From assembly GCF_000015025.1 (NCBI RefSeq), contig NC_008578.1, positions 1,710,001 to 1,742,000 of the forward strand: a stretch of DNA of 32,000 bases, read 5' to 3'. The translations under genes and the position numbers were made by a program. Under the pieces are notes generated by a model. The model was given only the letters and a program-made list of their open reading frames with translations, searched no databases and was not told where the DNA came from. The stretch comes from Acidothermus cellulolyticus 11B (GTDB lineage: Bacteria > Actinomycetota > Actinomycetes > Acidothermales > Acidothermaceae). The first letter of the stretch is position 1. Every line of letters starts with the position of its first letter. Shown one piece after another: positions 1 to 32,000 of the stretch.

Positions 1-2495
1 GACACGTCGTTGGCGACGACGACGCCGTCGCGCACCACGCGGGCCTTGGCGCCGCGGGTAATCGTCCCGGAGCGGACCAGGCATCCAGCAATGTTGCCGA
101 ATTTGCTCGACCGGAAGACTTCGCGAACCTCGGCGGTGCCGAGCTGCACCTCCTCGTACACCGGCTTGAGCAGGCCCTTGAGCGCGGCCTCCACGTCCTC
201 GATCGCCTGGTAGATGACCGAGTAGTACCGGACGTCGACGCCCTCCCGCTCGGCGAGTTCGCGGGCTTTTCCTTCCGGGCGCACATTGAAGCCAATGATG
301 ATCGCGTCTGATGCGACGGCGAGCATGACGTTGTTCTCGGTGATCGCGCCGACGCCGCGGTCGATCACCCGAATCCGCGCCTCGTCACCAACGTCGATTT
401 TGAGGAGCGCATCCTCCAACGCTTCCACGGAACCGGAGACGTCACCTTTGAGAATGAGCCGCAACTCGGCGACTTCCCCTTTCTCCATCCGCTCGAGGAT
501 GTCCTCGAGGGTGCGCCGACGGCGGCTGGCGGCAAGCTGGGCGTTGCGTTCCCGAGCGGCCCGTCGTTCCGCGATCTGCCGGGCGACACGATCTTCCGGT
601 ACGACGAGGAAGGTGTCACCGGCGTCGGGCACGCTGGTGAACCCGAGGACCTGCACAGGACGGGACGGTCCGGCCTCCTCGACCGGCTGGCCGAATTCGT
701 CGAGCATGGCCCGGACCCGGCCGAACGCTTCACCGGCGACGATCGAATCGCCGACCCGCAGCGTGCCGCGCTGCACCAACACCGTGGCGACCGGACCGCG
801 ACCGCGGTCGAGGTGGGCTTCAATGGCGACCCCCTGGGCGGGCTGGTTCGGATTCGCCCGCAGGTCGAGGGCGGCGTCCGCGGTGAGGAGGATGGCTTCG
901 AGCAGGTCGTCAATGCCCTGCCCGGTCAACGCGGACACGTCCACGAACATCGTGTCGCCGCCGTACTCCTCCGCCACCAGGCCGTACTCGGTGAGCTGGC
1001 CGCGGACTTTAACCGGGTCGGCACCCGGCTTGTCGATTTTGTTGACCGCAACGACGATGGGCACGTCGGCTGCCTTGGCGTGGTTCAGTGCTTCGACGGT
1101 CTGCGGCATGACGCCGTCATCCGCGGCGACGACCAGAACGGCAATGTCGGTCACCTGGGCACCCCGGGCACGCATCGCGGTGAATGCTTCGTGTCCCGGC
1201 GTGTCGATGAAGGTGATTTGCCGTGGGCCGTCGGCGGTCTGCGCGGTCACCTGGTATGCGCCGATGTGCTGAGTGATACCGCCGTGTTCGCGGGCCGCCA
1301 CGTTGGTGTTGCGAATCGCGTCAAGCAGTTTCGTCTTCCCGTGGTCGACGTGACCCATGACCGTGACCACCGGGGGTCTCGGCACAAGCGCGGCCTCATC
1401 GCCCTGGTCGGTGCCGAGTTCGATGTCGAAACTCTCCAGAAGCTCGCGGTCTTCATCCTCCGGGCTGACGATCTGTACCTCGTATCCGAGCTCCGCGCCC
1501 AGCAACTGAAGGGTTTCCTCGTTGACGGACTGGGTTGCGGTGACCATCTCGCCAAGGTGGAACGCCACTTGCACGAGCGACGCGGGATTCGCGCCGATTT
1601 TGTCGGCAAAATCGGCAAGCGAGGCGCCGCGGGGCAGGCGGACGACCTGGCCGTTGCCCCGTGGAATTTGGATACCGCCGATGACCGGCGCCTGCAGGTT
1701 GTCGAATTCTTGACGCCGCTGCTTCTTGGACTTGTGGGGCCGGCTCGGTTTCGCTCCCGGGCCGCGGCCGAATGCACCGCCCGGGGCACCGCGACCCCGG
1801 CCGCCGACACCCGGCCGGCCGGCGCTTGGCGGCGCCGGCGCCCGGCCCAGACCACCGGGAAGCCGGATGGGTGCGCCTCGACCGGGAGCGGCACGGCCAG
1901 CCGCCGGTCGAGGAGGCATGGCACCCGGAGTCGGCCGTCCGGGAGCGCCCGGCCGCAGCGGCGGGCGGGGAATGCCCGGCGTGCCCGGCGTCCCGGTAGG
2001 CCGTTGGACCGGGCGAGGCGGCATCGGCCGGGGCATCGGGCTGGTGAACGGGTTGTTGCCCATGCGCGGCGGCCCGGACGGCGGTTTCGGCACCGCGGGC
2101 GCGGGGCGCGGCGGCTGCGGCAGTTTCACGGGACGCGGCGGCGTCGCGATCTTCTCCCCGCCGGCGTCGCTCGGCGCGCTCGTCGTCGCACCGGCGGGAG
2201 CAGCGGACGGCGGCGTGGTCACGGCCGGCGGTGCGGCGGCGTCCGCGGCGGGTTCGGTGGTTTTACCCGTGCTCTTGGCGGCCGATGGCTTGGCCGTCGG
2301 CTGCGCCGCGCTTCCGTTCCCAGCCGCCGGCTCCGGCGGCGGCGGAAACGCCTCGCGAAGCTTGCGCACGACGGGGGCTTCAATGGTCGACGATGCCGAC
2401 CGGACGAACTCCCCAAGCTCGTGCAGCTTGGCGAGGAGCGTCTTGCTCTCAACGTTGAGCTCTTTCGCGAGCTCGTACACCCGAACCTTGGCCAC
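1..2495 (-). CDS. infB: Translation initiation factor IF-2; the 3' end runs off the left edge of the window
   Basis: Minus-strand reading from GTG at 2495 (AGGAG 4-5 nt upstream) gives [50 protein letters not shown], a canonical IF-2 N-terminus. A Pro/Gly/Ala/Arg-rich linker follows (about 1720-2330). The G-domain motif [14 protein letters not shown] lies near 1330-1370. Not in the ORF track because there is no stop in the window. Sits downstream of nusA-ylxR. Confidence 0.93.
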
Positions 2496-2646
2496 GGAAC
2501 TCCTGTCTCGGCCCGGGTGTTTCGGCTACCCCCGGGCCCTACCTATCGCTGGCTGTTCATCGCCTGGTACTCATTGAGCACTCATGGGCTTGCCGACCTG
2601 CTTCCTGGACGCGAGGCCTCGGGCACGTGACCCGCACTCCGCGGCC

Positions 2647-2988
2647 TCACTGGCAACCTGTCGTCGGACCGGACGGATCCGGCCCGTACTCCTCTCCCTC
2701 GAGGTAACGACGTACACCGCTGGTCTCGACCGGACCGGACACCCGAAGGGCCCGCGGCAAAGACCGGCGACGAAGCGCCTGCTCGAGGCAGGCCGGATCG
2801 GGGTGCAGGTATGCACCTCGGCCCGGCATGCGCCCGCGGGGATCCGGCACGACCCGGGCGGAACGCCCGTCGTCGTCCGCTCGCACCACGAGGCGGAGCA
2901 GGTCGGTTTTGGCGGCGCGCTGCCGACATCCGATGCAGGTGCGAATCGGAACACACCCGGAATGGACAGCTTCGACGCCACCGACCAC
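2647..2988 (-). CDS. ylxR: YlxR/DUF448 family protein encoded between nusA and infB
   Basis: Frame of ORF 2647..3219 contains PIRTCIGCR...LLRLV...GRGAYLHPDPAC, the YlxR signature. The long ORF overlaps nusA, so I place the start at the first in-frame GTG downstream of the nusA stop (2988). The exact start is uncertain. Confidence 0.7.
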   Translation of the reverse strand: MVGGVEAVHSGCVPIRTCIGCRQRAAKTDLLRLVVRADDDGRSARVVPDPRGRMPGRGAYLHPDPACLEQALRRRSLPRALRVSGPVETSGVRRYLEGEEYGPDPSGPTTGCQ

Positions 2989-3052
2989 GCTCGAGTCTAC
3001 CGTCCCAACGTGCCGAGGTAGCCGATGGGCACGATCACGCCCCACCCCCGGT

Positions 3053-4099
3053 TCACGACGCGGCGGACGCAGCTCCCCCGACCCCGGACGACGACGCCGG
3101 GTGTTGTCCGTCGGCGTCCCCCGGCGAGAGTGCGGCTTCGGTGTCAGGGCGGATGTCGATGCGCCAGCCGGTGAGCCGGGCGGCGAGCCGCGCGTTCTGT
3201 CCTTCGCGACCGATGGCAAGGGACAGTTGGTAATCGGGGACGATCACCCGCGCGGACTTCGTCACCGGGTCCACGATCTCCACCGACGTCACCCGCGCCG
3301 GGGAGAGCGCGTTGGCGACGAACGTCGCCGGGTCGTCGGAGTAATCAATGATGTCAATCTTCTCGCCGTGCAGTTCGGCCATGACGGCGCGAACCCGTTG
3401 TCCCAGCGGACCAATGCAGGCGCCCTTGGCGTTGAGACCGGGAACCTTCGACCGGACGGCGATTTTCGTGCGGTGGCCCGCCTCACGCGCCAGCGCAACG
3501 ATTTCCACGGAACCGTCGGCGATTTCCGGTACTTCGAGGGCGAAAAGCTTGCGCACGAGCCCGGGGTGGGTGCGGGACAGGGTGATCTGAGGGCCCCGGA
3601 TTCCCTTGTGCACCGACAAGACATAGCAACGAATCCGCTCGCCGTGCACATAGCGCTCCCCGGGGACCTGCTCGGTCACCGGCAAAACGCCCTCGACTTT
3701 GCCGAGATTCACGTACACGTTGCGGGAATCGTGCTGCTGCTGAATGATGCCGCCGACGACGTCGCCTTCCCGCCCGGCGTATTCGCCGAAGGTCAGCTCG
3801 TGTTCGGCGTCCCGAAGCCGCTGCAGAATGACCTGCTTGGCGGTCATGGCCGCGATGCGGTTGAAATCCTGCGGGGTGTGGTCGAATTCGCGGATGACGT
3901 TCCCCTCGGCGTCGGTCTCCGCGGCGAGCACCGTCACTTCCCCGGTCTTGCGGTCGAGAACCACCCGTGCGCGCGGGTAAGCGCCTTCGGTCCGCTGGTA
4001 GGCGGTGAGCAGCGCCGTCTCAATCGCCTGGACGAGCAGGTCGAAGGAGATGTCCTTCTCCCGTTCCAGGCTGCGCAGCGCCGCCATGTCGATGTTCAC
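3053..4099 (-). CDS. nusA: Transcription termination/antitermination factor NusA
   Basis: 348 aa with S1 and KH-domain sequences ([11 protein letters not shown]..., [23 protein letters not shown]). GTG start overlaps the rimP stop (GTGA). Confidence 0.95.
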
Positions 4100-4608
4100 G
4101 GATGCTCCTCGAACTCCACCTCGATCTGTCCCGGGCGCACCTCGGCGATGGCGACCGTCCGCTCCTCATACTGCCGGACGCATGCGCCGTCGTCGGTGTA
4201 CTGCCACTCGATGCCGAGCCGCACCTGGTCGCCGGTCACGTCTTGTACGCGCGCGACGACCGGGCCGAGATCCGGCAGCTGCACCCGGACGAGCCGGCCG
4301 ATCGCGCGCCGCCAGTGCCGCGGCTCGACGAGCGGACGGTCAATGCCCGGCGAGCTCACCTCCAGGGTGTAGCTGCGCGGCCCGATGATGGCGTCGGCTT
4401 CGGCGTCGTTGTCGAGAAAATGCGAGATCGCTTGGCTGGCCGCGGCAATCTCGTCGAGCTGCACACCGCCGTCCTTGTCGACGACGATCCGGAGATGAGC
4501 CGACGTGCGGTGATCGAGCAGTGTGACGCCCTCCAGGTCGAGACCCTGGCCGGCGACGACCGGGGCTAGCAACTCGGCCAGTCGTTGAGCACCCGTGCTG
4601 GTCGGCAT
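4096..4608 (-). CDS. rimP: Ribosome maturation factor RimP
   Basis: The C-terminal 170 aa of ORF 4096..4743 ([12 protein letters not shown] motif). Internal ATG at 4608 is preceded by AAGGAG. The upstream extension is Arg/Pro-rich and not protein-like. Confidence 0.85.
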
Positions 4609-4835
4609 TCCGATCCCGATCTCCTTCTGTCGGCGCGCAGACGACCCGTGGACCGGCCCGACACTCGTCCGGGACGTCTGATCGCGAGGTCTGGGGCAAG
4701 CGTAGCCGGATCGGCCGGGTCCTGGGTACCGTATCCACACCACGTGACGGGCGCACCGGCAGCACCCGGAAGCACGAGCCGGCGTGTCCCGCCCGTATCA
4801 GGGGTGATGCGAACCGGCCACGCGCAGCGCGCGGC

Positions 4836-6593
4836 TCACGCACCGGCCGCCAGAGTGCGCAGCTCGGCGACCGCGTCGGTGAGTGCCAGTTCACGGCGCT
4901 CGCCGCTCCCGCGGTCGCGCACCTCCACGACCCCGCGCGCCGCCCCGCGCCCGACAACGGCGATGCTCGGAATCCCGATGAGCTCGGCGTCAGCGAACTT
5001 CACACCCGCCGACGCGTCGACGCGGTCGTCCAGCAGCACGTCCAGGCCGGCGGTGTCCAGCGCAGCCGCGAATTCCTCGGCGAGCTTCTCCTGCTCGCCC
5101 TTCCCGGCGATGACGACATGGACGTCGGCGGGGCTCACCGACCGCGGCCAGATGAGACCGGCGTCGTCGTGGCACTGCTCAGCGATCGCCGCGACCGCCC
5201 GGGACACTCCGATGCCGTAGGAGCCCATGGTGATGCGGATGGGCCTGCCGTCCGGACCGAGGGCATCGAGCTCGAAGGCATCGGTGTATTTCCGGCCGAG
5301 CTGAAAAATGTGGCCGATTTCGATTCCCTGCGCCAGGGCGAGCCGGCCGCCGCACCGGCCGCATGGATCGCCGTCGCGGATCGTCGCCGCTCCGATCTCG
5401 CCGTCCGGCTCGAAATCCCGGCCCCGGACGACGTTGGCCATGTGCTTGTCCGGCTCGTTCGCCCCGGTGACCCAGGCGCTGCCGGGGACGACCAGCGGGT
5501 CGACCAGATACCGGACCCCGATCCGCCGCAGAATCTGCGGGCCGATGTAGCCGCGGACCAATTCGGGACGTCGCGCGAGATCCTCCGCCGTGGCCGGCTC
5601 GACTTGGATCGGGTCGAGTTGCCCGGCCAGGCGCTTAAGATCGACGTCGCGGTCGCCGGGGACGCCGACGACGAGCAGTTCCCAGTCGTCCGCACCCGGC
5701 GCCTTCGTCTTGAGGACGACATTTTTCAACGTGTCAGCGGCGGTGAAACGGCGTCCGAGGTCAAGGCTGTTCAGCCGGTCGACGAGCGCGTCAATGGTCG
5801 GGGTGTCCGGCGTGTCGAGCACCTGGGGCGGCGGCTGGCCGGTGGGGTCGAGCCGGTCGGGGACGCCGATCTCGACTGCTTCGGTGTTCGCCGCATAGTC
5901 ACAGTTCCGGCAGTACACGAAGGCGTCTTCGCCAACCTCGGTCACCGCGAGAAATTCCTCCGAGGCGGAACCCCCCATCGCACCGGAGACCGCTGAAACG
6001 ATCCGGTAGCGCAGACCGAGCCGGTCGAAAATGCGCCGGTACGCCTCGCGGTGGGCGGTGTACGAAGCGGCGAGCCCCGCGTCGTCGAGGTCGAAGGAGT
6101 AGCTGTCCTTCATGACGAATTCACGGCCGCGGAGGATACCGGCGCGTGGTCTCGCCTCGTCGCGGTACTTGGTCTGGATTTGAAAGAGAATAACGGGATA
6201 GTCCTTGTACGACGAGTACTCGCCCTTGACCAGCAGCGTGAAGAGCTCCTCATGGGTCGGCCCGAGGAGATAATCCGCGCCTTTGCGGTCCTTGAGACGG
6301 AAGAGCGTGTCGCCGTACTCATTCCACCGACCGCTGGCCTCGTAAATTTCCCGGGGGATGAGCGCGGGGAAATGCACCTCCTGCCCGCCGATATGCAGCA
6401 TTTCCTGCCGCACGATTTCCTCAATCTTGCGGAGAACGGCGTAACCGAGCGGCAGCCAGGAGTAGATGCCCGGCGCGACCCGCCGGATGTACCCGGCGCG
6501 CACGAGAAGCCGATGGCTCGGCACTTCCGCGTCGGCTGGATCCTCACGCAGCGTGCGCACGAACAGCTTCGACATCCGCTGAATCACCGGCAC
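4836..6593 (-). CDS. proS: Proline--tRNA ligase, bacterial type with editing insertion
   Basis: 585 aa. N-terminus [44 protein letters not shown] and class II motifs are typical ProS. Confidence 0.95.
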
Positions 6594-6678
6594 TCCTCGC
6601 AGACCAGACGATCGGCATGCTTGCGGTCAACGGCAGTGAGCATATCGTCGGCCCGGGTTTCCAGCCGCCGGGGTCCGG

Positions 6679-7500
6679 TCAGATGCCCGGCGGGCAACTC
6701 GCCAGCACCCGCGCCATCGCGTCGTGCTCGGCCTGAGTCACCCAGAGGCCATATTTGGCTTTGACCCGAATTTGCCGTGCGACGTAGGCACAGCGAAACG
6801 CCTTGTTCGGCGGGAGCCAGGATGCGGCGTCCGCATCGCCTTTCTGCTCGTTGGTCGGTCCGTCGACGGCGACAAGCTCGAGGGGATCGTTGGCGAAGAG
6901 TTCGCGTTTGGCCGCCGACCACTGTTGCGCACCGGTCTGCCACGCATCGCCGAGCGCGACGATGTGGTCGATTTGAACGGCGAGGGACGTCGTCTCGCCG
7001 CGGACGAAATGAATCGTCTTTCCGGTGTACGGGTCGTGGAGCACTCCGCTCGCGATCCGGCAGTGCGAGCCCGGCACGTAGGTGATATCGATGAGATCGC
7101 GGCGCAAAATGTCGTCCCTCGTGTCGCAGCCGTTGTGGTCGACGTCCGCCCATGCGGGGCCGAATTTCTCCCGGCTGTAACCGGTCATCGGCGCGCGGCC
7201 CTTTATCGGCAGGGTGGCGAGCAGGGCCGCCGCGCTGCCCGGCGGAACGCTGGACGGCAACGCGGTGGGAGCGGAGCTCGACTCCGTCGCGGCCGGCGAC
7301 GGCGACGGCGATGGAGTGGCCGACGCCGACCAACCTGCCGCGGATGAAGCCGAGGAGCCTGGTGGGAACGCCGATGACGACGACGGCACCGCACTGGGCG
7401 ACGGCGCACTCCGTGGCACCACTGACGAGGTACAGCCGCCGACGATGGCGGCCGCGACCAGCACCACGGCCGCACGCAGCACACGTGTCACCCGAGCCAT
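6679..7500 (-). CDS. Lipoprotein with C-terminal DUF1524 / HNH-type nuclease-like domain
   Basis: ATG at 7500 is preceded by GGAGG. MARVTRVLRAAVVLVAAAIVGGC is a lipobox signal. A Ser/Pro/Ala linker follows, then DHIVALGDAW...GPTNEQKGD, resembling the GmrSD C-terminal (DUF1524) fold. Confidence 0.7.
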   Translation of the reverse strand: MARVTRVLRAAVVLVAAAIVGGCTSSVVPRSAPSPSAVPSSSSAFPPGSSASSAAGWSASATPSPSPSPAATESSSAPTALPSSVPPGSAAALLATLPIKGRAPMTGYSREKFGPAWADVDHNGCDTRDDILRRDLIDITYVPGSHCRIASGVLHDPYTGKTIHFVRGETTSLAVQIDHIVALGDAWQTGAQQWSAAKRELFANDPLELVAVDGPTNEQKGDADAASWLPPNKAFRCAYVARQIRVKAKYGLWVTQAEHDAMARVLASCPPGI

Positions 7501-7674
7501 TGACAAGCCTCCGTCACCGCCGTACCGCCTCCCCGGCGCACACTCCAGCCGCCGTACCATCCCGGCACCCGTGCCAGCCGCCGCACCTTGCCGCGGCGCC
7601 AGGCTCCGTGCCATCTGGGTCGCACGGTGAGAATTCTTCAGAACGGCACTGACATTTTCCGCAGAACAGCTTCC

Positions 7675-8517
7675 TCAGAACAGCACGGACATGAAAGTGC
7701 CGATTTCGGCGAACCCCACCTTTTTGTACGCCGCGCGCGCGGGCAGGTTGTAGTCGTTGACGTACAGGCTGACCACCGGGGCGATGTGCCGGCGGGCGAG
7801 GACGACGACGGCCGCCATGCCGCCGTTCGACAAGCCGCGGCCGCGCAGCTCCGGGTCCACCCAGACGCCTTGCACTTGACACACCTCGGAGGTCGCCGCG
7901 CCCACCTCAGCCTTGAAGATCACCCGCCCGTTCTCGATGCGGGCGAAGGCGCGGCCTTGACTCACGAGTTCGGCGACCCGGGCTCGATAGAGTGCCCCGC
8001 CGTCCGTGCCGATGGGCGAGACGCCGACCTCCTCGGTGAACATCGCAACACACGCGGGGAAGAGGACGTCGATTTCGTCCGGTCGTACCCGGCGTACCAG
8101 CGGATCCGGCGGAACGCGCGGCGGTCCGCTGATCGCCATCAACGGCTGGTTGGGCCGCACGTCGCGCGCCGGACCCCAGTCCGGTTCAAGAAATGACCAG
8201 AGAGCCGCCACCTGGTCCGCCGGTCCGACGATGGAGGAACACCGCCGGCCTTGCCGCCGGGCTTTCTCGGCGAACGCCTGACACGCCTCAAGATCGGCGC
8301 CGACCGGTACGAGGTTCGCGCCGGAATAACAGAGCGCCGCCACCTGACCATCGCGGACAAAACCCCAGATCTCCGCGCCCAGCCGCCACGGATCAACGCC
8401 GCATGCCGCGATGCGCGCTGCTACGAAAACATTGGCAACCGGATCGCGGTCGAGGATCTCCTGTACGGCGGATCGGTCGCGGTCGTCGAGCACCCGGACC
8501 GGTACGCTCCGCAGCAT
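7675..8517 (-). CDS. GNAT family N-acetyltransferase
   Basis: 280 aa. The C-terminal half has the acetyl-CoA motif VWVDPELRGRGLSNGGMAAVV. Confidence 0.8.
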   Translation of the reverse strand: MLRSVPVRVLDDRDRSAVQEILDRDPVANVFVAARIAACGVDPWRLGAEIWGFVRDGQVAALCYSGANLVPVGADLEACQAFAEKARRQGRRCSSIVGPADQVAALWSFLEPDWGPARDVRPNQPLMAISGPPRVPPDPLVRRVRPDEIDVLFPACVAMFTEEVGVSPIGTDGGALYRARVAELVSQGRAFARIENGRVIFKAEVGAATSEVCQVQGVWVDPELRGRGLSNGGMAAVVVLARRHIAPVVSLYVNDYNLPARAAYKKVGFAEIGTFMSVLF

Positions 8518-8574
8518 CGCCCCTCCCGGATGCCGGCCGTCCGGCGGCGCGTCCAGTGACCGTGCCCGGTCCGG

Positions 8575-9750
8575 CTACTGGACGGTGACGATCGGCGCGC
8601 CGACCGCCTGGTCGTCGCCGAAAGCCCCGCTGGCTTGCATCTCTTCGGCAAGCCGCATCGCCTCTTCCAGCAAGGTCTCGACGATCTGCGACTCCGGGAC
8701 GGTCTTGATGACCTCACCGCGGACGAAAATCTGGCCCTTGCCGTTTCCGGACGCGACACCGAGATCCGCCTCACGCGCTTCACCAGGGCCGTTCACCACG
8801 CACCCCATCACCGCAACGCGCAGCGGGAACGGAAATCCTTGCAACCCCGCCTGTACTTCCTCAGCCAGCTTGTACACGTCAACCTGGGCGCGGCCGCAGG
8901 ACGGGCAGGAGACGATGTCGAGCTTGCGTGGACGCAGCCCGAGGGATTCGAGAATCCCGATGCCGACTTTGACTTCCTCCACCGGCGGCGCCGAGAGCGA
9001 GACGCGAATGGTGTCACCAATGCCTTCGGAGAGCAGGATCCCGAAGGCGACGGCGGACTTGATGGTGCCCTGCAGGAGGGGACCAGCCTCGGTGACGCCG
9101 AGGTGCAGCGGATAGTCGGTCTGGGCCGCCAACAGCCGGTATGCCTGCACCATCACCATCGGGTCGTGGTGCTTCACGGAAATCTTGATGTCGTGGAAGT
9201 CGTGCTCCTCAAAGAGACTTGCTTCCCAGAGCGCCGACTCCACGAGGGCTTCGGCGGTCGGCTTTCCGTATTTCTGCAGAATCCGCGGATCGAGCGAGCC
9301 CGCGTTGACGCCGATGCGGATCGGCGTCCCGTGGTCCTTGGCCGCTTGCGCAATTTCTTTGACCTTGTCGTCGAATTTCTTGATGTTCCCGGGATTGACC
9401 CGGACCCCGGCGCAACCGGCCTCGATCGCGGCGAACACGTACTTCGGCTGGAAGTGAATGTCGGCGATGACCGGAATCGGGGATTTCTTCGCGATGATCG
9501 GCAGCGCGTCGGCGTCGTCCTGACTGGGACAGGCGACCCGGACGATGTCGCACCCCGCCGCGGTGAGCTCGGCGATCTGCTGCAGGGTGGCATTGACGTC
9601 GGCGGTCAGTGTCGTGGTCATCGACTGCACGGAGATCGGCGCCCCGCCTCCGACCAGTACGCCGCCCACATTGATCTGACGGGATTTCCGGCGCGGCGCC
9701 AGCGGACTCTTCGCCGGCACCTCAGGTACGCCGAGATTGATGGTCGTCAC
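8575..9750 (-). CDS. ispG: 4-hydroxy-3-methylbut-2-enyl diphosphate synthase (MEP pathway)
   Basis: 391 aa. TIM-barrel region plus SCPSCGR...[10 protein letters not shown] Fe-S cysteines. Conserved dxr-rip1-ispG synteny. Confidence 0.95.
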
Positions 9751-9790
9751 GGCCGCTCCTCGTCTCGCGCCACTACATACGTCTTCATTC

Positions 9791-11032
9791 TCACTGGAAC
9801 GGGTTCGCCACCGGGTTGACGAGATCCGCGTACAGCAGGATCAGCGACATACCCACGATCAAGGCTAACGCGGTGTATGTGATCGGCATGAGCTTGGTCA
9901 GGTCCACCGGCCCGCCGGCGGGTCGCCCGCGCAGACGGCGGATCGCGTCGCGGGCCTTCTCGTAGCCGAGGATCGCCACGTGACCGCCGTCCAGCGGCAG
10001 GAGCGGCAGCAGGTTGAAGATGCCGACAAAGATGTTCACCGACGCGACCACCGTGAGGAGGACGGCAATGCCGTTTCCCGCCCCCTCGGCGGCGAAGGCT
10101 TCGCCGGTGAGTTGAGCGACGCCGACCACGCTGGTGACCTGGCCTCCTCCGGAGTTGATGCTCCGCTGGGCGTTCGGATTCGTGAGCAGGACGGCCAGCT
10201 GATGCGGCACCGTCCCAAGGGCACGGAACGAATCGACCACCGCAGTGCCGAACATCCGGCCGGCGGAGGTCAGCGCGCCGACCGGTCCCTGGCGGGTGAA
10301 GTCGTTGACGGGCACGAACCCGATGTGCGGCAAGCCGTCACTGCCGATGACCGGCTGAAAGGTGAGCGTGAGGATACGGTCGCCGCGCTTGACCGTGTAG
10401 GTGATGGGCCCGTGGGTCGATCGGGTCAGTGCGACGAGGCCGTCGGCGCCGCCGGTGACCTGGTGTGCGGACGCCGGGTTGGACGGGTTCCGGAGGACGG
10501 CCGGGGTGTCTTTGACGCTGCGGCCGTTGACCGCGAGGATGACGTCACCGACCTGCAGTCTCCCCGCCGCAGGTGCCGGGGCGGCGCCCGGCGGGCATTG
10601 CCCGGCGTCGTTGGGAATTGCGCAGGAGTACACCTTTGCGACCTGGGCGTACCCGGTGGGTTTCGTCGGCCACGCAAGGGCGAAGACGAAGAGCAGCACG
10701 AGTCCGATCACGAAATGCACCGCCGAACCGGCGACCAGCACCACCAGGCGCTGCGGCCCGGGTTGGTTGATGAAGGCCCACGGCCGGTCCGCCGGGTCGA
10801 TGTGTTCCAGCGGCGTCATGCCGACGATTTTGACGAAACCCCCGGCCGGAATTGCTTTGATTCCGTATTCGGTCTCGCCCTTCTTGCGTGACCAGAGGGT
10901 CGGCCCGAAACCGACGAAGAATTGGGTGGCTTTCATGCCGAACAGCCGAGCGAACGCGAAGTGCCCCGCCTCGTGCAGCAGGACGGAAATCAGCAAAGCG
11001 ACGACGAAGGCAATGATGCCGAGCACCATCAT
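9791..11032 (-). CDS. rip1: M50 site-2 zinc metalloprotease with PDZ domain (Rip1/RseP-like)
   Basis: HEAGHF (HExxH) and [12 protein letters not shown] motifs. True start is the ATGATG at 11032, which overlaps the dxr stop (ATGA). The 102-aa upstream extension in the ORF track is Arg-rich and lies inside dxr. Confidence 0.9.
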
Positions 11033-12294
11033 CGGCAGCCCCCGATGAGTTCGTCGGCGAGCCGCCGCGCTTCGCGTTCGGCGTCCAACACGTCGGAAAC
11101 GGAGCGGACCGGGACCGGCGGCGCGGCGAGGAATTTCTCCGTCACCGCTGCGACGACGTCCATGATGCCGAGAAAGTCGAGGCGTCCAGCCAGAAAAGCC
11201 GCGACCGCTTCTTCGTTTGCCGCGTTGAACGCGGCCGGCGCGACGCCGCCCGCGGCGCCGACCTGCCGGGCGATGTCGATGGCCGGGAAGGTTTCGCCGT
11301 CCACTGGTTCGAACGTCCATGCCGTTGCCTGCCGCCAATCGCAGCTTGGGATGACCGCAGGGAGCCGGTACGGCCAGGCGAGCGCCAACGCGATCGGCAG
11401 CCGCATATTCGGCGGTGAGCAGTGCGCCACGGTCGAGCCGTCAATGAATTCCACCATGGAATGGACGACGGACTGGGGATGAATAACGACGTCAATGGCG
11501 TCCAAGGAAATGTCGAACAGCAAATGCGCCTCGATCACCTCGAGCGCCTTGTTCACCAGCGTCGCGGAATTGATGGTGATGACCGGCCCCATCCGCCAGG
11601 TGGGATGGGCGAGTGCCTGTTCGGCGGTGACTCCGACAAGATCGGCTCGACGGCGGCCGCGGAACGGCCCCCCGCTCGCAGTGAGAATGAGCCGTCGTAC
11701 TTCGTCGGCACGTCCCGCGCGCAAACACTGGGCGAGGGCGGAGTGCTCGGAATCGACCGGAACGATCTGTCCAGGTTCGGCAATCGCTTTCACCAACGGT
11801 CCGCCGGCGATCAGCGATTCCTTGTTGGCAAGCGCGAGGGTCCGCCCGGCGCGCAGCGCCGCCACCGTCGGAGCAAGGCCGATTGAGCCGGTGATCCCGT
11901 TGAGGACGACGCCGTCGCGTGGTTCGGCGACGGGCAGCGGCCATGCCGCCACTTCGGCGGCAGCCTCCGGCCCGCTGACGATCTTTGGGTGTGGTGCCGC
12001 GCAACCACGCTCGGCCGCTGCGGCGGCCAGGGCATGCTCGACCTCCGCGGGTGTCGCCCCGGTGACTCCGATCACCTCGACGCCGAATTCCACCGCCTGC
12101 CGGGTCAGAAGATCAAGCCGGCTGCCGCTCGCGGCGAGCCCCACCACCCGAAACAGGTCGGGATGGTTGCGGACGACGTCCAGCGCCTGGGTTCCGATCG
12201 ATCCAGTGGAGCCGAGGATCACCAGTGGGCGGACCGGGAGCCTGCCGGCGCGCATCGGCGATGACGGCTGAGGGGCCAGCGGGGACGAGCTCAC
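11029..12294 (-). CDS. dxr: 1-deoxy-D-xylulose 5-phosphate reductoisomerase
   Basis: [19 protein letters not shown]-binding motif and a full-length DXR sequence. GTG at 12294 has GGGGAG 9 nt upstream. ATG at 12255 is an alternative start. Confidence 0.93.
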
Positions 12295-12420
12295 CTGGTC
12301 ATTCTCCCCGATGACCCGGCACCTCGTCTTCGATCACCCCGGTGGGCCGATCCTCGGTGTGGTGGCGACAGTGGGCCCGGTGGGGTCGACAGGGGCGGTC
12401 GGGAGGGCGCGGCAGGCGCG

Positions 12421-12513
12421 GCGGTCGGCCGGCGCCGCGGTCGGCCGGCGGCGATGGCCGGCGCGGCAGGACGCGCGGCTGCGGCGATGGCCGGCGCGGC
12501 AGGACGCGCGGCT
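12421..12513. repeat. Compound tandem repeat upstream of dxr: 16 bp x2 (gcggtcggccggcgcc), then 33 bp x2 (gcggcgatggccggcgcggcaggacgcgcggct)
   Basis: Read directly. The 33-mers occupy 12448-12480 and 12481-12513 and are identical. Confidence 0.9.
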
Positions 12514-12559
12514 GCGGTGCCGGTCAGTCCGGCAACGCGCGCCGCGTCGGTCGCATCGG

Positions 12560-12745
12560 CCGCTACGACGGCGGACACGACCCGTCACGCGGTGCATCAC
12601 CGGAAAAGCGGTCTGCGCTGCGACCACGTCCAGCCCAATGAACAAGATGGTGTTGGACACCGGCAGCTCGGCATCCTCGGAATTGCCCGCCGCACGGCGG
12701 GGATACTGTTCTCAGAACGGTGGACGTCGTCCCTTTTCCTTTTAT
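12560..12745 (-). pseudogene. Decayed third copy of the B membrane module (B3)
   Basis: The start region matches B1, but ATG is ATA (gataaaagg vs gatgaaagg) and 6 nt are missing. After a frame change it reads AAGNSEDAELPVSNTILFIGLDVVAAQTAFPVMHRVTG, which matches AAGNSESAELLVTDTIVLNGVNVVTTQTAFPAMYSITG inside AB2. No continuous frame exists, and the 3' part is replaced by GC-rich repeats. Confidence 0.5.
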
Positions 12746-12820
12746 CGGCAGCAGCTTCCGCTGTAGCTGTAGGAACGTTAATCCTGCGCGACGGGTTAGG
12801 CTCTGACGATTGTCCGGGCA
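12712..12820 (-). repeat. Conserved inter-module element, copy in cassette 3
   Basis: 101/109 aligned nt identical to 14532-14646, with one 6-nt indel. Includes a 34-nt perfect run tgtaggaacgttaatcctgcgcgacgggttaggc. Confidence 0.9.
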
Positions 12821-12825
12821 CGCGG

Positions 12826-13334
12826 TCAGGTCCCTGTCGGCCCGCCCTCCGAAACATCGGCACGCCGGGTTGTATCAGCATGGCGGAGCCGCCAGCGCCG
12901 GCGCAGTCGCAGCCAGGTGCGCACAGCGGCAATTTCCACGGTTACCCAAATAGTCTGGTCCAGGGGCCACAATGTCGCGACGAGAACGACGAGGACCAGA
13001 CCGCCGGAAATCACTCCGACGATCAGCCGTACAGCCTCTGCCGCCAGAGGTAATCCGATGATCCACTTTCGATAGGGCGCGATGTCCGCCCATGCGTCGC
13101 CGCGGAAAAGTTCGCTTGAGACCAAACGACAAGGGCAACTGCGTAACCGGTTACGGCGACAAGCCCGACGGCAAGCGGTGAGCGGAGCGGGTCGCGATAG
13201 AGCGTCACGTTGATCACAAAGACCACGGTATAAAAGAGCCACAAGAGTACGAGAACACGCTTCACCACTTTGGGTGGATCACATTGGCGAATCACAGCCA
13301 GCCCTCCAGCCTTAAGCACGCCCACCGCGCGCAC
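12826..13334 (-). pseudogene. Frameshifted third copy of the A membrane module (A3)
   Basis: N-terminal half lies in the frame of ORF 13023..13334 (...VLVLLWLFYTVVFVINVTLYRDPLRSPLAVGLVAVTGYAVALVV). C-terminal half lies in the frame of ORF 12826..13242 (SSELFRGDAWADIAPYRKWIIGLPLAAEAVRLIVGV...RLRRRWRLRHAD). Joined, they align along the whole of A1. The junction is at about 13115-13135 around an AAA run (13124-13126). One extra base there restores GYAVALVVLVSSELFRGDAW. Confidence 0.7.
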
Positions 13335-14226
13335 GGCGGTCGATCACCGTGAAAACGGCGAGCGTCAGAACCATTGCCGCTGTAAGGACAGCTCCTTGCC
13401 ACGCCACGCTCCTGATAACCGAGAACGTGTCGAAATCAACGAGCGCATTGCCGAAGACAGCGAGAACAGCCAGCCTTCGATACGTCGGAGACCATTCGCG
13501 AAAACGACGGCGTGTCGCAGCGAGAATGTAGATGTTACCGAGTACGACGGGGGTGATCACAGCATGACCCGTGATACTGTACATCGCCGGAAAGGCGGTC
13601 TGCGTTGTGACGACGTTCACTCCATTGAGCACGATGGTGTCGGTTACCAGCAGCTCGGCGCTCTCGGAGTTGCCCGCCGCAGGGAGCCGGCTCTCCGCGT
13701 CTTCCTCGGTATCTGGTTCTCGCGGCGTCCGACGGGAGTCCCGCCACCGGCGAATTTCCGAGATCGCACCATACCCCGCGAGAACGCTGAGCGTCACGAC
13801 TGTAGGAACGAAAACCGTATAGAGCAGGAGACTCCGGTTTGTTTCGCGAGCATGGATGTACATTCCGACACCGAGGACCTTTACGAAAACAAGCGTGGCG
13901 ATGACGTAACGAGAACGCCTGACCGTGCGCCAGAATCGCCCCCAGAGCCGCCAGTAGAATTTCGCCTCTACGTACGACGTCGCCGTGCTAACTACGGAAA
14001 ACAACACAAGCACACCCTCGCGGGAGAGCGAGAAGCGATAATCGCGCACGGGCGTCACCGCGGCGTAGCCGATCCAGCTAAGCGCCCATAACAGGCACAA
14101 ACCAGCGGCAATCCCCGTCGAGCCAGTCGGGCGATGGTGAGGGCGCCACCTCGGTAGGTACACCTTGTCACGCAGGTTTGCTGAGGCGGCACTCCGTCCG
14201 CATCCACTCCGTTGACGCCAGCCCAC
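13312..14226 (-). CDS. Fused A+B multi-pass membrane protein (AB2), unknown family
   Basis: 304-aa ORF. The N-terminal half has the A-module pattern (4 predicted TM segments, FY...R..RR loop, C-terminal RRWRDSRR). An acidic linker PREPDTEEDAES follows. The C-terminal half resembles B1/B3. The start could be GTG 14163 instead of 14226. Confidence 0.65.
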   Translation of the reverse strand: MGWRQRSGCGRSAASANLRDKVYLPRWRPHHRPTGSTGIAAGLCLLWALSWIGYAAVTPVRDYRFSLSREGVLVLFSVVSTATSYVEAKFYWRLWGRFWRTVRRSRYVIATLVFVKVLGVGMYIHARETNRSLLLYTVFVPTVVTLSVLAGYGAISEIRRWRDSRRTPREPDTEEDAESRLPAAGNSESAELLVTDTIVLNGVNVVTTQTAFPAMYSITGHAVITPVVLGNIYILAATRRRFREWSPTYRRLAVLAVFGNALVDFDTFSVIRSVAWQGAVLTAAMVLTLAVFTVIDRRARGGRA

Positions 14227-14262
14227 GATTGAGCTCCGCGAGGTGACCGAACTGCAAGCGAT

Positions 14263-14571
14263 TTATTCGTGGATTCTTTTCCGCCGCTCCCTGATCGTGT
14301 GTACGAGGAGAGTCACGGTATATCCGGCAAGGATCGAGCCAACAATCCCAGGGAGGTAGTCACGACTAGCCACCGCACTCGACGCGCTGACCATGGCAAA
14401 TAGGCCACCGATGAGCAGTGCGACCCGGTCACGCAGCGCCGCTGCGACGACTCGATACCGATCAGGTTGGAGCCGATACCTCAGCCAGAGGTTGTGCACT
14501 ATCAGAATCGTTATCAGGATAGCGTTAAATATCAGAACGGTGGACGTCGTCAAGTGCACTTCTCCTTTCAT
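14263..14571 (-). CDS. Small 3-TM membrane protein, B module (B1), unknown family
   Basis: 102-aa ORF with a hydrophobic pattern and a basic C-terminus RERRKRIHE. AAGGAG lies 8 nt before an in-frame TTG at 14553, which is an alternative start. No comparable plus-strand ORF. Confidence 0.6.
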   Translation of the reverse strand: MKGEVHLTTSTVLIFNAILITILIVHNLWLRYRLQPDRYRVVAAALRDRVALLIGGLFAMVSASSAVASRDYLPGIVGSILAGYTVTLLVHTIRERRKRIHE

Positions 14572-14646
14572 CGGCAGTAGCTTCCGCTGTAGATGTAGGA
14601 ACGTTAATCCTGCGCGACGGGTTAGGCGCTGACGATCGTCTGGGCA
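14532..14646 (-). repeat. Conserved inter-module element, copy in cassette 1 (spans the A1-B1 spacer and the first B1 codons)
   Basis: See 12712-12820. The flanking coding DNA is too diverged to align at nucleotide level. Confidence 0.9.
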
Positions 14647-14656
14647 TAGTTACTTA

Positions 14657-15124
14657 TTATTCCGCCGCACGCATGCCTTTGTAGCGACCATGCGCATCAA
14701 GCTCATGCCTATGTTTGCGCCAGCGAAGCCACGCCCGAGCAAGACGCATAACGAGGATCATCCAGAATACTAGTTCGAATGGCGCGAGCGCTACATAAAT
14801 TGCCGCGTAAGTGAGACTATCAAAGTCGTTAACAGCTACACCTATGACCACTCGTGCAATCTCAAGCGCCACTAGAGTGCGAATGATGCGTCTTCGATAT
14901 GGTTCGATAATAGCCCAGCTTGGGCCGCGATAAAAATCGTTAGAAGCGAGAATTGAAAAAAGAATCGTGTACCCAATCGAGAAACCGAGAATACCCAGAA
15001 TCGGGACAGAGCGATGCGCTCGCAAGTGGCCCGCTAGGACAAACACCCCCGCTATAAAGCTCAACAAGATAGTCACGTATCCGACAATTTTTTGCCACCG
15101 ATGCAATGACAGGTTGGGGGTCAT
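14657..15124 (-). CDS. Small 4-TM membrane protein, A module (A1), unknown family
   Basis: 155-aa ORF with a strong RBS (tagGGAGGcgacATG) and four hydrophobic segments. About 48% GC by hand count. The plus strand is closed by stops here, so the coding strand is unambiguous. Confidence 0.75.
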   Translation of the reverse strand: MTPNLSLHRWQKIVGYVTILLSFIAGVFVLAGHLRAHRSVPILGILGFSIGYTILFSILASNDFYRGPSWAIIEPYRRRIIRTLVALEIARVVIGVAVNDFDSLTYAAIYVALAPFELVFWMILVMRLARAWLRWRKHRHELDAHGRYKGMRAAE

Positions 15125-15180
15125 GTCGCCTCCCTACATATACATGGTAACCGGAACAATGCCTTGAAGCACCTGCACGC

Positions 15181-16080
15181 TCACGTGCAGTAACGGCCGC
15201 TATAGACCTCCGGTGTTATGAACGGTGGTGCTGGCGGGCCGCTGAACAAACGCGGCGCTGACAAGCCAAACTTAATTGCTAGACACTTTCCTAGCCACTG
15301 AGCAGCGGCGGCATAAACGGTCACCGTCGAGGACAAATCCCCTATCGCTTCGGTAGGCGGAAGTATTGCGAGAAGATATTGATAATAACCATAGCTCAGG
15401 CCGTACGCGGCGATGAATGCGGTTTCTTCTTTGTTGAAGTAGATGGTGCCGGTGATGATGCCCCAGGTGATTTTGGGGTCGGCGGTGATGGGGTAGGTGG
15501 CGGTGGTTGGTGGGGTGATGGTCTGGGTGAGGCTGGTGGGGGTGATGGTGTAGGTGGTGGGGATGGGGTTACCGGCCGCGTCGTGTGCCCACGGTGCGGC
15601 GATGAAGGCGACGGGCTGGTGGTGGGAGTCAAGGACGAGTGCACCGCCGTCGGCGGTTGGTGCAAGCGTCTCCCCAGGCGTGGTGATCGTGAAGGTCACG
15701 CTGGTCGGAGCTGTGGAGTCTTCCAGGATGATCAGGTCTTGTTCGCCGTGGGGAATGCGCTGCCGGGCCAGGTCCAGATGCGGCAGCGCGTCGGGGGTGA
15801 CAGTCAGCGTGGTGTCCACGGTGACCGGAACAGCGTTACTGCCCTGCACGACCAGCGACGGTGCACTCCGCGGTGGTGTATCAACATCAGCCGGATTGAT
15901 CGAACGGTGCAACGGTCCGAGCTCATCGGCCACCCGGTGCGCGTGCGCTACACGCCCAGGGTCCGAGCCGGGTTGCGCCGCAAACGCGGTCCCCTCAAAC
16001 CCAACACACACACAGCGGTCACGGTGCCCACCAGGGCGAGTCTGCCACGCATCGACATCCCTTCCATCTCCAACACGCAT
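15181..16080 (-). CDS. Secreted-type Thr/Pro-rich protein of unknown family; the signal peptide is encoded in a different frame upstream (16015-16067)
   Basis: 299-aa ORF from ATG 16080 with no signal peptide of its own. ORF 15948..16130 in another frame encodes M(S)MRGRLALVGTVTAVCVLGL, a signal-peptide-like N-terminus preceded by GGAAGGG. The two frames meet at a (GT)5.5 tract. The mature part contains AAPWAHDAAGNPIPTTYTITPTSLTQTITPPTTATYPITADP followed by a lower-GC C-terminal region of about 95 aa. Confidence 0.65.
   Translation of the reverse strand: MRVGDGRDVDAWQTRPGGHRDRCVCVGFEGTAFAAQPGSDPGRVAHAHRVADELGPLHRSINPADVDTPPRSAPSLVVQGSNAVPVTVDTTLTVTPDALPHLDLARQRIPHGEQDLIILEDSTAPTSVTFTITTPGETLAPTADGGALVLDSHHQPVAFIAAPWAHDAAGNPIPTTYTITPTSLTQTITPPTTATYPITADPKITWGIITGTIYFNKEETAFIAAYGLSYGYYQYLLAILPPTEAIGDLSSTVTVYAAAAQWLGKCLAIKFGLSAPRLFSGPPAPPFITPEVYSGRYCT
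16004..16014. repeat. Dinucleotide repeat acacacacaca, i.e. (GT)5.5 on the coding strand, at the signal-peptide / mature-protein frame junction
   Basis: Read directly. Deleting one GT unit or adding 1 nt joins the two frames. Confidence 0.9.
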
Positions 16081-16097
16081 GGGAACGTTCCCATGCG
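16076..16097. promoter_or_regulatory. 22-bp perfect palindrome CGCATGGGAACGTTCCCATGCG in the 5' leader of the secreted-protein gene
   Basis: Self-complementary over all 22 nt (checked base by base). Lies about 10-30 nt downstream of the predicted transcription start. Each arm carries an ATG: 16094 in the signal-peptide frame and 16080 in the mature frame. Confidence 0.8.
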
Positions 16098-16113
16098 ATC
16101 ACAAGCGATCCCG

Positions 16114-16143
16114 ATAATAGAAAACCGCACACGCCAGTGTCAA
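16114..16143 (-). promoter_or_regulatory. Near-consensus housekeeping-sigma promoter: TTGACA, 18-nt spacer, TATTAT
   Basis: Minus strand: TTGACA (16143-16138), spacer ctggcgtgtgcggttttc, TATTAT (16119-16114). It is an AT-rich patch in GC-rich surroundings, upstream of the secreted-protein gene. Confidence 0.6.
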
Positions 16144-16237
16144 GACAGCCAGCAGGCGACCGATCCGTCCCCAGGACGAGGTCAAGCGCGTCATCGAGAA
16201 AGTGTCAAGACGGCCGACGGGTGACCGATCCGCCCCC
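16136..16237. repeat. Two 37-nt imperfect direct repeats (16136-16172 and 16201-16237, 31/37 identical), each containing a TTGACA on the minus strand
   Basis: agtgtcaagacagccagcaggcgaccgatccgtcccc vs agtgtcaagacggccgacgggtgaccgatccgccccc. Period 65 bp. Confidence 0.85.
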
Positions 16238-16250
16238 CGTCAGCGCACCA

Positions 16251-16270
16251 GCCTGCCGCCATCGGCAGGC
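16251..16270 (-). terminator. Candidate intrinsic terminator hairpin after the MMPL gene (8-bp GC stem, 4-nt loop, no U-tract)
   Basis: gcctgccg-ccat-cggcaggc, about 110 nt downstream of the MMPL stop. Confidence 0.35.
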
Positions 16271-16380
16271 AATTGGCCTCCACCATGCGCAAAAGTGAGC
16301 GTCAGATTCCCCTTGCGGCCGACGAGACGGTCAATACGCCGTTGCGCATCGACTCGGAAGCGACTGCGGATATCACGCCG

Positions 16381-18681
16381 TCAACGGAGCTGGTGATTCT
16401 CCGCTATGCGGGACTGCTCCTCCCCCGACGTTCTGTCAGACAGCGCGGCGAGCGGCTCGCCTCCCATTGGCGGTTCACCGGCCGCCAGTACGGCTATTGG
16501 TGCTTCGCGAAATGCGTGGCGTTGCCACCACCGCTCCAGCGGAGCAGGAGCCCACCAGTTGACCCGGCCGAGAAGGCGCATGACAGCAGGAACAAGCAGT
16601 GCGCGCACCACGGTGGCGTCAACGGCGATGGCCAGCGCCATTCCAACACCGAGCAATTTGAGGGTGGTGATCCGAGAGGTCGCGAATAGGCCGATGACGA
16701 CGATGAGGAGCAGGGCCGCCGACGTGATGATGCGGCCGCTGCGCTGGAGCCCGACCGCCACCGCGGCGGCATTCCGCTCACCCGGATTGACGTTGTCCGC
16801 AGTCACGTCCCACTCCTCGCGAATGCGGCTGAGCAGGAAGACCTCGTAGTCCATGGATAATCCGAAGACCACCGCGAGAAGCAGGATCGGGTCGGTGGCG
16901 TCAAGGTAACCGAGCGGGCTGAAGTCCAACAGGCGCGCAAGATGCCCGTCTTGGAAAATCCAGGTAATCGCCCCGAAGGACGCCGCAATGGAAATCGTAT
17001 TCATGACGATGGCTTTCAACGGCAGAACAACCGACCCGAAGGCGAGGAAGAGCAGGAAAGCCATCGCCACGGCGATCACGGTGAGCATCCATGGCAACAC
17101 GTGGCCGATGCTGTGCAGCTGATCGACGAGGAATGCTGTCAAGCCGCCGACGAGCACCCGGCTCCCCGCAGGCGGCTGGACCGCGCGAACCTCGGCGAGG
17201 GTGTGCCGAGCGGCGGACGAGATCGGATCCCCGTGGTAATCGACCTCGATCAGAGCGTTGTGCCCGCGGACCGCAGCGACATGCGCACCCGTCGTCCCCG
17301 GAACCTGGGCCAGCCTGTCGGCGTAGGCAAGCAAACTTTGCTGGTCCGGGAAGTTCTCGACGACGACGTCCATGGGTGTCGTTTCGTTGCCGGGAAAATC
17401 CCGCGCCAATGCGTCGCTGGTCACGCGGCCAGGCGCGTTGGCGGGCAGGACCTTCGCGGTGTACCCGCCGAATGTGACGTTCCGGAACGGCAACGCCATC
17501 ACGGCGAGCACGACGACAATGGGAATTGCGTAGATCAACGGGCGGCGCATCACAGAACGGGCGAGCCGGTACCAGAAACCGCCCGACGACGGCACCGGCG
17601 TCGCGGACGCACTCTGCCGCGCAGCAAGCCGCCGCGCTCTGTGGTGCGGACCGAACCACGGCACGTGGAGCGCATCCACCCGGCGGCCCAGGACGGCAAG
17701 AATAGCGGGGAGAATAGTCAACGCGGCAAGAACATCCAACAGCACGACCGCGACTCCGCCGTACCCCATGGACCGGAGAAAATCCTCCGGAAATAAGACC
17801 AGTGAGGCGGTCGACACGGCAACGGTCACGCCGGAGAACGCAACGGTACGTCCTGCGGTCGCCAATGTCCGGCGCAGCGCCGTCTCGACGTCCGCGGTCC
17901 GGCTCATTTCTTCGCGGAACCGACTCACAACGAAGAGCGCGTAATCGATCGCGAGGCCAAGGCCCAGCATCGTCACGAGATTTTGCGCAAAAATCGAGAC
18001 GTGCGTGACAATCGTCAGGAATCGCAGGATGGCGAATGCCCCGACGATTCCACAGATTCCGACGATGACCGGTAAGGCTGCGGAAACGACGCTCCCGAAG
18101 ATGATGAGCAGGAGGATCAGCGTCGTCGGCAGAGACAAAGCCTCCGCGCGCTTGAGATCCCGGCTGACCTGCCCACTTATTTCTTTGTTCAGCGGCTGCG
18201 CTCCAGCATAACCGACGGAAATGCCACGGGTCTGCAGCTCGGCCAACCGCTGCTTGACCACCTGGAGCGCGCTCGCTTTCTGCGCATCGGTCGTGCCGGC
18301 CAATTCCAATGTCACGTAAGTGGAACGACCATCGGTGGAGATGAGCCGACGCTGGCCGGTGTTCCAATAACTGAGGTAGGACGGAACAACACTCTTCGGC
18401 AGATCGTGAAGCGCTCCCACGATGGCGGCGGCATTCGCCGGGCTCGTGATCGGTTCACGGCTCGTGAAGAGCACAGTCGCGTCGGACGACGGCAGATGCA
18501 GGACGTCGGTAATGGCATTCGCTGCCTGCACGGACTCGCTATGGGGGTCGTAATAGCCCCCACTTGACAAACGCTTGGTGACGTCGCTGCCCCAGAGCGC
18601 GGCCAACGCCAGGAGCACGATACCGATAATGATCACCAGACGGCGGCGGTGATACATCGCCCTGCCGAGGCGGTCGAACAT
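16381..18681 (-). CDS. MMPL family RND-type membrane transporter
   Basis: ORF 16381..18702. I place the start at ATG 18681 because MFDRLGRAMYHRRRLVIIIGIVLLA matches the usual MmpL N-terminus (MF..WGR.VY..R..VIG) and a promoter sits immediately upstream. Twelve-TM architecture with two periplasmic loops. GC is about 60-62%, below the backbone. Confidence 0.9.
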   Translation of the reverse strand: MFDRLGRAMYHRRRLVIIIGIVLLALAALWGSDVTKRLSSGGYYDPHSESVQAANAITDVLHLPSSDATVLFTSREPITSPANAAAIVGALHDLPKSVVPSYLSYWNTGQRRLISTDGRSTYVTLELAGTTDAQKASALQVVKQRLAELQTRGISVGYAGAQPLNKEISGQVSRDLKRAEALSLPTTLILLLIIFGSVVSAALPVIVGICGIVGAFAILRFLTIVTHVSIFAQNLVTMLGLGLAIDYALFVVSRFREEMSRTADVETALRRTLATAGRTVAFSGVTVAVSTASLVLFPEDFLRSMGYGGVAVVLLDVLAALTILPAILAVLGRRVDALHVPWFGPHHRARRLAARQSASATPVPSSGGFWYRLARSVMRRPLIYAIPIVVVLAVMALPFRNVTFGGYTAKVLPANAPGRVTSDALARDFPGNETTPMDVVVENFPDQQSLLAYADRLAQVPGTTGAHVAAVRGHNALIEVDYHGDPISSAARHTLAEVRAVQPPAGSRVLVGGLTAFLVDQLHSIGHVLPWMLTVIAVAMAFLLFLAFGSVVLPLKAIVMNTISIAASFGAITWIFQDGHLARLLDFSPLGYLDATDPILLLAVVFGLSMDYEVFLLSRIREEWDVTADNVNPGERNAAAVAVGLQRSGRIITSAALLLIVVIGLFATSRITTLKLLGVGMALAIAVDATVVRALLVPAVMRLLGRVNWWAPAPLERWWQRHAFREAPIAVLAAGEPPMGGEPLAALSDRTSGEEQSRIAENHQLR

Positions 18682-18688
18682 GGCCGAT

Positions 18689-18717
18689 AAGTTAGTGGTC
18701 ACTCACTAGTTTGTCAA
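18689..18717 (-). promoter_or_regulatory. Promoter TTGACA, 17-nt spacer, TAACTT, ending 7 nt before the MMPL ATG (leaderless mRNA predicted). The spacer contains the inverted repeat TAGTG-N6-CACTA.
   Basis: Minus strand: TTGACA (18717-18712), aactagtgagtgaccac, TAACTT (18694-18689), atcggcc, ATG (18681). Confidence 0.55.
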
Positions 18718-18770
18718 GATGAGCGAACTCACAGATCACGCGATCTGCACGAGTTCCCCGCGGTGGGCAT

Positions 18771-18904
18771 GCAGACCCGACGGCCGGGGTCAACGCGGAC
18801 CATAGCGCCCGGCGGCCAGAGTCAGCGCGGATCGCAGACCCGACAGCCAGGGTCAACGCGGGCACGCGGTACCGCCTACCGCGCAGGCAATACCGCCTAC
18901 CGCG
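18771..18904. repeat. Intergenic repeat cluster between the ACT-protein gene and the MMPL promoter
   Basis: gcagacccgac(g/a)gcc(g/a)gggtcaacgcgg at 18771-18798 and 18834-18861. A third partial copy lies at 18813-18830. taccgcctaccgcg occurs at 18870-18883 and 18891-18904. Confidence 0.85.
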
Positions 18905-19532
18905 GGCTCGAAACAGCGCCGACCGGACGGACCAACCCAGCAGCGAGTGTGGTCACTCGGCCGATGCGCTCCACCTCGACCCGATGGAACGCTGGTGTGC
19001 TCCCCCGCCCGCACACCAGCGCCGCTTCGAACGGGTCCAGCGGGACAGCGACCAGCTGCGCGCCGTCCTGTTCGAACGCGGTGGCCCGCACCACCCGCAC
19101 GTGTGGAACGACGACGTCGTCCAGCGCGGTTCCACTCCAGTACGCGACCTCCGGCGCGCCGCCGGCATAGGAAATCCGCGCGGCCCAATCGGCGCCGAAC
19201 GCCGGAACGGCCATGTCAACGAGGGTGTCCAGTCCGCGCGCGCCTGTGCCGAGCACGTGGGTGAGCAGATCGAGGTCGGGGAAAGCGCCCGGCACCTGCT
19301 GGGACGGCCGGGTTCCGAGGACCCGCACGCCCCGGATTTCCGTCAACCGGTCGACCAGATCACCGGTCTGGGTGTGCGGCCAGACAACGTAGATGTCATC
19401 AACCGCACGATCCGCCACCCGCTCAAGAACGGCGATGCTCTTGATATCAGCACCGGCGTCTGCGAGGACGGCGGTCACGCGGGCGAGAATTCCCGGACGA
19501 TCCGGCACGCTCAGCCTCAGGTGGGTCAACAT
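18897..19532 (-). CDS. ACT domain-containing protein
   Basis: ATG at 19532 is preceded by GGAGGCGGAG. LRLSVPDRPGILARVTAVLADAGADIKSI is a typical ACT fold start. The upstream extension in the ORF track is unsupported. Confidence 0.75.
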   Translation of the reverse strand: MLTHLRLSVPDRPGILARVTAVLADAGADIKSIAVLERVADRAVDDIYVVWPHTQTGDLVDRLTEIRGVRVLGTRPSQQVPGAFPDLDLLTHVLGTGARGLDTLVDMAVPAFGADWAARISYAGGAPEVAYWSGTALDDVVVPHVRVVRATAFEQDGAQLVAVPLDPFEAALVCGRGSTPAFHRVEVERIGRVTTLAAGLVRPVGAVSSPR

Positions 19533-19694
19533 CTCCGCCTCCGCTCGATGGTGAATAAGCGCCGATGCATGCAGTCTGGGTGGCAGACGTTTCCGGAACG
19601 TGACGGTGCAGTGACATCTCATCGCATCCGGAGCAGGCGGGCAAGAGTCCAACGTCCCGAGAGGGTGCCTGGACGGTCACCGCCGTCCGCCGGC

Positions 19695-20633
19695 TCACGG
19701 CGTACGCGCACTGACCGCGCGAAGCACCTCGTCACACAGCTCATGGGTCCGCAGCGCGTCGCCGGCATCCAGGCGATATCCCGCGCGGACGGCGTCCACG
19801 AAGAAATCACACATAGCGACAAAGCCGCGGCGCTCCTCGACGGGTGTCCATTCGTCCAGCCGCCGAATTTCCCGACGCCCTTCGCGATCCTCGATGACCT
19901 CGGTCAGATCACGGACGCTGGTCTTGACACCCGGACCGTGGATCTCAAGCACCTCCTCGGTCGCGCCGCCATCCCGATTCATCACACCGACCGCCACCCG
20001 GCCTGGTCCGGCCAGCACCACGGAGACAAGCGCGAGATCCCCGGCGATGCGCACCGAATGGACGTCGACCAGCCGCGCCTCGTCGATGAGAAACCGCAGC
20101 GTGTCAATGACGTGAATAAAGTCGTCGAAGATGACCCGGCGCGCGTCGTCCGGAAATCCGACCCGGTGTTTTTGCATGACGGCACAGGAGAACTCCTCGT
20201 CGGCAAGCGCGCGGTACGCTGGCGCGAACCGGCGGTTGAAACCAACGAAGAGCGACGTGCGCTGCCGCCTTGCCAGCTCGACCAGATCCCTCGCATCATC
20301 CACGTCAGCGGCCAGCGGTTTATCGACATAGACCGGAATTCCGGCCTCCAGCACGGCCCGGACCACATCGACGTGCGCGCCGGTCGCCGCATGGACGAAG
20401 ACGGCGTCGAGACCCTCGGCAAGCATCGCCGACAATTCGGTGTAGCCGTGCGCGATGCGGTACGCCGCGCAGACGTCGTCCAGAACAGCCTGATTGCGGG
20501 TGCAGACCCGCAGGTCAAGGTCTGGACGGGTTCCCAGGACGGGGAGGTAGACACGGCGGGCGATTCCGCCGAGCCCGACCATCCCGACGCGAAGTCGTTG
20601 GCGCGCCACCACGGCAGCAGCCGGTGCCGACAT
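19695..20633 (-). CDS. Gfo/Idh/MocA family NAD(P)-dependent oxidoreductase
   Basis: 312 aa. N-terminal Rossmann motif RVGMVGLGGIARRVYLPVL and the family-typical EKP-like segment VYVDKPLA. Confidence 0.85.
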   Translation of the reverse strand: MSAPAAAVVARQRLRVGMVGLGGIARRVYLPVLGTRPDLDLRVCTRNQAVLDDVCAAYRIAHGYTELSAMLAEGLDAVFVHAATGAHVDVVRAVLEAGIPVYVDKPLAADVDDARDLVELARRQRTSLFVGFNRRFAPAYRALADEEFSCAVMQKHRVGFPDDARRVIFDDFIHVIDTLRFLIDEARLVDVHSVRIAGDLALVSVVLAGPGRVAVGVMNRDGGATEEVLEIHGPGVKTSVRDLTEVIEDREGRREIRRLDEWTPVEERRGFVAMCDFFVDAVRAGYRLDAGDALRTHELCDEVLRAVSARTP

Positions 20634-20666
20634 GCCGGCAGCTTACGCAATTCCCGGACGGGCCGC

Positions 20667-20882
20667 GCGGGAGGCCGGCGCGCTGAGACCTGCGGGAGGC
20701 CGGCGCGCTGGGACCCCGCAGGAGGCCGGCGCGCTGGGACCTGCGCCGCTAGGCCGGCAGGATGTGCGCCGCTAGGCCGGTTTCCTCCCGCGACCAGCAC
20801 GAACACTCCGGCAACCAGGCACGAACAGTCCTGCGACAAGGCAAGAACAGTCGTGCGACCGGCAGGAACGGCGACGATCACC
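20667..20882. repeat. Three adjoining tandem-repeat blocks in the divergent intergenic region
   Basis: 25-26 bp x3 (gcgggaggccggcgcgctgggacc, 20667-20742). 23 bp x1.7 (gcgccgctaggccgg..., 20743-20780). 21-22 bp x4 (aggcacgaacagtcctgcgaca-like, 20796-20882; units 2 and 3 are 19/22 identical). Confidence 0.85.
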
Positions 20883-20910
20883 AAAGACCGCGGGTGCTAA
20901 TGTTCGGGCC

Positions 20911-21633
20911 ATGGTCTCCGAGGAACCATCAGCGGCAGCAATCGTGCTCGCCGGCGGTGACGGTCGGCGTTTCGGTGCCGCGATGAACAAGGTTTTCCTT
21001 CCCCTCGCCCACCGTCCGGTAATTTCCTGGTCACTGGAAGCATTGAGCCGCGTGCCCAATGTTCGCCATGTCATCGTGACAGTACGCGCGCATGAACGCG
21101 GCCTTGCCCGCGCCATGCTCGACCGTGATTTCCCGAACCTTGATGTCCTCCTTGTTGATGGCGGGGAGAGCCGACACCACTCGGAGTACAACGCATTACG
21201 CGCGCTCGAGAACCGCGGAATCGACGTCGACGTCATTGCCATCCACGACGGCGCTCGACCGTTCATCTCCGCGGAACTGGTGCATCAGCTCATCACGGTT
21301 GCCCATATGGTGGGGGGCGCGGTTCCCGCCTTACCGGCGCTGGATTTGGCGCGTATCGAGGGGAACGAAGTGCTGGAGACGCTCAGCACGGGCGGCACGC
21401 TGGTCCGCATGCAAACACCTCAGGCGTTTCAAGCCGAACAGGTGATAGCGGCGTATCATGCGGCCGCGCGCCGGGGTTTCATCGGCACGGACACCGCGTC
21501 GTGCGTGGAGAATTTCACCGATACGGTCATCCAAACGATCCCCGGCGACACCCGGAATATCAAGGTGACCTACCCGCAGGATCTGACTGCGGCCGAACAC
21601 ATTCTCGCCGCCGCGCATCACCCCGGCGCGTGA
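20911..21633 (+). CDS. IspD-family sugar-phosphate cytidylyltransferase (2-C-methyl-D-erythritol 4-phosphate cytidylyltransferase-like)
   Basis: 240 aa with IVLAGGDGRRFG...NKVFLPL, IHDGARPF, MQTPQAF and TDTASCVE...GDTRNIKVTYPQDL motifs. TAATGT at 20898-20903 lies 7 nt before the ATG and no RBS is present, which suggests a leaderless transcript. Substrate is not determinable from sequence alone. Confidence 0.8.
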   Translation: MVSEEPSAAAIVLAGGDGRRFGAAMNKVFLPLAHRPVISWSLEALSRVPNVRHVIVTVRAHERGLARAMLDRDFPNLDVLLVDGGESRHHSEYNALRALENRGIDVDVIAIHDGARPFISAELVHQLITVAHMVGGAVPALPALDLARIEGNEVLETLSTGGTLVRMQTPQAFQAEQVIAAYHAAARRGFIGTDTASCVENFTDTVIQTIPGDTRNIKVTYPQDLTAAEHILAAAHHPGA

Positions 21634-21682
21634 GGAGGCGAACCGACGATGGCGCAGTCGACGGAATGGAGGAGCGCACGGC

Positions 21683-22642
21683 ATGTCCGCAGGTTGGCTG
21701 GCGATTGCCGCGCTCTTTGCCGCCGTCACCGGAGCCAATGACGGCGCAGCGATCGTCGCGTCCGGCCTGCGGGTCTCCCTGCTCCGGCCCCTTTCGGCCT
21801 TGCTGGTCGTGGTCGGCGGCGTCCTGACCGCTCCGCTCATCTTCGGCACCGAAGTAGCCGCCACGCTCTCGCACCGTCTCGTGGCCTTCCAGACGGACGG
21901 CGGGCGGCTCGCGTTCGCCCTCGCGCTGCTCGCCGCTCTCCTTGTCGTCGCTTTCCTAACGACCACCGGTCGACCGACCAGCCTTACCGTCGCCCTCATT
22001 GGCGGGATTGCCGGGGCCGGGCTCGGCTACGGTCTGCCGGTCGCGTGGGGCACGGTCGGCCGGGTGCTGCTCTTCGGCATCCTCTCGCCAATCTGCGCCG
22101 GCCTGGCCGGCCTCGTCCTGGCTCGTCTCCTCCACCACGTGCCGCCGCTCTCGCACATGCCCCTGGTCACCCGGGCCGGCACGGCGCTCGGCTACGTGCT
22201 CCTCGCCCTGGCCTATGGCGCCAACGACGGGCAGAAGATGCTCGCCGTGTTCGCGATCGCCGGGAACGCCGGGGGTGCCGTGCATACGGGCGGACGTACA
22301 CTCGCGCTCATCGGATTGTGCTTCGTCGCGGGAGCGGCACTCAGTTTGCCGCGCCTGGCAAGCCGGTTAGGTGCTGACCTGCTCCGGGTGCGTCCGCTTC
22401 ATGCCATCACGGCGCAAGCGGCGTCAGCCGCCGCTGCTTTCGGCAGTGCCGTGGGGCACGCCCCGGTCAGCATGACGCAGTCCTTGACCGCCTCGCTGGT
22501 TGGAGCAGGCGTGAGTGAGGGTTCGAGGAGGGTTCGATGGAGAGCGGTGAGCCGCCTCGCGATGGCCTGGGTGGTGACGCTGCCGGCCAGCATCGCGGTC
22601 GCATCCGCCGTCACCGCATTCGCGCGCGCCGTGGCGGGCTGA
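21683..22642 (+). CDS. Inorganic phosphate transporter, PiT family
   Basis: 319 aa, polytopic. The duplicated signature GANDGAAIV / YGANDGQKMLAV is present. GGAGGAG RBS. Confidence 0.85.
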   Translation: MSAGWLAIAALFAAVTGANDGAAIVASGLRVSLLRPLSALLVVVGGVLTAPLIFGTEVAATLSHRLVAFQTDGGRLAFALALLAALLVVAFLTTTGRPTSLTVALIGGIAGAGLGYGLPVAWGTVGRVLLFGILSPICAGLAGLVLARLLHHVPPLSHMPLVTRAGTALGYVLLALAYGANDGQKMLAVFAIAGNAGGAVHTGGRTLALIGLCFVAGAALSLPRLASRLGADLLRVRPLHAITAQAASAAAAFGSAVGHAPVSMTQSLTASLVGAGVSEGSRRVRWRAVSRLAMAWVVTLPASIAVASAVTAFARAVAG

Positions 22643-23282
22643 GACGTGGGCGGCTGCCCCGCCTCCTGCACGACCTGCTCGGCCGCTTCGACGAGCAACT
22701 GGTCGCAATTCTGGTCGGCCAGATCGACGCCACGCTGCGCGGTGCCGAACTCGCACGCCGGATGACGACGGGTGAGCTGCCATCCGAAGACGCGCGCGAA
22801 CGCATGCGGGAGATCGAGCATCACGGGGACCAGAAACGCGGCGAACTCATCGCGGCGCTCGCGTCCGCGCTCACCACGCCCATCGACCGCGAGGATCTCT
22901 TCCGGTTCTCGCGGATGGTCGACGACGTTCTCGACGGCTTACGCGATTTCGTCCGGGAAACCGACCTCTACCGGCTCGCCGGCCAGGAATCTGTCACCCC
23001 GGTTCTGGACGCCGTCATTGAGGGCCTGCAGACCTTGCGGCAAGCGACGGAAGAAATCGTCCGCAGGCCGCAGGACGCCGGACTCACCACGGTCTCTGCG
23101 AAAAGGCGGCGAATAAAGTCCGCCGCCTGTACGCTATGGAGCTGGCCGAATTGTTCAATCAGCCCTTCAATGTTGAGACGATGAAACGCCGGGAACTCCT
23201 CCGCCGCATCGACGTGGTCGGAATGCGGCTCAGTGAGGCCGCCGATGCGTTAGCGGACGGCATCATCAAGCGCAGCCATTGA
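22639..23282 (+). pseudogene. DUF47 / PhoU-like phosphate-transport regulator partner of PiT, apparently frameshifted
   Basis: Body in the frame of ORF 22537..23184 (LPRLLHDLLGRFDEQL...TTPIDREDLFRFSRMVDDVLD). The family-typical C-terminus [59 protein letters not shown] is in another frame and ends at 23282. The switch is at the AAAA run 23101-23104. There is no ATG/GTG/TTG in frame between the pit stop and residue 76, whereas a GTG at 22646 is in a different frame. Confidence 0.6.
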
Positions 23283-24500
23283 CGGCGCAGGCGTCTCCTG
23301 GACGGTGCGGCCGCGAAATTCCACCGTAGCGGCAAGCTGACCGCACGCGCCGTTGACCTCCCGCCCGCGGGTATCCCGGACGGTCACGGTCACCCCCGCA
23401 GCCGCCAGGCGCCGGACGAATTCCGCCTGCGCCCGCGGTGTGGACGCCGTCCACGGGGAGCCGGGCGTGGGATTGAGCGGGATGAGATTGACGTGTCCAA
23501 GACGGCCGAGGAATTCCTTGACCTGCGCAGCCAACGCATCCGCACGCCACGGCTGGTCGTTGACGTCGCGAATCAACGCGTATTCGACGGACACCCGCCG
23601 CTTTGTCACCTCGGCGTACCGCGCGGCGGCACCGAGAACGTCACGAACCGGCCAGCGTCGATTAATCGGAACAAGGACGTTGCGCAGCTCGTCGTCCGGC
23701 GCGTGCAACGAGACCGCGAGCGTGACCGCGAGTCCTTCCGTCGCGAGCCGCTCGATGGCCGGAACCAGGCCCACGGTCGAGACGGTGACACTGCGCTGGG
23801 AAATGCCGAGACCTTCCGGCGGCGGCTCGGTGATCCTTCGCACGGCGTCCACCACCGACCGGTAATTCGCCAACGGTTCCCCCATGCCCATGAAAACCAC
23901 GTTGGACAATCGCCCTGGGCCGCCGGCCATTTCCCCGCGCGCCACCGTGCGGGCGGCGACCGCGACCTGAGCGACAATCTCCGCGGCGGACAGGTTCCGG
24001 ACCAGACCGGCCTGGCCGGTGGCGCAGAACGGGCATCCCATGCCGCAGCCCGCCTGACTGGACACGCACAGTGTGACCCGGCCGTGCCGCGAACCGCCGT
24101 CCGCGTCCGCTTCAGCCCCGAGCGCAGCGTGGCGGCTGTGCCGGGGCGGATAACGCATGAGGACGGATTCGACGTACGCACCGTCACTGAGCCGCCAGAG
24201 GATCTTCCGGGTGAGCCCGTTGTCGCACGCGAGCTCCCGAACCGGCCGCAGAAGCGGCGGAAGCAGGACGCCGACCAGCTCCCGGCGCGACGAGGCGGGC
24301 AGGTCGGTCATCTCATCCGGATTCTCCGTGAGACGACCGAAGTAATGGGCGGAGATCTGCACGGCCCGGAAGGACGGCTCGCCGAGTTCGGCCACCCACC
24401 GGCGCCGTTCCGCTAACGAAAAATCCGCCAGATGGCGTGGGACGCCGCGCCGTGTCACCGCTCCCGCCCGAGCAGCATCGGTCATCGCGTGCGTCGTCAT
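23250..24500 (-). CDS. rlmN: 23S rRNA/tRNA adenine-C2 methyltransferase, radical SAM
   Basis: [19 protein letters not shown] radical-SAM cluster motif and a full-length RlmN sequence. The start may be ATG 24500 or 24485. Confidence 0.9.
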
Positions 24501-24668
24501 ATCGTTCTCGAGTCTGCCAGAGACCGCCCGGCCGGCGGGCACGATCAGTCCACCCGCCGCGTCGCCGTTCGGCGCGCCGGCCGGGCTGTCCGTACGGAAT
24601 CGACGGTCCGCTAGGATCGTCGCACGGAGCAGCCGGGTTCGACCCGCGTGATCTCTGAGGAGCTGTCG

Positions 24669-25952
24669 ATGAATTCATCCCCTGACCCTCTCGCCGCTCT
24701 CACCGCCACGGATCCCACGATCGCTGACCTGATCCGGGCCGAAGAACGGCGGCAGTCCGAGAAAATTCGGCTGATTCCGTCGGAGAACTACGTCTCCAAA
24801 GCGGTCCTGGAGGCGACGGGGACGGTGCTCACCAACAAGTACTCCGAGGGTTACCCGAACCGCCGCTATTACGAAGGGCAGCAATTCATCGATCAGATCG
24901 AGACGATTGCCATCGAGCGGGCCAAACAGCTGTTCGGGGTTGATCACGCCAATGTGCAGCCGTACTCCGGATCTCCCGCGAACCTGGCCATTTACCTGGC
25001 CCTGCTCTCCCCCGGCGACACCGTCATGGGCATGGCGTTGCCGATGGGCGGACACCTCACCCACGGCTGGCCCGTATCGGCCACCGGCATCTGGTTCCGC
25101 TCGGTCCAATACGGCGTGCGGCGCGACACCGGTCGCATTGATTTCGATGAGGTCCGCGAGGTGGCCCGGCGAGAGCGGCCGAAGGTAATTTTCGCCGGCG
25201 GGACGGCGATTCCGCGCATCATCGATTTCGCCGCGTTCGCAGAGATCGCCCGCGAAGTGAACGCTGTCCTCGTCGCCGATATCGCGCACATCTCCGGGCT
25301 CGTCGCCGGCGGGGTGCACCCGTCGCCGGTGGGACATGCCGACATCATTTCCACCACCACGCACAAGACGCTTCGCGGTCCGCGCGGTGCGATGCTGATG
25401 AGCACCGAGCAGTATGCGAAAGCGCTGGACAAGGCGGTCTTCCCAGGATTGCAGGGTGGCCCGCACAATCACACCACGGCGGCTATCGCGGTTGCCCTCC
25501 TCGAGGCGATGCAACCCGAATTCCGCGACTACGCCCGGAACATCGTCGCCAACGCGGCCGTTCTCGCCGAGGAGCTCCTCGCCCGTGGCTTCGACCTTGT
25601 CTCCGGCGGCACCGACAATCACCTCATCCTGGTGGACCTCACCTCAAAAGGTGTGGCGGGCAAGCCGGTTGCGCGGGCCCTCGACCGGGCCGGCATCGAA
25701 CTCAACTACAACACCGTGCCGTTCGACCCTCGCAAGCCGTTTGACCCGTCGGGAATCCGGCTCGGCACCCCGGCGGTGACGTCCCGCGGAATGGGTCCCG
25801 CGGAAATGCGGCAAATCGCCGCCTGGATCGATGAGGTGACCACCGCCGTCGCCAAAGGAGATGAGGAAGCACTGGCCGCCGTTGAACAGCGGGTGGCGGG
25901 CGAGGTCCGCGAATTGACGAAGAATTTCCCCACCCCCGGGCTGGACCGCTGA
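24669..25952 (+). CDS. glyA: Serine hydroxymethyltransferase
   Basis: [15 protein letters not shown]-lysine motif. ATG 24669 is preceded by GAGGAG. The ORF track starts 21 nt earlier at a GTG. Confidence 0.95.
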
Positions 25953-25970
25953 CCAGCGACGGGCCGGCGC

Positions 25971-26125
25971 GGTCCTGCGCGTGGGCGCAGGGTGGCGGTC
26001 CTGACCGGCGCGGTCCGGTCCGGCACGGTCCTCCGGCCCGGTCCTGCCGATCCTGCGGCCAGGTCCTGCCGATCCTGCGGTCCGATCCTGCAACGCGGTC
26101 CGACCCTGCGTGATCCTGCCCTGCC
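25971..26125. repeat. Array of at least 9 copies of (G/A)(T/A)CCTGC with about 11-bp spacing between the convergent glyA and cdsA genes
   Basis: ggtcctgccgatcctgcgg occurs exactly twice (26040-26058 and 26062-26080), with degenerate copies on both sides. Confidence 0.85.
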
Positions 26126-26144
26126 CGACGGCGTTACCGCTGCA

Positions 26145-27020
26145 CTACGGCCAGAGGTATCCGAGCAGAGCCCATGCCACCGGCGCAGCAAGCAGTATCG
26201 AATCGATGCGGTCGAGCAATCCGCCGTGGCCGGGCAGCAGACGGCCCATGTCCTTGACCCCCAGCCGACGCTTCACCCACGATTCCAGGAGGTCCCCGGC
26301 CGTGGCGGCGGCAACGACCGCCGCGCCGAAGCCCACACCCTGCCACCAACTCCGATGCAGAACGGTCGCGAAAAGGAGAGCGGCGGTCAGCATCCCTCCG
26401 GCAACGGAACCGCCGAGTCCCTCCCACGATTTCTTCGGCGAAATGCGGGGTGCCAGCCGATGCCGGCCGGCGAGCACCCCGACCGCATATCCGGCGGTAT
26501 CGTTGGCCGCTACGACCGCAAGGAGCAGCACGACTTTTGCCGGCCGGTCAACGGCCAGCAACACCGCGCAGGATGCGCACCCGGCAATGTAGGCAACGGA
26601 TCCGGCGTGCGCGAGCCGCCACGGCGCCGACGACGTCTCCCCGGAAACCACGGCGGCCGCCGCACCGGCGGTAAGCAGGACGCCGGCCGCCATGCCCAGG
26701 CCCGCAGCGCCTACGCCGTACGCCGCAACAACGACCGCTGCTCCAGCGGCCGCGGCGGCAATAACGGGCAGGTGCGGCCGGTGCGTTGTCCGTAGGGTCG
26801 TGGTGATTTCCGCGATGCCGATGACCACGGCGGCACCGACGAGACCGGTGAAGACGCGGACGTCGAAAAAAAGCGCGGCAAGAACGACTGCGCCAAGGCC
26901 GACACCGACACCGATAGCGGCGGGCAGATTGCGCCCCGCACGCCCGGTCACGCCGCCGCGAGGCGATCCGGAGTCCTCGGCGGCGGATGGCTCACGGGCG
27001 GTGGAGGCGTGTGCGCGCAC
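26145..27020 (-). CDS. cdsA: Phosphatidate cytidylyltransferase (CDP-diglyceride synthase)
   Basis: C-terminal signature SWVKRRLGVKDMGRLLPGHGGLLDRIDS. GTG start overlaps the frr stop (TAGTG). Confidence 0.92.
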   Translation of the reverse strand: MRAHASTAREPSAAEDSGSPRGGVTGRAGRNLPAAIGVGVGLGAVVLAALFFDVRVFTGLVGAAVVIGIAEITTTLRTTHRPHLPVIAAAAAGAAVVVAAYGVGAAGLGMAAGVLLTAGAAAAVVSGETSSAPWRLAHAGSVAYIAGCASCAVLLAVDRPAKVVLLLAVVAANDTAGYAVGVLAGRHRLAPRISPKKSWEGLGGSVAGGMLTAALLFATVLHRSWWQGVGFGAAVVAAATAGDLLESWVKRRLGVKDMGRLLPGHGGLLDRIDSILLAAPVAWALLGYLWP

Positions 27021-27577
27021 TAGACCTCGAGAAGTTCGGCTTCCTTGTGCTTGAGCATTTCGTCGATGTGCGCGACGTACTTGTGGGTCAGCTCGTCAAG
27101 TTCCTTCTCCGCACGACGTACGTCGTCCTCGCCGACCTCGCCGTCCTTCTGCAGTTTGTCCAAGGCGTCCTTGGCGTGACGGCGGATGTTCCGGATGGCG
27201 ACCCGAGCCTCCTCGGCTTCGTGACGCGCCATCTTGATGTAATCGCGCCGACGTTCCTCGGTGAGCGGCGGGATCGCGACGCGAATGACCGAACCGTCGT
27301 CGGTCGGGTTGACCCCAAGGTCGGAATCACGAATCGCCTTCTCGATCGCGCGCAACGAGCCCTTGTCGTAGGGGTGGATGACGATGAGACGCGCGTCGGC
27401 CACGGTGAAACTTGCGAGCTGATTCAGCGGAGTGGGCGTGCCGTAATATTCGACGGTGATTTTCGAGAAGAGCGCCGGATTGGCCCGGCCGGTGCGGATG
27501 GCCGCGAAATTCTCCCGGGCGACGTTCGTCGCCTTCTCCATTTTCTCTTCGGCTTCGAGCAGGGTGTCGTCGATCAC
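27020..27577 (-). CDS. frr: Ribosome recycling factor
   Basis: 185 aa with a typical RRF sequence (...[28 protein letters not shown]...). Confidence 0.95.
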
Positions 27578-27628
27578 GGCGTGCTCCTTACCTCTCGTCG
27601 ATCGCCCACAGGGAGCGCGGGCCTGTCG

Positions 27629-28429
27629 TCAGCGCGCCGGCGATACGGCCTGCCGCCGCGGCGGAACGCCGTCCCCGCTGGAAACAATAGTGCCGATCTT
27701 CTCACCGTGGACAGCACGGGCGATGTTGCCCTCCTCGAGCAAATTGAACACGATGATCGGCATCCCGTTGTCCCGGCAGAGTGAGATCGCGGTGGCGTCG
27801 GCGAATTTGAGGTCGCGGGCCAGCACCTCGTCGTAATCGAGATGGTCGAATCGGACGGCGTCCGCGTTGGTCTTCGGATCGCTGTCGTACACGCCGTCGA
27901 CCGCCTTGGCCATCAGCACGACCTCTGCTCCGATCTCCAGAGCCCGCTGGGCCGCGGTCGTGTCCGTGGAGAAGTACGGGGCGCCGAGCCCGGCGCCGAA
28001 AATCACCACCCGGCCCTTCTCCATATGCCGGATCGCCCGTCGCGGTATGTACGGCTCGGCCACCTGCCCCATCGTGATCGCTGTCTGCACCCGGGTGTCA
28101 ACGCCGAGCTTCTCCAGGAAATCCTGCAATGCCAAGCAATTCATCACCGTGCCGAGCATGCCCATGTAATCGGAACGAGCCCGGTCCATGCCACGGACGG
28201 ACAGCTCGGCGCCGCGGAAGAAATTGCCTCCGCCAATGACGACCGCCATCTGCACGCCCTCGGCCACCACGGCGGCGATCTGCCGGGCTATGGACGCGAC
28301 GATGTCGGGATCAACGCCGACGTGCCCGCCGCCGAACATCTCGCCGCCCAGTTTGAGCAGCACCCGCCGGTACACCGGCCGAGTGCCGGCCGTGGGAGCG
28401 GACGCTGCTCCTCCTTCACCGTCTGCCAC
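27629..28429 (-). CDS. pyrH: UMP kinase
   Basis: [15 protein letters not shown] and GGGNFFRG motifs. GTG start with GGGGGAG upstream. Confidence 0.93.
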
Positions 28430-28452
28430 GACTGGGCTCCCCCGGGGTCCGA

Positions 28453-29283
28453 TTACAGCTGGCCGATCCGGAATCGAGCGAACCGTACGACGCGCACCCC
28501 GGCGTCGTCCAGCACCTGCTGCACGGTCTTCTTGGGATCCTTGGCGAACGCCTGTTCGGTGAGAACGGTCTCCTTGAAGAAGCCGGTCACGCGGCCTTCG
28601 ACAATCTTCGGCAGGGCCTGCTCGGGTTTCCCTTCCTCCCGAGCCGTCGCCTCGGCGATCCGTCGCTCCGCAGCGACGACGTCCTCCGGAACGTCCGCGC
28701 GAGTGAGGTAGCGGGGGGCGAACGCGGCGATGTGCTGGGCGATGTCCTTCCCCGCCTCGGCGTTCGGCGCGGAGAGTTCGACGAGAACACCAAGCTGCGG
28801 CGGCAAATCCGGGCTCGTCTTGTGCAGGTAGCTCACCACCGCGGCGCCGGCGAAGCGAGCGAGACGGCCAAGCTCGATCTTCTCGCCGAGGGCGGCGCTG
28901 TTCTCCTCGACGAGATCGCGCACACTGCGGCCGTCGACGACGGCGTCCAGGAGGACCGCCGGGTCATCGGTCTCGGTGGTCAACGCGGCCTGGACGATGC
29001 GCCGTCCGAGCTCCTGGAAACGCTCGCCCTTGGCGACGAAATCGGTCTCGCATTTCACCTCGACGAGGACACCGACGCCGTCGTCCGTTGCGGCGGCGAC
29101 GAGACCGTTGGCCGTGGTCCGCTCGGCGCGCTTGCCGACATCCTTGGCCCCTTTGATGCGCAGGAGCTCGACGGCCTTGTCAAAGTCGCCGTCCGCTTCC
29201 TCCAGCGCCTTCTTGCAATCCATCATCCCAGCCGCGGTCAATTCGCGGAGTCGCTTGACGTCGGCAGTGGTGAACGTAGCCAT
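28453..29283 (-). CDS. tsf: Elongation factor Ts
   Basis: ATG 29283 (GAAGGAAG upstream) gives [42 protein letters not shown], a canonical EF-Ts UBA-like N-terminus. Confidence 0.95.
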
Positions 29284-29397
29284 CACGCTTCTTCCTTCGT
29301 TTCCTCGCTTCTTGTGGACGCACGCCCTAGGCGGCGCACGCCCGAGTTCCAATTCCGGTCGACGAATTCGGACGCCGACCCGCTGCCAATGACGCGC

Positions 29398-30225
29398 TCA
29401 GACACCGAGCTCGTCGGCGTCCACGCCCTGGCGGGCGAGAAGTTCCCGCTCCCAATCGGCAAGCGGCTCGTCCGCACCCAACTCCTGACCCGGCACCGGC
29501 TCGGGTTCGGGTTTGCCGTCGGTCGCCCGCGCCGCGGCCCGCGCCATCAGACCTTCCGCAACCGCGTCGGCAATGACCCGAGTCAGCAGGGACACCGACC
29601 GGATGGCGTCGTCGTTGCCCGGAATCGGATAGTCAACTTCGTCCGGGTCGCAGTTGGTGTCCAGAATGGCGACCACGGGGATGCCGAGTTTACGGGCCTC
29701 ATCGACGGCGATGTGTTCCTTCTTCGTGTCGACGATCCATACCGCAGCGGGCAGCCGCGTCATGTCACGAATGCCGCCGAGGGTGCGTTCGAGCTTCTCC
29801 TTCTCGCGCTGCAGCATCAAGGCTTCTTTCTTGGTCGCCTGACCGAAGAGCGACCCGTTCTGCTCCAGGAGCTCGAGCTCCTTCAATCGCTGCAATCTCT
29901 TGTAGACGGTGGAGAAATTCGTGAGCATGCCGCCCAGCCACCGCTGGTTGACGTACGGCATCCCGACCCTGGTCGCCTGCTCGGCAATCGCCTGTTGCGC
30001 CTGCTTCTTCGTCCCCACGAACAACACCGTGCCGCCGCGGGCGACGGTGTCTTTCACGAATTCGTACGCTCGTTCGATGTACGACAGCGACTGCTGAAGA
30101 TCAATGATGTAAATGCCGTTGCGTTCGGTGAAGATGAAACGCTTCATCTTCGGGTTCCACCGGCGCGTTTGATGCCCGAAATGCACCCCGCCGGCAAGGA
30201 GTTCTTTCATTGTGACGACGGCCAT
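29398..30225 (-). CDS. rpsB: 30S ribosomal protein S2
   Basis: [43 protein letters not shown]. Confidence 0.96.
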
Positions 30226-30506
30226 CGCCGTTGCTCCCTTCTCGACGCCGTTCCGGCGTCCACCTCGGTTCCTCGGACCGTCGGTCGACGGTCACCCTGA
30301 CGCCCGTGCCACCGTGTTCGCTGCGCGAACACACCGAGGCAGGCGGTGCCGAGCACCCCAGGCGTGCGATGTGATCTCCGCGCCCGAGCCTGGTACGCGG
30401 GGACCCGGGCGCAGTCTACGCGACGAACAGCCGGCTCGGTCCGCAGGCCCGAGGAGTCCCGGAGGCACGGCTGGCCGACCAGGAGACGGCTGGCGGTTTG
30501 CGCCCG

Positions 30507-30586
30507 AGTTCAGCGGGTTCCCACCCCGGGCCGGCGGTCCGCGTCGAAGTCAGGGGGCTCCCGCCCTGGGCCGGCGGTCCGCGCCG
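30507..30586. repeat. 40-bp tandem duplication in the rpsB / M23-peptidase divergent spacer
   Basis: agttcagcgggttcccaccccgggccggcggtccgcgtcg vs agtcagggggctcccgccctgggccggcggtccgcgccgt. Confidence 0.8.
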
Positions 30587-30665
30587 TCCACAGGCCGCTG
30601 ACATTCGATCCACAGACGCGGCAACCGCGATGGCGCGGCGCGGGTCAGACGGCCAGCCTGGACGC

Positions 30666-31556
30666 ATGCGACGAGCAATGGCGCGGTGGCGGGCGACCCG
30701 ACGTGCGCTTATGGCTGTCGCCTCGGTGGTCGGATGGTTTGTTTGCGGACCCCCGGTGCTCACCGCGACCCCGGCTGGGGCCAGCGAGCCAGTGCCCGCG
30801 GCTACGACACCGTCGACGTCCAGCCAGGTGCGCGCCGTACCGCCCGTGGCGCCGCTGCGGGTCCTCCGCCGGTTTGACCCACCGACCCAGCCGTGGCTGG
30901 CCGGTCACCGGGGAGTTGATCTCGCGGCGAGCGCGGGCGAACCCGTTGCAGCGGCCGGATACGGACATGTCGTCTTCAGCGGACGGATAGCCGGCCGAGG
31001 CGTCGTCTCGATCAGCGTCGGATCGATCCGTTTCACCTACGAGCCGATCGAACCGGCGGTCGCCGTCGGAGAGATCGTGCGGCCTGGTATGCCGCTGGGC
31101 ACGGTGGCTCGACAGCCGGACCACTGCGGGCCGCCGGGCAGCTGCCTGCACTGGGGAGCAATCCGCGACGGACGCTACGTGGACCCGCTGCTGTTCCTCC
31201 GCCACGTGCGGCTGCTGCCCCTCGCGGCGACGCCGCCGGCCGCCTCCGACGCACTCGATCTCACCTCCGATGCGATCGGTCCGTTCTCCGACACGCTCGG
31301 TCGTGCTTCCGACCCGCTCGGCCGCCCGTTGTCCGGCCATCCGGTGCCTGCGGAGGGACCCACGCCGCTGAGCCGCGCGCGCCCGGCGACAAGCCGATCC
31401 CCCACCGAACCGGACGTCGCGCCGCGAGCGACCCGAGCAGGCGGGACACCGCTGTCACCCGACACATTCGTCCCCACCCTTTTTGCGACCGCGGGACTTG
31501 CCGTCGCAGCCGCCACGATCTCGAGACGGCGGTTTCGACCGCACCACCGCGGATGA
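30666..31556 (+). CDS. M23 family metallopeptidase with a signal/anchor N-terminus and a long C-terminal tail ending in a hydrophobic anchor
   Basis: HRGVDLAA...HLHWGAIRDGRYVDPL are M23 zinc-site motifs. Start chosen at ATG 30666 (MRRAMARWRATRRALMAVASVVGWFVCG). ATGs at 30630 and 30678 are alternatives. Confidence 0.8.
   Translation: MRRAMARWRATRRALMAVASVVGWFVCGPPVLTATPAGASEPVPAATTPSTSSQVRAVPPVAPLRVLRRFDPPTQPWLAGHRGVDLAASAGEPVAAAGYGHVVFSGRIAGRGVVSISVGSIRFTYEPIEPAVAVGEIVRPGMPLGTVARQPDHCGPPGSCLHWGAIRDGRYVDPLLFLRHVRLLPLAATPPAASDALDLTSDAIGPFSDTLGRASDPLGRPLSGHPVPAEGPTPLSRARPATSRSPTEPDVAPRATRAGGTPLSPDTFVPTLFATAGLAVAAATISRRRFRPHHRG
31245..31328 (+). repeat. In-frame 21-nt x4 tandem repeat encoding heptapeptides SDALDLT / SDAIGPF / SDTLGRA / SDPLGRP in the M23 peptidase tail
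   Basis: tccga(c/t) recurs at 31245, 31266, 31287 and 31308, in frame with the M23 ORF. Confidence 0.85.
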
Positions 31557-31584
31557 CGAGCGTGAAACGTGATCAGGCCCCGCC

Positions 31585-31684
31585 GACCGTCCGCTGCCGG
31601 CGGGCGCCGCGGATTCCCCGGCGAAGTGCCCGGCATGCGCGGCGACGCCGTCCGCTGCCGCCGGGCGCAGCGGATTCCTCGGCG
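31585..31684. repeat. Two copies of a 39-41 nt sequence spaced 59 nt apart, downstream of the M23 peptidase gene
   Basis: gaccgtccgctgccggcgggcgccgcggattccccggcg (31585-31623) vs gacgccgtccgctgccgccgggcgcagcggattcctcggcg (31644-31684). Confidence 0.8.
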
Positions 31685-31839
31685 GCGCAATCGATAGCCG
31701 ACCAGACGTTTGCGATCAGCGGCGCGGAGGGGAAGCGGACGGCCCGCGGCGGTCGACAATTACGCGCCGTGATGGCCGTGGCGCAATCTCTCGATACGCT
31801 GCAGGAGACACCGTGCGCCCTAGACGTGTAGGGACGGCG

Positions 31840-32000
31840 ATGATGACTGGCCATCCGACCCCACCGTCGAGCGAGGACGCGGAGACGATCGTGCTGACTC
31901 GCGATGCAGCGCTCGCCAGGGTGTCTCGGCTGCAAGGGTTGACTGCGGCCGAGGTTGCGGCCCGGCGAGCTCGCGGGCTTGTCAACAGTAGTGCCATCCC
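31840..32000 (+). CDS. N-terminal fragment of a cation-transporting P-type ATPase (CtpE-like); runs off the right edge
   Basis: ATGATG at 31840 opens MMTGHPTPPSSEDAETIVLTRDAALARVSRLQGLTAAEVAARRARGLVNSSAI. The GLT.AEVA.R...G.N segment is the usual N-terminal motif of this ATPase class. Only 53 codons are visible. Confidence 0.45.
   Translation, partial: MMTGHPTPPSSEDAETIVLTRDAALARVSRLQGLTAAEVAARRARGLVNSSAI

Follow-up and report, generated by a model that had tools for sequence, protein, structure and literature searches.

A strain-variable low-GC island between dxr and an MMPL gene of Acidothermus cellulolyticus 11B, probably a polymorphic toxin/immunity locus

The window analysed here, a stretch of 32,000 nucleotides from Acidothermus cellulolyticus 11B, carries between dxr and an MMPL gene an island whose genes are Acel_1527 to Acel_1529 (Table 1). 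All the open reading frames that an earlier, sequence-only reading of this DNA had named were found again on the minus strand with the same coordinates. The dip in GC that it had described is also present, with values down to 0.50-0.61 across about 12.6 to 15.4 kb, although the flanks, put at 70% or more, measure 63-68%. The GC3 of the island is 0.51-0.68 versus 0.77-0.78 in dxr, in MMPL and in the 5' part of Acel_1529, and the onset of the GC drop lies at ~15420, within Acel_1529 and not at the gene end. As had been stated, there is no tRNA in the window and no adjacent integrase or transposase, and no island gene could be placed in a family of Pfam, NCBIfam, PADLOC or PHROGs. Three families of membrane proteins are present in the island, termed A (4 TM), B (3 TM) and C (about 7 TM).

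Table 1. Features of the island, in the order of transcription.
Feature	Coordinates	Strand	Basis
Promoter-like site	16114..16143	-	TTGACA (16143-16138), 18-nt spacer, TATTAT (16119-16114); 11/12 matches
Perfect 22-bp palindrome CGCATGGGAACGTTCCCATGCG	16076..16097	-	Between -10 box and start codon
Signal-peptide coding segment (MSMRGRLALVGTVTAV...)	16015..16058	-	Frame -1 relative to main ORF
(TG)5 tract	16005..16014	-	Junction of signal-peptide frame and mature-protein frame
Acel_1529 constant part: beta-rich N-domain (core 15472-15843), end at YPITADP	15421..16004	-	Profile matches, AF2, identity, GC3
CT1, "long" type variable low-GC C-terminal module of Acel_1529	15181..15420	-	Identity drop, GC3
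A1 (155 aa, 4 TM), putative cognate immunity protein for CT1	14657..15124	-	ORF, TM count, homology, position
Relic 3' end of short-CT toxin gene, ...RSYIYSGSYCR(stop)	14568..14646	-	In-frame stops upstream; then B1 RBS
B1 (Acel_1528; 96 aa from TTG 14553; 3 TM)	14263..14553	-	Homology to B96/B115
C family (AB2, Acel_1527; 304 aa)	13312..14226	-	About 7 TM by comparison with L081 homologue
A3 pseudogene, A family, orphan	12826..13319	-	1-nt deletion within 13100-13113
Second relic short-CT 3' end, ...RSYSYSGSCCR(stop)	12733..12820	-	Repeat match
"B3" remnant: B start (12712-12731) + internal C-family fragment (12576-12697)	12549..12731	-	Sequence match

A promoter-like site and a perfect palindrome are present where they had been proposed upstream of Acel_1529. 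The promoter-like site is the sole such site within 12200-16450; since shuffled sequence averages 1.3 such sites, the count alone is not significant, and the site is plausible because it is positioned upstream of the signal-peptide ORF. The palindrome could serve as an operator or form a hairpin in the 5' UTR; its core, CATGGGAACGTTCCCATG, recurs in the L083b copy, and L082 and L083a differ at that place. It is noted that the 299-aa ORF, which had been called secreted-type, contains no in-frame signal peptide, but a signal peptide, MSMRGRLALVGTVTAVCV, is encoded in the -1 frame upstream of the (TG)5 tract. With a tract of (TG)4 or (TG)7 the reading would be ...TAVCVGFEGTAFA/AQP and the signal peptide an ordinary Sec one. 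Because of the frame split at (TG)5 the present Acel_1529 cannot give the signal-peptide fusion, which counts against a toxin. The tract is (TG)5 in four copies of the toxin-type gene and (TG)8 in one, the out-of-frame state being identical in 5/5, and no unusually stable structure is found downstream of (TG)5 (z -0.1 to -1.2). In a paralogue comparison, the changes in the signal-peptide frame are synonymous or hydrophobic-conservative (LALVGTVTAV versus LVVVSTLTAV) and are radical in the other frame.

Acel_1529 is a member of a large unnamed actinobacterial family. The profile search with its N-domain matched 7293 clusters, 4452 of them at E<=1e-10, the members being typically about 300 aa long with the domain at about 95-225. 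The architecture of the family is a signal peptide, a beta-rich domain closing in YPxxADP and a hypervariable C-terminus of 60-125 aa. By a crude hydropathy rule, 93/141 relatives have a signal-peptide-like N-terminus, and the tails past the YPxxADP junction fall, in 142 relatives, into 23 mutually unrelated classes. DUF2599 (PF10783) forms the C-terminus of 41/145 relatives; these actinobacterial proteins have the N-domain and the YPxxADP junction in common with Acel_1529 and differ in that Acel_1529 has another C-terminal module, and DUF2599 is simply one more module of the family. No co-directional gene lies downstream of the DUF2599-type member P0019, the sole such member with a readable downstream flank (the contig of P0014 stops right after the gene), and therefore the whole family need not be toxins. 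Two other members have a DUF4258-like C-terminus, and a DUF2283 gene (51.6 bits) overlaps one of them downstream. DUF4258 is a toxin family of the RelE/ParE superfamily with the BECR fold (PMC11980606), so that a known toxin/partner pair is present inside the family architecture, although the DUF4258 matches lie under the Pfam cut-off (21 versus 25 bits), which weakens a toxin interpretation.

The constant part of Acel_1529 has a GC3 of 0.77 and an AF2 pLDDT of 70-90, and it ends in a junction homology block (15421-15508) encoding ADPKITWGIITGTIYFNKEET. Within this block, the 75 nt at 15434-15508 show 100% nucleotide identity among the window, L082 and L083a, compared with 66-95% for the upstream N-domain, and downstream of the junction the between-strain nucleotide identity collapses to 20-55%. 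The drop of GC3 from 0.77 to the 0.55 of CT1 coincides with the junction. CT1 has predicted helices between beta strands and ends in ...GKCLAIKFG...PFITPEVYSGRYCT; its two invariant Cys would fit an exported protein. Several results count against a toxin: a Kyte-Doolittle scan finds no strongly hydrophobic 19-residue segment in CT1, neither of two structural models, both of medium confidence (pLDDT 63 and 69, the latter for CT1 alone), matches the fold of a known pore-former or bacteriocin, and no recognised toxin or immunity domain was found within the window. The CT1 model has no fold match in the PDB either.

The flanks of the island are nearly identical in four Acidothermus genomes, among which the C-terminus varies in step with the gene immediately downstream. 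Long CTs are followed by A-family genes in 3/3 cases (CT1 by A1, CT2 by A167 and CT3 by an A3-type gene), and short CTs are followed by B genes, one by B96 (with C) and another by B115. The Acidothermus lineage offers only these five CT/partner pairs, which again tells against a toxin. In distant members of the same CT class, the next genes encode small membrane proteins of 91 aa (2-3 hydrophobic segments), 90 aa (3) and 82 aa (2).

A1 has four hydrophobic segments and B1 three, as counted before. A1 matches nothing but itself among 5.8 billion proteins, yet is homologous to the A167 and A3-type proteins (identity 29-43%). The claimed relation of A1 and A3 was recovered by Smith-Waterman comparison (z = 17-19, with 0/1000 shuffles at the observed score) and by blastp of A1 against intact A3 orthologues (E about 1e-12), and the E-x-x-R pair and the basic tail that had been pointed out are invariant in four A proteins. 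A3 is indeed frameshifted, by a single-base deletion relative to three intact orthologues; it is intact (163 aa) in L082, in L084, where it stands directly after the third CT variant, and in two copies in L091.

Downstream of A1, the relic at 14568-14646 aligns to the arrangement in L081/L083, ...YGYRGSYCQ(stop), RBS and B gene, and is 92% identical to 12733-12820; this conserved "intergenic" repeat represents the dead 3' terminus of a second gene of the toxin type. B1, taken before as 102 aa, starts most likely at TTG 14553, and ATG 14571 is part of the relic stop region. In L081, its relatives B96 (50% identity) and B115 (32%) both directly follow a full short-CT toxin gene; B1 is thus a putative orphan immunity-type gene of the kind found after short-CT toxins. 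The C family travels with B, AB2 having 35% identity to the 283-aa protein that is encoded after B96 in L081/L083. The dN/dS is 0.35-0.57 for B1 and C (0.38 for C), so that these genes are still under constraint.

The view of the island as accessory and fast-changing is supported by the same interval in relatives. In L001 and L002, the nearest other Acidothermaceae (dxr identity 68-69%), no gene lies between MMPL and dxr, which are separated by about 70 bp, and each of the four Acidothermus genomes has a gene array of its own between flanks of 94-98% identity. The repeated unit is [A3 - relic - B - C], present in two copies in L091, the second copy being internally deleted in all strains. Since the same B/C remnant is present in L082 and L091, the deletion is older than the split of these strains.

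The function of the island had been called undescribed. A constant N-domain with swappable C-termini, a CT that co-varies with the gene after it, and dead 3' ends of toxin genes are together the usual hallmark of polymorphic toxin/immunity loci, and we consider it fairly probable that the island encodes a Sec-dependent polymorphic toxin or bacteriocin along with a cognate membrane immunity protein and several orphan ones. That the protein is exported and toxic, that it targets the membrane and that A, B and C protect against it is inferred. Acel_1529 would be a Sec-exported protein, in which the constant beta-rich domain up to the YPITADP junction would serve as the carrier and the region beyond it, about 95 aa of small-residue-rich helices between beta strands, would be an exchangeable "warhead", probably stapled by a Cys-Cys bond. 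The warhead may attack the cytoplasmic membrane of related bacteria, a target suggested because the partners are all small polytopic membrane proteins, and A1, whose gene begins 56 nt further on, would act as its cognate immunity protein and block it within the membrane. Earlier cassettes would have left behind B1 and C with the dead toxin end in front of them, the now frameshifted A3, which would be the partner of a different warhead found in another strain, and the second dead end joined to a B/C fragment. Recombination of the 100% conserved junction block with the downstream repeats may bring in new low-GC warhead-plus-immunity cassettes, leaving every strain with a different array.

Pore-forming colicins are paired with immunity proteins of 3-4 TM. 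Similarly, the CDI ionophore toxins with integral-membrane CdiI (PMC11630599) combine a helical C-terminal module with small polytopic membrane immunity proteins, and their within-class cognate pairs are only about 30% identical, comparable to the A proteins. By contrast with both, the island shows no homology or fold match, its CT of about 80-120 aa has flanking beta strands and a Cys pair rather than a five-helix or ten-helix bundle, it has no CdiB/CdiA or colicin translocation apparatus, and its host is a Gram-positive-type actinobacterium. The TspA/TsaI system of the Staphylococcus aureus T7SS (PMC9484751) has strings of non-identical immunity paralogues beside the toxin gene, varying by strain, as here; membrane targeting and neutralisation by a membrane immunity protein, the former established for TspA, would be further likenesses. 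The island differs in having a Sec signal peptide and no LXG/WXG domain or T7SS genes, in lacking any sequence similarity, and in interleaving several unrelated partner families (A, B, C) with dead toxin ends. A parallel in organisation is with the polymorphic toxin systems defined by Zhang, Aravind and colleagues (PMC3482391), in particular the Sec-dependent ones such as MafB/MAFB-N, in which the signal peptide is followed by a constant N-domain specific to the lineage. In these systems, too, a constant N-terminal region carries a hypervariable C-terminus that is exchanged at a conserved junction; the partner gene follows directly, orphan C-terminal fragments and additional partner genes lie beyond it, and the cassettes are lower in GC. 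Unlike them, Acel_1529 is small (about 300 aa) and has no repeats, releasing peptidase or dedicated secretion system, its N-domain, CT class and partner families match no named Pfam/NCBIfam domain, and the partners are polytopic membrane proteins where the usual immunity proteins are soluble and SUKH/SuFu-type.

Alternatively, the island could be a cell-envelope module, in which an exported surface or wall protein docks by its C-terminus on a dedicated small membrane partner (A, B or C) of the producer, the hypervariability reflecting pressure from phages or other surface-recognising agents. The membrane nature of the partners, a CT that is not clearly membrane-spanning, the DUF2599-type member with no partner gene and the lack of a recognised toxin fold are consistent with this, which we nevertheless regard as unlikely, for it leaves unexplained why there are dead 3' ends of toxin genes, why orphan partner genes persist with no exported protein of their own, why strains keep partners for other strains' C-termini, and why the same architecture includes a DUF4258-like/DUF2283 pair.

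It is rather improbable that the island is an old insertion under erosion with no present function. The (TG)5 frame split, the A3 deletion, the two relic 3' ends with the B/C fragment and a dN/dS of 0.89 in A3-type genes would be expected from such decay, but B1 and C are constrained, A1 is intact with a good Shine-Dalgarno sequence, and cassette exchange between strains is still ongoing. Moreover, substitutions respect the signal-peptide frame upstream of the tract and the main frame downstream, and both frames are open in 5/5 toxin-type copies, which argues for a maintained arrangement and not for decay.

Of the overall model in the sequence-only reading, the open reading frames, the lowered GC and the similarity of A1 to A3 stand; the three tandem, diverging two-gene A+B cassettes, one of them fused, are only partly right and as an anatomy not supported, the repeat being the unit given above. 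The homology of A1 and A3, the doubled segment in L091 and a B-like signal in the C-terminal part of the C family, reached in one pair only (B96 with the C-half of AB283, z=5.0), speak for tandem cassettes. However, neither A nor B is significantly related to AB2 by hhalign (E=0.09 and E=0.2) or by shuffling (z=1.9 for A against the N-half, z=2.2 for B1 against the C-half), so AB2 is no detectable A+B fusion; it is a third family (C), not detectably A-like and only marginally B-like. "B3", taken as a decayed B, consists of some 20 nt from the start of a B gene and, for the most part, of a C-family piece matching AB2 residues 183-220, and A1 came with the CT1 cassette rather than by tandem duplication, both the CT and the A gene at that place being different in other strains. 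The profile and shuffle tests already refute the model in part, and we hold it to be highly improbable. A prophage or anti-phage defence fragment, to which low GC, small membrane proteins and strain variability would also apply, has only the slightest probability, the integrase, transposase and tRNA being absent, PHROGs and PADLOC giving one noise-level match and no other, and the key gene belonging to a cellular exported-protein family.

With the polymorphic toxin/immunity reading, the island would thus be a known kind of competition locus, here assembled from protein families that databases leave unnamed.

All the open reading frames (ORFs) that a sequence-only reading had listed between dxr and the MMPL gene are found, on the minus strand. 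By exact-sequence look-up the 299-aa ORF, the toxin-type gene discussed below, is Acel_1529, B1 is Acel_1528, AB2 is Acel_1527 and A1 is WP_148204571, all four being annotated 'hypothetical protein'. The GC dip described in that reading is real, with a fall from ~0.65-0.72 to 0.50-0.61 across ~12.6-15.4 kb, and GC3 is 0.51 in A1, 0.63 in B1, 0.68 in AB2 and 0.55-0.59 in A3, as compared with 0.77-0.78 in dxr, MMPL and the 5' two-thirds of Acel_1529. The drop sets in inside Acel_1529, at ~15420, and GC3 is 0.55 over the final 80 codons of this gene. The highest GC of the window, 0.76-0.80, lies at 1800-2400.

It is noted that two 37-nt direct repeats lie near the predicted promoter, each containing GTCAAGAC/TTGACA, with the proximal copy providing the -35 box; they may represent a duplicated promoter or regulator site. 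A GC-rich segment of ~152 nt (~76% GC) separates the C-family remnant from the dxr start; it has tandem duplications inside and CGACC repeats at its bounds and is absent in L082 and L091.

Features of the locus and gene arrays of related strains (L081-L085 and L091, Acidothermus-like genomes or contigs; CT, variable C-terminus of the toxin-type gene; relic, dead 3' end of a short-CT toxin-type gene; A167, B96 and C283, members of the A, B and C families)
Feature	Location	Strand	Description
Promoter-like sequence	window 16143-16114	minus	TTGACA-18-TATTAT, upstream of Acel_1529
Perfect 22-bp palindrome	window 16076-16097		upstream of Acel_1529
Direct repeats, 37 nt	window 16136-16172 and 16201-16237		84% identical, 65 nt apart
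Out-of-frame signal peptide and TG tract	window 16005-16058	minus	(TG)5 at 16005-16014
Frame split in other copies	L082 ~9160-9245; L083 ~600-690 and ~4210-4300; L081 ~2655-2735		
Block of 75 nt	window 15434-15508		encodes ADPKITWGIITGTIYFNKEET
Repeated segment of 88-110 nt	window 14532-14646 and 12712-12820		before B1 and before 'B3'; 92-100% identity
'B3'	window 12712-12731 and 12576-12697	minus	20-nt B start and C-family fragment; sequence match
GC-rich segment in dxr leader	window ~12401-12552		perfect 33-nt tandem duplication (12448-12513); 16-nt tandem pair (12410-12441)
Array, 11B	window		toxin-CT1, A1, relic-B1-C, A3 (frameshifted), relic-B/C remnant, dxr
Array, L091			toxin-CT2, A167, A3, relic-B1-C, A3, relic-B/C remnant, dxr
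Array, L082			toxin-CT2, A167, A3, relic-B/C remnant, dxr
Array, L084/L085			toxin-CT3, A3-type, relic-B1-C, A3-type ...
Array, L083			MMPL, toxin-shortCT, B96, C283, ..., second toxin gene 94.6% identical to the window's

In four Acidothermus genomes or contigs the flanks match those of the window at 94-98% identity, and the array differs from one to the next. Between copies of the toxin-type gene, the nucleotide identity is 66-95% over the N-domain, 100% in the 75-nt block and 20-55% beyond it. The next gene goes with the CT, with the long CTs followed by an A gene (3/3) and the short ones by a B gene (2/2), giving five distinct partners for five CTs (n=5), and in another strain CT3 is paired with the A3-type gene. 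In three distant homologues whose CT is of the same class, the next gene encodes a protein of 82-91 aa with 2-3 hydrophobic segments. The signature of a polymorphic toxin/immunity system consists of a constant N-domain and an exchangeable low-GC C-terminus past a conserved junction, together with a co-varying next gene, remnants of toxin ends and additional partner genes matching the toxins carried by other strains (PMC3482391). Since these defining features are found here, the locus is probably such a system, for which we infer toxicity, export and protection alike. Because every partner of this CT class is a small polytopic membrane protein, the target of the toxin would be the cytoplasmic membrane, with the neutralisation taking place within the membrane. 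A membrane partner could also serve as the docking site of a non-antagonistic envelope protein, a reading that we consider unlikely, since it leaves the orphan partner genes and the dead toxin ends unexplained.

In the nearest other Acidothermaceae (L001 and L002), the MMPL gene ends ~70 bp before dxr, so that the whole 4-kb block, Acel_1529 included, is an insertion in the Acidothermus lineage. The previous description as a horizontally acquired or fast-evolving island is supported by GC3 of 0.51-0.68 against 0.77 and absence from L001 and L002. The dN/dS is 0.35-0.57 for B1 and the C genes, 0.89 for the A3-type genes and 0.13-0.17 for dxr and MMPL. The dS of the toxin N-domain (window 15421-15999 against L082 9399-9773) is 0.44, three- to nine-fold above that of the adjacent MMPL (0.14) and dxr (0.05), and this fits old divergent alleles moved between strains by recombination. 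Note also that some Acidothermus-like strains (L083 and L081, both metagenome contigs) have two full toxin-type genes per array, that one array copy of L081 stands in a different neighbourhood (Lactamase_B, smpB, ftsX), and that small ORFs of 79 and 54 aa on the minus strand are found repeatedly between modules in L083 and L081.

The close homologues of Acel_1529 come from metagenomes (64-74% identical) and the distant ones from other Actinobacteria (33-45% identical over ~1/3 of the protein), and common to all is a beta-rich domain ending in YP(I/V)xADP. After this junction some distant relatives have DUF2599 (PF10783), and others share the module of the window, i.e., TWGIITGTIYFN..., helices, G-x-C-L-x-I-K and Y-x-G-x-Y-C. 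A profile of the N-domain only, searched against 1.84 billion representative proteins, gave 7293 clusters at E<=1e-3 and 4452 at E<=1e-10, the matches being typically ~300 aa long with the domain at ~95-225; neither Pfam nor NCBIfam has an entry for the N-domain. In the best 150 of the 7293, ADP is followed by tails of 60-125 aa, and 142 tails sort into 23 mutually unrelated classes, with 56 tails in the window's class, 49 in DUF2599 and 13 singletons. Most tails are unnamed; Amidase_6 is present in one long family member, and 2 of 145 members have DUF4258-like tails, scoring 21 bits, below the cut-off of 25, and covering the full length of the profile. DUF4258 and DUF2283 probably form a toxin-antitoxin pair, and an overlapping DUF2283 gene (51.6 bits) follows one of the DUF4258-tailed members. 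DUF4258 is a toxin family of the BECR fold in the RelE/ParE superfamily (PMC11980606), while DUF2599 proteins are expanded in mycobacteria (PMC3388012); the literature on DUF2599, DUF2283 and the Acel locus tags gave no functional study. The DUF2599-type relative with a readable downstream flank (n=1) is without a co-directional downstream gene, which cautions against treating all N-domain proteins as toxins. Some tails of small classes or singletons (e.g., P0054, P0151, P0066, P0051 and P0084) are Lys/Trp-rich, amphipathic and 60-90 aa long; by eye they resemble leaderless class II bacteriocins, and they match no Pfam bacteriocin model. For Acel_1529 itself, the AF2 model has a pLDDT of 63 overall, 70-90 in the N-domain and 69 for the C-terminus modelled alone (medium confidence), with helices predicted between beta strands in the C-terminal module, which has two invariant Cys. 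With Foldseek against the PDB, the full model gives generic beta-sandwich matches alone (E>=0.007) and the CT model gives nothing under E=0.65.

The segment before B1 is repeated before 'B3', and a search of 11-17 kb with Rfam finds no match, so that this conserved 'intergenic' repeat does not belong to a known RNA family. In one frame it reads ...RSYIYSGSYCR and stop, then a Shine-Dalgarno (SD) sequence and then the B start. Because the equivalent in L081/L083 is the end of an intact gene (...YGYRGSYCQ or ...YDYRGSYCK and stop, then SD and a B-family gene) and the window copies have in-frame stops further upstream, the repeated segments are 3'-end relics of a second, 'short-C-terminus' paralogue of Acel_1529. 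As ATG 14571 is within the stop region of the relic, the start of B1 is most likely TTG 14553, in agreement with RefSeq and the orthologues. A3, B1 and C are present without a full toxin gene, along with two relic ends reading ...YSGSYCR and stop.

The 299-aa ORF has no in-frame signal peptide. A good signal peptide, MSMRGRLALVGTVTAVCV, is present in the -1 frame and ends at the (TG)5 tract, and one TG unit fewer would bring ...TAVCVGFEGTAFA followed by AQP into frame; the distant homologues have normal in-frame signal peptides. The frame split is found in 5/5 copies (window, L082, two in L083, L081), the tract being (TG)5 in four of them and (TG)8 in the other, a three-unit difference that keeps the offset. 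Upstream of the tract, paralogues differ by synonymous or conservative changes when read in the signal-peptide frame and by radical ones in the other, and this pattern, respecting the frame, suggests that the signal-peptide and mature segments are both maintained as coding sequence. Folding energies 3' of the tract are no better than those of shuffles, giving no sign of a frameshift-stimulating structure there. The tract could be a phase-variation switch, working by slipped-strand events and sampled in its 'off' state, or a site of +2/-1 ribosomal slippage along the UG repeat, and we cannot tell either from shared decay. That the locus as a whole is a decaying remnant, as the relic ends and the frameshifted A3 might suggest, is rather improbable. 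The A3 frameshift noticed before is confirmed in 11B as a single-base deletion within 13100-13113, and an intact 163-aa gene is present in three other genomes.

The earlier reading could not place A, B or the secreted-type protein in a named family, and the island proteins indeed match none, the results against Pfam, NCBIfam, PADLOC, PHROGs and PDB sequences all being no better than noise; searches of PDB sequences with the A-family and the toxin-family profiles also gave no match. Matches to MerT, DUF4305, Rv2743c, a urea transporter, SLATT, cytochrome o subunit IV and a PADLOC '4TM' effector were all at noise level, far under the cut-offs and typical of TM composition. The relatedness of A1 and A3 is borne out by a Smith-Waterman z of 17-19, with the observed score reached in 0/1000 shuffles. 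A1/A3 against intact A3 orthologues gives 32-35% identity over ~130 residues, and the E-x-x-R pair of the third hydrophobic segment and the basic tail are kept in the alignment of four A proteins. B1 represents a second family, with 50% identity to a 96-aa protein (B96) and 32% to a 115-aa protein of L081. AB2 represents a third, being 35% identical to a 283-aa L081/L083 protein (AB283) with ~7 TM segments. The proposal that AB2 is a fusion of A and B finds no support in hhalign (E=0.09 for A and 0.2 for B) or in shuffling (z=1.9 and 2.2), and 'B3', taken for a decayed B copy, is mostly an internal C-family fragment corresponding to AB2 residues 183-220. Thus, the model of repeated A+B cassettes, which the A1/A3 similarity had favoured, is quite improbable. 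The C-terminal half of AB2 may nonetheless be distantly B-like, because B96 against the C-terminal part of AB283 gives z=5.0, the sole related pair to reach this value for the B-like half. From hydropathy only, A has four and B three hydrophobic segments, and in a simple hydropathy scan AB2 itself has four and its L081 homologue seven. Between B1 and the 91-aa partner of a distant homologue there is no sequence similarity (z=0.1), the topology alone being alike. In a word-indexed protein search, the sole match of A1 is A. cellulolyticus itself and that of AB2 is one metagenome cluster (96% identical). A metagenome scan with the A-family profile gave no new contig beyond one already in the set, so that the A family appears confined to the Acidothermus lineage within the collections searched.

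That the low-GC block is a prophage or anti-phage defence fragment is very improbable, there being no tRNA in the whole window, as had been noted for the adjacent sequence, and no integrase or transposase at the syntenic locus of L082, next to which lie MMPL, ACT-domain, dxr, rip1 and gcpE genes. Hence neither the mobility genes nor the tRNA insertion site that may mark a horizontally acquired island are seen.

For the toxin/immunity reading, the closest functional analogues are the TspA/TsaI arrays (PMC9484751) and the CDI ionophores with integral-membrane CdiI (PMC11630599), both without homology here. Unlike the T7SS LXG toxins, the Acidothermus locus has no LXG/WXG Pfam domain or T7SS genes, and the CDI machinery is also absent from it. 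With the pore-forming colicin/CDI ionophore domains Acel_1529 has no Pfam or fold match, but the small polytopic membrane partner (A, B and C, by hydropathy only) is a trait in common.

More tentatively, Acel_1529 may belong to a very large and so far undescribed class of Sec-exported pro-bacteriocins in actinobacteria, with (TG)n-gated production in Acidothermus. At 50% identity, at least 7000 clusters would fall in this class, the mycobacterium-expanded DUF2599 proteins among them. Its members would have a beta-sandwich carrier with YPxxADP at the end, presenting interchangeable warheads of 60-125 aa; one major class of warhead would act on membranes and be neutralised by tiny polytopic immunity proteins specific to the lineage.

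Even if the toxin reading is wrong, the locus is still a clean case of cassette turnover beside an essential operon. If it is correct, a thermophile with uses in biotechnology has a strain-discrimination weapon locus made up of three genes called 'hypothetical' and one annotated late. With its conserved frame split, the dinucleotide repeat is a candidate site for bet-hedging in toxin expression. The candidate toxin/immunity pairs are compact, with a ~95-aa C-terminus and a membrane partner of 96-167 aa, and suit the study of specificity in membrane-embedded immunity proteins. Finally, there is a modest chance that the locus opens up a large unnamed toxin family: if correct, it points to small Sec-dependent toxins of Actinobacteria, DUF2599 proteins included, which require no specialised secretion system.

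What the first reader, a model, noticed from the sequence alone, without database searches (positions are those of the whole stretch)
12712..14646. A 109-115 nt inter-module element is about 93% identical between cassettes whose coding regions have diverged to about 40% protein identity
Copies at 12712-12820 and 14532-14646 differ by 8 substitutions and one 6-nt indel. They contain a 34-nt perfect run (tgtaggaacgttaatcctgcgcgacgggttaggc). Each copy spans the A stop, the spacer, and the B ribosome-binding/start region. The flanking A and B coding DNA cannot be aligned at nucleotide level, and GC differs by about 15 points. The fused cassette 2 lacks the element. Its ends carry near-palindromes (gacgtcgtc on one side; gacgatcgtc on the other in copy 1, gacgattgtc in copy 3).

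Such conservation implies one of three things:
- strong selection on a cis-acting RNA or DNA signal, such as a translational control element for B or a protein-binding site;
- a recombination substrate that shuffles modules;
- very recent gene conversion limited to this segment.
Basis: seen in the sequence. Interest (0 to 1): 0.65.

Follow-up and report, generated by a model that had tools for sequence, protein, structure and literature searches.

The report
Leftover gene stub between swapped genes
The repeated 110-base "element" is real, but it is a recombination scar (the last 11 codons of a displaced gene plus the ribosome-binding site and start of the next gene) that drifts neutrally in a strain-variable gene island, so it is ordinary in itself.

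Summary
The repeat is real. Copies lie at 12712-12820 and 14532-14646, with 8 substitutions, a 6-nt indel and a 34-nt exact core. No other copy turned up in any collection I could search.

It is not a selected signal or a mobile element. Read on the coding (minus) strand, each copy has four parts:
- about 43 nt of uncertain origin;
- an 11-codon stub with a stop codon (RSYIYSGSYCR*), which is the C-terminal motif of the secreted-protein family of the neighbouring 299-aa gene;
- that gene's old Shine-Dalgarno spacer;
- the TTG start and first 7 codons of gene B3.

Four related haplotypes from metagenomes show a 4.1-kb island between mmpL and dxr. In it, [299 C-terminus + small membrane gene A] modules are swapped between strains. 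In one haplotype a 299 gene abuts a B3 homologue directly, which looks like the ancestral junction.

Between strains the element diverges by 6-12%. That equals or exceeds synonymous divergence in the flanking genes (2.5-13%), so it drifts neutrally. Shared variants are phylogenetically incompatible, which points to recombination among copies.

Copy 3 supplies B3's ribosome-binding site and start. Copy 1 is dead. The A flanks look unrelated because A3 belongs to a swapped module. The sequences downstream of the two copies are not homologous genes.

The parts
14532..14646 (-). Element copy 3 (el3). It lies between A3 and B3. This is the working copy.
12712..12820 (-). Element copy 1 (el1). It lies between the A1 pseudogene and the D1 relic. 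This copy is decayed: the ribosome-binding site is mutated and the start codon is lost through a 6-7 nt deletion.
14568..14603 (-). Stub in el3: CGT..TGA encodes RSYIYSGSYCR plus a stop codon. This is the displaced 3' end of a 299-family gene.
   Evidence: It is the best match in the whole window (21.2 bits) to a scoring matrix built from the C-termini of 104 distant family members. None of 20000 shuffles reached this score. It is 25/31 nt identical to the L098 299a 3' end plus stop plus Shine-Dalgarno sequence, z 6-7. tblastn agrees.
12742..12777 (-). Stub in el1: RSYSYSGSCCR plus a TAA stop.
   Evidence: 15.2 bits; third best hit in the window, after el3 and the real 299 gene end
14562..14568 (-). 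Shine-Dalgarno sequence AAAGGAG for B3. It overlaps the stub's stop codon and lies 8 nt upstream of the TTG start.
14532..14553 (-). TTG start and first 7 codons of B3 (M-TTSTVL). This is the 3' end of the repeat.
   Evidence: The position is GTG in L010, where the upstream ATG is out of frame. B3 aligns from residue 1 with the L098 homologue.
14598..14627 (-). 30-nt run GCCTAACCCGTCGCGCAGGATTAACGTTCC, invariant in all four distinct copies. The same run is at 12772-12801 in el1. Its last 6 nt are the first two codons of the stub.
   Evidence: The permutation test gives P 0.006 with gap columns counted singly and 0.06 with the indel counted as one event.
14604..14646 (-). 5' part of el3, of uncertain origin. 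It holds the GACGATCGTC palindrome, which can pair with B3 codons 1-3.
   Evidence: There is no significant similarity to the 299 3' regions upstream of the stub (P 0.13-0.85).
14647..15402 (-). Swapped module: the variable C-terminal 74 codons of the 299 gene, a spacer, and A3. GC is 51%.
   Evidence: L010 and L011 are 97-99% identical to the window on both sides of this segment but cannot be aligned to it at DNA level. They carry an A1-like gene there instead.
14657..15124 (-). A3, a 155-aa protein with four predicted membrane helices.
   Evidence: It has no relative among 5.8 billion proteins apart from itself.
14263..14553 (-). B3, a 96-aa membrane protein.
13312..14226 (-). AB2, a 304-aa membrane protein. 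It is an ancestral long gene, 36% identical over its full length to the L098 homologue.
12826..13334 (-). A1, a pseudogene in this genome because of a 1-nt deletion near 13106. It is intact in L096, L010 and L095.
12576..12697 (-). D1, a relic of an AB2-type gene. It is 79% identical at DNA level to 13563-13684, then frameshifted and truncated.
15181..16080 (-). The 299-aa gene, a member of a large uncharacterised secreted-protein family. Its C-terminal motif is the source type of the stub.

Best explanation
The element is a recombination scar, not a designed inter-module signal.

Origin (inferred from the comparisons below). Originally a 299-family secreted-protein gene ran straight into B3, as it still does in haplotype L098. 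A module made of a new 299 C-terminal region plus a small membrane gene (A) was then recombined into the 3' end of that gene. All that remained of the old C-terminus was its last 11 codons and stop codon. These are still followed by the old Shine-Dalgarno spacer and by B3.

What the 109-115 nt repeat is. It is the stretch shared by two descendants of this junction.
- Upstream, similarity ends 5-10 nt after the A stop codon. There the hypervariable [299 C-terminus + A] module begins. A3 and A1 are different alleles of that module, exchanged between strains by homologous recombination using the conserved flanks.
- Downstream, similarity ends after B3 codon 7. In the dxr-proximal unit a deletion joined that point to the middle of an AB2-type gene, which is the D1 relic.

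What it does now. In copy 3 its only demonstrable role is to provide B3's ribosome-binding site and start codon. A long-range helix could pair the 5' arm with B3 codons 1-3 and occlude the start. That would couple B3 translation to A. This helix is inferred only. Copy 1 is a dead relic.

Why the copies stay similar. The sequence drifts at the neutral rate, and its copies exchange short tracts by recombination or conversion. The copies therefore stay about 91-93% alike, while the neighbouring A genes, swapped as part of the module, look unrelated.
For: Shown by tool results:
- A scoring matrix built from the last 9 residues plus stop of 104 distant 299-family members scores only three places in the 32-kb window above 10 bits: el3 (21.2), the real 299 gene end (16.3) and el1 (15.2). 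None of 20000 shuffles of el3 reached the observed score. tblastn gives the same alignment ending at the family C-terminus.
- el3 is 25/31 identical to the 3' end, stop and Shine-Dalgarno sequence of L098 299a, z 6-7.
- In L098 the 299a stop codon is followed after 12 nt by a B3 homologue (50% identity, aligned from residue 1) and then by an AB2 homologue (36%, full length). There is no A gene and no element.
- Four C-terminal alleles of the 299 gene occur in near-identical backgrounds. Each is followed by a different gene: A3, A1, A4 or B3'.
- The window and L010 are 97-99% identical on both sides of 14647-15402 but cannot be aligned at DNA level inside it.
- Element divergence is 6-12%, against flanking-gene dS of 0.025-0.127. 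Coding flanks are more conserved than the element.
- Informative sites support all three possible groupings of the four copies.
- The element is absent from 185,579 species genomes and from the metagenome collection, except at this same locus.
- The island is absent in the nearest relatives found, where mmpL abuts dxr.
- In copy 1 the ribosome-binding site and start are destroyed, and A1 is frameshifted.
Against: - A 30-nt run is invariant in all four distinct copies (P 0.006 to 0.06 depending on how the indel is counted). Only its last 6 nt belong to the stub. Pure drift does not predict this.
- The first 43 nt of the element have no demonstrated origin.
- D1 and its AB2 counterpart are only 79% identical while el1 and el3 are 91-93% identical. 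The two units therefore did not diverge uniformly. Conversion, or assembly of the array from different alleles, has to be invoked.
- The haplotypes come from short metagenome contigs that end inside repeats, so part of the array order is inferred. This applies above all to whether L010 has a second element.
- The complete source genome could not be searched for further copies.
Confidence: 0.7

Rival explanations
1. The element, or at least its 30-nt core with the flanking arms, is a selected cis-acting RNA or DNA signal. One version is a structure that hides B3's ribosome-binding site and start until ribosomes finish translating A (translational coupling). Another is an operator for a regulator.
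For: - The 30-nt run is invariant in four copies.
- The RNAalifold consensus pairs the 5' arm GAC..UCGUC with B3 codons 1-3, CCU with the AGG of the Shine-Dalgarno sequence, and CGUCG.CGCAG with CUGCCGAUG. One A-to-G change keeps a U-A pair as U-G.
- In the A1 context the 5' arm starts 11 nt after the A stop codon, within reach of a terminating ribosome.
- AACGTTCC occurs in the window only in the two cores and in a 16-bp palindrome at the start of the 299 gene.
Against: - Fold energies are not better than shuffles (z -1.07 and +0.28 as RNA on the coding strand; -0.36 to +0.44 as DNA on either strand).
- There are no compensatory changes, and the T-to-G change in L010 breaks a G-U pair in the el3 fold. 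RNAalifold found no pair kept through changes on both sides.
- The element as a whole evolves at or above the synonymous rate.
- The core is equally invariant in the dead copy 1, which suggests recency rather than function.
- The palindrome is not conserved in L095.
- There is no Rfam match and no promoter-like or terminator-like site in the element.
- In el3 the 5' arm lies 17 nt after the A3 stop codon, outside a terminating ribosome's footprint.
Confidence: 0.12
2. The element is a dedicated recombination site, an integrase-independent analogue of an integron attC site, at which A-type cassettes are exchanged.
For: - The right edge of the swapped module coincides with the element's 5' edge.
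- The L010 copy looks chimeric. Its 5' informative sites match el1 and its 3' sites match el3.
- GCCTAAC matches the attC inverse-core consensus RYYYAAC (seen directly in the sequence; the consensus is from my own knowledge).
Against: - There is no complementary GTTRRRY at the other end.
- There is no single-stranded DNA hairpin better than shuffles.
- No integrase or recombinase gene lies within about 10 kb on either side in the gene tables of L001 and L095.
- In L095, A4 and A1 are joined without any element.
- Ordinary homologous recombination in conserved flanks explains the same breakpoints.
Confidence: 0.08
3. The element is a small mobile repeat, similar to a miniature inverted-repeat element or a REP or MIRU sequence, that inserted independently downstream of two A genes.
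For: - Its size is about 110 nt.
- It has imperfect 8-10 bp inverted repeats at its ends: GACGATCGTCA and TGACGACGTC.
- Its edges are sharp.
Against: - There are only two copies in the window, and none elsewhere in the genome and metagenome collections.
- There are no target-site duplications.
- The 3' third is native B3 sequence, and the middle is a 299-family gene end.
- A1 and the element are contiguous in all haplotypes.
Confidence: 0.03

Closest known systems
Displaced effector 3' ends and orphan immunity genes in polymorphic effector-immunity arrays. Examples are the Vibrio cholerae T6SS clusters (Kirchberger et al. 2017, PMC5361080) and Rhs/CDI orphan modules (PMC3967940).
   Same: - The main gene has a constant 5' part and a hypervariable 3' part.
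- The variable part travels together with the small gene downstream of it.
- Incoming modules displace older ones and leave fragments of old 3' ends and older partner genes behind.
- Exchange between strains goes through homologous recombination in the conserved flanks, plus occasional illegitimate joins.
   Different: - No toxin activity, immunity function or dedicated secretion system is known or visible here.
- The main gene belongs to an uncharacterised family. Its homologues carry Sec-type signal peptides, and its predicted fold is a beta-sandwich with C-terminal helices and no PDB match.
- The leftover is only 11 codons long.
- The organism is an actinomycete near the Acidothermaceae.
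Recombination between tandem paralogues of immunity genes (T7SS esaG and tsaI strings in Firmicutes, PMC9484751)
   Same: Tandem, partly decayed paralogous small genes next to a polymorphic secreted protein. Repeated segments act as substrates for homologous recombination and give mosaic arrays.
   Different: This comparison rests on the title and abstract only; I did not read the paper in full. In the present locus the repeated segment is a non-coding scar, not the coding sequence of the paralogues.
Intercistronic repeats such as mycobacterial MIRUs (from my own knowledge: Supply et al. 1997)
   Same: An element of about 50-110 nt inside an operon, between a stop codon and the next start, reaching into the next gene's translation start.
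   Different: MIRUs are dispersed around the genome and often tandemly repeated. This sequence occurs only at this locus and is not in tandem.
Integron attC sites (from my own knowledge)
   Same: It lies between cassette-like genes, has a similar length, and contains a GCCTAAC motif.
   Different: It has no paired core sites, no hairpin and no integrase nearby.

Membership tests
Displacement scar in a polymorphic module array (effector-immunity type architecture) | The main gene has a conserved 5' part and a hypervariable 3' part among closely related strains. | tested here: met
   There are four C-terminal alleles, 42-53% identical for the three compared and a fourth read from P0006. The upstream parts are 84-100% identical at DNA level, and the flanking core genes 97-98.5%.
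Displacement scar in a polymorphic module array (effector-immunity type architecture) | The variable 3' part co-varies with the gene immediately downstream. | tested here: met
   The pairs are window C-terminus with A3, L010 with A1, L095 with A4, and L098 299a with B3'.
Displacement scar in a polymorphic module array (effector-immunity type architecture) | A remnant of a displaced 3' end of the main gene lies downstream of the current module. | tested here: met
   The 11-codon stub with its stop codon is present in both element copies.
Displacement scar in a polymorphic module array (effector-immunity type architecture) | The variable part is a toxin and the downstream gene protects against it. 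| not testable with these tools
   There are no Pfam, NCBIfam, PADLOC or PDB sequence matches. The confident model (pLDDT 86.8) has no PDB fold match.
Displacement scar in a polymorphic module array (effector-immunity type architecture) | Association with a dedicated secretion system (T5, T6 or T7). | tested here: not met
   No such genes appear in the tables covering about 10 kb on either side. Homologues carry ordinary Sec-type signal peptides.
Structured cis-regulatory RNA | Match to a described RNA family. | tested here: not met
   No Rfam match at the gathering threshold over the whole window, and none overlapping the element at E up to 10.
Structured cis-regulatory RNA | Folding energy better than shuffled sequence. 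| tested here: not met
   z ranges from -1.23 to +0.28 as RNA.
Structured cis-regulatory RNA | Base pairs maintained by compensatory changes. | tested here: inconclusive
   None of the 24 predicted pairs shows a double change. Only four distinct sequences are available, and most pairs never vary.
Structured cis-regulatory RNA | Conservation above the neutral rate. | tested here: not met
   Element divergence is 0.06-0.12, against dS of 0.025-0.127 in neighbouring genes. The exception is a 30-nt invariant run, with P between 0.006 and 0.06.
Dispersed small mobile repeat (MITE, REP or MIRU type) | Many copies at unrelated sites. | tested here: not met
   There are two copies in the window. There are no hits in genome contigs, and only the same locus in metagenome contigs and in the fetched loci. 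The full source genome could not be searched.
Dispersed small mobile repeat (MITE, REP or MIRU type) | Terminal inverted repeats with target-site duplications. | tested here: not met
   Short imperfect inverted repeats are present. The bases flanking the two copies share no duplication.
Integron attC site | Paired RYYYAAC and GTTRRRY core sites that form an imperfect hairpin in single-stranded DNA. | tested here: not met
   Only GCCTAAC is present. DNA folds score z -0.36 to +0.44.
Integron attC site | An integron integrase gene nearby. | tested here: not met
   None appears in the gene tables of L001 and L095.

The most novel reading that the evidence does not exclude
The 4.1-kb island may be a previously undescribed polymorphic system of actinomycetes. 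In it, a secreted beta-sandwich protein with a hypervariable helical C-terminus would be matched to variable small multi-pass membrane partners, in the manner of toxin and immunity or ligand and receptor. The system would diversify by module displacement, and the element would be its displacement scar. A further possibility is that the invariant 30-nt core with its arms has been co-opted as a signal coupling B3 translation to A.
Probability: 0.2. Interest if true: 0.6.

Novelty: new member of a known kind. Interest (0 to 1): 0.3.

Why it matters
The element itself explains away an apparent paradox. A non-coding stretch looked far better conserved than the genes around it. In fact it drifts neutrally, while the A genes upstream of it belong to a hypervariable swapped module and the sequences downstream of it are not homologous genes. 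A short repeat between diverged genes can therefore be a scar and not a signal.

The wider locus may repay study. The 299-aa protein belongs to a family with about 2,600 cluster representatives. The family has no Pfam model and no PDB fold match. Here it shows four C-terminal alleles in near-identical strains, each paired with a different membrane protein. That is the genetic signature of polymorphic toxin-immunity or recognition systems.

Tried and rejected
- Rfam search at gathering and at permissive thresholds: nothing overlapping the element.
- RNA and DNA folding of both strands of several copies: no better than shuffles.
- Consensus folding: no covariation.
- Promoter and terminator scan: nothing in the element. 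The only strong promoter-like site lies upstream of the 299 gene.
- Operator idea. The core shares AACGTTCC with a 16-bp palindrome at 16079-16094. I dropped this because the palindrome is not conserved in L095.
- A small ORF inside the element. The frame reading PNPSRRINVPT stays open, but every substitution in it is non-synonymous and its start and stop are not conserved.
- Dispersed-repeat idea: pattern scans of genome contigs and metagenome contigs, and an nhmmer profile search of all fetched loci, found no extra copies.
- Island DNA against plasmids and phages: only weak hits of the 299 gene to Streptomyces plasmid genes annotated as hypothetical proteins, with an uninformative context.
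- Idea that AB2 is an A+B fusion that lost the element. I rejected it because the L098 homologue is equally long and collinear.
- Idea that the 43 nt upstream of the stub are further decayed 299 C-terminal coding sequence. There are collinear 9-11 nt matches (GTCAGCGCC, GGATTAACG), but the alignment is not significant.
- Searches for relatives of A3 and AB2 returned only near-identical sequences.
- Pfam, NCBIfam, PADLOC and PDB sequence searches of the island proteins found nothing.
Full report
**1. Observation**

The window holds two direct copies of a 109-115 nt sequence, at 12712-12820 and 14532-14646. The repeat finder reports them as an 88-nt block at 92% and a 20-nt block at 100%, offset by 6 nt. 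The 34-nt core occurs exactly twice, and no shuffle produced a match. The repeat is real and is not due to chance.

**2. Gene map on the minus strand**

The order is:
- mmpL (16381-18702);
- a promoter-like site, TTGACA-18-TATTAT (16143-16114);
- a 299-aa gene (15181-16080);
- A3 (14657-15124);
- el3;
- B3 (96 aa, starting at TTG 14553);
- AB2 (13312-14226);
- A1 (13334-12826);
- el1;
- D1 (12576-12697);
- a GC-rich stretch containing a 33-nt tandem duplication;
- dxr (11029-12294).

- A1 and A3 are homologous but only 33% identical.
- A1 has a 1-nt deletion in this genome. It is intact in three relatives.
- What follows el1 is not a B3 homologue. It is a fragment 79% identical at DNA level to the middle of AB2, then frameshifted and truncated.
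- The A stop codons lie 10 and 5 nt outside the repeat.
- el1 has lost the ribosome-binding site and the start codon.

**3. Distribution**

- A 22-mer from the core is absent from one genome for each of 185,579 species.
- A 20-mer from the core finds only one contig in the metagenome collection, and that contig is the same locus in a related strain.
- An nhmmer profile of the four distinct copies finds nothing else in any fetched locus.
- The nearest dxr sequences found are 69-71% identical. They come from Acidothermaceae and other uncultured actinomycete genomes assembled from metagenomes. In the two nearest full-length ones (L015, L016), mmpL abuts dxr.

The whole stretch 12295-16380 is therefore a lineage-specific island. 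Its proteins match no Pfam, NCBIfam, PADLOC or PDB entry.

**4. Related haplotypes**

Exact-protein look-ups gave four other versions of the locus.
- L096 is 99% identical to the window and has an intact A1.
- L010 and L011 come from two samples. Their order is 299' (different C-terminus), an A1-like gene, the element, B3, AB2, and then the first 108 nt of another A1.
- L095 is a 16-kb contig collinear with the window on both flanks. Its order is a 299 gene with a third C-terminal allele, then A4, A1, the element, D1 and dxr. It has no B3 or AB2 and only one element copy.
- L098 has the order mmpL, 299a (a fourth C-terminal allele), 12 nt, a B3 homologue (50% identical, aligned from residue 1), an AB2 homologue (36% identical, full length), further genes, and a second 299 gene. 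It has no A gene and no element.

Three conclusions follow.
- The window and L010 are 97-99% identical on both sides of 14647-15402 but cannot be aligned at DNA level inside it. That segment, with 51% GC, holds the C-terminal 74 codons of the 299 gene plus A3. A3 is therefore part of a swapped [299 C-terminus + A] module, and the module's right edge is the element's 5' edge.
- Each of the four C-terminal alleles is followed by a different gene.
- B3-AB2 is a conserved gene pair, and AB2 is an ancestral long gene. It is not a fusion that lost the element.

**5. Anatomy of the element**

The profile search gave one weak extra hit, at the 3' end of L098 299a. Following this up showed that el3 positions 14603-14568 read RSYIYSGSYCR followed by a stop codon.
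- I built a position-specific scoring matrix from the last nine residues of 104 distant members of the 299 family and required a following stop codon. Only three places in the whole window, on either strand, score above 10 bits: el3 (21.2), the true end of the 299 gene (16.3) and el1 (15.2). None of 20000 shuffles of el3 reached the observed score.
- tblastn with the family C-termini gives the same alignment, ending exactly at the family's last residue.
- At DNA level el3 is 25/31 identical to the end of L098 299a together with its stop codon and Shine-Dalgarno sequence, z 6-7.

Read 5' to 3' on the coding strand, the element consists of:
- 43 nt of unproven origin (14646-14604);
- an 11-codon stub of a displaced 299-family gene with its stop codon (14603-14568);
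- the old 299-to-B3 spacer with the Shine-Dalgarno sequence AAAGGAG (14568-14562);
- the TTG start and first seven codons of B3 (14553-14532).

The upstream 43 nt alone show no significant similarity to 299 C-terminal coding sequence.

**6. Rate of change**

In every orthologous comparison the element is less conserved than the coding DNA beside it.

| Comparison | Upstream flank | Element | Downstream flank |
|---|---|---|---|
| window vs L010 | A1 97.2% | 92.6% (el1), 93.9% (el3) | B3 98.3%, AB2 97.5% |
| window vs L095 | A1 91.7% | 88.2% (el1) | D1 93.3% |

Synonymous divergence in neighbouring genes is as follows.

| Gene | Comparison | dS |
|---|---|---|
| dxr | window vs L095 | 0.051 |
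| rip1 | window vs L095 | 0.066 |
| mmpL | window vs L095 | 0.127 |
| B3 | window vs L010 | 0.025 |
| AB2 | window vs L010 | 0.047 |

Element divergence is 0.118 against L095 and 0.061 against L010. The element therefore evolves at or above the neutral rate. The within-genome difference between el1 and el3 (7-9%) lies in the same range as the differences between strains.

Among the four distinct copies there are six parsimony-informative features. Two support each of the three possible groupings, and they are interleaved along the 115 nt. A single tree cannot explain this. It indicates short recombination or conversion tracts among copies.

One observation does not fit pure drift. A 30-nt run (14627-14598) is invariant in all four copies. 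The permutation P value is 0.006 if gap columns are counted singly and 0.06 if the indel counts as one event.

**7. Tests for a signal**

- Rfam gives no match.
- Folding energy is no better than shuffles as RNA or as single-stranded DNA, on either strand.
- No promoter-like or terminator-like site lies in the element.
- The consensus fold pairs the 5' arm with B3 codons 1-3 and CCU with the Shine-Dalgarno AGG. No pair shows a compensatory change, and the T-to-G change in L010 breaks a G-U pair of the el3 fold.
- A 16-bp palindrome at the start of the 299 gene shares AACGTTCC with the core, but it is not conserved in L095.

**8. Model**

Shown by the analysis:
- the stub and its family identity;
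- the direct 299-to-B3 junction in L098;
- the module swap and its edges;
- the neutral rate;
- the decay of copy 1.

Inferred:
- An ancestral 299-B3-AB2 unit received a [C-terminus + A] module in the 3' end of the 299 gene. This left the 11-codon stub.
- Later module swaps between strains used the conserved 299 body on the left, and the element with B3 and AB2 on the right, as homology arms.
- The dxr-proximal unit (A1, el1, D1) is a second, decayed copy or allele of A-element-B3-AB2. In it a deletion joined B3 codon 7 to about codon 177 of an AB2-type gene.

The repeat's two sharp edges are therefore the edges of two unrelated rearrangements and not the ends of an element. In copy 3 the sequence provides B3's translation start. 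Any coupling of B3 translation to A through the long-range helix is speculation.

**9. Comparison with known systems**

The closest described process is the displacement of effector genes by incoming effector-immunity modules. It leaves shifted 3' ends and orphan immunity genes, and it combines with frequent homologous recombination. It has been described for Vibrio cholerae T6SS clusters (PMC5361080), and a search also returned a paper on Rhs orphan toxin modules in Salmonella (PMC3967940).

The architecture criteria are met here: a constant 5' part with a variable 3' part, co-variation with the downstream gene, and a displaced 3' remnant. The functional criteria are not. No toxin, immunity function or dedicated secretion system is known or visible.

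The 299 protein belongs to a family of 2,571 cluster representatives at E up to 0.001. The homologues I examined carry Sec-type signal peptides. The family has no Pfam model. A confident model (pLDDT 86.8) shows a beta-sandwich followed by C-terminal helices and has no significant PDB match. I therefore say the locus works like such an array, and I do not file it as a member of that family.

**10. Caveats**

- The relatives are short metagenome or unitig contigs that break in repeats.
- The direction of the A3/A1 swap cannot be decided.
- The complete source genome could not be searched.
- Only four distinct copies of the element exist, so the invariant core remains unexplained.

Noticed in passing
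window 15948-16080, especially the (TG)5 run at 16005-16014 (minus strand): A short ORF with a good ribosome-binding site encodes a signal-peptide-like sequence (MSMRGRLALVGTVTAVCVLG..., ATG at 16058). It is out of frame with the body of the 299 gene. Removing one TG unit would fuse it in frame and give a signal peptide ending in AFA|AQP, like the signal peptides seen in homologues. The tract is (TG)5 in the window, in L095 and in L098 299a, and (TG)8 in L098 299b. All of these are in the same 'off' phase. Possible explanations are phase variation, recoding, or a different true start.
   Followed up: partly
window 12295-16380: The whole 4.1-kb stretch between mmpL and dxr is a lineage-specific island with lower GC (50-62%, against about 63-70% in the flanks). 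In the nearest relatives found, mmpL abuts dxr. The island's gene content differs among strains whose flanking genes are 97-98.5% identical.
   Followed up: yes
window 15181-15402, with L010 102-337, L095 about 9205-9504 and L098 about 1256-1457: The last 75-100 codons of the 299-family gene exist as at least four alleles (42-53% identity between the three compared). They keep the GKCL.IK and YSG.YC motifs, and each is followed by a different membrane-protein gene. In the model this variable part forms three helices and a beta-hairpin. dN/dS for the island genes is high (A1 0.87, B3 0.58, AB2 0.39), against 0.05-0.13 for the flanking core genes.
   Followed up: partly
window 16079-16094: A perfect 16-bp palindrome, ATGGGAACGTTCCCAT, overlaps the annotated ATG of the 299 gene, just downstream of the promoter-like site. 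It is not conserved in L095.
   Followed up: yes
window 16136-16172 and 16201-16237: A direct repeat (37 nt, 84% identical) upstream of the 299 gene. Both copies carry CTTGACAC, so the -35 region is duplicated.
   Followed up: no
window 12402-12548, including 12448-12513: A 147-nt segment of about 78% GC just upstream of dxr contains a perfect 33-nt tandem duplication. It is absent from L095. Both lengths are multiples of three, and the reading frame continuous with D1 has the highest third-position GC, so it may be or have been coding.
   Followed up: partly
window about 13106 (A1): There is a single-base deletion (TTTCTCC to TTTTCC) relative to L096, L010 and L095. It frameshifts A1 in this genome and in the Logan assemblies of the same strain.
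   Followed up: yes
L098 1-4883: One related strain carries two 299-family genes in the island (299a and 299b). Between them lie B3' and AB2' homologues, small antisense ORFs and a fragment similar to a ribonucleotide reductase small subunit. The array can therefore be much longer than in the window.
   Followed up: partly
L001-L009, L012, L013 (Logan contigs): Independent short-read assemblies of the same strain break at 14598, or run exactly from one core copy to the other (14627 to 12772). This is what a 34-nt exact repeat longer than the assembly word size would cause.
   Followed up: yes

Follow-up and report, generated by a model that had tools for sequence, protein, structure and literature searches.

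Why should the start of a Sec-type signal peptide and the mature protein behind it lie in different reading frames, separated only by a short dinucleotide repeat? This question is raised by Acel_1529 of Acidothermus cellulolyticus 11B, a minus-strand gene in the 32,000-nucleotide stretch of DNA analysed here (the window). Comparison of the 11B sequence with natural alleles, paralogues and more distant relatives makes it likely that Acel_1529 encodes a Sec-exported protein with a hypermutable (GT)n tract in its signal-peptide region, which would act, through slippage, as a heritable on/off switch.

Reading frames on either side of the GT tract

The (TG)5T tract (TGTGTGTGTGT, minus strand, 16014..16004, 5.5 units; sequence context gcTGTGTGTGTGTtggg) is the point at which the frame switches between the signal-peptide start, in frame X, and the mature protein of Acel_1529, in frame Y, which in 11B equals frame X minus 1. 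Frame X has in-phase ATG codons at 16067, 16058 and 16052 with GGAGATGGAAGGG upstream, reads MEGMSMRGRLALVGTVTAVCVLGLRGPRLRRNPARTLGV and ends at a TAG (15950..15948, minus strand) that closes it in the 11-nt (and 17-nt) off state, leaving a truncated peptide of 36-39 aa. Frame Y is a 299-aa open reading frame (MRVGDGRDVDAWQTRPGGHRDRCVCVGFEGTAFAAQPG...) running from ATG 16080 to a stop at 15181. On the minus strand, the n- and h-region of the signal peptide (MSMRGRLALVGTVTA) occupies 16015..16058 in frame X, as supported by the paralogue substitution pattern and a hydrophobicity score, whereas its end and c-region, (V)GFEGTAFA, occupy 15979..16003 in frame Y, with an A-x-A site before the alanine at 15978; the mature secreted protein of 265 aa follows in frame Y (15184..15978, minus strand; stop codon 15181-15183). 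The two frames, their start codons and the tract coordinates, first given in a preliminary description of the locus, were re-derived here, and we likewise reproduced the effect of deleting one GT unit, namely a continuous MSMRGRLALVGTVTAVCVGFEGTAFA running directly into AQPGSDPG.

Only tract lengths of 9, 15 and 21 nt (4.5, 7.5 and 10.5 units) are in frame, joining MSMRGRLALVGTVTAVCV... to ...GFEGTAFA and the AQPG... of the mature protein; at other lengths translation stops after 36-45 codons. The 11B copy, with 11 nt, is out of frame and in this sense off, and would be on after the loss of one unit or the gain of two. The GT tract is the only non-CG dinucleotide tract of at least 8 nt in the 32-kb window, and GT/AC tracts of at least 11 nt are expected by chance at 0.01 per 32 kb under a first-order Markov model.

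Substitution patterns place the change of coding frame at the tract. Upstream of it, paralogues differ by 3 synonymous and 5 conservative hydrophobic changes if frame X is read, and by 0 synonymous and 8 radical replacement changes if frame Y is read. On the downstream side the counts are 4 synonymous and 2 replacement changes for frame Y and 1 and 6, respectively, for frame X, with the synonymous changes in frame Y starting at the first codons past the tract. Moreover, the corrected N-terminus has the hallmarks of a Sec/signal peptidase I substrate (positive n-region, hydrophobic h-region, small residues at -3/-1) on a crude heuristic score: its n-region contains two Arg and no acidic residue, its hydrophobic core of 12 residues averages 2.39 on the Kyte-Doolittle scale, and a cleavage site falls between AFA and AQ. 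By the same crude score the signal-peptide cores of distant homologues reach 1.9-2.8, whereas the frame-Y N-terminus scores 1.47 with charges of +5/-4, which bears out the earlier view that the corrected N-terminus, and not the frame-Y one, is signal-like. Relatives at 30-40% identity all possess uninterrupted Sec signal peptides that align with the corrected N-terminus, and share an RV(V/A)xEL motif after the cleavage site.

The sequence GGAAGGGATG(T/C)CGATGCG is kept in all orthologues and paralogues. Because this start region is conserved and the signal-like residues lie in frame X, the true translation start is likely ATG 16058 or ATG 16052, which, together with the Shine-Dalgarno-like GGAGATGGAAGGG, fall within 16050..16071 (minus strand; ATG 16067 is also in phase). 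Further upstream lie a predicted sigma-70-type promoter (TTGACA-18 nt-TATTAT, 11/12 matches; 16114..16143, minus strand), identical in sequence in the orthologues L003 copy B and L006, and, in the 5' leader, a perfect 22-bp palindrome (CGCATGGGAACGTTCCCATGCG, 16076..16097) that contains both ATG 16080, the annotated start of Acel_1529, and ATG 16094. The palindrome, a candidate operator or leader hairpin, is kept in the same two orthologues and absent from the paralogues. Two annotations would need correction: Acel_1529 itself (299 aa, spurious ATG) and WP_049751449.1 (250 aa, internal GTG start).

Tract length in natural alleles and paralogues

The most direct evidence for length variation comes from four metagenome assemblies of an orthologue 94% identical to the 11B gene, in which the tract measures 13 nt (L006), 13 nt (L018), 15 nt (L017) and 17 nt (L003 copy B), although the number of independent populations behind these alleles is uncertain, as the ENA and JGI assemblies may stem from overlapping raw data. 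The flanks common to all four match perfectly over 400 nt on the upstream and 349 nt on the downstream side, and L017 and L018 differ at 4/1000 nt downstream; tract length therefore changes much faster than the flanking sequence acquires point substitutions. Samples from within a single project differ as well (ERZ27279669 versus ERZ27279670; Ga0209061 versus Ga0209062). An additional 17-nt-type allele, P0004 (SRR5579875), is known as a protein only, and a scan of genome contigs for alleles from other cultured isolates returned only one distant relative, from Gordonia araii.

The 15-nt allele of L017 is in frame and encodes a 317-aa preprotein (P0157), in which the signal peptide is fused to the mature part (MSMRGRLALVGTVTAVCVCVGFEGTAFA followed by AQP...) and the N-terminus aligns with the corrected one. 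This is the in-frame form predicted by the reasoning of the preliminary description, whose view that the 11B sequence is a single GT unit away from an ordinary secreted protein is supported. Alleles of 11, 13 and 17 nt are out of frame, and the frame relation varies (-1 at 11 and 17 nt, +1 at 13 nt, 0 at 15 nt), so that the in-frame state and both out-of-frame phases occur on an identical background among the orthologue assemblies. In the 13-nt alleles a stop codon directly 5' of the tract closes the mature frame, which therefore has no usable upstream start. Altogether, one of about seven distinct alleles is on, a proportion that fits an off-biased switch and, equally, recurrent inactivation.

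The tract is also shared with paralogues. Those from unrelated metagenomes (L002, L003 copy A, L004) carry it, and three paralogue lineages separated by dS of 0.46-0.86 retain it perfect at the same position, two of them with the same 11-nt length despite a dS of about 0.6, even though synonymous interruptions (e.g., GTC, TGC) would be free. Furthermore, dN/dS over 140 mature codons is 0.13-0.23, pairs of off alleles included, and the off alleles keep intact mature open reading frames; the mature region is thus under purifying selection, and the gene is alive.

Taken together, Acel_1529 displays three features expected of phase-variable genes: a repeat within the open reading frame whose length sets the frame, repeat polymorphism on near-identical flanks, and on and off alleles accompanied by selection. 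The preliminary proposal that the tract is a slipped-strand switch point is supported by the variation in repeat number among otherwise identical sequences, the persistence of the tract in paralogues and the contiguous signal peptides of relatives. Mechanistically, slipped-strand mispairing at replication would add or remove GT units, such that a lineage alternates between making and not making the protein, a heritable and probably reversible switch; the paralogues in related Acidothermus genomes, which carry the same device, may be switched independently. Actinobacterial mismatch repair by NucS leaves 1-2-bp indels uncorrected, a property that has been linked to mycobacterial phase variation (PMC11551767), and Acidothermus, judging from its phylum, presumably relies on NucS as well.

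Alternatives to the proposed heritable switch

Among the other explanations, the one that fares best, although we consider it rather unlikely, is that the tract is a fragile hot spot with no role in switching, the 15-nt in-frame allele being ancestral and 11B and most other alleles being recent losses of function on their way to becoming pseudogenes. The predominance of out-of-frame alleles (six of the roughly seven) is what this explanation would predict, and 5.5 units is, as a matter of general knowledge, short for a high switching rate. One tract length common to all 11B-type assemblies points the same way, with the reservation that the Logan look-up was by exact protein and could retrieve only 11-nt alleles. 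Decaying genes, however, should not show the low dN/dS of the mature region between lineages that are all off, nor should every allele be free of a second disabling mutation; the perfect tract retained across the paralogues and the coexistence of all three phases on one background are also hard to reconcile with mere fragility. A fixed inactivating mutation, raised in the preliminary description, is unlikely for the family, although it is possible for the short 11-nt allele of 11B, which may switch rarely or be locked off.

Programmed recoding, in which the ribosome slips by +2/-2 nt on GUGUGU, or RNA polymerase adds or drops UG, to set a low level of protein, would account for purifying selection on alleles, paralogues included, that are mostly out of frame. 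The out-of-frame lengths are always one unit from an in-frame length, but this is an arithmetic consequence and not independent evidence. We nevertheless regard recoding as improbable, since the frame relation is not conserved, with offsets of 2, 1 and 0 all seen among the alleles. Productive slippage during transcription has, to our knowledge, been documented at homopolymers but not at dinucleotide repeats. A more specific version, a programmed -1 frameshift at the heptamer G_GGU_UUG that follows the tract in the window, was considered because of the -1 position of frame Y relative to frame X, a relation common to the four alleles seen first; it was dropped on account of the frames of the 13- and 15-nt alleles and of the heptamer itself, which is GGATTTG rather than GGGTTTG in L003 copy A and L004. 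A stimulatory RNA structure fared no better: RNAalifold pairs the UG tract with GCGCACGCGCAC, with essentially no covariation (a compensatory change in 1/35 predicted pairs) and a stability no better than that of shuffled sequences (z = -0.38 for the downstream fold), and the region 15700-16500 has no Rfam match at E<=1.

Still less probable is the export toggle favoured in the preliminary description, according to which the 11-nt state yields a full-length, non-exported protein from ATG 16080 and repeat changes move the product between cytoplasm and exterior. Frame Y is indeed open from ATG 16080 in 11B, and open too in L002, L003 and L004, and the predicted promoter lies upstream of this codon. 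The frame-Y N-terminal extension of the putative cytoplasmic form (MRVGDGRDVDAWQTR...), however, shows radical replacements and no synonymous change between paralogues. Moreover, ATG 16080 is replaced by GCG in L002 and GTG in L004, and lies in the stem of the 22-bp palindrome with no clear ribosome-binding site, and the stop codon of the 13-nt alleles closes the mature frame just before the tract. The family is secreted throughout, and the two invariant cysteines of the mature protein suggest an extracytoplasmic disulfide. The open frame-Y stretch of 11B seems to be a side effect of high G+C content, and a plain on/off device is the best reading of the switch. Finally, an indel introduced into the reference genome by sequencing or assembly, likewise mooted earlier, is rejected: dinucleotide runs can be miscalled, but nothing specific indicates this here, and 9 Logan contigs, each assembled independently, carry the identical 11-nt tract and 17 encode the exact 299-aa product, with paralogues from unrelated metagenomes carrying the tract as well.

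The secreted protein, and comparison with known contingency loci

The mature protein combines a beta-rich domain, a helical hairpin and the two invariant cysteines, and belongs to an uncharacterised family with 2,614 relatives at E<=0.001. The protein itself matches neither Pfam nor NCBIfam, and the same searches with its homologues and neighbours gave nothing informative beyond MMPL in the upstream region and, in a single fusion protein, LGFP/RTX repeats. AlphaFold2 modelling, which reached a mean pLDDT of 87 with 60 sequences and a poor 43 with 5, was followed by Foldseek comparison, in which no match to the PDB was found at E<=0.001 and BFVD gave only two uncharacterised siphovirus proteins. 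Directly downstream, a partner gene encodes a 155-aa protein with four predicted membrane helices (14657..15124, minus strand) that varies in step with the type of C-terminus found in the secreted protein: three such types exist, each followed by a different small protein with multiple membrane helices, and distant family members are also followed by small membrane-protein genes. The window additionally holds orphan homologues of the partner genes of another C-terminal type.

It is conceivable, although we regard this as a long shot, that the switch gates a polymorphic secreted toxin or bacteriocin-like effector, with the adjacent small membrane protein providing immunity matched to the variable C-terminal helical region, and with paralogous cassettes under their own GT tracts such that a small random fraction of the population secretes each. 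No toxin domain was recognised by Pfam, NCBIfam or Foldseek against the PDB. Were this scenario correct, a thermophilic actinobacterium would be engaging in interbacterial antagonism that is phase-variable and bet-hedged, and the scenario would provide a function for an unnamed family of about 2,600 representative members. The proposed on/off switch also points to a large uncharacterised secreted family and a partner membrane protein whose balance of cost and benefit is evidently worth gating.

Repeat-driven phase variation is a textbook feature of host-adapted pathogens, such as Neisseria, Haemophilus, Helicobacter and Campylobacter; among Actinobacteria it has been recognised only recently, mainly in the homopolymer tracts of M. 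tuberculosis. Acel_1529 would represent a clear case of such a switch built on a dinucleotide repeat and placed within the signal peptide of a protein secreted by a free-living, thermophilic, cellulolytic actinobacterium, with natural alleles of 5.5, 6.5, 7.5 and 8.5 units already present in public metagenomes. The mechanism itself is not new, and the finding would carry the concept of contingency loci over to environmental Actinobacteria. We found no paper linking Acidothermus with phase variation, and neither the genus nor dinucleotide repeats come up in the GeneTack frameshift survey (PMC3711429).

Several known systems offer parallels of different depth. Programmed -1/+1 frameshifting, as in dnaX, prfB and the transposases of IS elements, likewise joins two conserved frames at a short defined sequence; in Acel_1529, by contrast, neither the frame relation nor the slippery heptamer is conserved, and a stimulatory structure finds no support. 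In M. tuberculosis, which belongs to the same phylum and by inference shares the NucS background, glpK and other homopolymer tracts undergo reversible frameshifts in simple repeats (PMC10334774; bioRxiv 10.1101/717272), and a 2026 preprint reports the extension of such variation to other repeat classes (PMC13596474). The glpK-type tracts are homopolymer runs within the cytoplasmic or ESX-related genes of a pathogen, in contrast to the dinucleotide in the signal peptide of an environmental thermophile.

The closest analogues appear to be opa of Neisseria and oipA of H. pylori. The opa genes carry CTCTT pentamer repeats in the leader-peptide coding region, at the hydrophobic core of the signal peptide, and occur as a set of paralogues in which every copy has a tract of its own and the majority are off at a given moment; their products are outer-membrane adhesins involved in immune evasion. 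In both opa and Acel_1529 the repeat lies within the hydrophobic core, as a pentamer in the former and a dinucleotide in the latter, which has no host, and the three tract-bearing Acidothermus paralogues resemble the opa set. In oipA (and also sabA and hopZ) CT dinucleotide repeats, rather than GT, occupy the signal-peptide coding region. On and off alleles of oipA coexist among natural isolates (PMC10564699), and its switching has been demonstrated experimentally, whereas that of Acel_1529 is proposed from natural alleles. Furthermore, oipA encodes an outer-membrane adhesin of a host-restricted Gram-negative pathogen, and Acel_1529 a soluble-looking secreted protein of an unnamed family in a Gram-positive-type, thermophilic, free-living cellulolytic actinobacterium. 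The underlying logic nevertheless appears to be the same: in oipA, as in Acel_1529, repeat number sets the frame and thereby decides whether translation carries on through the rest of the signal peptide into the mature protein.

A protein encoded across two reading frames

Re-reading of the window sequence confirmed the preliminary description of the locus in all its coordinates. In this DNA of Acidothermus cellulolyticus 11B, the minus-strand ORF 15181..16080 (299 aa) is identical to ABK53301.1, the GenBank product of Acel_1529; the RefSeq version, WP_049751449.1, is shorter (250 aa) and begins at an internal GTG. On the same strand, a strong sigma-70-type promoter, TTGACA-18-TATTAT (16143..16114), is followed, ahead of the ribosome-binding site, by a perfect 22-bp palindrome, CGCATGGGAACGTTCCCATGCG (16097..16076), and downstream of it by the purine-rich GGAGATGGAAGGG. 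Three ATGs in phase (frame X; 16067, 16058 and 16052, minus) come next, then 44 nt of signal-peptide start coding for MSMRGRLALVGTVTA, the tract TGTGTGTGTGT (16014..16004, minus) and, directly after it, tGGGTTTGAGGGGACCGCGTTTGCG and GCGCAACCC. Translation of frame X from these ATGs ends after 36-39 codons at a TAG (15950..15948). Frame Y, which is frame X minus 1, encodes GFEGTAFAAQPGSDPG and the remainder up to the stop at 15181, and is also open upstream of the tract, back to ATG 16080.

Relatives on metagenome contigs fall into two groups, namely an orthologue with about 94% identity (L003 copy B, L006, L017 and L018) and two paralogue types with about 70% identity (L002; L003 copy A with L004). 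In all of them the start region GGAAGGGATG(T/C)CGATGCG is conserved, and, counted from the first base of this motif, the tract begins exactly 51 nt further downstream. In the 44 nt that precede the tract, the paralogues differ in frame X by 3 synonymous changes and 5 conservative hydrophobic ones (S>P, A>V, L>V, G>S and V>L), and in frame Y by 0 synonymous and 8 radical changes (W>R, R>C, P>G and G>E among them). Directly 3' of the tract the pattern reverses: between the window and L002, synonymous changes number 4 in frame Y and 1 in frame X, and replacement changes 2 and 6, respectively. The 342 nt beyond contain 33 synonymous and 22 replacement codon differences in frame Y, and dN/dS is 0.13-0.23 in every pair across 140 mature codons (Nei-Gojobori). 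Moreover, all relatives inspected possess an ordinary uninterrupted Sec signal peptide that aligns with the corrected N-terminus and share an RV(V/A)xEL motif about 10-15 residues past the cleavage site. By a crude score combining hydrophobicity, charge and the -3/-1 positions, the corrected N-terminus falls among the signal peptides of the relatives, and the frame-Y and RefSeq N-termini fall outside them. Together, the substitution patterns and the family signal peptides show that the functional protein is initiated in frame X and completed in frame Y, with the GT tract as the join. The sequences further show that frame X is where translation must begin and that Acel_1529 is under purifying selection.

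Neither public annotation of the N-terminus appears correct: the GenBank protein begins with ATG 16080, a frame-Y codon that is not conserved, and the RefSeq GTG (VADELG) leaves out the signal peptide and about 15 conserved mature codons. The palindrome (16076-16097), which includes this annotated ATG and ATG 16094, is retained at 20/22 bp in the orthologues L003 copy B and L006 and absent from the paralogues. Its candidate roles are an operator or a hairpin in the 5' leader, either of which would superimpose conventional regulation on the repeat switch. The -35 region (CTTGACACT, minus strand) is duplicated as part of a 37-nt direct repeat (16136-16172 and 16201-16237; copies separated by 65 nt, 84% identity), with a -10 box in the proximal copy only.

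Length alleles of the tract and alternative readings

The GT tract is the sole non-CG dinucleotide run of at least 8 nt within the 32-kb window. Under a first-order Markov model, the expected number of GT/AC runs of at least 11 nt per window is 0.01; the tract is not a chance feature. Repeat number was compared across orthologues and other isolates, as the preliminary description had proposed, and lengths of 11, 13, 15 and 17 nt were found. The 11-nt form occurs in the window and in 9 Logan assemblies that carry its sequence, and also in L002, L003 copy A and L004; 13 nt in L006 (JGI Ga0209062) and L018 (ENA ERZ27279669); 15 nt in L017 (ENA ERZ27279670); and 17 nt in L003 copy B (JGI Ga0209061). 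In protein P0004 (SRR5579875), CVCVCV likewise implies a 17-nt tract. Joining frame X to the mature frame takes a tract of 9, 15 or 21 nt, and the 11- and 17-nt alleles (phase -1) and the 13-nt alleles (phase +1) are off. The 15-nt allele is on, reading through MSMRGRLALVGTVTAVCVCVGFEGTAFA to the predicted cleavage site and on into AQPDSDSG; its complete product of 317 aa, P0157, was found inside the 90%-identity cluster of protein P0005. The 13-, 15- and 17-nt sequences show 0 mismatches in 400 nt upstream and 0 in the 349 nt downstream common to all four, and L017 and L018 differ at 4/1000 downstream positions; repeat number is therefore essentially the sole difference among them. Thus near-isogenic natural sequences differ by whole GT units, with all three phases, in frame and out of frame, represented among them, and the tract is kept in paralogues at dS 0.46-0.86. 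Such a pattern is the one that would be expected of slipped-strand mispairing at a contingency locus, and on this comparison the proposal of the preliminary description held up.

Programmed ribosomal frameshifting could in principle join the frames, given that the -1 relation was common to the alleles first in hand and that the window has G_GGU_UUG after the tract. However, this heptamer is not conserved, the frame relation varies among alleles, and the downstream fold matches shuffled sequence in stability (z = -0.38) and shows essentially no covariation; an Rfam search of the locus gave no match. This reading is therefore not supported. A degree of slippage at the RNA level along the UG run may occur, but nothing requires it. 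In a consensus RNA fold (15925-16025, minus strand), pairing is possible between the UG tract and the invariant GCGCACGCGCAC, which codes for AHAH about 60 nt downstream; this pairing is probably incidental because it shows neither covariation nor excess stability.

The preliminary description had proposed a more novel idea, an export toggle in which a full-length non-exported form would start at frame-Y ATG 16080. This does not hold, given that the frame-Y extension shows no protein-level selection in the substitutions. Furthermore, ATG 16080 is replaced by GCG in L002 and GTG in L004 and lies within the stem of the palindrome, and in the 13-nt alleles a stop immediately before the tract closes the mature frame, leaving a GTG inside the repeat as the sole possible start. 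For the open frame Y of 11B, the simplest explanation is that stop codons are scarce in 66% G+C DNA. Assembly error is ruled out by the same 11 nt in 9 independent assemblies.

Under slipped-strand mispairing, length changes would arise through replication slippage and would be frequent and reversible within a lineage, and the bias toward off states (about 6/7 distinct alleles) may reflect a cost of expression. NucS, the actinobacterial mismatch-repair system, leaves 1-2-bp indels unrepaired, a property that its authors tie to mycobacterial phase variation (PMC11551767); if, as we assume from the phylum, Acidothermus uses NucS and lacks MutS/MutL, switching by slippage becomes plausible. The 5.5 units (11 nt) of strain 11B are fewer than in any other length class observed, and every 11B-type assembly has this number; the allele may therefore be slow to switch or effectively locked off.

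The secreted family and its gene neighbors

The mature protein (15184-15978, minus) belongs to a large family for which Pfam and NCBIfam hold no model. An exhaustive HMMER search recovered 2,614 representative relatives with E<=0.001, and 428 with the stricter E<=1e-10. Their conserved core comprises APWA.DA.G...PT.Y, ADP..TWG..TGT.YFNK.ET and two invariant cysteines. AlphaFold2 gave a confident model (pLDDT 87, 60-sequence alignment) with a predicted beta-rich domain, helical hairpin and beta-hairpin in this order; searches with it found no neighbor in PDB at E<=0.001, and in BFVD matched solely two uncharacterised siphovirus proteins. In one 735-aa relative (P0062) the domain stands at the C-terminus, behind LGFP and RTX repeats.

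The C-terminal ~80 residues are of three types among Acidothermus copies, and a different small protein with several membrane helices is encoded after each type. We compared the genes at 14657-15124, 14263-14571 and 13312-14226 of the window (all minus) with contig regions L003 1470-2750, L004 4759-5729 and L002 3516-3863. The window type precedes a 155-aa membrane protein (14657-15124, minus); the P0005 type, 160- and 163-aa proteins 30-35% identical to it; and the type of proteins P0002/P0003, a 96- or 115-aa protein with one of 283 aa behind it. Apparently orphan homologues of the P0002/P0003-type partners occur in the window as well (102 aa, 51% identical; 304 aa, 36%), and distant members in Gordonia araii and another actinobacterial contig are also followed by membrane proteins, of 78-84 aa. 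The arrangement of these gene pairs recalls that of polymorphic toxins or bacteriocins and their immunity proteins, a lead only; Pfam, NCBIfam and structure searches recognised no toxin domain in the mature protein.

Several repeats and rearrangements were observed besides. Within the gene, an imperfect 30-nt tandem repeat (15484-15557, 2.6 copies) encodes the Thr/Pro-rich TYTITPTSLTQTITPPTTATYPIT, where P0004 is 19 residues shorter, so that this segment, too, is length-variable between copies. Elsewhere, TRF found a 33-nt unit (12448-12541, 2.9 copies), a 32-nt unit just upstream of an MMPL gene (18771-18861, 2.9 copies) and 22-26-nt units (20666-20869, 3-4 copies). In one Acidothermus lineage (regions compared: L003 1470-3509, L017 1-1812, L018 1-1913), five small genes (96, 46, 283, 79 and 54 aa) lie between two tract-bearing paralogues and adjoin a fragment of the ribonucleotide reductase small-subunit gene; in the sibling assembly L018, nrdA and nrdB are intact and the island is absent. 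P0004 and P0005 appear to have arisen by recombination between paralogues, and the 5' region of the gene may be a recombination substrate.

Comparison with known phase-variable genes

At the level of sequence, Acel_1529 shows the features of a contingency locus. We found no paper connecting Acidothermus with phase variation; the present analysis corrects two annotations and brings an uncharacterised secreted family to notice. The functional match to known phase-variable genes lies in the position of the repeat, within the signal-peptide coding region, as in the CTCTT repeats of Neisseria opa. The CT dinucleotide repeats of Helicobacter pylori oipA are likewise located in this region (PMC10564699), and, within Actinobacteria, phase variation at homopolymer tracts is established in Mycobacterium tuberculosis (PMC10334774; bioRxiv 10.1101/717272). 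The mechanism is of a classical, already known kind, in a clean and well-supported case from an unexpected ecological setting.
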